From Botryllus schlosseri (Eukaryota), in contig CM119371.1 in NCBI GenBank assembly GCA_051294905.1, positions 8,372,001 through 8,436,000 of the forward strand: 64,000 bases of DNA. The letters run 5' to 3'. Shown piece after piece: positions 1 through 64,000 of this stretch. Positions within the stretch are counted from its first letter, which is position 1, and each line of letters opens with the position of its first letter. The position numbers were made by a program, and so were the translations under genes. Under the pieces are notes generated by a model, which ran no database searches, was not told where the DNA came from, and saw nothing but the letters and a program-made list of their open reading frames with translations.

Positions 1-2503
1 GCCAGCCGAAAGTGGAAACAGGATGCGAATTCGATGTCATGGAGCAGGATTCGGTGAAACTCTCCAGACTTTGGTAGATCGTGCGGTTCCGTTATATAAT
101 ATGAGTTTGTGTGAATCGTCTTTCGAGTAAATTGTGCCGTATAAATAGATATAATTTTATTATCGTATAGACTTGTCTCATTGTGCGTCGTTGATGTTGG
201 CGGCAATCGCGAAGAGACGAAATCCTGAGCCCAGGAATACAAACGCGTTCTCGTTACTGCTTCGTATATCGTAACGGGGACGCCAACGCAGCTTATTGTT
301 ACGGAACGATGCATCGCTATGACGAGGCTTATAGCAATAACACGTGATAAGCTATGGACGCTCAAATCGAATCAAACATTATGTTTTTAATTACGTTATT
401 GTCGACACTTCCGCGTCGACTGTAAAAATTGAGTAAGTTTGTTCAAATTTTATAAGACGGTAACACTATTAGCAAGCTCGTTTTTTTCAGGTGACATATG
501 AAGGCAGCTATGGTGGGAAGTATCTCGGTGGTCATTAATTAGGGGATTGCAGCCTTTTACGGTGAGAGGCAATTGACTTTAATCAATATTCTCACCTAGA
601 GAATATAGGGTTGAGATTTTGCAATCGGGATTTACCGGGATTAGCGAAATAGGAAAATGTTCATGCAAGCTACACAGTACACAAACAACATTTCTTCATT
701 GTAATATTGGCGCATGAAGTATCATTGTTTTTCCGGTTTCTGGTTTTGGTGGCAAAATATTCAAGAGATGACAATTAACGTATATCGTCAGCGATGTTGG
801 TTCATGATCCCTACCAACTGAAAATGATGCCTCTTAACATTACCAGCAATGGATCGATGCATCTGAGGTAGAGGCACCGAACGCACCGATGAGAAGATGT
901 CAGTGAGTGTCAAGCGGCATTCACCATACACGCGTAATTCAGCTCTCTTCACGATGGTATCATTGATCAATGATCATAATGATTCTCGAGTAAACCGTCA
1001 ATTTAATCCCTGCGTCCACGAATTCGGTCCACGCGACTTGGGTTTCAGGTCCATCATGGCAGGTAATAAACATATCGTGTGTATTCACACCCAAATGGTC
1101 GAAAAGAATTAAACAAGAAAACGGAATATAACTCAGAATTATATATTCCGGGCTCCTCTCCCCCCACCCCCGAAGATGTTAAAGCCCACTAAAAGACCCG
1201 ATGAAAAAGCGCAACCACAAAGAATGGAGAGAACAAGAAAGAGCCGCGGAATAGAGACTAACATCGAAAAAGGAACTGTGACATCGGGCACTAGAACGAG
1301 GTGGATGCCAGTTTAAGAGACCTCAACTGGTCGTTCGGCATCTTCTTATCTGTTCATTACATCGCACTGTGTCTTATTGCATTGTACATTGTGTGTTCAG
1401 ATTACAATATAATTTGACAATTACTATTGTTAAAAGAACTTGTTGGCAACTTTGATCAACCACAGACGTCCCATTGACTTAAATAGGTATTGAAGTACAT
1501 TACGTTAATAAATTCCTACTGTTTTGGTCCATATGCTTTAAACCTAAAGTTTACATTAAATACGACTTATTCCTTGAATAGGTGGATAAATACGCGAATA
1601 ATGTATCGATTCAGGAATGCGGCCCGCCAGCTGCCTAATTTCCCCATATCCGGTCCGCCGACTGGAGAAGTTGTCCCCCCCCCCGCCTCTCTTGGGCCAT
1701 ATGCACTGAACTCTAATTTTCGGGATCGATGACGTTACAAATCGGTGACGTCATAATACATCAGAATTGACAAAATATTCGACTCCGAGCGTTCAATAAG
1801 CGCTTGTATATGGTGACAGAATAACGATAACATAAAGCAGGTGCGGTGCCAGCTCGATGAGCAAGGTAGTATCAATTTTTTAGGTTCAATTACATGCCCC
1901 AATGCCGATAACACATTGATCGTATCAGCTTCGTCATGGTAACGAACTCGCACATATCATATATATCAGAGGTCTCAAACTCAAATGTGCTCGCGGGCCA
2001 GTTTAGAGATGGTTTAGGGATATTCAATGTATAATTTCCAAGTAGGCCTTATTTGATGGGAGCTTGCAGACAGGCATTCCACAAACATTGTGAAAAGGTA
2101 ATTAACCTTTGTACTATTCACGCTTGACACGTAATAAAATCACATTTTCAAATATTTGGATAAAAATGTTTTTGTGCCAAGCATAATTTGTTTAAATAAT
2201 GAGTTATAGACATCATGTAAGAGGATGCATCATGACATTGTCAAACTGTCAGGTTATAATATTGCAACTATTGGACCTTTGACGTGCCACAATTTTATGT
2301 AGAATATTTCAAAATGTACTGAAGATTGATCCGATGTCAGAGCATTTGAGCGGTGTAGCCTAATTCGGGTTTTGATATAGTCGTGATGAGTAGGCTATTG
2401 TTACTGTCACTGCCAAAGTCAAATTAAATCAGCGTTAGATTTTGCATTCGATTTAATGAAACATATCAATAACAACTTAAATATAATCATTATTGCGCCA
2501 TAG

Positions 2504-2756
2504 CATTGTTTCTTAACTTTAGCGATCGTACCCCTCGTGCTTCGAATAAGATTTATCGTAGCCCCTGTTCATTTTCAACAATTTCTGATCAGAAAGCTCA
2601 TACACATGAAATCGCGAAGTCCATTTGCCAATTGAAGAAATTGGCGAATATAATATTCCACAGCATATAGGCCAAATTCCGCAATGCATCTCCTACCCCC
2701 TGATGTGTTGCTTCGTACCCCGTAGGGGGACTACGGACCCTGGTTCAGAACCCCTG
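2504..2756. mobile_element. Degenerate short hAT MITE nested in 1967-4914
   Basis: Ends CATTGTTTCTTAAC ... GTTCAGAACCCCTG with repeated CGTACCCC motifs. No clean TSD. Confidence 0.5.
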
Positions 2757-3278
2757 AAATAGATATGTCCAATCGCCGATGAGTTCATTGGTGTTACAGG
2801 TGTGGAGGGTAACTACCTTACTCGTCACTGATAATAACATAGATAAAGAGGACAAACAACACCCAGCATGTAACCAACTATGCGTCAAGGTGGTCACATA
2901 ATGCCGATGGTTACCATACTTACCTGATCAAATAGCTATATACCCGACGCAACGCAAGCCACGATCTTTTGATATATTAGTATTCCCCATGACAGTTTCA
3001 TAGATTGTTGCGTCCGTAGGATTACCAAGTGACCGTTCCGAGTCGCAAGTCCTTCTCCGATCTTAACGTTTGACCCGACTCAACTCGAGTCATTTTTATG
3101 TAATCATACAGTCAAACCGAAATCGAGTAATTTTACGAAAGGTCGCACCAAACAAAATCACAATTTTCATTCACGAATTATCAACGGGTCATGTTTTATC
3201 ACCATGAACTAGAAATGTGACGTAATACCTGATCTTCTACCGCATGGTAGCTTTTAAAAGTGATGTGATAGTCTAGTT

Positions 3279-4741
3279 CAGCGGTTCTCAACTGGGGGTC
3301 CGCGGACCCCTAGGGGTCCGCGAAGCAATTTCAGGGGGTCCGCGAGACCTCTAAATTTTTAAAATGGTTGATAACCTAATTTTTATTTTATTTTTTAATT
3401 TGAGAAAGCATGAGGCAGTTTCGCACCACAACTGCTAAAACCTCATGACTCATATCATCATAATAATCGTCTGACATGGCTATCGTAGTGTGGAAACTCA
3501 TTTTCATTGCCAATTTTCCAATAACCTGCTGATACAAACATTTTGCTGTTTAGAGACGTTTTGTTGGGGTTTGTGGAAGAAAAATATGGAGATAGTAACG
3601 TCAGTCAGGGTGACTTCATAATGTCTGCGAAACCTCGATTTGAAACCTTCTCGACATCAAATTAGTGAACAGTCGTTTGAAATAAAAATTTACGAAGTAT
3701 TTCCCTAATTTTTCCCAATGCAGGGATTGAAACCTCGCCACGAAATCCATTTGATCCTGTGATACACATAACCACTATTTGAAGAGCTTCTTGGAGGTAC
3801 AGAAATTCAATATACAATTAAATAGTATATTCATATTGAAATGAACCTGAATATTTACGGCTGACACTCGCCATAAATCGGACAATGATATACCTACTCT
3901 TAAAGCTCGGATATCAGATTTGGCGCATTCTTATTGCGAATGCCCTATCGACAAGGCTGGTTTTTTGATGAACAAGGAGTGTTTCGTTGCTGTCAAAGCA
4001 TTACGCTCCAACCCTGAAATTCATATCACCAGTTATATTGGTATGCAGCCTTGTCGTGTTAATGTTGAATTGTTCATGGTCCAAAATGTTTGCTCGAACA
4101 GAACAAGTCGTTTCACGACAGTCATTCTCAGGTTGGAAAACTTGGATCCATTCTTTGGCGCATAAAATTTGTCTATATACTTTTAGATTAGGATTTCACT
4201 TTGACGGTAGAAACTCTCTGCGGGCCGATCAAAATGCCGTCGCGGGCTCAATCCGGCCCGCGGTGCGTATGTTGCCAGTCCCTGCGCTAGATGCTGGGCG
4301 TGATGTGTTCATAAAATATATGTTTCTTCATTTTGGTGCCATAAATGTTGCGATCACACCAAAAGTATCGTCGGAACGTTATGCGTCAATATTGCATTAG
4401 CCTCCATCTATCTTTGCGGAAATGGTTTTCGGCACTCCTCGTTCATATCAAAACGAAGACGTGGATTTTAAAGACACGACCACGTACTTCAAGAAATACA
4501 GCAGCAAAATTAGCTTTGAAATATTGAAAGTCTACCAATTTATACATAAATAGTATATGATGTTATTTTCAAGAAAAACCAATATTTTGCTGTTTATCAC
4601 AAGCCTACATTTCATATTTGCACAAAACAGATGAAGGTTGCACCATAATAGAGCTAAAATTGAACTAAAACTTGAGGGGGTCCGCGAGGGTCCGTGACGG
4701 TCAAAAGGGGTCCGCGAGGCTAAAAAGGTTGAGAACCACTG
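3279..4741. mobile_element. hAT (Charlie-type) MITE nested in 1967-4914
   Basis: TIR CAGCGGTTCTCAAC / GTTGAGAACCACTG. Perfect 8-bp TSD GTCTAGTT (3271-3278, 4742-4749). GGGGTCCGCG subterminal repeats. It also contains the right part of another MITE, ending GTTGCCAGTCCCTG at 4284, that is similar to 54450-54540. Confidence 0.92.
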
Positions 4742-4922
4742 GTCTAGTTAGTCGAGATTTCAGTGATTTTTATGGTAGTTTTAGGGTGAACTATAAGTTT
4801 TTATATCTAAAAAAGATATGTGGCACTCGAATTTATCGTCGAATACCTGTAATTCCGAAATGTCGTCGCGGGCCGCAGAAAATGTTCTCGCGGGCCGCGT
4901 GTTTGAGACCTCTGATATATAT

Positions 4923-5497
4923 TAGGGCTGTTTAGATTTAGACATTTTTTTGCAAACTTGTTTTGCAAAGTTCCAAATGATAGTTTAGTACATAAAAATA
5001 CTTTTGCAAGCGAATTTGGTCATTTTCATCGCGATCTTACTTGCCCGCAAAGCCCCCAAAGACCCACGGGTAAATTCTCCTTACTACTGACGATTCACCA
5101 GAGTGTTTACGTCATATCTTTTCTGTAGTGTTGACCGTGTCACTGGTTCGCAGCTTTTGTGAAGTTATCAGTTAAAACGGCTGTGCAGGGATGGGAAATA
5201 TATTTGTTTTTATAACTGTACTAAAATGCAGTCCTGTAAATGCCAGATGTATCTTCGTTTTACCATGCACAACCAGTCTAGCGTGTTCATGGGAAACATG
5301 TATTGCTTGCACGTTTGTCATGAATCGTATACCGAAGAAGCACAATCGTGTTGTGAGTCGAGAACAGATGTGCAGATATTTTCAGCTGGTGTTAAGCTAG
5401 GAAATGTTACTGAAAGGCAGTGGCGTAGCAGCCACTTGGCGGTTCTGGCTCTGCGCCAGGGGCGGCAGGCTCCAAGGGGGCGGCAAAATGAGGCTGC

Positions 5498-5528
<31 letters not shown>

Positions 5529-7451
5529 TGGTATTCTTTTTCGCCTGCACCATCGAGATGCTTTGACGACGGATATACGGATTTTATAGTAAGGTCATCC
5601 AGTCTGCACCCGTTTTTTCTTCTCCTCCGTGATTGCTGAGCGCCTAGCGGGATAACCGCGGATACCAGTTTTTGAGTCTTTTGGTCTGACTCCGCCGAGG
5701 ATCGAACCCACGACATACCGATCAAGAAGCCGGATGCATTACACTATCTCGCTCGGCACAGTGTACACAGCCGGCTAAAAGAAGCGTAATTGGTAGTCCC
5801 ATAGCTGGCGTCCCGTGAGCTAAACTTTAATCAAACGGGTCTCAATCGAAAGCTTTATGTCGCGCTGATTCCGAAAACACGAATTAATATGTTGACATGG
5901 CAATGGAACCACTCCGAAATAGCCGTCAAGGCCGATTGTTCGAAGAGTTCGCAGAAAAAGAATGCCTGGCCAACAATCAGAAGATGCTGGCCTCAGTGTT
6001 GTTGAAGAAGTTAGACGATGCATGTTTCAAAGCTCTTGGACAGATTTAAACTTGAAGCTGGAACTAGGTTTACCATCATACACAACTTTGAGATGATATG
6101 TTTGGATTTTCGAATTCGCACGCGCTGCTGCAAAGCGAAGTCACAATTTATTCACCAGCGCTTATAGAAGCACTTATGACGACGAGGTGGACTTTTTGGA
6201 GTTAGCTGCGAAAATTGTCATGCCTTATACCTTCGAATTAGGGATGTTTCGACGCGACGCTCCGATCGTAATAAGTGTCGATTTACCTTATTGCGTATCG
6301 TTTTCGTGTTCTTCTCAATCCAACCAAATGAATCCAGTCGAATAATAATGTAGACTTGAGATTCCGTTGTTACAAATACAAAATGCTCATTGCTCATGCA
6401 AGCGAGATTTGCAACAGTGCTCGTTCGTCCGTTACTCGATGGAATGGAGAATGATGCAACGGCAACTAAGAAAATATAAAGGCAAGCGAATAGGAAAGTA
6501 GAACAGTAATAATCAAATAATCAGGATTAAAATCAGACGATTAGAATGATTAGAAAAGCGAGATAGAAAAAACGGACAGTTGAATTGGAAACTAATTCTT
6601 CTAAAAACATCAAATTGAGAACAAATAAAATATGCGAAATCACAAACAAGGGATCATGTAAATCAGAAGATTGCTAGCTTTTCGTACACACCAATATGAG
6701 GCCTCTAGGACGTACACAATTTATGCTTACTTAATTCTCATTCTTTATTGTTATTGACCTCCGTTTTATTTTTCACAGTTGTCTCACGTCACGTAAATGG
6801 TTGGCCTACTATGTGCGGATTTGTGTTTTGTCATATTCTGCTTTTCAAGTTTGATAATGCAAATTTCCGTACAATAAGTTCATCAAGTTTCAGAAACATA
6901 GTCTGTGCCAGATATTTGTTTTTTATGTGAAGTCAGTTGTGAGAACATAACCTATTGGGTGACGACAATGAGTAATATGTATTGATATTATTGTTTCTGT
7001 TTCCGTAGGAACACCATGGACGTTTTCTGACAGAATGACATTGGTAGTTGAGGATCAGGTAACCCATTTTGGCGCTATGGCTTGACTGTCATGATCTTTT
7101 GAGAAGAAGCCTAGTATCGTGAACTTGAACCTAGGTATTATGGCCGTATTCGCTATGACAACGTCTTGAACAGAACTGTATAGGACGGTCAAAAAGATAT
7201 TTCAACGTGATATTTCCCACCTCTACTCAGCCGTTTTCTACCGCAAACTTCACAAAAGCTACAGACCGGCAGTGGTGAATCGTCAGTAGTAAGGACAATT
7301 GGCCCATGGATCTTTGGGACTTTGCGGGCAAGGAATATCGTGATGAAAATGACCAAACTCGCTTATAGAAGTGTTTCTATGTACTAAACTATCATTTGGA
7401 ACTATACGCAAAACAAGTTTCTAAAAAAATGCCGAAATCTGAACAACCCTA
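4923..7451. mobile_element. DNA transposon with ~180-bp imperfect TIRs (TAGGG...CCCTA, probably hAT)
   Basis: 4923-5100 is the reverse complement of 7273-7451. Flanks ATATATAT / ATATATAG match 7 of 8. Confidence 0.8.
5503..5757 (-). mobile_element. tRNA-derived SINE with (TC)n tail
   Basis: On the minus strand: degenerate A box, B box GGTTCGATCC (5699-5708), then GTCAGACCAAAAGACTCAAAAACTGGTATCCGCGGTTATCCCGCTAGGCGCTCAGCA, which resembles the conserved central domain of MetaSINE-type elements. The 3' tail is the (GA)n tract at 5503-5528. Confidence 0.75.
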
Positions 7452-7952
7452 ATATATAGCCTATATAATTGACATCTCACGTTTACATAAGATTATTAGC
7501 GAGTCCGATCGTGCAGTCAGTTAGCGAGCTCGCAATCTCCCGCCAATACGCAATATATTCGCCAACAGCCAACACGCACGCCGACAATCGGGAGATTTCA
7601 ATCACTCCGTCTCGAGAACAAACGAATACGGATTTTCGCATATGCCAATTGTTCAGTAGTGACACTGATTTAAGAGGAGTCAGAACTATCGATATCAAGG
7701 GCCTGCAACACATCTTCTGAGTTCTGTTCGCTGTGTTTTAGTATTGGGGCGGGGCCTGCGTTATCGTGGGCCCCGATTGGCGCAAATCAAAATCAAGTAC
7801 GCCGCTTGATTCTGTTCACAGCCAGTATGTATTTGAATCAATTCCGTCCTAGTTCAGTGTCTTGAGCCAGTATGACATCACAATCACAGCGGATGCGATA
7901 GTTCCGGTCGGCCCGCCGGATATCACATTTCTACACAGCAGGAGATGGAAAT

Positions 7953-8440
7953 CAGTGTTGGGATCAAGTCACCACCTTCTAGTCACAAGTCATTTCGAGT
8001 CATTGCACAATTTGACTCGAGTCAATCGATTTTCGAAAGAGACTCAGGTCAAGTAAAGTTGCCTTTTCGATGTACGAGGCATCAATTCGTCCTTTCATTT
8101 TGCTAGCTGTTTGAAATATAATGATGGAGTGGTCATTCATTTTGAATCGAGGAACGAATATACAGTTGCATCCTATATGCAAAAGTGCGTTGTATCACTC
8201 ATACACACTACATTCGAAGTCTAGTTAATTTTCGTACATCATGTTTGGTCACGGTGAGAACAGTACATAATGAGCAGTGTATAAAGAACAGAGATACATA
8301 TTTTGCTATTAGATTATCTTACAACTAGGTTACGACAACGCAAGCTGTTGGCTCCGATCACCTCGTTTGCGGTCAATATATTTATGATGTAACAGTGGAA
8401 GCTCAGCAAAACCCACTGTCATTGAATCATTGGTCGCTCT
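7953..8440. mobile_element. Truncated copy of the GACTCGAGTC-rich MITE family (cf. 17452-18450)
   Basis: Starts CAGTGTTGGGATCAAGTCAC as at 17452, and the internal sequence is similar to 17660-18200. Confidence 0.7.
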
Positions 8441-10042
8441 CAACTAGGGCTGTGGAGTCGGAGTTTCGTTCGTTTTACCTTGATGGATTCGGAGTTTGTG
8501 AAATGCTTCATTGGCGCGCGTGCTTCTTGGTCCGCGTCTCGGTATAGATAGCCTTGACACGTCAGCGTGAGTCTTTATTAAAAGCAACTTAGTGCAACGG
8601 CGATGCTCCTAGGACGGTGGCTAAAAGATCGACTGGTAACATTGGTTCGCAACAGCAAGAAATAGCATCATGATCAATGATCAACGAGAGTAATCAGGGT
8701 AGTTAGGGAGCGGTGCGCTACGAGGTGAACGGTTTCTCCTATAAATCAAATATATGGAAGACAGATATCAAGATAGTTGGATGCTCATATTATGACTGAT
8801 TACTGCCAGCTATACCTATTGTGAATCTGTTCCCATTGAAATCGAGCAAGAGGACTTTCATGCAGATGACTTCGAGCTAGTTTGAGTAAATAACAGGATT
8901 TGCTTGTAAGAACTTCAGTAATGCACATCCCGATATCGATTTATTTCTACGAGAAGATTTAAATACTCTTTGGTATACAAAAATATTGCTTGCTTGTTTA
9001 TTTCGTCAGTGTTTACAAATTGTCGTCTTTTTGTAGGCTCAGTCATAGTTGGTTTGTTATTACCGAATTAATGCTATTAGTTGTTCACTTCAAGCACATT
9101 TATCGGTATAGAAAGCTTATTGTCACAAATTACAATATAATAGGGGAATCCGATGAAAATACGAATAGATTGTGTTCGATATGTGGAAAATAATAGATTT
9201 ATGCAGCACAGTTTCGTGTTGCCGATCTAATTGTGTTTTACATTTCTCACATTCTCATGGGTTCAGTACAGAGGGGCATACTAAAATATTTAATACAGGC
9301 TGTTAGGATAAAATACAACCTAGTTTAAATAAAATATAAAATAAAAACGTCCGAATTCGGTGATATCTTGAAAAATGGAGCCAATCTGCAGAAACAAATG
9401 CCATTTCCGAGCTCAGCGCCCCCGATTTATCTTAAATTCGTTCTCACTTACCATGATGAAATTTTTTGTTGGTTATTGTAATGGATAACGCATATTTGAA
9501 TCATCACCTCAACAGTTCTCAGTGTGTTGGGGTTCTCGAAATCGGTGACAACGACGAACTGGAAGTGGTCCCGATTGCTGGGTGAAATGGCGATAGAACC
9601 CATGGAGGCAATCCCATGTAGCCGCATTTTACCTACAGTAGTAGCACGAGTTAACCTCACTCATAACGATGATGCAAGATGCATTATACGGAGTAAAAAC
9701 TCACCTTAACCTTACCTTAAGGAGCATTTCAGTAAAATTGCGTGTGCTCCACCATCATTATAATTGATACCAAAACGCCGCGCGGTGGTCAACGTATGTC
9801 CGAATGAAATAAATATCTAATGAGAGAGAATAAATAAACAGTTCTTCTCGTTTTGCCGTGTCGTGTAGGGTTGCTGGACTGATCCAGTGGTATTCGTGTG
9901 CCGGTGAACGCAAAATTAGTAGGAGGAGAGTTAGTAGACATGCTGCAGACGTCCTACACCTTGTTCACCACACCACACCAGTTCTCTAAGCGATTGTATA
10001 CGGACATCCGGACATTGAACTTCGGTAATGCACATACTATGA

Positions 10043-10978
10043 CTGTGGTCGGGAACCTTTTTCGTCTGAAGAGCCATATTGACCCTATTTTTTCCATCTC
10101 AACTCCCAAGGAGTTGCCTGCCTTCCTATCAATTGTTACGCCACAATTGAAAATTCATGACGTCATGGCTGCTCTAATTCGATCTTACTACATGAGATTT
10201 CTCGTGTGCGCCATATTTTCTCTGTGAAATCTGGTATTTATTGTTCGGAAATAAAGGTCGAAACGAGAGGTATAGAACAGACGGGCCAAGCCTCACCCTT
10301 GCTAACGCAATTGATCAGTGGCTTAGAATTTATTATAACAGATATTAATCGAATGTGACTGTCACAGTACACTGATTACGAAGATCGAAATACAGATCGA
10401 CATCTCAAAGTATTCGGCGGTTACATAAAGTTGAGCTACGCGCCTGTATTTTATCGCCAGTACCACACAGAGCAATAGCCTACTTACCGATCAAGAACGT
10501 GCTGGATCGCTATGACGTTGTTGATAATTCGAGTTTGTATTTGTCACATTCACAACAGTTCATTTCGCGACGTAGGCTAGATCAGGAAGACAATGCATAT
10601 TTGAAAACTGCGTTTTGAAATGGGCGGTGCCGTGTCTGCTATGCTCTTTGATTATTCAACGTATCGCACAATTCAAGATTTCGAGTCTGATACATAGAAT
10701 TCGTGAGTGATATTGGCCGCCGGCGAGCAATAAGTTAAATTCTATGATTTTTAAAAGAGAGGGTCCGAGCCGCTTAACCTGATGACGACATTGTCTTTAC
10801 CTGTCAAAGACATGTTTATACTGCCACGAGAATAATTATTTTGGACGTGATGGAAATTTACCAACAAGTCGTTGCTATATTGATCAATTCAATACAAAAA
10901 TAAATATTTGGCAAAGAGCCATATCTTATACCCAAAAGAGCCATATATGGCCCGTGAGCCATAGGTTCCCAACCACTG
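10043..10978. mobile_element. hAT (Charlie-type) MITE
   Basis: TIR CTGTGGTCGGGAACC / GGTTCCCAACCACTG. Perfect 8-bp TSD TACTATGA. GAGCCATA subterminal motifs. Confidence 0.9.
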
Positions 10979-13390
10979 TACTATGAAGACTGTTTATCGA
11001 TGAATCGTAGCCTACGTTCGACGCATGCCTAGTCCAGATTCAAAATAAAGTCGACGTATCATAGTATATGTGAAACGATTAGAGTCGCAAGCTATTGTTT
11101 CCTTATTATAGCGAAAACCTGTTTGTTGTAATCGTGTTGTTACAAATCACGAGGACTGTTCCAAAAATTGTTTTGTGGTGCGTTCCCAAGTCCCTAAGAT
11201 GTGAAACAAGCTGATCAATGGACAATGGACATGTATAGCAGTCGTCATCACTGGTAAACGATGAACGGGCGTGTAAAAAAAGAGATATTACGGCTGAAGG
11301 CCAACATTTCAAGACAATCTTGTGCACTAAAAATTTGATTTCCGTGTAGTATAATCGGAGTCGGCATAATGATTGCAAGAAGTCGAATTGCGGATGTCAG
11401 GCTTTCGAAGCTAGCAAAACAACAATGCTATAGATTTTATTATGCTACACGTTGCTCGGGATGTAGCGACCAAGATTTGTAATATCCCAAATACATTTTA
11501 GTGTGCCGTGTCCGGGGTATATGGAGAATAAAAGAATTTAAACCATTGTTTTGAAATAGGCTGGATAAATATTGTTTTTTTTGTGAATTCACTCTCACCC
11601 CCTCATTACCGAATAGTCACGCATCCAATCAACAGCTTGTGGTAATATTGTAGTTCAGTGCCTTCAATTCGGAAATTATTACGAAATTAGAAAATGTGGG
11701 AATATAGTTTGAACTTTGACTAGCCCGTCAACGTATTGTCTTGTCTGCTTCTCATTTGACCCGTTTGCACCCCATGGTCTATTTTGATCTGGACTGGACT
11801 AAGGAAGCTATACACTGTACGGATTTATACGCGGTATCACACTGGACATTACCACTTGTCTGGCTTACAGCGGAAAATATTTATTTAAATGCAAAATAGT
11901 AATACCAGTAGTACAACAATACCAACAATACACTGAAATACTATATTCCAGCTCCAGCGTTGTGACACGCGACCGGGTCTTTACGACCTCGAAGGGGCGG
12001 TAACTACAATTTTGGCGATTGGGGCGGTGGGGAAGACGGGAGAGTAAACGTGGGCGGTATGGACTATCGAAAACTGTCTGGGAACATCAGTAAATAAATG
12101 GCTCTCTCTGTGCTCCACAGTCAGATTTATGAATATGTGGTCACGTCATTCGTGGTCGGACAAGTTGCATTCAATCTAAAATCGTTACCAAGGCTCTCCG
12201 CAGTTGTTCATTGTTTTGCAACATTGGGTTTTGTAACCAACCCGACAATCATTCACACAACGAATATACAATTGCTTTTTAACCTTTTTGAGCTCCATTC
12301 GAACTTTTTTTGTAAAATTAATTTCATTCGCACAAAGTAACCGAAAATTGTTTTACAAAAAGAAGATAAAGATACTTAACAACATTTTGTTCAGATGTGC
12401 AGTAAATTGGCTACCATGTGGCTTAAGCTATCAAGTGTATCAGTAAAAAGGCAATTTTCCGCTCCTTTTTATTTCTACTCTGATTGCAAGAACGGGACTA
12501 TTCGGCGCCGACAACGGAGCACATACATATCGAAAGGTTTTGCCTTCCAGCATCGGTCATTTTTGTGCCAAGGTTTTGTCGTCGCTCATGTTTGTGGGAC
12601 CTCATTTTATCAGTGGTTTGTTGGCCAAAACTTTACGCCCGGCGCAGAAGTGGTTGGCCTCGAAATGAATGAGTCTCGTAGGCCTGAACTCGCTCATCGC
12701 TCACCCCTACACTAGTTCGTCCCAACGGTCTTCGACCATGTTTTCCAGAAAAACCAGCCGGATAAATCTTATCATGAATTCTCATGATAAAGCCATATTT
12801 TCCTCGTGTCTCGCTTGTTGGCTACAGTACCCAACACAGTGACCTTGGATATGTAAAAACTATCGCTTGATATTTTGCAATATATTCAACAAATATTACA
12901 AACATATTAACACATATAGCTCTGGCACCGTGTCGACCCAAAATTTTACCCTTTGCGGTCCATACTTTAATAAACCATGAAGGGGTAAAAATTTGCGTTA
13001 CAATAACTTGCAAATGTAAGTTTGTAATGATGGTATTTACAAGACTAATATCCTCGCGCCTCGCGCTAATCGAACAGTTATTACGAAAATGTGATGATTG
13101 GTTAGCGAAAAAAGCAGAAAGTCAATTGGACGTCATTTTTCCAGCCTGTTGCAGGCTGATACTGGCTGATATCCTGTATGTCTGCCACTACACCAGCTTT
13201 CAAACCAGGCTTTTCGTTACGTAATAATTATAGTGCGAAAATAATAATTCACTACGGCTTGTGAGAGCTTGTGGTGCGTCGCAAGTTTAACAAGTTTTTA
13301 CAATTGCGTCTCAACCACAACAGTTACACTGCCCTTGAATTTCCTATTAGGTTTATTTGAATTATACCACGTCAGAAAAATTAACAATTA

Positions 13391-14400
13391 CACTGGGCAA
13401 CAATTTTGAACGAAAAATTTGTTGACTTTGATTTTGCACTTAAGGCTAATTATGGTATGCTGATTCAACAATTGCCGCTAGTTTTCCTCTATAACGTCAA
13501 GTTGTTGCTCTACGACAAATGGTCAAAATATGAAAATTTTCACGAATTTAGCCATATTACTTTTCTATACCATATAGAAATCCACACTTTCATCATATAA
13601 TAAATTGTAGAGCCAAGGGGTAATTTTAAATATTAGAACAAAAGGTACTGGTATCTATCTATTGGCCGATGCTTTCACCCATTTTTGGGTAAATGATGCA
13701 ATCATCCGAGGATATTTCAGACACATATTTGATGCAAAGTGCAGGTTATGGCAAAACGAATAAACATTACATTTACTATCAACTATAGGTCCAACGCCTT
13801 ATTCAGCTTATCCAGTGCAACTTGGAACCCCTATAAGCTCGATAATTTGGATCAAGATGAAGATCTTAGGGATGACAGGCCTAATGATGGAGATTTTGAA
13901 ATCGAAGATGATTCAGAACGTAGCGTAGTCCATCAACAAAAGCTAAATGAACTGACACAGGCTTTGGGACTTGGAAGAGAAATATTAGGATATTTTAGTA
14001 TCCTTGCGAATTGAGAAAAGATTCTTGCCAACAGAGCGAATATATACCTCTTTCGATCATGAGAAACGGCGTTTTCATCGTAGGGCAACTTTCGGTAGAT
14101 TTGTGTATTGCCGTGATACTGGCATTTGCATGATATTGTAACCATGGGTTGCTGGAGGAGGAAGGAATCCCGATTTACAACTCGAGCCAACCGATTTACA
14201 ACTCGATTACAACCCAATTTACAACTCGAGACAAAATATCTAAATAATTTCCCGGAAGACCTTGGCATAGTCGGCGAGAGGCAAGGAGAAAGCATCCCCC
14301 AATATCTGAAGGTGATGGCGGTAAGATACCAGGGTAGATTGGAGCTTACATATGTTAGCTGACTATTGCTCGGGTATCAAACCAGACAACCCACTGAATA
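13391..14400 (+). mobile_element. Decayed Chapaev3-type (CMC superfamily) transposon, left end plus transposase relic
   Basis: TTA followed by terminus CACTGGGCAACAA. Peptide relics QQKLNELTQALGLGRE and FPEDLGIVGERQGESIPQYLKVMAVRYQGR...DYC correspond to the ENLGAVSDEQGERFHQD...RYQG...ADYCW motif. Right end not located. Confidence 0.75.
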
Positions 14401-16991
14401 ATGAGTTATTAGCGTGAATTTGGACCCTTAAACTCGCACTTCATTTGTCCTGCAGAAGCAGTATCAGTTTAAATCAACCAGATAAAGCAGTGCAAATGTT
14501 TATTTGGAGTCTATTGATTTACTTTCGACTGCTTGTGGTTTTTGAAACGTTTTATACAATAAATACAAGAAATATTGAAGTTAGCAATTATCAAGTAGAG
14601 CGATTAACGCCGATAAAACTCAATTGATATCTTCTGTATATGATTCGGCAAGATAAACGTATATCCGGCATGTATATTCTAGCATACACTTGACCTTGTA
14701 GGGTTTAAAGTGAATTCGGAATCCGAAGATCCTAAGTCGATTGAGAAATGTCTTTATTATCCAGAACATTCCAACTGATGTTGAGATTTTAAGTAATATT
14801 ATGTAATATACTATTTAGTGTATCAGCTTGATAATAAAGTATTCAAATGGAAAACGAGGGCATGAGCCTTGAGGAAACGTTCTGGAATCACTTGACTGAT
14901 CGTGCGGCGGTAAAGCTATCTGAAGTTTAGAATCCGGCCCACGATGGCAGTTTAGTTTGACACCCCTGCCTTAGGGTGTATGATAAACCCGGTTGACGAT
15001 ACTTCACATAAACTAGCCTGATCAAATTTAACCTGGCCTTATCCCGTAGCCCACTCAACATTGCCTAGACCTGATGGGAATACATCTGAGAATGCTTGAG
15101 TTTCCTGACAAAGTTAAGAATCATCAAAATAAATTCAGATTTATTTACCCAACTGAAAGCGAGGTCTAGCGTTATGTGACATGGAACCATAATTAACGGA
15201 GTACAAATGGGCAACACTTTGAAGCTCAGCCACAAGGTCCTGTCTCCGCTCAGATGTCGACGGGAACTCCGTATTATCTCTCATCGCCAATTCCAACATC
15301 CATAGATCCTTGTTAACAGGTGTTGTATGTCGGACAGGATTGCAGCCGGTATCTCTGATTTTTCCGGGATCGCTGAAACTGGCGGTATGCAGCGGATGTA
15401 ATTCTGCGAACGAAAACGATATTAGGAATACTTATATGCGCTAAATGAATATCAACCAATATATGGATTGAACCGGGACATGCTGTAGTCATCCGCTAAT
15501 TGCACGTTTCTGCGTCGGGAAGCATTTCCCTAACCGGTCGCATATGGACAGATTTCGATCATTGAAAGTGACCATCTTTATATTCTAAAATATGAGTCGC
15601 CGATCGACAGCAAACTGTATTTTATGAATATAAGTCATATCCGCTTACAGGGGTATGGATAGTTTCTGCAGGGAAATAGCTTTTCATTAGGACAGGATAT
15701 AACATACACAATACACACTCTTCGTCGTATAGGCGTATAGGCTACGGAAACGATTACTATATGTTGAGAATGCTAACGACCTGTATCAGCGCAGGTCACA
15801 GAGGCAATATTCATTTATCTCGAGTACGACATAAACTTTTGAAAATCCCGGCCTTATTTACAGAATCCACGATCGCAGATTTCATTACCAAAATTACGCT
15901 GCATGATCGACCTTTGCTAGTAGCAGTGTTACTACGGATCACACGGCGCTAACGGAATATGATGGAAAGTACCTTCGGACCACTCGATCCGTGTCCCTTT
16001 CACGTTGAATAGACTGCGGCGGCACTTCCTCATTTTCTTGCTGTTATTGATAAAGTGAATATAAAAGTAGACTGAAAATAATATATAGGCTGATGCGGAT
16101 GACCGATTTCGACCACTAATGCCGTAATCTGAACAGTACGCTCATGACACTCAACTATTAAGAGTTTATTTTTACCATGAAGGCACTTATTGCTACAATG
16201 CAATAGTAGGAAAGATGCATAAGCGAGATTGTTCACCAATTTTAAACATGCATACACATAAATAACTAAGATTTTATCTGCAGTCACATACGTGTACTAG
16301 TTTGACCTGGGATACAAATCACGAAAATATTTAGCTGTTTTTAACATGCATTCACATAACTGATAAAGATGCAATCACATAAGTGTACTAGATCGGCTCA
16401 TGACACTCTTTCGAAAATACACTGAATACCGCGACTGTCACAACCTTATAACGGATGGCAGCGAACATGTGGTTGTTTTTCGGTTATATATTCAACTGAC
16501 GTTGGGACTTTTGCGAGCTTTGCAACTGCGAAGCGCTGCTCAATCACTACGGCTTTAGACTAAGAATAATTCAACTCCAAACCTCTTGTGTCAATAAACT
16601 GGATAATGAATAGCATTGCTATAGCCTACACACCGATATCATGCTGTGAAGCAGTTGTGATTTCATTCATCCCACTTTGTGCAATGTGCATGCAGTGACG
16701 ATGCGGTGCACTCCTACAGTCGCTATATAATGACCAACTACTGCCCCTATCGAGAAATATCTGCTGACTGTTTAATTACCGCCGTCGTGCAACAATGGAA
16801 CCGCTCATATGGCAAACCTTGTAGGCCTGAAGACTTGTGACTTACTGGGAAAAGACATTCATTTGCATAGTTTGATAATAGAGCTGCTTAGTGACTGAAC
16901 TTGAACAGTGAATATTGAGCAATGAACACGATACCCTGTACTTTGTGACCATCGGAACATCTCAACACTTCAAAACGTTATCAACTAGTCA

Positions 16992-17294
16992 TTGTACTAA
17001 CCATTGTATTGTACCTGAAACAGTCGAGCATATTTTGCTGCACTGCAATCGATATGATTTTCATCGGAACTTTTTATTCGACAGGCCGCGCGAGCTCAAA
17101 ATCACTGCGACACTCGAAAATCTACTGATCATCCCCGAAATGTTATCCCATGTAGCAGAATTTGTTATATCTTGTGGTACTTACTTGTAAATCGGTTCTT
17201 GCCCGTATTTTGGTATATCGCTCATTCTAGTCCGTGACGCACCTGGCCTTACAGGCGAAAAGCGTCACTCATCTTTTCATCAATAATAATAATA
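16992..17294 (+). mobile_element. 5'-truncated LINE (I/Nimb-like) 3' end
   Basis: C-terminal zinc-knuckle peptide CTNHCIVPETVEHILLHCNRY, a stop codon, a 3' UTR and a (TAA)n tail. Flanked by a 9-bp TSD AACTAGTCA (16983-16991, 17295-17303). Confidence 0.85.
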
Positions 17295-17451
17295 AACTAG
17301 TCAACACAGTAGTAGGTCCTTCATGGCACATTGTGCTCAAAATATATAGAATACTCATCCGAGGATGCGAAGACAGATCCGGAATGAACTTTCCAAACTC
17401 CTATCGGGGCAAGATCAGCGGGGTATCAAAACTGTGGGGCCTGGTATCTAG

Positions 17452-18067
17452 CAGTGTTGGGATCAAGTCACTACCTTCGCGTCACGAGTCATCTCGAGTC
17501 TTTGCAAATTTTGACTCGAGTCAAGTCAAGTCAATCGATTTTCGAAGCTGACTCGAGTCAAGTCAAGTCAGTCGATTTTTGGCGGTGACTCGAGTCAAGT
17601 CGAGTCAAGTCAATTCAAGTCACGAGTCAAGTCACAATTCAAGTCAAATTGAATTTTCGAAGTATGAGTGATGCTTCAAAGTCACAACATTTTGCCAGCT
17701 GCGTGAATGACAGAATAATTAGCCATTGATCATGAACCAAATAACGAATATAAAGTTAAATATGCACGCATAAAGGCGTTGGATCGCACAGACACACGTA
17801 GAACTGCTAATGGAATAAGTGAGAAACTGTTTATAGTTACATACTACAGTCTGATATTATCAGCTAAAATAGAGGATCGAATACGAAGCCTCGAGAGATT
17901 TAAACAAATTTATATGATACAATACACTACTTATCCGTGAGAACATAAACGCATTAACTATATTCATTCGATTTAAGTCATACATGAGGGTTGGTAAAGG
18001 TGAGCACTGCGCAATGTAACCTCTGAGCCGACTAATAAACAGAGATACGTTGCTATTAATCTACTAC

Positions 18068-18098
<31 letters not shown>

Positions 18099-18450
18099 GT
18101 CGTCAACGTAAGCTGTGATCATTCCATTTACGGCCAATTTATTTGTGATGTAACAATGGAGGACCAGTGAAACGTATACAAAAGTAGATAGCTGGTTGCT
18201 CTCACGTGTGTCACCGGCGTATCCCGAATAGTCCGAATATGCAGTTTAGTCGACACCATTTACTTATTGATGACTTGAAATTGACTCGTAAATTTTGCTT
18301 CGTGTCACGAGTCAATCCGCATTTCTGAAGCGTCGAGTCAAGTCAAGTCAAGTCATTTTGGTAAAGTGACTCGAGTCAAGTCAATTCATACTATAAAGTT
18401 GACTGGAGTCTGACTCGAGTCAAGTCATGACTCGAGTCATCCCAACAGTG
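17452..18450. mobile_element. MITE with GACTCGAGTC/AAGTC subterminal repeat arrays (hAT-like)
   Basis: TIR CAGTGTTGGGAT / ATCCCAACAGTG. Internal (TAC)n microsatellite at about 18062-18098. TSD degraded. Confidence 0.8.
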
Positions 18451-19139
18451 ATCTCCAGCGGCTAACAGTGTTTCCAAACCGTATCGGTGGTAGACACTCA
18501 CAAGACATGCATGAATCCGGCGTGTCTTGTTGAAACAGGATTTGTAACGGGTCGGTATTTTCTACCGGAGTGCCAAAACCAAATCAGGACATGATCGGGA
18601 ATTTTAAGTCCACGATATTGACTGTTTCGTTCTATTAAATTTTATGAATGAGTTTGAACTATATATTGTGTGCAGTTTACCACAATTACGTAGCAAAATG
18701 CGATGTCTTGTCGAGGTGTATTCAGGACGTAATAAGCGACCACAAGAGTCATACATGGTCAGAACCAAAAATGTTGGAATGCACTAGCCAAATAAATCAT
18801 CGGTCCGTGACGATTCTCCTGCCGGTCCGCCACGTATATTAAAATTTTATACCCTAATTTCATAATGAAAGATATTGAAGGCATGTCCATTGATAAAATA
18901 AATGAAACACAACATTTTATACTGATTTAAAACTTCCTGAGGTAGCATAAGGCCTGCGGCAAACATATTCGATTGGACTTGAAGTTCAAGTCGTCTCCGG
19001 TGACGACAATGCGAGCGACAACTACGAGCTGACTCGCTAAACCGCGCTGTTTGCATGATCATTGATCATTGCTTTTCGATTCAATCTATTTGTGGATGAC
19101 CAGGTAGCTGTTTCTAGGTGTTTTCGTGCGTATTCGTAA

Positions 19140-20279
19140 TAGGGAAGGTGTGAACCTCTCAAAGGTGAACGCGAACGTGAACCTCATGACGTCACGTGAC
19201 GTTATATTGGTTTTTCAAACCCTACATTTCAGTGTGATATATATATATATATATATATATTAATGTGCGCGATACCTAGGAAAGGACGTAGTTTATTTTT
19301 GTCCTTGATGTTTTTGCAGCATATACACCGACTCATGTTAGACATACAAACGATCTGTGCATATGCATACCATGAGTACATGATGTGAATATGCCGCTGG
19401 ACAAGGAAGGTGCAGATATAGCCTTGTATGTATGGCTTTCTAAGTCATGCACCACCCCTCCATGCTATCCCAGTAATTCATGAGCGCCAAGCAGGGAAGT
19501 CATGGATACCAGTGTTACTAGGTCTTTGTTCTGACCCGACCGGGGACGACTGTAGCCATATAATGCCACAATGCTGAATTAAATAACATAATGACTTTTT
19601 AAGCGTCTCCAAATATGTATCAACTATATATCTTCCGTTGCTTTGCCAACAATTTCGACGAGGACTTGCAAGGCAATACAAGCTTACGCCTGAACGGTCT
19701 AGTCCAGTCCGGACAGTGTATTCATCGTCTGAGTGTTGCTACGATGACATTGAGCAGAAAGTAATATGGGTTTTACCCTATTACCAAGTTATACAGAAGT
19801 AGCCAACACCCCAAATGGCACGGATTTGATTTTTATGTTACAATGAACAGATGAAATCGAGATGGACCCCGTTCGCTTGGTAGATTTTTGACATCAGACA
19901 ACGATATCAATTTCATTGATTGGTTGAATAAGCATCATCCGCTGACCACCTACACGTAGCGTATTTCGCTCTTGGTGTTGTGTAATTGCGGGTCAAGCTC
20001 ACAGTAGAGAGTCACTAAATATTCACAAACAGAAAGCAGGATATTTAGAGCAATCTTTTGTAACAAAGCAGGTAAAATTTTCGAGATTTTCATTGTGGAT
20101 GCTCGCTTAGTGTTGATTTTTTATGCTGCCATTGCCATGTACAGAGAGGCCCGCAGCAATAAATATCAAAATGTTCACAGTGCAGAACCTACCAAGATTC
20201 CTTTGTAAACGTGAACCTCTAGATTTCCGAGGTTAACACACAGAACGCGAACCTGAACCTTTTGTTCAGACCATCCCAA
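19140..20279. mobile_element. hAT MITE (TAGGGA.GGTGTGAAC family) inserted in an older MITE
   Basis: TIR TAGGGAAGGTGTGAAC / GTTCAGACCATCCCAA. TSD ATTCGTAA / ATTCGTAG. The flanks (18830-19139 and 20288-20322) join into a sequence seen uninterrupted at 51590-51900. Confidence 0.85.
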
Positions 20280-23224
20280 ATTCGTAGTACGTCTGTTGGT
20301 AGTGAGTGGGAAATGAGCAACACATGCAAATTGGATTTAAAATTTGACTTCCGTATATTTTGCACGCTGTGCGCGATTCAATGCGACTTCATTTTCTCAA
20401 TTTTAATATAGCAGCGCCGTTTGCGACCTGAGTCCCACAGCACAGATGCGAACAGTAAAGGAAAATCATGCGCCTTATATAGATATATCAATGTCGAATC
20501 GTGTGATCCTTACGAAAGAAATTTGTTTCTGGTACGTTTGGTTGATTCCTATATCTTTTCTCTATATCGTCAATACGCTTGGAGGGTCAAGAAATAACAG
20601 CATAGAACAAAGTCGCTAATAGCAATTGGCCCAGTCGAAGATTAAAAATGATTTAGAACTTGCTTCAATTTTTTGGAAATACCCACTCCATCAACTCTAT
20701 AACCGGTGAATCTGATCACATGGGCTGTGAAGCGCTAAATATTTGACAGTAACAGGCTATTTGAAACTACGAATATTAATGAGCGAATATGAACAAATTT
20801 TCTCGCTTCGCTGGCTTATATCCAATCCCTGTAACTATTGATAACAGGACCACTCGCAATTTCGGTGCAAAATGTCGCCTTGAATTGCAAAATGGTTGGC
20901 CAACCCAGATCTAACCTTAAAACAAAAGCATGAATGGGTATGTTTTGTTGTTTTTGGTATTCATCGTGTTTTCCCACTATACTCGTTTATACCAGAATGA
21001 AATTATTTTATTATGATCCCGTAGCTGCCGATTTGCAGCAGGTCCACTTCTAAGCCTCTAACGACACTGTTCATGCGTATCAGGTGGCGAGGAGGGGCAT
21101 AGAATCCAGATAAGCCTCCAAAACTTGACAAGGGATTCTAGACCCCCCCTCGGTCGGACTCGATCGAAGCCGAAACCTATTAATGTCGCAACTGGGGTTC
21201 AGATCACTATACTAACCCACCACTCTGGATTTCTCGGTACCATTTTGGCATTATTTGACAGACCGGGGTCGCAAGCATTTCACATAATCGTATCCGGCTG
21301 TCCAGCACTAGACCCTAATTTATTTGAGACCGCTGCTCTATTTCTCTGCATTGGATACCTTACATCCCCAATATACAAAATACAATAGAGAGAAAAACTG
21401 TTATCTCACTTAAAACATTTCATCGCATGCCAGCGGAAATGGCAGAGGTTTTTTCGGCGTCATCAGTATAACCGTGGAATTTTCGCCTTCCTGCCAACAA
21501 ATCAACCTGCTCCATCAACATCGAAGTCCATACTCGATAGGAAAATGGCGTTCATCAAATATGTGGTTTCACGATTTTACGATTTCGGCAAATCCAATGA
21601 AGGTGCGTTTCATTAAGTATTTCCCGGTGAATATCTTGTGCTATAGTACATTCACGTGACTTTTAGCAATAGAGAAATATAACGAATGAACAACTCAGTT
21701 GCGTTTGAGATCGTTATTATTTACCAATGAATCAACAAACGCACTGGAGTGCGATAAACATTGCTTATCCATCCCTAATAGTAGTTTGCATTACGTCTGG
21801 TACGGTTTCACACGCTCCGAACAATAGCAAAACACTATGTTCGCGACCTCTCCGCAGTCGCGGCCTGTTCTGTCTATATTTCTCGAACAGGGGATGTCTC
21901 ATTATATTGTTGGACAGGCGAAGGCTTATCTATATTTTTTATAACTGGCATTTAAACAATTTGCCCGTCAGAGATTCCCAACATATGACGACAGTAACTA
22001 GCGGGTTTTACCAGCAACATCGCAGCCGGTAATCGGTCGCAGCGGGTGCAATGTTATAAGTAGTTAGATCGAAGGTTATAAGTAAAAAGGCGTCACCATG
22101 GTGATCAGCGAAACAATTGATTCTCTCTCTAGCTGGCTGACAATATTTCTCTCATTAACTTTGGTATGAGCATGGGTTATCAAAACCAGTTACTCAAGGC
22201 TATACCCAATTCATATTGAAAGTGCAAAGGGGTAAGGGCTGACTATAGTGCTTACAAACTATTTAAGACAGGTCATGTCAACCAAAGATAATTTATATAG
22301 AACTTAGAACGTAAGCGGCGTGATTTGACAGCGAGACACGAGATTATAAGCTAGTTATCATCTGTACACCCGAAATTTTTAACGGTGGCTTTACAGTTTC
22401 GATCAATTTTTTAAGTATGAGCCGCGGGGGTATGAGGGTATAGTTTTGTGTCGTGACGGCCCGAGGGTGATTTTTTAATACGTATGTAATATTTGTTGAA
22501 TTTCATGCACCGCAAAAATTTATTCGCAAGTAGCGCGATTGCCTGCGGGCAGTTCGCACATATCCGGAATCACTGCGTTGGCTACTATATAGCTAATAAA
22601 CGAGACACATGGTAAAGCCCTTGCTACAATATGGTTTGATCATGAAATATGTAATCCTTTGTATTACACCTCGGAAAACCCCGTTAGAGACCGTTGGGAT
22701 CCTTAAGTGTGGGGTGTGAAACGGGCGGATGTGAGAATATGATAGACCGTTATTTCGAGGCCAACCACTACCACGCCGGGACACATGAAAACATGTAGGT
22801 TTGACCATGGACATGGACAAATCGCTGTGTCAGAAAGATCGGTGGTGATGAAACCTCGGCCGGCCAAAATTCCATAATTGGCTGTCGTTAGCTGGCCAAT
22901 TCCTACGATTGGTGATATGCCCTATCATCGAAATGGTCGGCATTGAGTATTCCCTTCTTTGTAATCTGAAACTACAGTAGTAACAGATGCAGTATAAGAC
23001 TGAACAGGAAAGTAATGCACCATAATTTGAAATCTCTTGTGTCAGAGATGTTTCGTAAAGCTGCGTTGAGCACAACTGTTTACTGCGCGTTATCTAAGCC
23101 ATACATGCCTGTAAAAACGTATCAAAATTAACATGTATTCTTTTTGGTGTTTAAGGCTTGCGTCGCGATATGCCATTTAACATCGCATCGTGGTCTAAAA
23201 AGTATGAGAACCAATGGTTTAAAC

Positions 23225-23951
23225 CAGGAGTACCGGCTACCTGCGGTTGTATGTGGCCGTAGAAATAAAGTAGTGCGGCCGTGAAATGTAATTTGATTAG
23301 CACGTGTTGCCGCCGTTGTCAGGCAAATTGAATTTACGAATTGACTGCCGAATATTTGAGATATTTTGACTTATCTAGAGATTTTCTTCGCACTGTGCGC
23401 GATTCAATTCAATACCTCGTTTCTGGATTTCAATATGGTATCGCCATTTGCAATCCGAGCCCCACAGTACAGATGCGAACAGCAGAGGAAAATGATGCGT
23501 TCATTGCGACTATGTCCTGGAATGCGGCCGTAGACTACTTGAGTAACCGAAGTAAGCCCGTGAATAGAAAAAAGATTGAGACAAGGTGCGGGCAACTTCT
23601 TCAGTCAGTGAGCTGGATATGGAAAAATGAAGTGCTTGGCGGACTGGGTTCCTGAACAGATACATTAATTGCAGATTTATTCACCTTTACAAGGAATAAA
23701 TCGAATTTGATGTGAATTTCAAGTTTAAAGCATAGAGACCAACAACATTATTCAATGAACTAATTACCGTAGTGTATTTCAATAGTTGTTGAATGAGACA
23801 TGAGACATTCATGGTCGACCAAAGTTTTAAACAAGTTCTTTGAACTTTATGCTGCATATCGGACGTAGAAACCCTTAGTAAAGGCCGGACATTTACATCA
23901 ATCAGATTGGAACGCCGGTCCGGCCGACGGGCCGTATGTTGCCCGCCTTTG
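23225..23951. mobile_element. hAT MITE (same family as 53493-54500)
   Basis: Degenerate TIRs CAGGAGTACCGGCTACC / GTTGCCCGCCTTTG. TSD GTTTAAAC / GTTTAGAC. Internal similarity to 53493-53750 and 20340-20480. Confidence 0.75.
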
Positions 23952-23959
23952 GTTTAGAC

Positions 23960-25922
23960 CAGTGGTTCTTAACCTTTTTTCCTCCAGGACCCCCTTTTAG
24001 AAATTGTCGTGCTCCAGCGCCACCCATCCATATTGTAAGGACTGGAATGAAGACAATGGGTAAGAGGGAGGGCCGTAACAGCACTTCGTCAGATCCCTAA
24101 AAACGATTGTCTTGCGCACCCATAGTGTGATAAGCCAAACTTCTGAGGGCTTCATTCCCAAGAACCCCGTCGCGTGATTTCGATGGTCAGCAAAGTTTGT
24201 GTGGCTTGGTCGCCCTTGGCGGCCAAAATCTTCTATAATGCATGAATGAATAGGTGGTAATTGCATATATATGTCGCTATAAACTTTTTATTCTCTCAGC
24301 CCACGTAATCAAATTTACCAGTAGCGCTGAGTGAGCTGTTGTATTGGAAAATGAAGGCCACGTAATTAATAGTTGAACATATCCGGGCGTGCCCGTTGTT
24401 ACAATTAATTCGTTACATGTTGTTATTTTGTTACCTCTTGTCCGTTATATAGTCAAAAGATATTGAAACGGATAAACGTAATAAACTAAAGTAAGCACAT
24501 GCTTCAAAATTGATATTTCTTCACTGGCAAATAATTTTATTTGATGGGTGTTATTTGTCCTGTGGGGTGCAGATTGCGGTGACATGATAATTCGGCACGA
24601 GCGATTCAAGCACCTATGGACAATTAGACTTATATTCATCGAAATTTACTGTCAACATAAAGGCAATCCTATTCGGCTAAGATTTTCTCGATGACGATCT
24701 TTTTGACAGACTTCTCGGAGTTCCATATTGACCTTCATATGTCTTCGTTCATCATGGCCTGGTAATGTCCGACGCCAAAATGCCTATTTCTATTTTCTAT
24801 AATTATGCGTATTCTTCCATGAGGTAGTCGTCAAAACATGATGTGTAATTTATGTTCAATCATCGAAATAATTTACGGCACCCTTCGAGCTCACCGATTA
24901 GGGGTTTGGGTTGAAATATTATCGGCCCTGGTAAGAGGTTGAAGTCCAGTCGGTCTTTTCGGGACTTTGGTATTGGGAATATTTCGCGCATTAATAGCGC
25001 TCGAGGACCATTCGACTATAATAAACTATATAATGATTGTGTGTTGTACATTCAGGGTCAAATCTAGGTTGTTATAAAAACAATCGGGCACGGTCTCATA
25101 CCGTGTGGTTCGATCCATCCCTAACTCTCATCTGCGATTGGCAATACGGGGAAATTAATGGTATTGGATTTTGTCTTAGTGCTTTGTGTAACAACAAGTA
25201 AGTCCACTGAGAATGGGATACATATATATGCTCACATTGAATTTAGTACTGTACCCAGTTCTTAATTTTAACATGAATGTATTCCAAACAAAGCAACTCA
25301 TATTATATATTAAAACTTTCATGCGAGCTTGTGAACCAGAACACTAGATAGTATCATCCTTTATGATACGATGAAGAAATAATCTGACGATATAAATTTG
25401 TAGCTCTCAGATACAAGTATATATGGTTATTCATTTCGTGCACAAAGCTTCAAAACTTATTTTATGTAGATGGGCGCTCTTACTCTCAAACGTGATACAC
25501 AGTGCCTCCTTCTTCGCTGCGGGATATAATACCTACTTCGAAACATTTTGTTGAAAATAACCCTAGCAAGCGCGACGGCAGTGTTTTAACGGGAAATTGA
25601 CGATCTAAAAGTACGCGCAATTTGTTTTACATGAATTAAAATAACCCACTACATTTACGAAAACATGAAGCAAACATCGTCGCGTGGCGCGACAAAAAAT
25701 GTCGGGATTTCACATGTTCTGTGGAATGTTAATTTGCTCTGGATACTCGTTAAGGATATGTCATACTACCGCATCATCTGATGCAAAGCCATTTTTCTTC
25801 AGCGCCCCCCATATCGCCCCCTTGAGCCCAGCGCCCCCCATATCGCTCCCTGAGCGTTACCGCCCCCTTAAAAATCGCCAGCGCCCCTTGGGGGGCGCTG
25901 GAGACAAGGATAAGAACCACTG
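23960..25922. mobile_element. hAT (Charlie-type) non-autonomous element
   Basis: TIR CAGTGGTTCTTA / TAAGAACCACTG. Perfect 8-bp TSD GTTTAGAC. CGCCCCC subterminal repeats. Internal similarity to 41180-41620 and 44450-44830. Confidence 0.9.
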
Positions 25923-26314
25923 GTTTAGACCTTGCATCAAATCCAAGTGGAATTGCGTTTCGAGTATTTGTCAAGCGTTTGTAACCGTTGTTGTATAAAT
26001 ACATGTTCTACCAATTTTCCCGCAACTTTCATTTGAGGGGGTTCCATAAGAAGTCTTAAGGCTGCAATGTTACGATCGTATTTAATTAGGTTACCGAACT
26101 ACATTCATTCACAGGACCAAGCTATATATAATCCAGTGTTGAATGGGATCAATATGGTACCGCCGGGTCCAATGCAAATGTTGACTCGAGTAAAGACAAG
26201 TAAGCTACTAAACTCATCTGCGTATCTCTGAGTTTTGGATTTCTTTTTTGTCTACGTTCCCAATTCGTAAATTGCATATTAATGCCATATTGCGATTGGG
26301 CGTTCTATTATTTT

Positions 26315-26545
26315 TTAAATCGCGATTTTCTCTATTTCGCATGCGTTATTACGAGATTCGATATCTCGTATCCCGAGACCCCCGTTTTCTTTTTCGGCAA
26401 TCATCGTTTTTCTTGCAATGGGCTCCATCCTCTCTGGCGACCACAGGAATTCGAAATACATCCGTTCTAGCTGTTTTTGGATATCCCTTGGGAGGGGAAT
26501 CACCCTGGCGTTGTATATAATTTTTGATGTTGCCATTGAGTTAAG
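26315..26545 (-). mobile_element. L1/Tx1-type LINE ORF2 fragment
   Basis: YNARVIPLPRDIQKQLERMYFEFLWS...IARKTMIAEKENGGLGIRD matches the post-RT F.FLW...GGLG motif of Tx1/L1 ORF2. Confidence 0.8.
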
Positions 26546-26584
26546 CAGCTTACTTGAATTAGTAACCCTTCCTTGCGAGACCAT

Positions 26585-27020
26585 GACCAGACCGTGTCAT
26601 GTAACTCTGCAATAGGTCAGCACCTTCTTACGCATCCAGAGTGTGCAAAATCGTATAACGATAACAGATTTTCAATTCTTGCTCGTGGACGTAGTCTGTT
26701 CCATTTAAAGGTTCTCGAATCGACTATGATAAAACTCGAGCAACCGATTCTCTGTCGGGAAAAGGACCGACTCTATTCTCTCCCTGTATTTCATTAGTGT
26801 TGCGTCTCTGGCTATATATTATAGGCAATTCGTATTGCACTTATTGCATTTTTGCTTAACGCTCTCGTTTTGTGAATTCTCTTGTTGTTGTTGTTGTTAT
26901 ACCATTCTTACGTCACCCTACCTATTTCGTCTTTATATTTCGAATTGCAATCTCCGTATCATACTGAGGGCCACTACCGACGAGGGTCAGTTGAAAAGCT
27001 TATAGTGAATTAATTGCGAA
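26585..27020 (+). mobile_element. Penelope-like element 3' fragment (GIY-YIG C-terminus and UTR)
   Basis: SAIGQHLLTHPECAKSYNDNRFSILARGRSLFHLKVLESTMIKLEQPILCREK fits the PLE endonuclease C-terminal pattern SAI..HL...F.IL...LE...I...P.L. Confidence 0.8.
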
Positions 27021-27696
27021 TATGAATGTGTTGTCCGTTGCAATATTCAAATTCTGTACCACAAGGAACCTATCGTTCCTTTTTTATTAGTTGTTTTTTG
27101 GGAAATAAACACCGTAGGTACTCATGGAGACAGATGAAATATACGCATCAGCCAATAATTATACAAGCTAAAACAGAAAAATACTGCATTTATCGCCGCA
27201 ACTTCGCTATATCCCATTCTCTGTGGATAGAAATAATAATTTTTTGGTAATATTAGCGTAACGCAGAATTAACGATGGGACAATGCCTTAGTGGTCGTAA
27301 GGACCAAGCAGCCACTGGCATGGATTTTTTCACTTTAATGCGGTTCGCATGAGTGCGAGTGGCAACTATTTCTTCCCGCTGTTTTCATGAGCCTGCAAAA
27401 CATATATAGGCATACACCTGCGGATCATGCAGCGCAGTAATCATGCCCGGCGTCACAGGGTTACTGATAAACAGATTTGACATCGGACGGAACCTTGGTG
27501 GTGCGATGTCTTAATATCCCACCGAAAGCTCAAGCATAGATATCGGCAAACATTTTCCTAGCATCCTAGTTTTGAATAGCTGCAACGTGACCATCATAAT
27601 CCAGGAGTTGTCGTTTCGTTTTCAGAAATTCGCCAAATTATACTACTATCTACTCACGTATATTACAGCAAGTGTTCAGAGACGAGCTGATAAGAT

Positions 27697-28273
27697 ATGG
27701 AGTCGTTACAAAACTGCATCGACGTGTGGCTTGGAGCGTCAAATGATATCGAGTTAGTTGACCGAAAGCAACAATCAAAAGAAAGATGTGAGGTGAATCA
27801 AGAAGCTAGATTTTCTTCTGAAACTAGTCCAATAGGGTCACCTAATCGCGATATGCATGAAGAGGATTACATCATGAATATCTGTAATAACCGGATAATA
27901 TTTTCCACTCCGCCGCCACCTTCGCTAAGCACGGATGACGAAGAGTCGAGCGACGTCAGTTCCGATCACTCCAACTGCTCAGTCGTTCGTCAAGATCAGT
28001 CAGAAGTGATTGATTCCGAAAATCAAGACACAACGATGGAAATCGATGCAGAACTCCACAACGGATTGCCGACAGATTTCTGCCAGGGACAGTCGGCGAG
28101 CGGATGGCAGACCGGCCCATGGATTGTTGGAGGACCTGAATATCAGATTGTTCACGGCAACATTCCTGTCATCAATGTTGGGGAATTGTCTGATTTATGG
28201 TGGATTGGTCATAACTTTCCTTTGGGCACGCTGACGGAACCGTCCGGTAATGTCGAAAGTCCAACATTACAAG
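27697..28273 (+). CDS. Divergent forkhead gene, coding exon 1 (acidic, Ser-rich N-terminus)
   Basis: ATG-initiated open frame of 192 codons. Phase-1 donor CAAG|GTATTT, which is CAAG|GTAAAT in the paralogous copy at 45473. The link to the forkhead exons is inferred from phase compatibility. Confidence 0.65.
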
Positions 28274-28778
28274 GTATTTTCATGGTTGGGAATATTTATT
28301 ATTGATAACTATGATTTCTTTCATCTGTTTCTTGATGAGCATAAGAAACCGGTGATAACATCAACTGAAAATTATGGTAAATATATTAAATATTTTCATC
28401 ATGTGAACGAAGTTGTTATGTGGATAATATAGAGACATGCGGCGGTTACTACGTCAATAGGATCGAATACGATTGCGATTACTTCTGAATAGCGCGATTA
28501 CGACTACAGGAAGATTCCGAAGTAGTCCATTACGGATACGACGTAATAATGACCGGTAGATCCGGTATTTTACCTTTGTATGACGCAGGACTCCTTTTAT
28601 GCAATGTTGATCCGTTCATGTCTTAATCCTCGTAATCATTGTTATGCACGTAATCTTCATATTCGATTACGATTGAGAATCACGATTACCCCACCTCTGA
28701 TAGCATAAGAAGATAGATAATGACTTGATCGGCAGTATTTTTCTAATGCGCCTATGTAATACTACTTTCCTTTTACAG

Positions 28779-28985
28779 GAGGCAATGGAATACTTAGCTG
28801 CGACGAACAGCTACATGCTAATGCCGTGGTTCTTGAAAGTGAAGCCAACGGCTACTTCCATCAACATCAACTGGCCAGTTTGTCCCATCCATTGACTGAA
28901 ATGCCGCATTCGACGAATGTCCCTGCTATACCAAATATGTTCGCCGTTTCATTCAATTCCAACGAGAATAATATATGTGGCCAGG
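28779..28985 (+). CDS. Divergent forkhead gene, coding exon 2
   Basis: Branch-like TTCTAAT, acceptor CTTTCCTTTTACAG|, 207 nt open in phase 1 to 1 (GNGILSCDEQLHANAVVLESEANG...ICGQ), strong donor CAGG|GTAAG. Confidence 0.75.
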
Positions 28986-29159
28986 GTAAGAAGGTTTTGT
29001 ACTTTTCCTAACATATGATACGGAAATCAAGTCATAAATTTCTACTCAATGATAACTGGAAGTATCGATTTCCGTGACATGTCAAAACGATAACTTCAAA
29101 TTATGGAAGTTGCGAAAACCTGAAAGGTTCTGTTTGGTGTGAAAAAGCGAACTTTTTTG

Positions 29160-31461
29160 AAAGGTTTTGTGTGAACGCGAACGTGAACACGAACCAGACG
29201 CGTCACACTGCTTATTCCAACACTATATTTTCGTAAAGTAGGCAAATACATCAATGTAGTACACGAAACACAGGCCTATAGCGACGACTCGGGCAGCATT
29301 AAGTAGGCATTCTAATAACTTATAAGTATATGCTGACGTTCTCACTAGCACCAAATGTATCAACAATCTATAGATTTAGTAATTAAATTAAATCAAGATC
29401 TTCGGTCGCTTTACCAATAATTTCGATGAGGAATTTCCAGGGAATAGAAAGCTTACGGTTTAACGGTTTAGGAGTCAGAATATTGCTACATTGCTTTTGA
29501 TCAGAGTGAAATCTCTATACTTGCCCCAGATATCACCTCAAAATTAAGTTATGCAGTAGCCAACAACCCAACCGCACGGATTTAGTTCTTATGATACAAT
29601 AAACATATCAAATCATTACACTGGTCAACAAAATAACTTTTTTTTTAGGCAGAACATCTGAGAGTCGTTACTGGGGTTTTTGAGATTGCTGATTACGAAT
29701 ATCACATTAGTTTTGTCAGATTGGCTCTTTGTCAGAAGATATTTATACCCCTAAAAAAGCCCAAAATTACCGAATTAACCCTTGAATATTTTTCTTGGTA
29801 GGAAGAAAAACGTATTGTTTTCTAATTTTATAATGCGCATAAATAGCTAATTGACTATGAAGAACCCTCATGTCATTCCCAGTCATTCCTTCAATATTAA
29901 CATGACATGATGTGAAATATTTGTTATCAAAAAACAGTTTGTCAGGCCTAAAAATTGTACTATTGCAGAACGGAAAAACATATTCTCCTGTATCCATTGG
30001 TCATTCTACCAAGATTAAAGAGGAGTATAAAACTATAAAATTTGTCCTTGAAAGGCCTGACTACAATACTCATATGCAACTCACTTCTTTTGACTGGTAA
30101 ATGGATAATTTTCCGCTGAGTCAGCAAATTGTGTATACCTAGTAACCCTATCAAACGAGAAGCTAAAATCTGGTATCTGGTATATTCGAATACCGATGGA
30201 AGATCCCAATTTCACAATAGGAAGGAGTTCACTGCATGTAATTTTCCCTAAGATGTAGTAAATAAAACTTTTTATATGATCACAAAGCACCCAACTACAA
30301 ACAGTAAGTCCGAAAATTCGTATCTGCATATAGAAAACTTGAGCACAAACATGAGCATAAAAGTTCACTTCCTGTTCAGTCATCTCTACATATTTACTGA
30401 TCATCTTGTTTATTAGCAAGGGGAGAGGTTCTACCAAGACATCAGAACACAAAAGAAAGATATCAGCGCAGATGAGATGAACAATTGAACATATTATGCC
30501 AGACAATTGCCGGAACTTTTCCAGGAACTGCACTAAATAGCTTACAGGCGACAATCAAACAAAAAACAATTGTGATTTAGAATATATCAATAATATTATG
30601 TTCCAACTTATTATTTCAAATTTACAATAACTGGTTGACGTGAAATCGATTGAATTAATGCCACGTTATTTGACTATCTAAGTAAATAGTTATATACATG
30701 ACTGGAGTTCATTTATGTACATGATATCCGTGAAAGTCAACTATGATAAATCAATTACCCCTAAATATAGTGCTGTTGCTGTATTCTGATTTAAAAGAGT
30801 CTTCCGTGTGTAAAAATAACAAGCAGATAGAATTTCTAAACTTTATAATACCACTGAGCCGATTTTATATCTAGTCATTGTCGCGAAAATGGGAGATTTT
30901 GGTCAAAATAGCCCCATGGTTTATATCCACAAGAAGAGCCAATTTGAAAAAAACAAGGTCATATTCGGAATCAGTGACCTTCAGAACCCCCAAAACCACT
31001 TCTACTTTGTCTGCCTAAAAATATGCGTTGACCTGTGTTATAGATCCCGTATAGGCCTACGCCTGCTCGACTTTTTATATTAGACCACGATGCATAATAT
31101 TAATTCCGTTGATGTCGACCGTAGATAAAACGGTCATTTCGTGCCAAACTCACAGGAGAGAGTCACTAATATCGTCAAAAACGGTAAGCTGAATATTTCG
31201 AGCAAACTTTTCTAACAAAACCTTTGACATGGGCAAGCTGCATGCTCGTTTAGTGCTTAATTCATGTTCGTGCTGTCGGCGCCATGCAGAGAGTAGTGCG
31301 AAGTTGAAATGCGCAGAATATCAGTTTAAAATGTTATAATGAGTTGGAAAATTGTCATAAATGGAAAAGGTTTACAGTGCAGAGCCTATCAAGGTTCTTT
31401 TGCGAGCGCGGACGTTCACACACATAACGCAAACGTGAACCTCACGTTCACACCATCCCCA
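29160..31461. mobile_element. Second copy of the 19140-20279 MITE family (intronic), split by a Chapaev3 insertion
   Basis: GTGAACGCGAACGTGAAC motifs at both ends and right end GTTCACACCATCCCCA. Internal homology to 19780-20200 on both sides of the insertion. Confidence 0.75.
29619..31037 (+). mobile_element. Chapaev3-type DNA transposon, internally deleted and decayed
   Basis: Termini CACTGGTCAAC / GTTGACCTGTG with 3-bp TSD TTA on both sides. Transposase relics LKIVLLQNGKTYSPVSIGHSTKIKEEY, LSNEKLKSGI, NMSIKVHFLFSHL and QGERFYQDI. Confidence 0.9.
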
Positions 31462-31966
31462 CATCAAATAGAACTTATGTCGATTTGGTCGACACCTTTA
31501 GCAGATAGTCATAGATAGTTTCTTTTCAAATTATAAGGTGCTTCATTGCGATAGAAGCGCAGTCACTAGGGAGCGTACAAAATCGGAAAATATATGAATT
31601 TACCTTGATGAAGTTGCTATTTTGCCCATTTGCTTTCACCATTCCAAAAATATAATCGATCAAAACATATCCACACTATCCACTAAAAAAATTACCAAGT
31701 AAAAAAGTAAATATGTTTGAAGAAAGCTGTGGAGCTGGTGTAGAGGTTATATAAAAACATGTCCACTTCAGTAGGTAGCAAGACTACGTAAAGCCTACTC
31801 TGATAGTGCAAAAAAGTGAAAGTATGTACTTCGTCACTGACCACTGGCTATTTATGAGTACATGCCAGACATATATATTAAATACAATCTATGCTACATT
31901 GTAAAGCCGTGTCACGATATCTTCTCTTATTAGTAATTTCGATAACAACAAATTATTTGGGTTCAG

Positions 31967-32296
31967 ACGCGGAGGAGGAAGTGCAGCAGGAGCTTAAACT
32001 CCCAAAAGCCGCAGACATCAATCCAGGCCATATCGCAGGAGTCGACGATGTATACTACGAAGTATACGAAGTATTGAATGCGTCAGAAAAAAGGAGGCTT
32101 GATCTCCCTGGGCATCCATCTGAAGCTAAACTTCGAGAATTGCAGATCAGGATCAACACTAAAGAAATGAGCTTCACTGACTGTCTGATAAAAGCGCGGT
32201 CACCGAAAAGGAGAAAGAGGCAAAAGCTGGGCTCTCATACTTCCTGAAAATCTGGAATCAACGTGTAATCAGAGGTGGTCACTGGTCAGGATCGAA
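31967..32296 (+). CDS. Divergent forkhead gene, coding exon 3 (putative degenerate first forkhead domain; 1-nt frameshift near 32206-32209)
   Basis: Phase-1 acceptor GTTCAG|. Reads ...VYEVLNASEKRRLDLPG...KEMSFTDCLIKARSPK and, after skipping one A, GERGKSWALILPENLESTCNQRWSLVRIE up to a phase-0 donor GAA|GTACAT. Confidence 0.6.
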
Positions 32297-32367
32297 GTAC
32301 ATCCATTGTTTTACAATAGTAGATAAATTCCAACTGCTTTCGCTGACTGGCCTGTTTGTCGTTTCAG

Positions 32368-32423
32368 GCTATTTCGATATCAACCAACTTCAAACCATTT
32401 TGCTTTCTAGATTTAGTCAAGAA
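32368..32423 (+). CDS. Divergent forkhead gene, coding exon 4 (56 nt)
   Basis: Preceded by a 71-nt intron with branch GCTGAC and TTTGTCGTTTCAG|. Reads AISISTNFKPFCFLDLVK. The phase-2 donor AA|GTAAAT matches the next exon. Confidence 0.6.
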
Positions 32424-33022
32424 GTAAATAGTTGTCAGTTAAATGTGCGTCACTTTTGGCGGTGCCCACCATTAAATTATTCACCAATCCTGTCCCTGTA
32501 TCACGGTTACAATAAATACAGGGAATTTTGACTATTTCATGTATTTCCGTCGCCAAAAGTCTTATTGAATTTGTAACAAAGATGCATTTTCGTAAGATTT
32601 TTTTTCGTGGGAATGAGCGGAATTAAAATATTCAACGTCCCGTCTGAACCTAATCATTAAATCCATTTACTTGAGCACTTCGACTTTTACGACCACTCCA
32701 AAGAATCCTTATATGTCTCACAATTACTTAGTTTACTTTTGATTGAGCAAAACGCTACGCCAATACTTGTATTATATGCATTCTACTCATGTAGTCAACA
32801 CGACTAGTTTTGAAAGCTATACGGGATAGTGGTTAAAGTAGCTACTGCGGATACCACACCGCTGCATGTAGATTGTTTAGTCTCTGAAATCTCAAATCCG
32901 ACACATATCGAAATCAATTAGTAAATCTTAAATAAGATTGATTATTTACCTCACTTTCCTTTCACTCGTACATGAATAGATTTAAACTGAAATGGGAATT
33001 CGAAATATGTTGCTTTTTGCAG

Positions 33023-33278
33023 CGATAATGGGGGCAAGCGCAGATACGGTACAAGGATCGCATACTCAATTGAAGACGGCATACTCAACATACTCCTCGG
33101 AGAAACAGCCGCCATGGCGGCATTCAATCCTTTTTTGAAGCCGCCTGTAACGTACGACATCCTCATATACCTCGCTTTCAAGATGGAGAACTCTGACAGC
33201 ATGGAAAATAGCGATATTTACCGCAATATCATGGAAATATTTCCGTATTACGGCGACTCGAAAAAAAAGACATTCAAG
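33023..33278 (+). CDS. Divergent forkhead gene, coding exon 5 (forkhead helices 1-2)
   Basis: Acceptor TTGCTTTTTGCAG|. KPPVTYDILIYLAFKMENSDSMENSDIYRNIMEIFPYYGDSKKKTFK aligns to the forkhead consensus KPPYSYIALI.MAI...LSEIY.FIM..FPYY....GWK. Donor AAG|GTAAAT. Confidence 0.88.
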
Positions 33279-33520
33279 GTAAATAAAATCAACCCATCTG
33301 TTTTAATGCTACTCATGCTAGGACATATAGTATCCTTTCATTGATTTTTATTGTTTGTGACTGTTCCATCTACGGCTACGCAATCGTTGTATAATAATAG
33401 ACTCCACACGAAAATAGTGATCACGATATACCTGGCATTTACTATGTGGAATATTGCGATCCCAGATCATCTGAATTGGTTTGTTCCCCGTTTAACAAGT
33501 TTGATTACTGTCTGTTTCAG

Positions 33521-33701
33521 AGCAGTGTACGTAATCGTTTGAGCGACGCAAGCAAAAAAGCTATGCCAAAAATCCTCTACCGCAAGATACGCTCAAGCTT
33601 ATGGGCTGTCTCAGACGAGGCGAAACTGAAGAAAGACTTGCTCGCTATTCTCCGTGACGACAAGAAACTACTTCAGATGCGAAATGCGATACGTCAAACA
33701 A
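33521..33701 (+). CDS. Divergent forkhead gene, coding exon 6 (recognition helix and wing)
   Basis: Acceptor CTGTTTCAG|, phase 0. SSVRNRLS corresponds to NSVRHNLS, followed by ...SSLWAVSDEAKLKKDL...MRNAIRQT. Donor A|GTATGA, phase 1. Confidence 0.85.
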
Positions 33702-34025
33702 GTATGACACATTTTCACGTTACCCAGTATAGACATGTGATATCCTTGTATGTGTGCTCAAGAGAATCATTGGTTTGTAGTAGGCCTTATACATATATTT
33801 TAGTGAAGTTTGTATACCGTAGTAAAGATATGCCTGAATGGATTTGTGATTATTGATGGATGCATCAAATGACTTTTGAATCTTTTGAAATCTTCGTAGG
33901 TCCCACGTCACCCAGACCATATCATGTCTTGTGATACGACGCTATGTTGAATGTATTCTGTTAATTATTGCTTGTGAGTCACCTGGATAAATTTGACATC
34001 GTTTTATGTACCATTCAAATTTCAG

Positions 34026-34099
34026 ATGCTGCCGTTCGTCGCATTTTCGAAGGCGACGACCAACTGCGATGTTTTGTCCCGACACTATTCGTGGACTGA
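34026..34099 (+). CDS. Divergent forkhead gene, terminal coding exon 7
   Basis: Acceptor AATTTCAG|, phase 1. Reads (N)AAVRRIFEGDDQLRCFVPTLFVD*. A diverged copy at 36828 conserves the acceptor and much of the peptide. Confidence 0.7.
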
Positions 34100-34932
34100 C
34101 TGGTCGACGACGTGATTTAATTTCAGAAATTGGCCATTGGAAAGCAATCCCGCTAAATATGAACCAGCAATCAGCAGCCTCACATAAGAAAATACCGCAA
34201 GTTCCAAGGGAAGTGCAATTATATCGCATAGGTTCCAATTACATAAGTTGTAAGTTACCCACACGGGCATTAGCGATGAGTGATGCATCATATAGTCCTT
34301 CCATCGCGAAAGCTAGGGCCTTGAAAATGTGGGATTGCGACGATAACGATGTAGCCTAAATCTAGAACCGTAATTGGTTATTTTTCAGTGGTCATTTCCC
34401 AATGCACATGAAATCGCTTGAGTTTTGCATATCGCATTTTGCATTCCTTTACGGGCACCTAAATATGTTTTTGATTTTTTTTTTCGAGATACATTGGAGC
34501 TTGATAAACGCAGAGGAAGAGTTGGATTGCTAAAAAAGAAAGCAGTTGCACGGATGTAGAAAGGGGCACAGTCCTTGATGTCTTAATGCCTGTCTATATG
34601 TGTCACTGTGGTCGTCTGTAACGAAGTAATTCCCACATGTCAGAATATTTGAGTAGGCTATACTATCATTGCATTCGCTCAAAGGAATGTTACTAAAGCC
34701 ATAATTCTTGACACATTGCATATGAGAGCAAATATATTTGCTATCCAAAAAGATACAAAAAAAGCTGCAAGGCAGGAGTGTCAAACTTTGCTTGGGTCGT
34801 GGGCCGTATTAAAATCTTTTAATCGCTGGCGGGCCGTACCAGTCAAATGAAGGCAAATTGTCACCTCCAGATCCATACCCATGCTTTACATTGTAATACT
34901 TGATTATTTGTCAGGCATATATACATAATCGT

Positions 34933-35442
34933 TAAGGCTGGGCACAACGATTCGAGTACTCGAATCTGAAACGAGCATTAATTTTAATGATTCGAGTCGA
35001 CTAGTAAAGGACGATTTTTCGAGTACTGGAATTGCACGCTCTTCGCCACTGAAAGTTAATTTATCAACGAGAATGTAGTTTTGATATTATTTTCCAATGT
35101 CGAAGGCTTGAAACCTTGATTGACCGGATCGAAGCACACGAAATATATAGTACAAAGCTACCAACGCTACTGGAAATAACACATTTCCGAAGTCATAATC
35201 ATCCCGTAGCATTGTCGCAAAGTGCAATGATATCGGTAGACGGTCGAAAAAATACTACAGCATCTTTAATGTGATGGAAACTTGCATTATATTCTTTGTT
35301 GTGGCATAATAGGTAAATATTTGACGTTTTACATATCGCTTTCCGTTATGACGTCATAATGAGCGATACTTGAATACTCGACTCGACGCAAATACATGAT
35401 TCAGTATTGGGTTACTAAGGTACTCGATTTTGCTCAGCCCCA
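34933..35442. mobile_element. hAT MITE (TAGGGCTGGGCA family), older copy of 55786-56199
   Basis: Co-linear similarity with 55786-56199. Ends TAAGGCTGGGCA / TGCTCAGCCCCA. It lies inside another degenerate hAT MITE starting CAGGAGTGTCAAAC at 34773. Confidence 0.8.
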
Positions 35443-36827
35443 TTAGTATAACACGGATCGTAGGAGCTCTATTGTAGCAACACCTTTATTCGCAAGCAAT
35501 GGAAATGGCCAAGATACGATTATTTGCAGATTAAATACATTATAAACCGCTAAATATATGGTTCTAGCGGTAATACAAGTTGACGTATTTCTATATGCAC
35601 CCTTTGATTTAGTCGTGATGTGGCGTTAGACCAGCCCTGCGTATACGACTATGCGTGATGAGGAATACAAAAGATCTCGAGAGATATTTTCCATCGGAAG
35701 TTATATAGCAGTGCCTCCACGGATTCCCTGCGAACTGTTTTAATCTCCAGGTAACCTGCATATAATGGTTTCTCATTGGCGTTTTCACTTCTGTGAATAA
35801 CTACTTTTTGTCCGTTTTTTTTTTCTTCATAAAACTATGCAGCCAGAGTGCACTTTTTTGTCTCCTCGGAATTTAGTGTCAATGTAACCGATTTGTTTCT
35901 AATGGCGACTAGACTCACTAAAGTGAAACTGCAACCCTGCCGTCGTGTGGTATTAATATGGCACATTTTCGATATTTCCTGTTTTGATGCTTGTTTAATG
36001 GAATTATTTCGTACTAAATATCTCAACATTTGTTGGAAATGTGCTGGATAATACAAGCATTTCCAATCTACTCAGAATTGCTTCACGGGCTGGATGAAAT
36101 CGTCTTTCCGGCCGTATGTTCAAGTATAATAGATGACACCATAAGAAAGTACTAACACGATATAGCAGATCTGCTATTTCTGACTCAAATTGCTTCTCAT
36201 TAAAAATTTGAATCTACATAATGAAAGTTGCACATCTTCTTCGCGCCTCCTTACCTTTATTGGCGATATTGCATAGTAGCATCCGGCAACTCCTGAATGA
36301 AGGAAGGAAAATGGCGAAGAGCGAAAATACGCTACCGCAAGGTACACCGATCGAGTCCATGGTCTATTTCAAACGCGGCGGAATGAAAGATAGCCCTACT
36401 CATTTTCCTCAACGATCAGAAAATTGTACTTCAAATGCGAAAAGCGATCTGTAAAATTAGTATTCCTATTTGACTCATTCATTGTGGCCATTTCGTTTTG
36501 ATTTCTATAGAGAGTGGATGGATGGTTTGTAAGTAGTAACGATAACTGTACGAATCGGTTATTAATTTAATTGTATAATTGTTTAGTTGTAAATCAGGTC
36601 TCAATTTACATTTTTAATAGTTCATGGATGCATGGAATGGCAGTATTCTGCATTCTACGACGTTTTTAACGCTGCGGAGGTCTAACATCGATAAAACTAT
36701 CATATACTTGACAATACGGTGATATGTGTATTGTGCTTTGTCGGTACCTACATTCATACAACTCCTCTGTGGCTTTATGATATATTTGCGTGGAATTACG
36801 CGATGCTCAATGTTTCTCAAATTTCAG

Positions 36828-36900
36828 ATGCTGCCGTCCAGGATTCTCGGTGGGAACAACCAATATCTAAGTTTTGTTTCGGCGCTATTCGTGGATTGTC
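36828..36900 (+). pseudogene. Frameshifted duplicate of the forkhead gene terminal exon
   Basis: TCAAATTTCAG|ATGCTGCCGT is identical to 34015-34035. Peptide AAV-RILGGNNQYLSFVSALFVD versus AAVRRIFEGDDQLRCFVPTLFVD, with a 2-nt deletion. Confidence 0.75.
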
Positions 36901-39176
36901 GACCAATGACAAGATTACATTTCGCAACCACAGGAACAAAATGCATGTTATTTGAACCAACAACCAACAGCATTAGTAGGCAAAAGGCAGCGTAGCAAAG
37001 CAAAGACGATTGCATGGCATAGGCTCCATTGGATGTCAGTTTGCCTAAGTTATTCATCTTTGTGATGGCGGTGATAATTTTTAAATAAACTTTTCCCTCA
37101 ATGTGGCGACTTTTGACTACATTTTTTGGGTATCAGATATCTTGGTGCGTTGTTGTTACATCTGTTTCGTGTATATTCATGATGTAACCAAGCAGTGGTA
37201 ACAGTGGGCAAAATCACCGTGGGTGCGTTTTGACAGAAATTTTAGTTTACATGAACATTATTATTTTTGACGATAATTACAATTAATGAAGAGTTTCATG
37301 TACCTCTGAGGTTGAAATTACTTCCGGTTCAGAGAATTCAGTTTGTGATTCTTAATCTTCGATTTAACCGAGTTAAAATTTCTCGGGATTAACTATAAAC
37401 GAGTTATCCGTCCTCCATTATATGGTACCTGAGCACGTTCCACGTATTAAAAACGGAATGCTTTCTGGTACATCCGTGAAATCTCTATCGATAACAACAT
37501 GCAGTTCAGCAGTTGGCAATGCAGTTTGGTATAGTTTACAATTCATATTACCATGTCTGTGAGCGAAAGCTGCGACTAATGTACGGCTAAGCCTATTTTG
37601 TGCTCCAGATGACAGTACGTGTTGATTCACTGCGGTCCCATGCTCCATCGTAACTAATTAATGCATAGCGCTTGTGTTAGGACATTTTATGGGTAAAGAT
37701 AATCGGCAAATGAGCAGCATTCAGGTTTTTCCAAAACACTGGCAATAGGAATATGCCGTTATCGATCTGTTAGTGAATTGCGCTACCACCGATCAGTATT
37801 ATTCCGCCTCACTTCTATTTTCGAGCTATATGTCATCAATATATTTGAAAATTGCCGAACGTGACTATTTTTCAAAAACGTCATATTTGTGTTTCAAAAC
37901 GAAAACACATCGAGTAACTTGCGCAAGATGGAAGACACAGTGAACATTCAAGATGAGTCGAGCCACATTGTAGAAGCAGTGCGAAATCTCATCTAAAGAA
38001 GTACAATTCGATATCTATGGAATGTCAAGACTTGGTTATAATGTGGCGAAATGAAACCCATCCATCAAATGTTTTCGCCGTTCACAATGTGACAATAACC
38101 TAGATACAAGAATTAACGCAGGGTATAAACAAGTCGGTGGGCCAAAGACGCTAGTAAATGTCCGGTCATGACTCTGCAAGGGAGAGAAATAATATCTTAA
38201 CATACCCAACGGTACACTCTTCAATATCCTGAAAGACACGTCTCGTGATCTGCGTACAAGTGAAGCCAATAGCTCTGTATATTTCCGCGTCCCAATATTT
38301 CGTTACTGAAATCTATCGCAGCAGCATCACAGAAAAATAATCTATTTTAGTTGATCAAATATTATTTACGAGTAACCGGATTTCTCGTCCGCTAAAACTT
38401 CCGAATTCTCGTCCGCTAATATAAACTTTGTAACTTGTAATATGTGTCCTCTTTCCCGATCTTGAAATATGATAACCATAGAAATCATGTGCAGGACCAT
38501 CAATTTACCATGCCAGTATTAAAGAACAATTATATCACACATTAATTTTGGGAAAAAACAGTTTCCGTTGTCACGATACCAAAACCTTACGTTTCCTTCC
38601 TCTTGACGTCTTATTAAAGTTTCCTAATTGCTGACAACAGGAAAGATGTGAACAATTGACCGTCAAGGAACAAACATAATTACGAATGCCTACATTCAGC
38701 AGTCCGCCAGCAGAAATCGATCAATCATCACAGAAACTTTACTGAAGGCGCTGATGTATATCGACGACGTCACCAGTATCATCGTCTTCAAAGTTGTCAT
38801 CTATTGCCGAACCTGACCTAAGCTGGCCCAGAGCACTGAATATTTTCGAAATAATACGGAAGCAGCATCCATTTTTATTGAATGTCACTAGGATTAGTCC
38901 TCGTTCTTAGTCACCAAATAGTCATTACGCATATTAAATCATGTTTAAATCAGGTCCTCATGCTAAATAATATTGAAAATTTATTCATAGCAAAATTAAA
39001 AGTATTGCCGAAATAGAATTATGACAAAAATCGACGGCACTGACAACTGATTTTGAGCCTTAAGCAAGATTCTTTCTGGATTTTGACAGCAGGATAATAT
39101 TGCATATCAGCACGGCATATGAAGTGAATCCAACATGTTTATATAACACGTTATGATTGGTACTGTATGTCGACAC

Positions 39177-40807
39177 CAGAGTTGGATCAATTGTAATTTG
39201 TAATTGAGCTGAATGTAATTACATACATTTTTTCATGTAATTGTAATTGTAATTGAAGCATTTCGATTTTGTGTACTTGTAATTGTAATTGTAATTTGAT
39301 GAAAATTTTGCTTAATTACAATTTCAATTACATTGTTATGGAAACATGAGAATCACAACATAAAATGATCAATCAATCATTTATTCGTCACACCAGTGAA
39401 AATCCGGTACGGGCCAGGATGATGACGAGGGGCCTTAAGGCCTTGGTACACAGTCGCCACCTGTAATAATAAGCCTATTTACATCGGTGTTCTATGCGTG
39501 CCGCGTTATAAGTAGATAATTCAGCCATGCTAAACTGTTTCCCATACTTCAGTAGCAACAGAAAACTTTGCGAATTACATTATAGGCTAAACCAGTGGTT
39601 CTCAAACTGGGGGGGGGGGGGGGGCGTGCCCCCCTTGGACGGGTTGAAAGCATCTGAAGGGGGCGCGAAGCTCCGGTGAACTGAATTTTTTTCCCGCGCT
39701 TGGCGTGCTTCACCTTTATTTTATAGCTATTGTGATGTGTATCGTTCGAATTTCATATTGGAGAATTCTCTCATCAACAGTCATAACCTTCCATACCATC
39801 AAACTTTATCTGTAAGAATTCCTAACATTCTGGTTTCATTGTGTGATATGACGATAAGTGGGGCACGAAATATTGCACTGTCATAAAAGGGGCGTGTCTA
39901 AAAAAATTAGAGAATGGGTGGGCTAAGCTAAATCCTAATATTTCAAAAATGAATGAACGACAAATAAACTCTTCTGAAACCTGTTCTGAACCATTTCCTA
40001 CACCACGGCCAGAGTTTTATATTTAAATCTCGGACCAGTACCGAGGCTTGCTGCAACAATTGCAAAAAGAAATTCAAGTTTCCAACAAAGGCTTCATCAA
40101 ACTTGATCACGCATTTGTTGAGATGTTATCCCAATCTTACCTCCAATCTTGGCCAAATTTACTGGGGCCAGAAATTTTCGCACCCTAATATGTTCATCAA
40201 ATGCAATCTAACAGTTTACGGGCAAGTGAAAATGTAAATGCGAACCAAAATGTTGTAATTAGTAGTTATCACGAGGTTCTTTCCTTTTGCATGTATTTTA
40301 ATTTTATACATCTTATCGGTATCATCCTTATCGCTGACGCCTTACCAATTACATTTCATTATCCTCACTTAGCTCTGAGTAGCCTAATCGTTTGATTACA
40401 TTTTATTGACTATCCTGTAGCCTATTCGCTGTTGGTCGCTCAAACTTTTGGCCGGTACCAGTCGCTTGAAATATTTTTCTGTGTTTGTAGTGTTCAGTAC
40501 TCATGATTAGGAATAGTTCGAATACGTTCGAGTTTTTTAATTAAACGGTATTCTACGTATCATGAATGAAACACGAATAGCTTGAGATTGTTGCTAATTA
40601 CGTCGCTAAGGTTATCAAAGAACACCTCTCTACCGATTCAATTACATGTTCAGCAAAAATTGTAATTGTATATATTACATTTTAACAGTAATTGTAATTG
40701 TAATTATAATTTGATATTTTTAGCATTGAGTAATTGTAATTGTAATGTAATTGAGGGAGTAATTGCAATTGTAATTGAACTGAATTATTGTAATTGATCC
40801 AACTCTG
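39177..40807. mobile_element. hAT-like element with (TGTAAT)n subterminal arrays
   Basis: Perfect TIR CAGAGTTGGATCAATT / AATTGATCCAACTCTG. Perfect 8-bp TSD GTCGACAC. Confidence 0.92.
39593..39920. mobile_element. hAT MITE nested in 39177-40807
   Basis: Left end CAGTGGTTCTCAAAC, degenerate right end, TSD GGCTAAAC / GGCTAAGC. Confidence 0.7.
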
Positions 40808-41829
40808 GTCGACACTACCGCGTCGATAGAAATAATAAAAAACTTAATCTTTCGTTTTAGAGTCTCCTCTTCGACTTTTGTCTTTCGGGTGTTTCTTTGA
40901 TGGTCTGGGATTTGTACCCTTCCATCATGGGCGAAGAGAGTGGGTGTCTTAAAACTCAACAACCAGGGAATCACTGTCTTTTACGCTGAGCGGCAATATC
41001 CTCAAATCATTATATACACCTGAAGACTACGGTTGGGATTTGAGGATCGGCATTTCCCGGGATTGGCAAGGATGGAATATTATACACTTGATGCTACACA
41101 GGCACCATTTATTTATTGTAATATTGACGCAAAACTCAGTTTTGATACTAACATCTTCTACAGCCAGGCTGTATAGAGCACTGGTCCCCAACCTTTTTGT
41201 CTTCATTCCCCACTTCAGATTTATCCCGAGCCTTCATCCCCCACCAGGACCATAACAGCACTTTGTCAGCCCCGTGGGCGAAGCCCCCAGAACCCCCTCA
41301 GCCCCGCTGAGCCTGTACACTTTTTTTCCGCTACTTATCAGATACATTGGGTATACTGATTAGTGCGCCGCCTTATTGGGACCAAATGCGCGAAGCGCGA
41401 AAAATTTATATAGTTCGTGTTGTAATTGGTAAATATGATTGGGAATTGCATATATTTTGTTACCAATTTTTTATCCTCTATTTGCATACGCAATGAGATT
41501 TACCGGTACAGCTGAGTGAGGTGTCTTGGAAAAGGTAGGAACCCTAAATAAGAATTAAACATTTTCAGGCGCACCCGTTGGTATATTGGCTTCATTGCAT
41601 TATGCCATTTCGTGACCTCCTATACCTGCTATGTCAAAAGAGATGGAAATCGCCCAAACTAAAAGGCACACACGATTTCAAATTGGTATTGCTTTACTGG
41701 TAAATAATTTTTCCCTGCGGGATGGCATTTGCCCTGTTCGGTTCACATCGCCAGGACAGGAACATTTAGCGCCGGCCATTTAGCCGCCTATGGACAATTG
41801 AGCATATATGTATATTGTATATATATAGT

Positions 41830-43290
41830 CTCTTTTGCCGTTGACGCAGCGGAAAGTTATGTTACTTCTTTTCCCGGTACTATACCGGACCCTGCCTTAT
41901 CCGTGGCCAACTTTTCATTCTCGTCGGAAACCACTTCCATGGTAACCGTATCATCTCGGTCTTGGTCCCGGATTTCGAATAATTCAAGACGCTCTGTAAA
42001 TTCTTTCAAAAATTCTAAACATAAAGTAAAGTCCATCAAATTCTATCCCTCCTCTCATAGTAATAGCTTCGCTTCTTCTACTACCTCCTCTGGGTCGCAC
42101 GACTCGCCAACAGTCGTGACGTCACCGAATTCATCTGCGCCCCAAACCCCGCCCCCAATCCTTAGCCGACTCCCGGTCCGTAGGCCAGTCACTGGGTACT
42201 ACTACTTACCTGCCGCCCGTGCCTGGCTTCGGAGTGTCGGGGATAGTAGAGAGTCCCTAGGACGTCATACCATAACCCCCAAAATCGTGGTTTCCCCCAA
42301 GGGGTTTTACTCCCTCCCCACCCCAAACGTTAGTGAAGAGTCGTTTGGCCCCTATGTCTCTTCACAAAGCCCTATTCCTTCGCTTTCGGAATTGTTCAAA
42401 GTACCTCTGCCAGGCAGCCGGGGCTCTACTCAAGAGCTCCATGCCCGGTTGGAACGGGTAAGTCCCTTCCCCACCACACGCGATGATCTGAAACAGATGT
42501 CGTCGGCGGTAACTAGTCCGAACAACGTAGACTCGCCTCCCGTCGGTCAGAGAGCGTGTCTCCCTCGCGCCCACCTGTGGACGAGACTAGCTCTGTGACG
42601 GCTGAATCAGCGGGCGGCCATTCCGAAATTACCGGAGCTGTCGATCGCTGTGAAAGCCCGACGAGATTGCCTCCTGCGGTGAGTGCACGTGACGAATTGA
42701 ATGTCGACGTACCTTCTCCCGAACCGAGCCCACCTCGTGCACAAGTCGATCTGCGCGAGTTGCGCTCGGAGCTTGCGAACTTGGTGTCCGGATGTCCTCA
42801 CAACACCGAGGCTTTCGGGCACCTTGGAACGTGAGTTGGAGCTCTGCACTGACCGTGCCTCTAATTGCAGCCGCCCTCCCGGCCGTAAACGCCCCTCCCC
42901 CCCTAGGAACAGATTCTCGCGCGCGAAGCACAACGGCGTGCTAAAGTCAACCAATTGAATGGTCAGCGCGAGTATTGGTCTGGGGCGGCACAACACCTAC
43001 AGTCCGCTTTCTGGCGCAATCAGAAGGAAACGGTCAGACAGATAGATCACCGAGGATGATTCTGGCAGTAAACGGTGCGAAATTCCTGCTGACGTCATCG
43101 ACCGGAAATTTCGTGCTGACGCTGCCGCCGCGGTTTCTGATAATGACGCTGCTCTTCCTTGGTGGATGACTCAGCACAGTTGCCAGGTCGCCCTGCTGTT
43201 GACGACGAGGCGATCACTTCTGTAGAGGTAGCGAGAGTGCTGGCGACCTTAAACACAAGTAGTTCGCCAGGCTCCGATGGTCTCACCGTC
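41830..43290 (+). mobile_element. GC-rich relic, probably L1/Tx1-type LINE (ORF1-like Ser/Pro-rich part plus the start of the RT region)
   Basis: AITSVEVARVLATLNTSSSPGSDGLT (about 43210-43287) matches the non-LTR RT N-terminal motif IT..EV...L......SPG.DGLT. The upstream low-complexity ORF (41729-42598) is unassigned. Confidence 0.5.
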
Positions 43291-43535
43291 GCAGGGTTAC
43301 TGATGAACAGATTTGAAATCGGAATAAATTTTTGTGGTGCGATGTCTTAGTATCCCATCGAATGCTCTTGCATAGCTATCGGCACGCATGATTTTCCTAG
43401 CATGCTAGTTTTGAATAGTGGCAACGTGACCAGCATAATCCCGAAGTTGTCCTTTTGTTTACAGAAATTCGCCAAATCCTACTAATATCTACTCACGTAT
43501 ATTACAGCAAGTATTCAGAGACCAACTGAGAAGAT

Positions 43536-45473
43536 ATGGAGTCATCACAGAACTGCATCGACGTGTGGCTTGGAGCGTCAAACAATATCGCATTAGTTGA
43601 CCGAAAGCAACAATCGAAAGAAAGATATGAGGCAAATCAAGAAGCTATATTTTCTTCTGAAACTAGTCCAACGGAGTCACCTAATCGCGATATGCATGAT
43701 AAAGCTTACACCATGAATATCTATAACAGTGGTTCCCAACGTGGGCGATATCGCCCCCCGGGGGGCGATTTGTCGGTCCAGGGGGGCGAAAATAGCCAAG
43801 GGGGCGATAGGGGGGCGAAAACGGACGAAGGGGGCGATAGGGGGCGATGGCGCGTTGAAATGGCTATATTGGCGTCCATGACCGTAACTGCCACACCCAA
43901 ACCCCAATTGGGATGGGGGCCCGAGATCGAAGGAGGCCCACAATTCTTTCGTGAATTAACAATAATTAATGTGGAAATTTAGGCAACTTTTTCAAAAAAA
44001 TTCCGCGCTGCGCGCCTTTTCTTGGTCTCATATTTCTTACTTATTGGATACCCTTCCTCCAAGAAATAATATGCATGAGTTATATAAATGGGCATCTCGG
44101 CATCAGTCACACCATGTCGCACCAAGAGATATGTATAGTCTCAGGCCATGTAACATGCGACTCCGAGAAGTGGGCCAGAACGCGAAAACCTTAGGGAAAA
44201 GGCCTGCCTTTATGCTGACCGACTTCGATATATATACGATAGACATATATATTTAATTGTATATATGCGCCTAAATGGCTGGCGCCAAATGTTCCTGTCC
44301 TGGCAATCAGAACCCCACAAAATTATGCCATCTCGCAGAGAAAAATTAATTGCCTGTGCAGACATACCAATTTCAACTCGTGTGAATCTTTTAGTTTAGT
44401 ACGTATGGGCGATTTGAATATCTTTTGGCATAGCAGACAGGCCAGAAAATGTCATTACGTAACGAAGTCATTATACCCACGGGTTCGCCCGAATATGTTA
44501 AATTATTATTTACGGGCCCTACATTTTCCAAGACACCTAACTCAGCTTTACCGGTAAATCTGAATACATGAGCAGAGAGAGGATAAGAAATTGATAGAAA
44601 TATATATGCAATTCCCGATCATATTGACCGATTCAATCATACCGATGGAAATTTTTCGCGCTTCGCACGAATTAAGCCGACTAACTAATGAGTCCAACAA
44701 TTTGTGCTGAGAAGTAGCGGTGAAGAGGTATCGGGGGAGTTGGGTATGAGGGGTGCAGAAGTTTGCTTTATCGCCCTATGGAGGGGGGGGTCAAGACCAA
44801 CGTATTGGGGGCTGACGAAGTGCTGTTATGGTCCTTTTGGAATCAAGTCGGAGAAATCACCTTTTTTGTTACTCAGCTCACCAAAATTTAGCTGGGAAAG
44901 TGAAATTTCGCGGTCGAGCCGAAAAGTTGACCTTTTTTCTTAGTCAACTCGCCGGTGATTTCAGTCTGTATGCCCATTCTTCGGTTCCCCATATTTGGGG
45001 GGCGATGATCGGCGTGGAGTTTGAAAAGGGGGCGATGAGCCAAAAAAGGTTGGGAACCACTGATCTATAATAACCGGCGAATATTTTCCACTCCGCCGTT
45101 ACCTTCGCTAAGCACGGACAACGAAGAGTTAAGCGACTTCAGTTCCGATCACTCGACTTCAGTTCCGATCACTCCAACTGCTCAGTCGTTCGTCAAAATC
45201 AGTCAGAAGTAATTGATTCTGAAAACCAAGACACAGCGATGGAATGATGAGGATTTCACAACGGATTGCCGACAGATTTTAGCCAGGGACAGTCGGCGAG
45301 CGGATGGCAGAAAGGCCCAGGGATCATAGGAGGACCGGAATATCATATTGTACACAGCGTCATTCCTGTCTTCAATATTGGAAGTTCGTCTGATTTGGGG
45401 TGGATTGTTCATATCTTTCCTTTGACCACGCAGATGGAACCTACCGGGAATGTCGAAAGTCAAACGGTTCAAG
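43536..45473 (+). pseudogene. Disrupted paralogous copy of forkhead-gene exon 1
   Basis: 43291-45510 is co-linear with 27455-28310 (MESSQNCIDVWLGASNNIALVDRKQQSKER...). It is broken by a hAT insertion, a 20-bp tandem duplication and small deletions. The donor site is retained. Confidence 0.9.
43727..45062. mobile_element. hAT (Charlie-type) element inserted in the exon-1 paralog
   Basis: Perfect TIR CAGTGGTTCCCAAC / GTTGGGAACCACTG and perfect TSD ATCTATAA. The empty site ATCTGTAA is visible at about 27880. GGGGGCGAT subterminal repeats. Confidence 0.95.
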
Positions 45474-45559
45474 GTAAATTCATGGATGGCAATATTTATT
45501 ATTGAAAACTATTAGCTCGGGCTGGACCAAGAGGTTATATGTCGTGAATGGGATGTCAT

Positions 45560-48500
45560 GATTATGACATGACTCAATGAGAAAGGACCGTTGAAAATCA
45601 TATCCTGCACAATTCAGTACAAGATGGTCAACGGTTTCGGCGATATTGCAATGAAGCCATAGCGGAGTATCTGAACATCATATTTCGAACGAATGAGCGT
45701 TAAGCCTACAGTGTCCGGAGCGCAGACGGAACATGATGACGTAAAATTGCCGATATGCATGCATTGACGTGAATTTAGTTGAATTGCAACTACTGAAACT
45801 CTTATAATGCATCTCTTTATCTTCACATGCGTACAGTTCCTGCCAGAGAGTTCGCAAATATTGGCGGACAATTGACTTAGTTTCTCCGATGGTCACCTCA
45901 GGGAGTTGACGATTGGGGCCAGACAAAGATGCGGATGTTGCTTTGCGGTCGGCGATCTCGTTGCCATGGATACCTTGGTGACTGGGAATCCATTCAAATG
46001 CTACCTCTATACCCAGGGTTGCCATACCGTCCTCATTTTTAAGATTTGTCCTTATTTTAAAGGGCCACGTCTTAACATCTCAACTGTCCATATTTCTAGT
46101 AAATGTCCTTTAAATGTCCATTGTTACTGGAGTTCTTGCTCCATACGTTCAAAAATGATTTTGTCTATACTTGATGTACAGCCATTTTCGATCTTGGTTG
46201 ACGCCTCTAATCAGAACGAGGCGAATAAGTTTGGTTTATAACCCTATGGCCTATGGGGTGCCCCAGACCAACGTGTTTTTGGGGGAGGGGCTGGCGAAGT
46301 GCTGTTCGGCCCTGAGTGAAGGTAAACCTAGACCTGAGCTCTGAGCTGTCGTGAGATCAATGAAGCACTTTCTAATAATGAGGAGTTGCAAGAGCAGGCT
46401 GTTTCTTGCGAAAAGTATGGAATGTTATATGCCACGGATCGTACAAATACAAAGTATGTACAAAATCGCTTTTGATACTAATATAATTTTTCGACTTTCC
46501 TTATATGGGTCTTTGTCGATGGCAACCGTGTCCATACCTCTTTCAGTTACCCGCTCAAACAAGGGGAAAAATTTGCTGAATATATCTGTCGGCGCCGTGA
46601 GAGGGTTGGATATCGTATTGAGCACACTAAGCGAATCTGAAAGCATCACATATTTCTCTTCGTTGCATCCAGTATCTGACACCTAGGAAAATGCATGATG
46701 AATCGCTAAAAGTGCAACATGAAATACGGAATGGTAAAAGTTATACTTACCGATACCGAACGAGAGGGGATATAGAAAGCGTGAGCGGTTGCTATTGGGG
46801 TCTTGGACCCATCTTTATATATCTCGATAGCTCTGTTCGTGGCATTCAAACTCTGTTCGTGGCATTCAAACATATAGTCGTGGAAACATGCTTTCATAAC
46901 ATCTTGAGAAACATTCTTTGGGTGTAAACGTAGCAGTTGCGTATTGACGATTTGTGGGCGGGCCATCCACGGAAGTTGATAATGGAAAAGGGGTTGTCTC
47001 CACTGAAATTTTCCGAAACAACGGGACGTTGGAGTAAATGTTATACGTGACAACGTTAGGTCTAATTAGCCCATATATCTCGTCCCATGATGAATCTTGC
47101 AATAGCCCAAGCGCCGAATGTTAATCTGCATTTAGTTTGAGTAGGTAACAGCGATAATTCCATACACAGATATTTGTGTCTAATGTGAAGACGGGGTTCG
47201 TTGCATGTTGCTTGTAACGCACAAACAGGGGAGCTGCGCATTGCTCCACAACATTAACGCAATGCTTTGTTCTGCACTACTTCGATCTTTTTCGAATGGC
47301 ATTTTGGAGAGAAGTAGTATGCTGCCATACCGTAGTCAATGAGAGACCTGATCAGAGACCTGTGTAACTGTAATACTGACGATTTGTTACATCCCCAGTT
47401 CGTACCACGAAGTGCACGCAGCATACTGATCGACCGACTACACTTCTAAACAGCACAATCAATATGGAATTTGTACGAAAGATTGGTACTCAAACTTCTC
47501 AACCAAATTGATGTCGACTCCGTCAACGCACAATAATACCTCGGGGATAATCCTCTTTCGGGTATAATACCTCGGGGATAATCCTCTTTCGGGTAAAGAG
47601 CATGTCCACTGACTTGATTTTGAGAGAGAGCAACGCCACTTATTACATCACTCCTGGAACGATTTTAGACACATTTGAATGGATGCTGTAATGCGGGTAA
47701 TGGATAGACCACTCTCCCGCATTGCGCAATCATCGGCGTAGAGTAGACGCCTATACTTCCGTGTAAAATGGGGATGATATCGTTCACCATCACAGCAATT
47801 AGTGAAGGACTATATCGTTCACCATCACAGCAATTAGTGAAGGACTATAAGTACACTGCCCTGAGGTATGCCATTTCCTAGGGTCCCCACATCAGAGAAA
47901 GTATTTTCAATAAGAACTCGATAGGTTCTCTCACTGAGGAAACATTTAGGCCACCCCAACATATGACCTTTGATACCCAATTTCGATAGTTTAGACAACA
48001 ATCCGTGGCGCCACACCATATCATAGGCCCGTTCAATATCTAGAAACACGGCCAACGTTGAACGTTGATTGTTGATGGCCTTGTATACATCGTCACGGAG
48101 CGTAAGGCTATGATCCAACGTACTCCGACCTTCTGGGAACCCAGACTGTGACACATTCAAAAGTTTATTCGACTCAAGAAACCAACGCAGTCTCCTTGCA
48201 ACTATCACCTCTAGAATCTTGCAAATATGACTAGTCTGTGATATAGGTCGGTATGATTCTACCGCGGTGCTATTTTTGCCTGACTTAATAATTGGAACCA
48301 GTATAGAATGTTTCCAGCACTTTGGTAGCTGCCCCTTTGCAGTAGTTGACGAGTCGCTTGTTGGGAAAAGGTTTTTTAGCATCTGAAATTAACTTATCGA
48401 GTCATGGCCAGGAGTGGAGAGACCTAACGCGACTGAATAGCAGCTTTCAATTCGGGGACAGTGAAAGGCTTGTTTATGGACATTTCAGGGACAGTGAAAG

Positions 48501-51340
48501 GCTTGTTTATGGACATATCATTACCACTTCCTATGTCGGGAGTTATGATATTATCTTAGTCGAAAGCAGATTTCCCCTGGATGAATTCAGATGATATTAT
48601 CTTTGTCGAAAGCAGATTTCCCCTGGATGAATTCAGTTGAGTGATTAGAGTTGCTGCTGATCATGTAAATTACGGTGGAGAATGCTTCGGATTTAGATTT
48701 ATCATCGCTCAGCGTGGTGTCGTTGTACTGGATTGATCTATTGCAGACGGCCCAATACTGGATTGATCTATTGCAGACGGCCCAAGAGTTGGAGGCTATC
48801 TCTTTCCTCACTTTGGAGATTCCTGATCGCCTATTCATCGACTCGCAAAAAGTTTCCCTACATTGTCGTTCAGCAGATAGTATTACTTTTGGGCATTCAG
48901 CGCGCAGTTTCTTTAATTTCAAGACGTCGGCCATGCTGAACGTTCTTTTCATTTTAAGATATGCAGCTTTTTTTCGTCTGACAGCTCTATTGCAGGCATC
49001 ATCCCACCGTAATACCGGAATTTTTGCAGAGTTAGGCAACCGAGGAATTGAAAGCTATGCGGACTGGACGATGCATCTGGTTATGTAGAAGTTCAGCTGC
49101 TCAATGCCGTCTGACATTTCGGTGGCTATTCTCGTGTCGACATGACTACAGAAATCCGTCCAATTTGCTTTCCTGAAACACTCATTTCTGTGGTTCTATA
49201 GAAGAGCTAGCCGTTCCGCCATGACAATACGTGAGAACAACATGGTGATCGCTTCCGACAAGGTGTTACGTCACTTCAGTGTGACATCAAACTGAACGTC
49301 ACTTCAGTGTGACATCTAACTGAAATGTCTGGTGACGTGATGGCGAGGTCAAGGAGTGGCCACCGGTGGATAGCATCCACAGAAAGGTTGATTCCTGTTG
49401 GACATGATGCATTCAGCAGGACTGGGTAGTTTGCATCAAAGGCCTCGTACAGTTTAACGCCACATTGATTTGTACGGTGGCTCCATGACCAATCATGTGC
49501 GTTAAAGTCACCCACTACTATCGTTCGGGCTGTCATGGAACGCAAGATCGTCCTCCTCCAGTCTATAAGCAGGAGCTATGTTTATGTTGCAAAATGTATA
49601 TCTCTCGACCTTTATACACATAAGCTCGAAACATCGTGACGTAATCGAGGTATCCACCCTCGAGCTATCGTTTCTCTAACGAAGGCGGCTAAACAGTTCC
49701 ACTGTAGTATTGCAAGGTGTTTAGGTGACATGTCTAGCTATTTCATCCATAGGCTCATTTTGGCTTTCATCAATTTCTCTATTGGTAGGACTTGAAATTA
49801 TCTGCAGTGCACTGAAATTGATCTCATGTCCCAGGAACTTGGAGGCAACATGCACCACTGTGTCAAATACGTTAGCGCTTACCTCTCTAGAGGCGGAAAG
49901 CAGCGCCTGCACTATTTCGGCCACGAGGGCCAAAAGACTGATCGGGCCAAGCTGGTTTGTATGACCGAGGCCAGGCTCGTTCGCAGGGGGCTAACGGCCT
50001 CGGATGTTGTGAAGTGGTCAGATGACGTCCCATTGAAGTAACGTAAATCGCCGTCATTCGGGGCGGATGTGATAATCGGTCTGCGGATTTTGTTCACACT
50101 GCTATTCGCTTCTCGTGACACTTTTTGTGCATAAGATACTTACTCTGGGTGACTCCGATAACAGACCGGGTGCGCACGTGTTCTCTAGCCTCAGGGAAGG
50201 ATAAGTTTGACGTCTCTTTCAAAATCTGTATTTTTGCATCCTCTTTATATGCGGGACAGTCACCGTAAGAGGCACTGTGTAATTGGTTAGAAATTATGCA
50301 CTTTCTTTCGTTAGTGCATGCCTCATATTTGTGTTTCTTGCTACCACACTTTGAGCAGCTAGTTTTACAACTAATAGATTGTGCAACGTGTCCATATCTG
50401 TTGCAATCGAAGTACCTGGCTGGCGGAGGATTATATCGCTTGGTAGGGAAACGAAGATAGCCAAATGTAAGATGATTTGGAACCTCTTTACCGCTGAAGC
50501 CGGCGAGGACTGAGAGACTATTTATTCACCAATCCTGTTTTTGATCTCATTTTCAATCGTTTCAGGAATACGACGTTTGTCTAGACTAGCTAGTAGCTCT
50601 TCCTCTGTGATTTCCAGAGGGACACTTTTGATTACGAACTTGCTGACTAAGCGAGTGGCGTGGTCTTCACTGGGATACTAGTTTTCGTTACCGAATCTTT
50701 AATACTGTCACACGATAGCAATTCCTTTATTTTTTTTTTGATAATGACACGTTACCTTCAACTCCCCTGATCGGAGAGGTTTGATACTTTTGTAGTTGCC
50801 TATCATTGCGTTAAGAGCCCTGTTCACTTGAGCAGGGTGACAATGCGTCATTTTTCTTTGTGTACCAGAGATTAGAATATCTAAGCTGCTCTCTATCTGC
50901 TGGATGCTCGATAAGTTACGATTCTGTTTATTTGCGCCGATATTTGCCTCGGGCCCGGCCGATGCAACGGATGCGCTATACTACAAGGCGTGTTTGCAAC
51001 ATTAGCGAATTCCCGCATTGGGTTTTTGTATTACTACGCGAGAGGTCGTCGGATTCGAATCATCACCATCTGATGAGATGCGATGCTCAGACCGCCTCTT
51101 GGATGTCCCAATTCCCTTCATCTTGCCTACCTATGTAGGCAGGGAAGGATTCGTTAACTACCCTCACCATGTCAATTCTAAGCCCATATAAACTCCAGTA
51201 TAATACGGCACTACACTCCGAGGTGAAACGGCTAAATCACCGCACCAAGTCTGTCTACACGACACGTCGGATGCCACTGATTACTCGCTAACGACCTCCG
51301 CACTCGACGATGGTCCGAAAGCAGCTGTTCTAATACCACG
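45560..51340 (-). mobile_element. Near-full-length decayed LINE of the I group (I/Nimb-like): ORF1 with zinc knuckles; ORF2 with APE, RT, RNase H and CCHC
   Basis: ORF1 knuckles (YFDCNRYGHVAQS...CSKCGSKKH...C, about 50250-50440). APE: VVGDFNAH, LLDLAITS, GSDH. RT: YRPISQTS, QSGF, AVFLDIERAYD, GIPQGSVL, LYADD. RNase H: YKDGSK, SDSLS, WIPSHQGIHGNEIADRKA. C-terminal ETVDHLVLNC. Many stops and frameshifts; the ends are approximate. Confidence 0.93.
46014..46530. mobile_element. hAT-like MITE inserted in the LINE RNase H domain
   Basis: TIR CAGGGTTGCCAT / ATGGCAACCGTG and TSD TCTATACC / TCCATACC. Removing it restores ...VTERG-IEVAFEWIPSH. Confidence 0.88.
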
Positions 51341-52110
51341 CTTATCCGCAAACAATTGAATTGGCAAATCACGATGATTGCTCGGTTGAATACAATTATA
51401 TAGGTTGCTAAAACCGTGACTTTACCGGCGATATACGTTTGCATATTGCTGTGATTGCTTTGTTTTAGTAGTAATCTAATCTGGCAATAGTCCTATGTAT
51501 GCGTTATGCGGAATACACGAGATGTAACTGTTAACACGGACATTGTAATTTAGTTCAGTGGTTCTCAACCGCCAGTCCAGTCCGCCAGCTATATTAGGAT
51601 TTTATACCTTAATTTTTAGATGCAAGATGTTGAAGGCTTATCCATTGGTAAAATACTAAAACGTTGAATTTTAAACTGATGCAGAACTTACTGAGGTAAC
51701 GTGAACATGATCGATTTGACTTGAAGTCCAAGCTGCCTCCGGTGACTCGCTAAACCGCGCAATTAGTATGATCATTGATCATTCGTGTTCTATTCATTAA
51801 TTTTGTGGGTGGCCTGGTATCGCTGTTGCCAGTGGTTTCGTGTGGTGCATTTTACACGTATTAGGCAACGTCTATGGTAGCAGTGGGAAACGAGCAAGAT
51901 ATCTCGACACTAAGGTGCTTGGTCCTACTGCAAACCGCTTCATCTCTGGATATTCTCGTAGAGAAGAATATTTTCCGAGTTGGCGCGGTCTGTTATAATT
52001 CACGGCATTGGGCGCGAAATTAGTCTATGTTTATCCGAGCAAGTCGATTTTACTTCGACTCAGCAGACACTACCGTGCAATCACACGAATACCACCATAA
52101 ACATATTTTA

Positions 52111-53452
52111 CACTAGAACTACCGGAACTTCGAACTACCTAGAACTACCTTGTGGCTTTTTGACGCATGTTGGATTTTCTTCGATTAAATTCATTCAACG
52201 GAGCTAAAAATCAGCACAAATCGTAACAAACGGCATCAGAAACCATTGTCTATTGCGCTCACATCTACTTGCAATATTTTAGACACACCTTAGTGCAACA
52301 CTTATATGAAAAATCGCCGTTTTTTGGTGTTACATATGAGTGTTGTTCTGGTGCGCATTTGGTATTTGAGCACGTTCTTCAAAAATTTGGAGTAGTTCCA
52401 GATCCGCTTTAGCCACATCACCATTCTTGGTTATTGCTGACATATCACAAAGCTTATAAGATAAGATTTGCATAATGCTATCTTGCAACTAATCTTCGAT
52501 TTGCATATTTTTAAATAGTATCGGCATTTTGGCAAGTAGAAGATCATTCACATTCGAAGAAAACATGCACGGACCATCGTCGACTTGTTGGTACCCTCAT
52601 AGAATACTGCCTTTTGAACCTGGCCAATATTATCCCCCTGGTTTTGTTTCGTTATTACATTTAACCGTCACTAGTTTCTTGTTTGTGTTGTTTCCGAAGG
52701 AAACAGTTACCTCCGGTTGGAGTGTAGTCAATATCTATGTATACAACTTCGATCTCTACACTGGCATCTTGCCATTACGCTTATCAACAAGGTGTGGCTA
52801 CATGAAGCTGCCTGTGTTTCTTCTGGTCCTGGGTAGCTTCAAGCAACTTTTGACAATGGTGTCAACTGGGGCTTCGTTTGCTTCTCCAAGCGTATATAGC
52901 CGCATCCACGTAACATTGTTTCAAGATGGATATACACCAGAATCTTCACATTACTATATGCATGACAAATGTATTGATTATAGAAGAGGTTTCCTGTCCT
53001 ATCCTTGCCTAAATATGAGACACCCTTGTACAAATACTTGGTAGCAGCAGCATCCACTATCTGACATTTTACCCCAATTATTTGCTGGCATTTCAACGAG
53101 GAAGATCCACGGCCTTCTATTACAAGGGATGTTGTTGCTAACACAGTTACACCAAGTCAATATTAACAAAGTTCTGTTGTTACAAACTACATTTCTGCGT
53201 TTAGCAGATACATAAACACTTTCCAAAATATGAAACTGCAATGCCTTAAGGTAGAAAAACTGTAATGCGTCACAAAAGCCACTCGGTAGTTCTAGGTAGT
53301 TATGTGTATAACTTTTTTATTTGTACTAGATGAGTGGCCTACATAAAATAAATAAAAGTCAAGAAGTTTCAGCCGAACAGCGTAAGATTTGACTGAATGC
53401 CAGCTCTTCAAAAATGAAAATGCGTCAAAAAAGCCACTTGTTCTTTCTAGTG
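52111..53452 (-). mobile_element. Decayed piggyBac transposon
   Basis: Termini TTTA|CACTAGAA ... TTCTAGTG|TTAA with subterminal inverted repeats GTGGCTTTTTGACGCAT. Transposase relics GVKCQIVDAAATKYLYKGVSYLGKD, NETKPGG and TSRRWSVHVFF. Confidence 0.85.
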
Positions 53453-53492
53453 TTAAATACGAACAAAACCATCAAAATGTAGCTCTCTAGTA

Positions 53493-54500
53493 CAGGGCTG
53501 GCCAACCTGCGGCTGCAAAAGGTAAATTTGTGCGGCCGTGGACACGTAATTCAAGTATAGTATCTGCTGGCCGTCGTCGACAAAATAATTGAATTTATGA
53601 ATTGACTCCCGAATCTCCGGTATATTTTACCTTATCTTGAAATTTTCTCCGCGCTAATCACGATTCAATGCGACTTCATTTTTCGATTTTAATCGTAGCG
53701 GCGTTTTCAATCGGAGCCCCACAGTACATATGCGAACAGCGGTGGATAATGATGCACAAGATATGGAAGTACCAACTTAGAATCGTGCGCTCATCACGAA
53801 AGAAATTTATTTCTGGTACGTATGGGAGATTCTAATATGTTTCCACTAGACCGACAATCCTGATGGGAGGTCAAGAAATAAAAACAAGCAACAAAGTGAC
53901 TATAATAACAACTGGCCCACCCGAAGATGCATCATCATTTATGAATTGCTACGAATTTTCGAGAACACTGCCTCCGTCAACTCTACCGATGAGTCCTGTC
54001 AGTTGTCACATTGGCTTGGTAAGGATATATATTTGATAGTAATATGTGAAACTACGTAAAAAAAATTGCGATTCACGTGACCATGACCGTTCCCGGTACT
54101 TATGCATAACATGATCACTACACTGTAAGCTTAAACGCGTGCATATATGCACATAAAAAACACACAATAATCGAATTTTTTTTAGATGCCACATTGCGTG
54201 GTAGCGATGTATGTCATAATATTGTGTGGTCTGAAGTGGCATGTCCGTACCTATCGCTGCAGAGCTCGAAATTATGTACCTGAAATACCTCCACAGGCTC
54301 TTATCGAAAAAATATTTTATTTCAAAAGAATCGGTTCTAGAATGTACAATAAAAGAAACAGTGTAAGTTGCCGTTAAATATGACAATACATATTGAAAAC
54401 ATAACAATTTTTTGACACAGTAAGACAGGATTTTATACAGTAATAACAGAGCTTCTTTAAGGTACAGAAATTCAATACACAACTGAATAGTATATGTTCA
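53493..54500. mobile_element. hAT MITE left part; its right end is replaced by an inverted duplication
   Basis: Terminus CAGGGCTGGCCAACC. Similar to 23225-23500, 20340-20700 and 3783-3872. Confidence 0.7.
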
Positions 54501-54940
54501 TATTTAAATGAACTCGAATATTTTCGGATGACACTCGTCAGAGATAATCGTCAGCAACTAGTGGAGAATTGGAAAGAACATTGTATATCAACAATCGTAT
54601 CCCAAAATATGCCTTCACCAGCATGAAATGTCGAGAGAGTGAGCGTTCAATGCACTATTCCCATGCAGGTGGTACACGAACTCCATCTGTTGACAGAGTT
54701 TCGGCTGGTGTATTTTGATAAGATATAAAATACACCAGCCGAAACTCTGTCAACAGGAGTTCGTGTACCACCTGGGAATAGGGGATTGAATGCTTTCTCT
54801 CTCGAAATTTCATGCTGGTGACGTCATATTTTGTGATACGATTGTTGAAATACAATGTTCTTTCCAATTCTCTACTAGATTTGCTGACGAGTGTCGACCG
54901 AAAATATTCGGGTTCATTTCAATATTAATATACTATTCAA
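54485..54940. repeat. Long palindrome with ~215-230-bp arms and a 10-nt loop
   Basis: Perfect 30-bp core 54687-54716 / 54727-54756 around the loop GATAAGATAT. The arms continue outward with mismatches and indels. Confidence 0.92.
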
Positions 54941-55765
54941 CAGTAATAACAGTATAAAAGAAATGGATTCGGAACCAAAGCAAGGTGTATGTACAATGTA
55001 CATTGTACAGTAATGTCGTCAATAAATATTGTTTCTCACAAATTGACTAGTTTCATGATCAAATGATTGATTGAATTGCCAAAAAAACATAGTAAACCAA
55101 TTTTGGCTAAACAGTATGTTATTTTGGAACAGCCCTAATGTACAGTGCCACTAAAAACGAAAAGTTAAATAATTGAAGGCATAGCAAAAGTCTGGCCACA
55201 AAAAGACAAATTATTTTGCAAATGCAAAAATAACAAAATCCACTATGTACACTGTACAGGTACATTCCATACTAAAAGAAAGCAGTACTCACAGAACAAG
55301 TACTTGGAGCAAGGGAGATTAATTAGCCTACATTGTTTCAATCGATTGCTGGTCATTTTGATATTTTTTCCAAAAATTGATGAACTTGTTCGACTGAAAT
55401 CCCGAATTTTTATCACCAACAAGGACACGATGAATGAATGGAATATTTGAAAGACCTTGGGATAACTAAGATCCCATGCGCAGTAGCATGCTACGAGATC
55501 AATTATCATCTCAAACGGTCTTCTTTGGTTTTCGGATCTGCGCTTGATGGTGATGCCATTGGCCGCAATCCAAGATTGTTCATCTCCATTCTCATGACGT
55601 ACAATCAAAAGATGAGGAGGAGTCAACTTTGAAGTCGTTAAATCGACTGTAGGTACCTGGAATTAAAACAATATGTTAGCTTTAAATTATTTTGCTAAAT
55701 ATTCACGTGCGAATCCAGAGCACATGACCAACTTCAGCTAGAAATGCTTATAGGAGACTTCTCAT

Positions 55766-56733
55766 CAGGGATATAATGACTCGAGTAGGGCGGGGCACAA
55801 TGATTCGAGAACTCGAATCTGAATCGAGTATCAATTTCAATGATTCGAGTCGAGTAGTAAAAGTCGGTTTTTTCGAGCACTGAAATTATACACTCCTCGC
55901 CACTGCAAGTTAATTTATCAACAGGAATTATACTTTGGATACAATTTTCCCTTGTTGAAGCGTTGAAACCTTGATTCGCCGTAGCGAAACATGAGACATG
56001 ATACAAAGCTACGAACGTTACTGAAAATAACACATTTCCGAAGTCATGATCATTCCACAACATTGTCACAAAGTGCAATGAAACCCGTATGTTAAATTCT
56101 TTTATGACGTCATAATGAGTGATATTCGATTATTCGACTCGAAGCGTTTCACGTGATTCAGAATCGAATCACTCAGGTACTCGATTTTGCCCAGCCCTAG
56201 ACTCGAGTAACGACTTTCTCATGACTCGAGTCATTTTCTCAAAAAACAAAAATGACTCGACTCGACACAATCTGTGTATTGACTCGACTTGAGTCATTAC
56301 GCATGACTCGAACCAAGTCATATGACTCGAGACTCAGATGGCCAAGAAAGACATTTCATCGTTATTTCGAAGAATACTAAAATAACCACACTATTGGCAT
56401 TTCTTTTATTGGTACTGGCACTTTAAAATGCCACCAGGAACTACTAAAAAGTGAGGGAAATTAGTGTATTATAAATGCAAACCATTCGATATCATCAAAC
56501 AGTCATAAAAAGTGGGTTTAACAGGACTTCAACTGGAAACTTGAGCAGTCAACACAATGACTTGGACTTGAGTTATAACACCATGAATCGGACTCGAACC
56601 CCTACTTGTTGACTTGGACTCGGACTTGACTCGTGAATCGGTGAATTGAAAATGACTCGACTTGACTCGAGTCAATCCTATAAAAGCGAGATTGAGTTGT
56701 GACCCGGAGCCTTGTGACTTGGTTACGACCCTG
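55766..56733. mobile_element. GACTCGAG-rich hAT MITE (outer)
   Basis: Imperfect TIR CAGGGATATAA / TTACGACCCTG. Perfect 8-bp TSD CTTCTCAT. Confidence 0.88.
55786..56199. mobile_element. hAT MITE nested in a subterminal repeat of 55766-56733
   Basis: TIR TAGGGCGGGGCA / TGCCCAGCCCTA. Perfect 8-bp TSD GACTCGAG. Confidence 0.92.
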
Positions 56734-56781
56734 CTTCTCATACTAAAGATTTAAGTGTAGTTGAATCGGCGAATAGTTTAA

Positions 56782-57303
56782 AGGAGCACTGCACTCTAAA
56801 AATGATGTCGTCTCAAATTGAAGGGCGAAACGAGAAAATTTTCTAGGCCGCAGCCATTTTCTTCAGAACGCCACCGTAAAGGAGCTGCAATTTATTGAAT
56901 TTTCCACATCGGAATCATGCTCCAGCTGTCCCGCAGAAACCGAACTTTATATCGTTGTCAGCCGATGTTATTATGAAGGAAATATGTCGTACACGCAAAG
57001 GTAGTTTAGATACCGCGTTCAACGGAAAATGTTCAGTCAGGAGATTTATGTCAAAATCGGGCCTAGTGTATTCTATTGTTTTGGGACATAGGGCGTGTAC
57101 GACATATTTCTTTCATAGCATCGGCTTACAACTATACAAAGTTCGATTTCTGCGTGACTGCTAGAGTATGATTCCCCTGTGGAAAATTCAATAACTTGCA
57201 GCTCCATTACGGTGGCGTTCTGAAGAAAATGGCTGCGGCTTAAATAAATTCTCGTTACGCCCTTGAATTTGAGACGACATAGTTTTTAGAGTGCAGTGCA
57301 CCG
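56782..57303. mobile_element. Kolobok-type MITE with ~215-bp TIRs
   Basis: TTAA on both flanks and a purine-purine (AGG) start. Arms 56782-56997 and 57092-57303 are reverse complements. A degraded second copy follows at about 57472-57895. Confidence 0.8.
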
Positions 57304-60300
57304 TTAACAAATTGATTATAAGATATTATATTATTCGATTATAAATTGAAGCATTAATTGATGCACCAATTGTGTTCAGATGCATAAATTTCTCTACATC
57401 ATCAAAATTTCATGGGGTACCAATGAACCTCGGACCTCGTTCGATCATAACTTGTTAGCTGCTTAATCTTAGAGGGGCACTGCGATTTAAAAATGTTGTG
57501 GTCTCAAATTAACTCGCAGGTCGAAAAAAAGTTGCCGCAGCCAGCCATTGTCTTCAGAAAGCCACCGTTATGGTGCTGCAATTAAATTAAAGTTAACATA
57601 CGACCTCCTTTAGAAAGATCTGTCCTCCTTTTCAGGTTTTTGAAAATGTCGTCCTAGGAAATGCCTTCCTTTTTTGGCAACTCCAGTACTGTTAGTGTGA
57701 AAATCCTCCTTTCCCGATTCCAAAATATGATAAACATAAATTAAATGAATTTTGCATAAGACCCGTTACGCTCGAGCTTCCGCGTTTCTAGTGCGTTAAC
57801 TTCACCATGGCATATTTTCGCAACGAGTTAAGAATCGATGACGCGCAGCCACGTCAGTTGGTCTTAATACGAAATTTTGCAGCTCCATTACGTCAAGCAC
57901 AGTGTTTAGCATAGCATAATATACCTTCGTTTTGGGACGGCTCAAGAATTTCGATCATATATAAGGATTCTATTTTATAGAACTTCTATGTATATTCAAA
58001 TTGAAGCGGATCCATACTAGACAGGTAGCAAATCTTACCTGACGAACACATATCGCAATCAAACCATGGTTCGACTTCATTTTCTTGTCAGTTTCTTTCA
58101 GTTCGAGCAGGATATGAATCTCATCGTCTTCATTTCCCTGCAAACAATTAGATTCATAATAGACAGGTGAAGGACTAATAAGAACCATAATAGACAGGTG
58201 AGGGTCATTCCTGCAAAAGTTTCCATTCCAGCCATCACATTCTACATTTCAGATGAAGGCAAGTTTGGGCATTAGCGCTGTACGCAAGTTGTGGAATTAC
58301 TGATTAGATGCGCGCTATCTCGTTTGCTATCATCTGAAGGCTACTAATTCTTGTCTGCTTTATACACTCGCATTCCCTCGGTGTCACTTGTCAGTGTTTG
58401 ATTTGTTATTAATACTGCGCATTGTGCAGTACACGGCGTTGAATTACGTTGTCAAAAATTGATGCAACACGAGATTCTCGATGGCGCAAATTCTGAATTT
58501 ATTCGATTAGTTTGAACGACAACATTCTATGCTGATTTCCTTATTAGATGTACAAATTCGACCTCATATTTAGAAACGTAGATTTCATCGCGCGCTCCAA
58601 GAAACACCATCTCCTATTGCGATTTGACGAACAAATACACCTTCTACAAATTAAAGTGCATTATTTGCATCGATGAGGGCCGCAAGCCGCGTTCAAAATA
58701 TTTCAGCGGGAAATCGCGTCGCGTAGCATTGTGCGATGCGATATGCGTGCACAGACGAATATCGCTGATTGGTCGCTGCCCTGCGCAACACCGATAATAC
58801 GACTTGTTGAATCGCAACTGAATATTGGAGTCAGAATAGTCATTTCAAAAGATCGTTGTTTTGCGTTTCAAAAAGAGGGATTTCGACACCCCCTGGCTAC
58901 GCGCCTGCCGCCACCCCATGCAAAAAGAAAAGTCGGCGCCTATGTATGTAGCACTGTTAATTATCAAACATAATACCAACTTCTTGATCAGTGTCTGCTC
59001 TCCAAAAACTTTATCAAGAGTGAGAAGCATTTCCATACTTCTCATGCATTTCCTCAACACTTCTATCAACAAGCAGTTGAAACTCATGTCTGATCTATTG
59101 GGAATAACAAAGCGTTACTCAGAGCCGTTAGTCATGAATATGCACATCACTTAAACAGGTTAGCTAGAGTAAGTAAATTCATCCATATTATCTATTTTAA
59201 AATACATAGTTATTCACTAACTTATCTTGATACGAACATAATTAGATTTTTTTCATATAATCATCACAATAATTGAATTATTTTTAGCATATGGTATCAC
59301 GAAATCTAATTAATCTAACCTAATTAGTTGAATGTTTCCATATTCTTTCAATTCTGATCATATTCATTGTTCTTTTGAAAATGCCTAATTGACTAAGGTA
59401 TTTGGTAGTGAGCAAACAAAAATATCCGCCTCGTGCAACATCACGTGCAACTTTTCAGCTATGGTGCACAGACGCTAACCAATCTCATGCTCATTCCTAT
59501 GAACTAAGCTTGAATTTGGCTGGATTCCCTTGTCATTCATAATTTCTGTCAATTTTCAAGTTTTTGCAAGTTGAGTAATTCTAATTGTAATCTAATTTGG
59601 AAAAAAATGCGCTTTAATTCTAATCTAGTTCAATTTGAAAGGGCTGAAAATCTACTAGTTGTCCAAGCCTGGTACAGTGTACACTGTACACATGTTGTGT
59701 AATAGGAAAACAGTGTATATTAATGCAATAGGAAGATACATAGGCAATACAATTGCTTAATTTACCGAGGCACACAAACAATTTCATTTTACTGATTTTC
59801 GAAGTTATGACTGCAAATTGAAGTCATCTGTAACGAATGAAAGAACTCACCGGGTCTAATATCTTGCAGCATTGGAAATCTCTTCAAAATTTCAGCAACG
59901 CCACTGAATTCTAGCACCTTCAGCTGATTACGTCTGTCGTGAGGTGTGTACTTTATGAGAGTGATGACATTCAGCCAATTGGCGCCAGGTCTATTGAAGT
60001 CTGTTTCCAACTGCACCCTGGCATCTTCAATCGTTATATTAGGGTGACCTTTTGAATAACATGAAACTTATAAATGATAAAAAAAAGAATAACAATCATC
60101 CCAATCACCTGATGAGACTAGACACAAAGCCGGCGCTCTCCATGAAGACGTATCAGATGCCTTTGTCTTTTGTCTGAGATTCCTCAACTTTTTCGACAGC
60201 TTTTTCGAGAAGTAATACTGGAAAGCATTTGATCATGAATGCACTTTAATACAAAATATATTGAATTCGGAGAGGATTCGGGCAGCAGGTCATAGTCAAG

Positions 60301-60937
60301 AGAGGACGGTGCTTCATAGCAAAACAAGTCCAGTGTCTTCATATTTTTGTGTCTCCTTTTACAATGGCTATACGGAGATCTTCATATTTTTAATACACTA
60401 TGCCACAGATCCTGCATGACATGACAACACTCGGTTGTTGTCTGTGACAATAAATGTGTAGACAGAAAATCGGTAGTTCCGATAAAAGGGCACAACCAAC
60501 ACTTTCCATTAGACATTCTATCAAACCATATCAAGTAATTGAAACAGGTCAACTGCAAAGAAAGATGTACATAACTTCATCTGCAAGTGAGGTTTCATCA
60601 CTAGGTCTGTTATGATATCTTCGGATGAAATTAATAAACAGCATTAGCTCCCATTTTGATCGTCTGCTCTTATGGCGCATCAAGCTGCTAGATCGAAAAT
60701 AGGTAATATATATCTACCTACTCATACCGCTGGGCGCTAGTGCTGTATGTGAAACTCGATAAAATGAACATAACATTATTTACAGATGATGTAGAAAATT
60801 TACATAAACGAATTACCTTGCAGTAAATCAATGTGCTCCCTCTTAATTCCGTTTTGAACTAAAAACATCTCCATTTCCTCGCTATATGCTATTTAGATTC
60901 ACGTAACAAAGACCGACATATTCACGGTATATCTCAC

Positions 60938-63055
60938 CATAGTGTCCTATATGGTGTCGACACAAGCAAATCGCACGGTTCAATGAAATTGTATCACGTC
61001 ACAGTTTCCATTTGGCTACAGGCAATTTGACGGTGATTTTTGACCGACTTGCCGAGCATTAAATTTAATGAATCGGGTATCAATCGAAAGCTGACGCTGT
61101 ACTGCTTGCGAAAATATAAATTTTATTCCACTCATGGCCCTGGAACCCCCACAATCTGCCCCAAATTATTCATTGTCGAGTAGATTGGCAGTGTGACGCA
61201 ACAAAGATGTCTGGCGAAACGAGAGACTACCTCAAGAGCAAGGATGCGGCCGAGCGGCGAGAGTGGGATCAGCTGACGTCGCGGCAATAGCAATGTGCAA
61301 CCGCGCCACAGAGAAACGCTGCGCTGTTGATACTTTTTCTATGCGTTTCGGTACAAGCGAGCACACACCAGCCTTTCCTTGACTTGTAAGGGTAGAACTG
61401 GGTCCACAGAATGTATTTGGTCCCTACCAATTTTCGCGCAATCCTTCAGCTGTTAGAGATATTTCTAGTAAGAAAAATATACTTTCAAGTAATAAGATTC
61501 ACTCAAGACAGCAAATTCAGATAATGTAAAAATATCATATTGTAGTAATACAACTACAGTGTTGAGTTTTCACTCTAGTCCCCATAAGCACCACGTCGGT
61601 GACCTTGCCAAATTCCGAGAAGGCGAAAAAGTGCAAACTCTGTTGGGCCGAATGGACAATGGACATTCAGTTATTCACAGATGCAAAAAAATACTGCAAA
61701 TCCGTTTTACGTAAGTTACATTAGGAATATATATACAGGCTACAGAATGAATATAATTCAAATATCTGTGATACCACTGTATTACTTTTGACGCAAAAGG
61801 TCCCCGGCATTCAAAAAAACTGTTTGGTGATTGAAAAATGCTAAACCAAATTCCAACGTCAACGTTTATAGTGATATCAGATATATTCCAGTGAAAAACA
61901 AAGGTATGAATTTGGTGGTAACATTTTGGAATCATTTGGCAGGTATGGCCCGCAAGCTTTCTAGTAACGGATTGAATCCGGACAGCGATACCAGTTTAAT
62001 TCGACACTCCTGCTGTTAAACTTTATTCAACAATCAACATTTTACCTGCTGCATTAGCGGACCAAGTCCTACCCATACGGATCAAATAAAAGCTTGTAAT
62101 GTATGCTCATTGCTCATGCTCAATGCTCCTTGCTCACACTTAACCATAAAAGCGACTATAGAAAGTATCGACACCCGCCATCAACAGCGCGACGTGTCTC
62201 TGGAGCCCTACGCAACAAGCAGGGCTAAGGCAATCGATATCGTAATAATCTGACATATCCAATGTAGACTACTTAGACGTAGCCTACATATCTCTATCAG
62301 CTGAAGGATATTGCGCGAAAATTGGTAGGGCCATAATACATTCTTGTGGACCCAGTTGTACCCTTACAAGTCAAGGAAAGGCTGGTGTGTGCTCGCTTTT
62401 AGCGAAGCGCATAGAAAAAGTATCAACAGCGCCACGCATCTCTGGAGCCCTACGCAACAAGCGGGCTAAGGCAATCGATATCATAATAATCTGACATATC
62501 CAATGTAGACTACTTAGACGTAGCCTACATATCTCTATCAGCTGAAGGATATTGCGCGAAAATTGGTAGGGTTCTAATACATTCTGTGGACCCAGTTCTA
62601 CCCTTACAAGTCAAGGAAAGGCTGGTGTGTGCTCGCTTGTACCGAAACGCATAGAAAAAGTATCAACAGCGCAGCGTTTCTCTGTGGCGCGGTTGCACAT
62701 TGCTATTGCCGCGACGTCAGCTGATCCCACTCTCGCCGCTCGGCCGCATCCTTGCTCTTGAGGTAGTCTCTCGTTTCGCCAGACATCTTTGTTGCGTCAC
62801 ACTGCCAATCTACTCGACAATGAATAATTTCGGGCTGATTGTGGGGGTTCCAGGGCCGCGAGCGGAATAAAATTTATATTTTCGTAATCAATGCAGAGTC
62901 AGCTTTCGATTGATACCCGATTCATCAAATTTAATGCTCGGCAAGCCGGTCAAAAATCACCGTCAAATTGCCTGTAGCCAAATGGAAACTGTGACGTGAT
63001 ACAATTTCATTGAACCGTGCGATTTGCTTGTGTCGACACCATATAGGACACTATG
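60938..63055. mobile_element. Foldback element with ~525-bp TIRs and 7-bp TSD (P/Galileo-like)
   Basis: Termini CATAGTGTCCTATATGG / CCATATAGGACACTATG. Arms 60938-61462 and about 62529-63055 are nearly identical. TSD ATCTCAC at 60931-60937 and 63056-63062. Confidence 0.9.
62181..62670. repeat. Tandem duplication of a ~240-bp unit overlapping the inner part of the right TIR
   Basis: The unit starting ATCAACAGCGC..TCTCTGGAGCCCTACGCAACAAGC occurs at about 62181 and 62422. Confidence 0.9.
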
Positions 63056-64000
63056 ATCTCACTCACTCTGGTCCTGCGTGGTAATGATCGATTGTCTCAG
63101 GATTGCGTCATACAGTCACGTGACTCAGTAAGTCATGCGTAAAGAAGAGACAGAGTCAATTTTTCATTTCATCAATGATAAAATACCAAGGGTACTACTA
63201 ATAACTGAATGATTGCTATAATGTTGTTCGATGGCAAAGACAGCGTTACCGGATACAAGTAAAATGTTCAACATCGGGGTGTTTCATACATATTTGTATT
63301 AAAAATTTCTTCAGTAAGTTTGGTAGGGAAATAATATGATCACCTGTTTATTTTATCGCAATCTCTTGGTATGTTGATCCGATAATTTGTTTATAACAAA
63401 CTGAAATGAGAAACAAGCGATCAACTATAAGGATTAACGTGACTATCGTAGGTATGTAAAGTCAGATCAGAGCAAACCTCAAGACAGCGAGTCGTCGGTC
63501 AGGTATTGGTACAGCACGACCATAATATCTTATCACCAATCTATTTGCTTGAAGCCCGGTACCACTGTCGGTTACAACCTTGGTTAGTTATATCTGTAAT
63601 AATATTGTTTATTAAAAACTGCGGCCTGAAGAAAAATCTATAGCTTAGGACATACCGATCAAATCACATTTTGCGAGGCTTTTCGACGTGTATCAATATT
63701 ACCGCTCTTTTGGATGCCTGGGATGATATATCACGTCAATAGTAACTTCATGAAGTTTCAGAGCGAAGATTGGCCAGCGACCTCTCAAACTCCCTCTCAA
63801 TTGATATCCGGTATGAATGTTTGACACCGCATGAAATTCGTCCGGCATGACTGTACTGATATGCATGTGAGCTCATAGACACATCATATGAGCATTAACC
63901 CACATCTTATAACATTCCCTGATGATGTGTGGACGTGCACACAACATGGCGGATTCTCGATGTCAGATCTCAGCCGATAATATGTGTCAGTCAAATATTG

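Follow-up and report, generated by a model that had tools for sequence, protein, structure and literature searches.

A predicted spliced Fox gene in the Botryllus schlosseri genome

The window analysed here, a 64,000-nucleotide stretch of the Botryllus schlosseri genome (assembly GCA_051294905.1, contig CM119371.1, positions 8,372,001 to 8,436,000), holds a gene model of seven exons (Table 1). It runs from an ATG at 27697 to a TGA at 34097-34099, with an AG immediately 5' of exons 2-7 and a GT immediately 3' of exons 1-6, and all seven exons are open in the required frames. The exon intervals, boundaries and phases, as well as the 559 aa obtained when exon 3 loses one base, are as the original prediction had given them and, as it also held, the gene is spliced and is missed by a plain list of ORFs. 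Summed, the exons amount to 1681 nt (mod 3 = 1). Left unedited and with these boundaries, exons 1, 2 and 3, which have good splice sites, can be read in frame as far as TGA 32236-32238 for a product of 354 aa, while taking out one base between 32192 and 32235 opens the frame through the end of exon 3 and exon 4 into the forkhead frame of exon 5.

The stop-to-stop ORF of exon 1 comprises 203 codons and is the second longest among the 21 window ORFs of at least 120 aa. The acidic composition first ascribed to this N-terminal exon was confirmed, with serine enriched as well. No Pfam family was found in exon 1 or in exon 2, and exon 4 is without homology support. Searches with exon 1 gave no relatives at 337-2000 aa and no usable match in the Atlas; likewise, exons 1-4 have no homologue at 337-2000 aa, in the profile of the ascidian Orphan Fox-1 proteins described below or in the Atlas. 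No start codon precedes the conserved part of exon 5, so this exon must be spliced to one or more upstream coding exons, a role that exons 1-4 would fill, exons 1 and 2 supplying an open, in-frame and acidic N-terminal region.

Table 1. Features of the locus, numbered from the first nucleotide of the window.
Feature	Position	Strand	Description
Exon 1	27697..28273	+	ATG start; 192-codon open frame; acidic, Ser-rich; donor AAG/GTATTT
Exon 2	28779..28985	+	207 nt; continues the exon 1 frame; strong acceptor; strong donor AGG/GTAAGA
Exon 3, as first drawn	31967..32296	+	In the exon 2 frame only as far as TGA 32236-32238; 3' end uncertain
Forkhead-like string ("second domain")	32041..32296	+	Readable only across a +1 frameshift; helix 2 equivalent absent
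One-base shift zone	32192..32235	+	A-runs at 32206-32209, 32214-32216 and 32222-32225
Exon 4	32368..32423	+	56 nt; open in the frame leading to the exon 5 forkhead frame
Exon 5	33023..33278	+	Pre-forkhead basic motif and forkhead helices 1-2
Exon 6	33521..33701	+	Forkhead helix 3 (divergent), wing region, post-forkhead helix
Exon 7	34026..34099	+	C-terminal tail and TGA stop; tail aligns with the end of Orphan Fox-1 proteins
Decayed exon 6-7 copy as a unit	36324..36898	+	Intervening intron similar in length to the original
Decayed exon 6 copy	36324-36463	+	69% nt identity; in-frame stop
Decayed exon 7 copy	36817-36898	+	75% nt identity; frame change
Decayed copy of upstream region and exon 1	43287..45512	+	43287-43726 at 87%, 45063-45512 at 82%

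A divergent forkhead domain in exons 5-7

The forkhead domain encoded by exons 5-7 is real, though divergent. Exon 5 suffices to pass the Pfam Forkhead profile PF00250 (E = 3.1e−7, 30.8 bits against a curated cut-off of 27, profile positions 2-47 of 88) and matches a FoxA1 chain in the PDB (7vox, E = 8.3e−5). After splicing, the three exons together reach 53 bits with an in-house HMM of 15 forkhead domains and a probability of 98% by hhalign, so the forkhead domain originally placed in exons 5 and 6 holds. Exon 6 by itself has no Pfam, PDB or hhalign match; joined to exon 5, it is colinear with both the forkhead and the Orphan Fox-1 profiles. Helix 3 reads FKSSVRNRLS versus WQNAIRHQL in relatives, and of the W...N-x-x-R-H residues, which make base contacts in the FoxA3-DNA structure, only the Arg is kept. 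Because the recognition helix is without the canonical Trp, Asn and His, the DNA specificity of the predicted protein is probably changed or weakened.

Judged by sequence, the nearest relatives of this locus are the ascidian Orphan Fox-1 proteins from Phallusia mammillata (A0A6F9DD18, P0012), Ciona savignyi (H2Z827, P0013), Ciona intestinalis (annotated as 'transcription factor protein', P0014) and Styela clava (LOC120342057, P0004). Their C-terminal ends can be aligned colinearly with exons 5-7, and an HMM built from the four sequences gives the spliced exons 50.3 bits over profile positions 467-587. Run against all 3435 six-frame ORFs of the window, the family HMM matched exon 5 (41.5 bits) and, weakly, exon 6 and nothing else; the conserved N-terminal module of P0004 and P0012-P0014 was thus not found in the window. 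The product of exons 1-3 scores −2.4 bits against the same profile.

The forkhead-like string in exons 3 and 4

The original prediction had placed a second forkhead domain in exons 3 and 4. The letters on which this claim was built are indeed present but only across the frameshift, and their likeness to a forkhead could not be confirmed as exceeding chance. No Pfam family was matched at E<=10 by either frame alone or by the read-through peptide (P0015). When 21 distinct read-through variants were scored with the in-house HMM they gave −0.8 to 1.6 bits, and of the 2918 window ORFs scored, the two from exon 3 come 1294th and 1761st. Profile-profile comparison of exons 3-4 with the forkhead by hhalign gave a probability of 1.5% (E = 0.033) versus the 98% of exons 5-7. 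An AF2 single-sequence model of the first frame of exon 3 only (89 aa) has three helices at low confidence (pLDDT 59.8), and a Foldseek search of the PDB with this weak model returned nothing at E<=0.001; at E<=10 there were 51 matches, the best with an E of 2.0, and none was a forkhead. The string also carries extra residues inside helix 3.

The borderline results come from direct alignment. The Smith-Waterman score of the string against a canonical forkhead is 34, the same as that of the genuine exon 6 ORF, and is matched in 105 of 3000 shuffles as well as in 12 of 1322 ORFs of the window, an empirical p of ~0.03-0.035 for a region and a frameshift that were both picked post hoc. Motif pairs scoring at least as high as the exon 3 pair number 17 in the window (the exon 3 pair included) versus a mean of 17.75 in 20 shuffled windows, and one clearly spurious pair at 23031 far outscores it. 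The best single sign for the string is a PDB match of the read-through peptide to the FoxA3 forkhead (1vtn; 12.4 bits, E = 1.5), second best of 177,635 sequences, which is colinear, spans the frameshift and covers FoxA3 strands S2-S3. With all tests negative or borderline, no forkhead signal beyond chance was established for exons 3-4, and the string may be a chance resemblance or a decayed relic rather than a working winged helix.

The 3' end of exon 3 bears on the same question. Five alternative GT sites, after 31980, 32040, 32049, 32061 and 32070, each give an intact ORF of 454-484 aa, and all five leave the string in the intron and out of the mRNA. By a crude consensus score, the donors after 32049, 32061 and 32070 score −3.0 to −3.4 and the other two −3.7 and −9.4, versus −2.0 for the donor drawn originally. 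The true end of exon 3 is probably an earlier GT (after 32049, 32061 or 32070), which would yield an intact ORF of ~480 aa with the string left in intron 3. A tandem forkhead is unlikely; it requires the frameshift that these models do without.

Decayed copies, selection and expression

The gene is lineage-specific and fast-evolving, as originally proposed, and around it lie partial copies that have decayed. In the copy of the upstream region and exon 1, a 1.3-kb insertion separates the two parts, and there are stops and indels; exon 1 has stayed open, whereas this 82-87% identical copy shows 23 indel columns in addition to its stops. Substitutions between exon 1 and the copy number 21, 25 and 30 at the three codon positions (over 195, 193 and 194 sites), without a third-position excess, and exon 1 has diverged from the copy (0.11-0.14) as far as the non-coding DNA upstream has (0.134). 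Purifying selection is therefore not detectable on exon 1. RNA reads have a depth of zero on all seven exons in each of the four runs (6-13% of each sampled, tissue or stage unspecified), so the splice junctions of the model are predicted only.

Competing readings of the locus

We suggest, with a probability of roughly 0.7, that a lineage-specific orphan Fox transcription factor with a single forkhead is encoded at this locus, or was so until recently. The C-terminal module of this factor (exons 5-7) consists of a basic pre-forkhead motif, the forkhead, a post-forkhead helix and a short tail, and the protein may bind DNA and regulate genes in the nucleus, with an acidic region serving for activation. 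The gene would belong to a decaying tandem cluster whose partial dead copies lie downstream. That it is still functional seems to us somewhat better than an even bet.

The most serious competitor, though clearly the less probable, is that the whole copy is a young pseudogene in which the exon 3 frameshift is real, so that any mRNA ends at TGA 32236-32238 and the forkhead exons go untranslated. Such decay would fit the 354-aa ORF that ends in exon 3 with the boundaries first drawn, the absence of reads on any exon in all four RNA runs, the divergence of exon 1 from its copy without codon-position bias and as non-coding DNA, the loss of the helix 3 Trp, Asn and His, an exon 6 that Pfam and the PDB do not recognise alone and the two further decayed partial copies nearby. 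However, seven exons have remained open in the required frames with their AG and GT boundaries, splice variants without the frameshift exist, the 192 open codons of exon 1 are kept here and not in its copy, and colinearity of the C-terminal module with the relatives extends until only a few residues remain before the stop; the four RNA runs, moreover, come from unspecified tissue or stage.

We regard as improbable the two-domain protein first drawn, in which a one-base A-run indel in the assembly or haplotype conceals a real 559-aa product with a degenerate N-terminal forkhead-like domain and a C-terminal forkhead. In its most specific form, the string would truly derive from a second forkhead, as a highly degenerate module without helix 2 but in frame in the real allele, and the gene would be a tandem-forkhead orphan Fox that arose when two adjacent paralogues of a decaying tandem array fused; this we judge equally improbable. 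A single deleted base does unite the seven exons in one frame, three A-runs lie in the shift zone, the FoxA3 match crosses the shift colinearly, exon 6 alone is equally invisible to profiles and equals the string in Smith-Waterman score, and predicted multi-forkhead proteins are known elsewhere. Against this stand the empty Pfam search even of the read-through peptide, the hhalign and HMM scores, a p of ~0.035 for a region and frameshift selected in hindsight, motif pairs as frequent in shuffled DNA as in the window, a string without a helix 2 equivalent and with extra residues in helix 3, the low-confidence model and its Foldseek matches free of forkheads, and the single forkhead in all four Orphan Fox-1 relatives.

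Slightly less credible still is a split of the locus into two genes, one of exons 1-3 ending at TGA 32236-32238 and a small forkhead gene of exons 5-7 that starts from a Kozak-like ATG near 33113 and is possibly trans-spliced at the exon 5 acceptor. Tunicates use spliced-leader trans-splicing, which is a point for this arrangement, as are the 354 aa read from exons 1-3 with the original boundaries, the AATAAA and ATTAAA signals at 32471-32656 and the strong context of the ATG ahead of the forkhead. Yet the ~30 residues ahead of this internal Met of exon 5, the basic K/R-R/K-Y motif among them, show conservation with P0003, P0010 and Styela P0004, so translation must begin further upstream, and the relatives have 440-750 residues ahead of their forkhead.

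If functional, the single-forkhead gene that we favor would add to the known Fox genes that evolve fast and are restricted to one lineage, here with an altered recognition helix, and be of modest interest for the origin and decay of orphan transcription factors in tandem clusters. The locus also offers a caution: a short colinear motif likeness beside a real domain, here with p ~0.03, can be equalled by chance pairs in the same window.

Comparison with known Fox proteins

Orphan Fox-1 proteins and this locus are alike in having one forkhead close to the C-terminus, a basic K-R-K-Y-type motif ~25-40 residues ahead of it, a helix 1 core of L-I-Y-L-A-F-K, a post-forkhead helix (K-L-x-x-D-L...) with a tail that ends in F-x-G-D/E, and a long, poorly conserved N-terminal region. 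Orphan Fox-1 proteins span 580-995 aa, and those of 580-589 aa are similar in total length to the ~480-559 aa at this locus. In contrast, identity over exon 5 is just ~37-41%, the helix 3 Trp, Asn and His are gone at this locus and its loop from helix 3 to the wing is shorter.

The proposed descent from FoxN1/4 found no support. Although the forkhead domain itself and a post-forkhead R-N-x-I/M-type motif are shared with FoxN1/4, score ranking gives no specific affinity: FoxN1 (5ocn, E = 0.0018) ranks eighth of 20 PDB sequences with exon 5, a half-domain query, behind FoxA1, A2, A3 and FoxG1. The Orphan Fox-1 proteins, which lie nearest, themselves have similar scores with FoxG1, K, C, A, L2 and N, FoxN coming after the other five.

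P0004, P0012, P0013 and P0014 each show a single Pfam forkhead stretch. To the premise of nearly always one forkhead per Fox protein there are predicted exceptions, with two stretches in Teleopsis dalmanni XP_037951248 (P0008), three in an ENA protein (P0001) and four in Schistocerca nitens XP_049796147 (P0005), all three being automatic predictions. A two-forkhead protein would thus be less unprecedented than assumed. These polypeptides have the architecture first proposed for this locus, several forkheads in one predicted chain, but each of their domains is a clear Pfam forkhead of 72-103 bits versus <=1.6 bits for the exon 3-4 string.

A parallel in kind is found in Ciona, where Foxtun1, Foxtun2 and Foxtun4 are described as tunicate-specific Fox genes outside the standard classes, some of them early zygotic (PMC12705688; bioRxiv 10.64898/2026.07.30.741679). 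The Foxtun genes and the Botryllus locus are alike in being lineage-restricted Fox genes outside the standard classes.

A predicted spliced gene with one forkhead domain

The locus is a spliced, divergent, predicted orphan Fox gene with a single forkhead, which is related to the ascidian Orphan Fox-1 proteins and sits in a decaying tandem cluster, and a reading with two forkhead domains is not supported. The window is eukaryotic DNA with a G+C content of about 40%. Our check of the seven-exon model confirmed the coordinates, splice boundaries, phases and one-base frameshift of the original prediction: the start ATG at 27697 has an in-frame stop two codons before it, AG precedes exons 2-7, GT follows exons 1-6, the stop codon lies at 34097-34099 and the combined exon length is 1681 nt. 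The first three exons share a frame up to a TGA at 32236-32238, giving 354 aa as assembled. Dropping one base anywhere in 32192-32235, a zone that contains three A-runs, opens a frame that crosses the remainder of exon 3 and all of exon 4 into the forkhead frame of exon 5, for a product of 559 aa.

Among the seven exon peptides, exon 5 was the sole match in Pfam (E ≤ 10), with 30.8 bits (cut-off 27, E = 3.1e-7) for Forkhead PF00250, where the alignment spans positions 2-47 of the 88-position profile. It also matched 20 PDB sequences at E ≤ 1, including FoxA1, FoxA2, FoxA3, FoxG1 and FoxN1. Exon 6 by itself gave no forkhead match in Pfam (E ≤ 10) or among the PDB sequences; exons 5-7 joined scored 53 bits with an in-house forkhead HMM built from 15 domains of fetched proteins, and exons 5-6 reached an hhalign probability of 98%. 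The recognition helix is unusual, reading F-K-S-S-V-R-N-R-L in the window versus W-Q-N-A-I-R-H-Q-L in relatives; base contacts are made by Asn, Arg and His of the forkhead recognition helix.

The exon 5 frame holds a single Met and is preceded by a stop at about 32988-32990, and since conserved residues lie upstream of this Met, exon 5 must join an upstream coding exon by splicing. This ATG, with a Kozak-like context (33110-33116), stands just ahead of the forkhead; as relatives conserve the residues that precede it, translation is unlikely to begin mainly there. Exon 3 also contains GT sites ahead of its drawn end, and splicing after 31980, 32040, 32049, 32061 or 32070 would in each case leave an intact ORF of 454-484 aa that continues through exons 4-7 with no frameshift. 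All five sites look like the GTAT-type donors used by exons 1 and 6. The exon 3 donor drawn in the original prediction (GAA/GTACAT) is the weakest of the six donors in the seven-exon model by a crude score. Models that leave out exon 3, exon 4, both of them, or exons 2-4 all run into premature stops, and the only donors available for direct joining of exon 3 to exon 5, after 32081 and 32198, are poor.

The proposed second forkhead

The claim that exons 3-4 encode a second forkhead is not supported, given no Pfam match, weak HMM and hhalign scores, a string that is readable only across the frameshift, and controls within the window that do equally well. All the quoted forkhead-like strings are present, but a change of frame separates the first two from the last two. 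In all five alternative-donor models they are intronic. Pfam returned 0 families at E ≤ 10 for either frame or for the read-through peptide in which the frameshift is bridged. Against PDB sequences, the first frame of exon 3 gave 2 matches at E ≤ 10, with no forkhead, and the read-through peptide also gave 2, the second being the FoxA3 forkhead (1vtn; 12.4 bits, E = 1.5). This alignment covers the S-F-x-D-C...A-R-S-P...G-K-S-W-A-L stretch at a colinear place and is the best single sign for a second domain. With the in-house HMM, 21 distinct read-through variants scored -0.8 to 1.6 bits (E = 0.02-0.13 in a search space of one), and the two exon 3 ORFs ranked 1294 and 1761 of 2918 scored window ORFs. 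The hhalign probability of the string was 1.5% (E = 0.033), with 0.9% for the genuine exon 6 alone.

Resemblance of this degree is also found elsewhere in the window. Against a canonical forkhead the string has a Smith-Waterman score of 34; 105 out of 3000 shuffles and 12 out of 1322 window ORFs score at least as high, the latter including the exon 6 ORF (34) and the true exon 5 (77). In a frame-agnostic motif-pair scan, 17 window pairs, the exon 3 pair counted, reached the exon 3 score, and the mean over 20 shuffled windows was 17.75. One pair at 23031-23153 (N-L-L-C-Q-R-C-F-V-K-L, then M-Y-S-F-W-C-L) far outscores that of exon 3; its motif at 23031-23063 was rejected as a domain, being isolated between stop codons, and the pair is due to chance. 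On the structural side, a low-confidence AF2 model of the first frame of exon 3 alone (89 aa, pLDDT 59.8) has three helices, and a Foldseek search with it found no forkhead among 51 PDB matches (best E = 2.0). The string has no equivalent of helix 2. Three related tests gave p of about 0.03, for a region and a frameshift that were picked after the resemblance had been noticed. We conclude that the exon 3-4 string arose by chance or, if not, is no more than a decayed relic; descent from a forkhead in any form seems rather unlikely, and we consider it most improbable that the string forms part of a protein.

A double forkhead, if true, would have precedent, since predicted proteins with two to four clear forkhead domains exist in public data: P0001 (ENA) with 3, P0005 (Schistocerca nitens XP_049796147) with 4 and P0008 (Teleopsis dalmanni XP_037951248) with 2. 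As predictions, these may be real multi-forkhead proteins or fused tandem genes. No paper in the literature searched spoke of two forkhead domains in these words, and among the matches listed for a tandem, double or second forkhead, the titles and abstract openings concern pairs of Fox factors, sites bound by Fox proteins, or FHA domains.

Decayed copies, repeats and expression

Partial copies of the single-forkhead gene lie downstream of it (see table). In the older one, an in-frame stop interrupts the exon 6 part, the exon 7 part shows a frame change, and the intron length is kept (353 versus 324 nt). The exon 1 copy carries stops and 23 indel columns and is split by a 1.3-kb insertion (43727-45062) that lies partly within a G+C-rich stretch (52% at 42001-44000). 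A retroelement directly after the exon 1 copy may have truncated it. The longest ORF of the window (41708-42598, 296 codons) is Ser/Pro-rich, lies in the G+C-rich island and matched no Pfam family at E ≤ 0.01. The main exon 1 stayed open whereas its copy did not. Substitutions between the two are evenly spread over codon positions (21, 25 and 30), at a frequency equal to that of the upstream non-coding DNA; constraint on exon 1 therefore escapes detection.

Features of the gene locus and its surroundings (window positions)
Feature	Position	Strand	Evidence
Exons 1-7	27697-28273, 28779-28985, 31967-32296, 32368-32423, 33023-33278, 33521-33701, 34026-34099	plus	gene model
Intron 2 repeat family	29398-29614, 31133-31459; further copy upstream at 19630-20277		repeat match
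Decayed copy of exon 6, intron and exon 7	36324-36898		69-75% nucleotide identity; older copy
Decayed copy of upstream region and exon 1	43287-43726, 45063-45512		87% and 82% nucleotide identity
Degraded retroelement	45681-48388	minus	RNase H ORF, E = 3.4e-5; RVT_1 ORF, E = 2.1e-19

RNA mapping, which had been proposed as a check on the model, covered four runs under the same species label (about 1.1-1.9 billion letters each, 6-13% of a run). In these samples depth was zero across every exon, no model junction was seen and the frameshift zone had no coverage, and every aligned read matched only in part, to repeats lying in introns and flanks. In all four runs, reads align partially, with 90-99% identity, to the intron 2 family and to further intronic repeats, so the intron 2 family is transcribed somewhere in the genome.

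Relationship to ascidian Orphan Fox-1

When 1.84 billion representatives were searched in full by HMMER with exon 5, only 8 proteins reached E ≤ 0.001. The specific relatives within these are P0003 (an ENA protein of 111 aa) and P0004 (Styela clava LOC120342057, 995 aa), both of which also match about 30 residues ahead of the forkhead. Residues 700-880 of P0004 as a query led to the "Orphan Fox-1" of Phallusia mammillata (589 aa) and to counterparts in Ciona savignyi (580 aa) and Ciona intestinalis (588 aa). Each of these three proteins has a single Pfam forkhead stretch near its C-terminus, and P0004 also has one stretch. That the nearest relatives come from ascidians points, on the evidence of this single gene, to a tunicate source for the window. 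Other searches gave no relatives: a homologue search found none for exon 5 among proteins of 150-2000 aa or for exon 1 among those of 337-2000 aa, the Atlas held no usable match for exon 1 or the first frame of exon 3, and none of the 191 stretches matching an alignment-derived pattern in metagenomes was a relative. The FoxN1/4 derivation put forward in the original prediction was not borne out, as no specific FoxN1/4 affinity was found.

The name "Orphan Fox-1" was not found in the literature searched. Published reports describe tunicate-specific Fox genes in Ciona (Foxtun1, Foxtun2 and Foxtun4), some being early zygotic genes (PMC12705688; bioRxiv 10.64898/2026.07.30.741679). The conserved N-terminal module of Orphan Fox-1 was not found in the window, the family HMM matching only exon 5 and, weakly, exon 6 among 3435 six-frame ORFs. 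The spliced exon 5-7 product scores 50 bits against an HMM of the four Orphan Fox-1 relatives and is colinear with all of them from the basic motif ahead of the forkhead to the F-x-G-D/E tail.

Follow-up and report, generated by a model that had tools for sequence, protein, structure and literature searches.

The window analysed here, a stretch of 64,000 nucleotides from Botryllus schlosseri (contig CM119371.1), contains a gene that is probably an intact-looking member of a lineage-specific, amplified Fox subfamily in which the DNA-reading surface of the forkhead domain has undergone a selected change. Two exons on the forward strand encode a divergent forkhead domain, and the recognition helix of this domain (helix 3), which in canonical forkheads carries the motif N-(S/A)-I-R-H, reads S-S-V-R-N at the corresponding positions. 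A previous reading of the sequence alone had treated this as one gene with a rewiring private to it, but the genome proves to contain a family of at least 29 such loci, probably derived from the tunicate Orphan Fox-1 type, to which the gene belongs. The window gene is genuine and conserved, and has had no annotation until now.

The recognition helix of forkhead factors is a textbook example of a nearly frozen element. Among the N(S/A)IRH residues, usually only the Asn and the His hydrogen-bond bases directly, as stated in the available part of PMC8501956, and the helix-3 asparagine is termed 'ultra-conserved' in the accessible portion of a preprint (10.1101/2025.05.27.656303). In the family described here, more than 20 paralogs have exchanged this residue together with its neighbours, and have then held the new set under purifying selection. 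The subfamily would have arisen in the tunicate by tandem and dispersed amplification from a clade-II Fox gene of the ascidian 'Orphan Fox-1' type, in the course of which a helix of the N-(S/A)-I-R-H type in the ancestor would have become S-S-[IV]-R-[NHQ]-R, a set of residues presumably held by selection since.

The window gene and its exons

The gene model comprises four exons, all of them open, whose positions are collected in Table 1.

Table 1. Features of the window gene and of its immediate surroundings, numbered from the first nucleotide of the window
Feature	Position	Strand	Remarks
Exon A, probable upstream coding exon	31967..32219	+	basic KRRKR stretch at its end
Exon B	33023..33278	+	N-terminal extension, then forkhead H1, H2 and FPYY turn, ending ...TFK
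First intron, inside the forkhead domain	33279..33520	+	242 nt, GT-AG, phase 0, at the K/S boundary before helix 3
Exon C	33521..33701	+	helix 3, linker, beta-hairpin with minimal wing 1, two further helices
Recognition-helix motif SSVRNRLS	33521..33544	+	Ser at canonical Asn, Asn at canonical His, Arg next
Second intron	33702..34025	+	324 nt, GT-AG, phase 1
Exon D, terminal	34026..34099	+	acidic/hydrophobic tail (..VR.IFE.D..L...VP.LF) and TGA stop
Decayed paralogous exon C fragment with in-frame stop	36324..36449	+	tblastn, 55% identity over 42 residues

The forkhead domain had originally been taken to begin at 33130, but exon B starts about 100 nt further upstream, at 33023, after the acceptor ...CTTTTTGCAG/, and the additional codons are those of a conserved extension. 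In this extension basic residues and Tyr are followed by ...R-I-x-Y/F... and ...L-x-I-x-L-G..A, and it is predicted to form a beta-hairpin plus a helix. Other elements of the original description have held: KPP, IY, FPYY and LWA are present and stops are absent in both exons; helix 3 reads F-K-S-S-V-R-N-R-L-S, as established from the 33278/33521 junction and the codons; and the first intron lies exactly at K/S. At its 3' end exon B reads ...TTC AAG/GTAAAT, while exon C is preceded by a pyrimidine-rich tract and ...TTTCAG/ and opens with AGC AGT GTA CGT AAT CGT TTG AGC. The phase-1 donor A/GTATGA at 33702 is kept in all modelled copies, and exon D is in frame both in the window copy and in 11 modelled copies of the cluster on contig 15 (C15), the C14/C4 pair and the decayed neighbour. 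At exon D the family HMM matches the window ORF 33965-34096 at E 7e-6. The sole polyadenylation-type hexamer found 3' of the stop lies about 700 nt downstream.

In 13 paralog loci of C15, ORFs situated just 5' of the forkhead exon show protein similarity to exon A. Its acceptor is ...GGTTCAG/ at 31966/31967. The donor, AG/GTACAG in the C15 copies, is AG/GCAAAA at 32220 in the window copy, and because the GT of the paralogs is here a GC, the 5' part of the window copy may be spliced abnormally; an alternative GT in phase is found at 32199. The splice junctions other than this donor (three) are canonical. A second, upstream forkhead domain, proposed as part of a seven-exon gene extending over 27697-34099, was considered and rejected, in that the family HMM, applied to all window ORFs, recovered exons B, C and D only, the next match among those ORFs having E 0.61. 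The ORF 27694-28305 is at most a candidate for the N-terminus of the gene, being absent beside other paralogs and without similarity to the related Styela clava protein discussed below. More generally, the upstream ORFs of the window family showed no similarity to the N-terminus of that protein, ORFs upstream of exon B gave no match in Pfam, and a search of Rfam revealed no RNA family within the window.

Exon B alone reaches 32.3 bits in its match to the Pfam Forkhead family (PF00250), for which the cut-off is 27 (E 1.1e-7; the match spans positions 2-47 of the 88 in the profile), other scans giving 30.8 bits and, in the scan of the animal's own genome, 30.6 bits. An alignment of exon B from 13 copies (A1) has 17 invariant columns, and a profile made from it recovered forkhead chains among solved structures, with 38.1 bits for FOXA1, 34.8 bits for FOXN1 and 33.1 bits for FOXN3, and hence with no preference for FOXN1 over FOXA1. 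Exon C alone has no match in Pfam; the profile of its own alignment of 13 copies (A2), in which S1, R4, R6, L7, Y20, L36 and I57 are invariant, gave three chance-level matches among solved structures, none of them to a forkhead, and when aligned by hhalign to the Styela protein covered 39 columns only, at a probability of 4.7%. The assignment of exon C to helix 3 and wing was accordingly made from its position after exon B, from the alignment of a joined-exon profile to Orphan Fox-1 proteins, and from secondary-structure prediction. When the window copy is left out of the family profile, the spliced window protein matches that profile end to end, with 184.8 bits.

Copies in the genome and their recognition helix

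A search of the 495-Mb assembly with exon B returned 43 matches, of which the first 29 are of the same gene type (41-100% identity) and are followed by the canonical Fox genes; searches with exon C revealed extra copies in the C15 cluster and on C13. Among the loci examined 20 are open and nine decayed. For 21 of the 29, models of the form B-C(-D) were obtained with GT-AG introns at identical positions and phases, and all but one of these models are open (the exception, L037, has TGA). The remaining eight are visibly decayed, through stops, lost donors or a shortened exon C. What the loci have in common is the exon structure, the N-terminal beta-hairpin extension and the C-terminal acidic tail exon. 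They fall into a large tandem cluster on C15, five dispersed copies that keep the helix-3 His (on C1, C3 and C13), a pair on C13, a pair on C14 and C4, and a local array on C1 that includes the window copy. Carriage by a transposon was rejected as a general explanation of this distribution, the 3.2-kb duplicate on C14 and C4 being without a terminal inverted repeat. One end of that duplicate corresponds to a high-copy repeat.

The consensus of helix 3 over the 21 modelled copies is S-[ST]-[IV]-R-[NHQ]-R-L. At position 1, where canonical forkheads have Asn, 20 copies have Ser and one (L013) has Asn, the codons being AGT in 17, AGC in three and AAT in one. The conserved Arg at position 4 is found in every copy, encoded by four different codons, and two positions beyond it, at position 6, there is a further Arg in all 21, followed in all 21 by Leu at position 7. 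Position 5, the site of the canonical His, is more variable, with Asn in 14 copies, His in five and Gln in two. Both of the residues that usually bond to bases are thus altered in 16 of the 21 copies. Of the divergence proposed at both base-reading residues, that at the Asn extends to nearly all copies, Ser being kept in 20 of 21, while the His is not uniformly lost. The copies constitute a natural series for how forkhead specificity can change, comprising Ser/Asn, Ser/His and Ser/Gln combinations and one copy with the Asn back.

Pairwise dN/dS was calculated over exons B-D by the method of Nei and Gojobori (NG86), without a screen for gene conversion between tandem copies, and on this basis lay between 0.18 and 0.70 inside subgroups, mostly between 0.2 and 0.4. 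The full range is seen among the 36 pairs of the C15 cluster; the 10 pairs of the His-keeping group gave 0.19-0.52, the C13 pair 0.28 and the C14/C4 pair 0.22. For the copies L010 and L012, dN is 0.030 and dS 0.159, and the whole 3.1-kb loci, non-coding sequence included, are 87.6% identical. Since the helix-3 Ser is kept in 20 and both Arg in all 21 of the copies and dN/dS is mostly 0.2-0.4, the rewiring of the helix is best regarded as a selected trait of the family. The sequence-only reading had described the divergence as fold-preserving and not as decay, and at the level examined this is upheld by the retention of Ser in 20 and of the extra Arg in all 21 copies, by the synonymous codon variation, by dN/dS of about 0.2-0.4, and by the conservation of splice sites and exon phases across subfamilies.

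Ascidian relatives

When the A1 profile was run against 1.84 billion representative public proteins, 145 matches were obtained at E <= 0.001, few of which extend over the N-terminal extension, namely those to Styela clava LOC120342057 (995 aa), matched at positions 714-792, and to the short unnamed fragments P0008/P0147 and P0043. The only named proteins among these representatives to match the extension are of the ascidian 'Orphan Fox-1' type, which presumably corresponds to the Foxtun1 of Ciona. A profile of the joined exons gave 85.1 bits with the Styela protein (XP_039266658; family positions 2-146), 67.5 bits with Phallusia mammillata Orphan Fox-1 (CAB3246972.1) and 63.4 bits with Ciona savignyi H2Z827, and it aligns through helix 3 and the hairpin of the Orphan Fox-1 proteins and of the canonical forkhead P0117. 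A search with exon B found no homologue among longer public proteins, and the exon C alignment had no match among public proteins of 33-123 residues.

The Orphan Fox-1 proteins share with the window family the extension (...ILG.TA... preceded by a basic stretch, K/R-Y), the forkhead core and the helices after the hairpin, and on these grounds the family is kin to the Orphan Fox-1 type. They differ from it in keeping the canonical Asn and His, their helix 3 being WQNA[IV]RHQL, where the family has Ser and, at the His position, Asn, His or Gln; and they are single proteins of 580-995 aa, whereas the window family exists in many copies. An unrooted maximum-likelihood tree has two clades, each with support of 100/100, one of the 21 genome copies and the other of the three named Orphan Fox-1 proteins, and the family copies do not group inside the clade of the named proteins. 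No match to a Styela-type exon C was obtained in this genome, and because of this the family may represent either co-orthologues of Orphan Fox-1 that have diverged or a paralogous line of greater age.

The Ser at the position of the helix-3 Asn is not unique when taken alone, because it is found also in unrelated forkhead proteins. A regular expression applied to 163 stored public proteins gave 116 helix-3 motifs, in five of which Ser occupies this position; examples are Caenorhabditis brenneri CAL2039509 and CAL2039507 and the second domain of Teleopsis dalmanni LOC119681997. In four of the five, the His and the Asn that follows it are retained; all five belong to unrelated lineages and are without an Arg after the His position, without the extension and without the tail. 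A Ser/Arg helix in the context of an Orphan Fox-type family was met in no public protein, either among the 1.84 billion representatives searched with the A1 profile or in the exon C search.

The intron that separates exon B from exon C gives a further indication of origin. It is present at K/S, in phase 0, in all 21 modelled paralogs, and an intron interrupts the FoxP-like gene on C14, the FoxO-like genes on C12 and the forkhead gene at C9:18.33 Mb at exactly this boundary, in agreement with the earlier suggestion that this intron position is common to several Fox subfamilies; the FoxM-like gene and the gene at C13:6.01 Mb are split two to three codons earlier. Clade II Fox genes have an intron at a conserved site in the forkhead domain, according to the available part of PMC9539403, and the position of the split indicates that the K/S boundary is this old clade-II site.

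Activity, DNA reading and comparison with other Fox genes

We infer that the window copy is itself active. A competing explanation, doubtful but by no means negligible, is that the family is real and selected, while the window copy is silent or non-functional, a young relic of a decaying array whose reading frame has not yet been struck. Three of the four copies in the local array are dead, carrying stops, a frameshift or a deletion of helix 3, which points to a cluster in birth-and-death turnover. The fragment nearest to the window gene (Table 1) resembles a copy with four stops just past the end of the window, and the copy 48 kb downstream, laid out as the window gene is (exon C match at 81573-81731 and exon D match at 82061-82129, in window-equivalent positions), has a frameshift in exon B, a stop, and a deletion that removes the helix-3 codons. 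Four RNA runs labelled as the same species left 31943-34078 without any coverage and showed no splice joints, in a mapping that required 97% likeness, perhaps too strict for a polymorphic species, and that read 6-13% of each run, from tissues and stages that are unspecified. The GC donor of exon A, where the C15 copies keep GT, and the distance to the polyadenylation-type hexamer also speak for a silent copy.

GC-AG introns, however, are functional at low frequency, and the in-phase GT at 32199 could serve as an alternative donor, while all four exons of the window copy are open and its three other junctions canonical. It keeps every family-invariant residue, among them all the columns in which the other 12 copies of the A1 and A2 alignments are invariant. 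No other copy is more than 52% identical to it, and with dS either saturated or incalculable no omega is available for the window branch alone; but the frame is open over 167 codons despite saturated dS to all others, and a copy without a close intact relative would have stayed open through a long independent history.

As regards function, the proteins are most likely still nuclear, DNA-binding factors of the winged-helix type, which have kept the helix-3 Arg and the basic N-terminal stretches and fixed a new Arg. With the adenine-reading Asn exchanged for the shorter Ser, the site read would differ from RYAAAYA, and the conserved acidic/hydrophobic C-terminal tail could be a peptide for activation or for binding a partner. 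Recognition of different DNA by the family is probable, and a changed target sequence is more likely than loss of DNA binding, since the fold and the helix-3 Arg are kept, an Arg is added and the Asn has given way to Ser. It seems unlikely that the family has instead abandoned sequence-specific binding, using the fold as a protein-interaction or chromatin module (linker-histone-like, or a decoy) with the helix freed from base reading. Such a role would suit the change of both Asn and His in 16 of the 21 copies, the reduction of wing 1 in the window copy and the variable length of the linker between helix 3 and the following strand; but under relaxed constraint Ser, Arg and Arg would not be expected to become fixed in subfamilies between which dS is saturated, helix 3 is the best-conserved stretch of exon C, and the retention of one Arg in the helix and the addition of a second would favour contact with nucleic acid.

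A more specific proposal, advanced with little confidence, is that the family consists of amplified co-orthologues of Orphan Fox-1 with a new recognition code (Ser for Asn plus the new Arg), active only within a short period, for instance in oocytes or during the first zygotic transcription. Activity confined in this way would fit the silence of the sampled RNA runs, and by analogy the family would be a tunicate counterpart of the amplified, fast-evolving clusters of transcription factors that act in the early mammalian embryo. Foxtun1 is listed as abundantly maternal in the available part of 10.64898/2026.07.29.740271.

The two halves of the domain, exons B and C, were folded separately by AF2 with the family alignments A1 and A2. 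For exon B the model has strands at 8-14 and 17-23 and helices at 25-32, 41-54 (H1), 60-70 (H2) and 72-76 (the short FPYY helix), with a mean pLDDT of 74.8; for exon C it has helix 3 at 3-13, a tight hairpin of strands at 20-24 and 27-30, and helices at 33-45 and 47-59, with a mean pLDDT of 70.2. The predicted order fits the H1-(S1)-H2-H3-S2-wing-S3 of Forkhead, at a pLDDT of just 70-75, and as modelled the elements follow one another as in a winged helix whose wing 1 is minimal and whose 'wing 2' region is helical. The earlier view that the LNKCF strand has been replaced needs modification in this light: there is indeed divergence after helix 3, but it takes the form of a longer and divergent linker between helix 3 and the strand, differing in length among subgroups, together with a wing 1 that in the window copy is cut to a two-residue turn. 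Searches by fold were uninformative because half domains do not discriminate: Foldseek returned nothing at E <= 0.001 for the two half models, and the best Z scores in a wide fold search (VIA) were 4.2 and 3.2 for the two halves, FoxP3 appearing with exon B at Z 3.2. It is nevertheless very improbable that, by chance or artefact, exon C is something other than helix 3 and exon B alone encodes half a forkhead domain, for although exon C by itself has no forkhead match in Pfam, solved structures or the fold search, it follows exon B in phase at the clade-II intron position in all 21 models, the joined profile can be aligned with the three Orphan Fox-1 proteins and P0117 from helix 3 over the hairpin to the later helices, and the predicted helix-hairpin order is as expected.

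Should the genes turn out not to be expressed or not to bind DNA, they would amount to no more than an ordinary gene family in birth-and-death turnover. The family also shows that a tunicate genome can conceal some 30 unannotated genes of Fox type, as against the 23 Fox genes in all that are published for the related ascidian Styela clava (PMC8122590). In the available part of that source, Fox is one of the two families with fewest members among six tunicates, and a FoxR subclass is described in S. clava. Foxtun4 has been studied in cardiopharyngeal cells, as the accessible text of PMC12705688 reports, and the available texts on Foxtun, Orphan Fox and tunicate-specific Fox genes, supplements aside, describe no amplified family with a Ser/Arg helix.

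Comparison with the canonical clade-II genes of the same genome, the FoxP- and FoxO-like genes, brings out both the ancestry and the divergence of the window family: the same codon boundary is split before helix 3, but in those genes helix 3 is N-[AS]-[VI]-R-H, the copy number is single or low, and both the hairpin extension and the tail exon are absent. A parallel in mode of evolution is found in annelids. The foxQ2 and foxN2/3-like orphans described there belong to a different phylum and derive from a different parent class, and the available part of PMC9539403 makes no mention of a family-wide exchange of base contacts among them, but they are likewise fast-evolving, lineage-restricted, multi-copy genes that fall into no class.

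Helix-3 variants elsewhere in the genome

One copy in the subgroup of five dispersed copies that keep His in helix 3 (L013, G000:C1:11950443-11953613) differs in the first codon of exon C, which is AAT (Asn) there and AGT or AGC (Ser) in the 20 other modelled copies; its helix 3 therefore begins N-S-I-R-H, as in canonical forkheads, and the Arg characteristic of the family is retained alongside. A further forkhead gene, on contig C9 (L053 and L054), is interrupted by an intron at the same position as in the window gene and has the helix 3 N-S-V-R-D-N-L, with Asp at the position of the base-contacting His.

The paralog pair on contigs C14 and C4 (L036:260-3465 and L037) forms a 3.2-kb duplicate with sharp bounds and 97% identity. 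The first ~526 bases of this duplicate are a high-copy repeat, for which there were 7018 first-look candidates and ~38 scored copies at 86-89% identity.

Other features of the window

The Ser/Asp-rich open frame of 203 codons has only two copies genome-wide, itself and a decayed duplicate, which align in three pieces with 64-81% identity; the intact frame may be an upstream exon of the forkhead gene. Retroelement remnants adjoin the decayed duplicate. The only G+C-rich block in the window (42001-44000, 52% G+C) contains the open frame of 296 codons.

Within the 16 kb covered by read mapping, RNA depth was confined to 38885-41000. The reads there fit only partially, with back-joints at 40687-40756 and 39237, and their loose ends are adapter-like or poly-G; the signal resembles repeat or library artefact more than it does a gene.

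Locations of the features in the window and in the Botryllus schlosseri assembly (G000)
Feature	Location	Strand	Remarks
Open frame, 203 codons, Ser/Asp-rich	window 27694-28305	+	without Pfam family
Open frame, 296 codons	window 41708-42598	+	without Pfam family
Decayed duplicate of 203-codon frame	window 43533-45505	+	16 kb downstream; in-frame stops
Retroelement remnants (reverse transcriptase, RNase H)	window 45678-48388	-	RVT_1 70.5 bits; RNase H 24.5 bits, slightly below cut-off
C14/C4 duplicate	C14:18.55 Mb (L036); C4:13.85 Mb (L037)		two chromosomes
C9 forkhead gene pieces	G000:C9:18333472-18333609; 18338809-18338931		L053, L054

Public proteins with several forkhead domains

Six public predicted proteins (P0001, P0002, P0004, P0005, P0007 and P0009) each carry between 2 and 6 forkhead domains on a single chain; five stretches were matched in the predicted protein LOC126108830 of Schistocerca cancellata, and two in LOC119681997 of Teleopsis dalmanni. 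Such proteins may be true multi-domain chains or fused gene models. In some of their domains, helix 3 is non-canonical.
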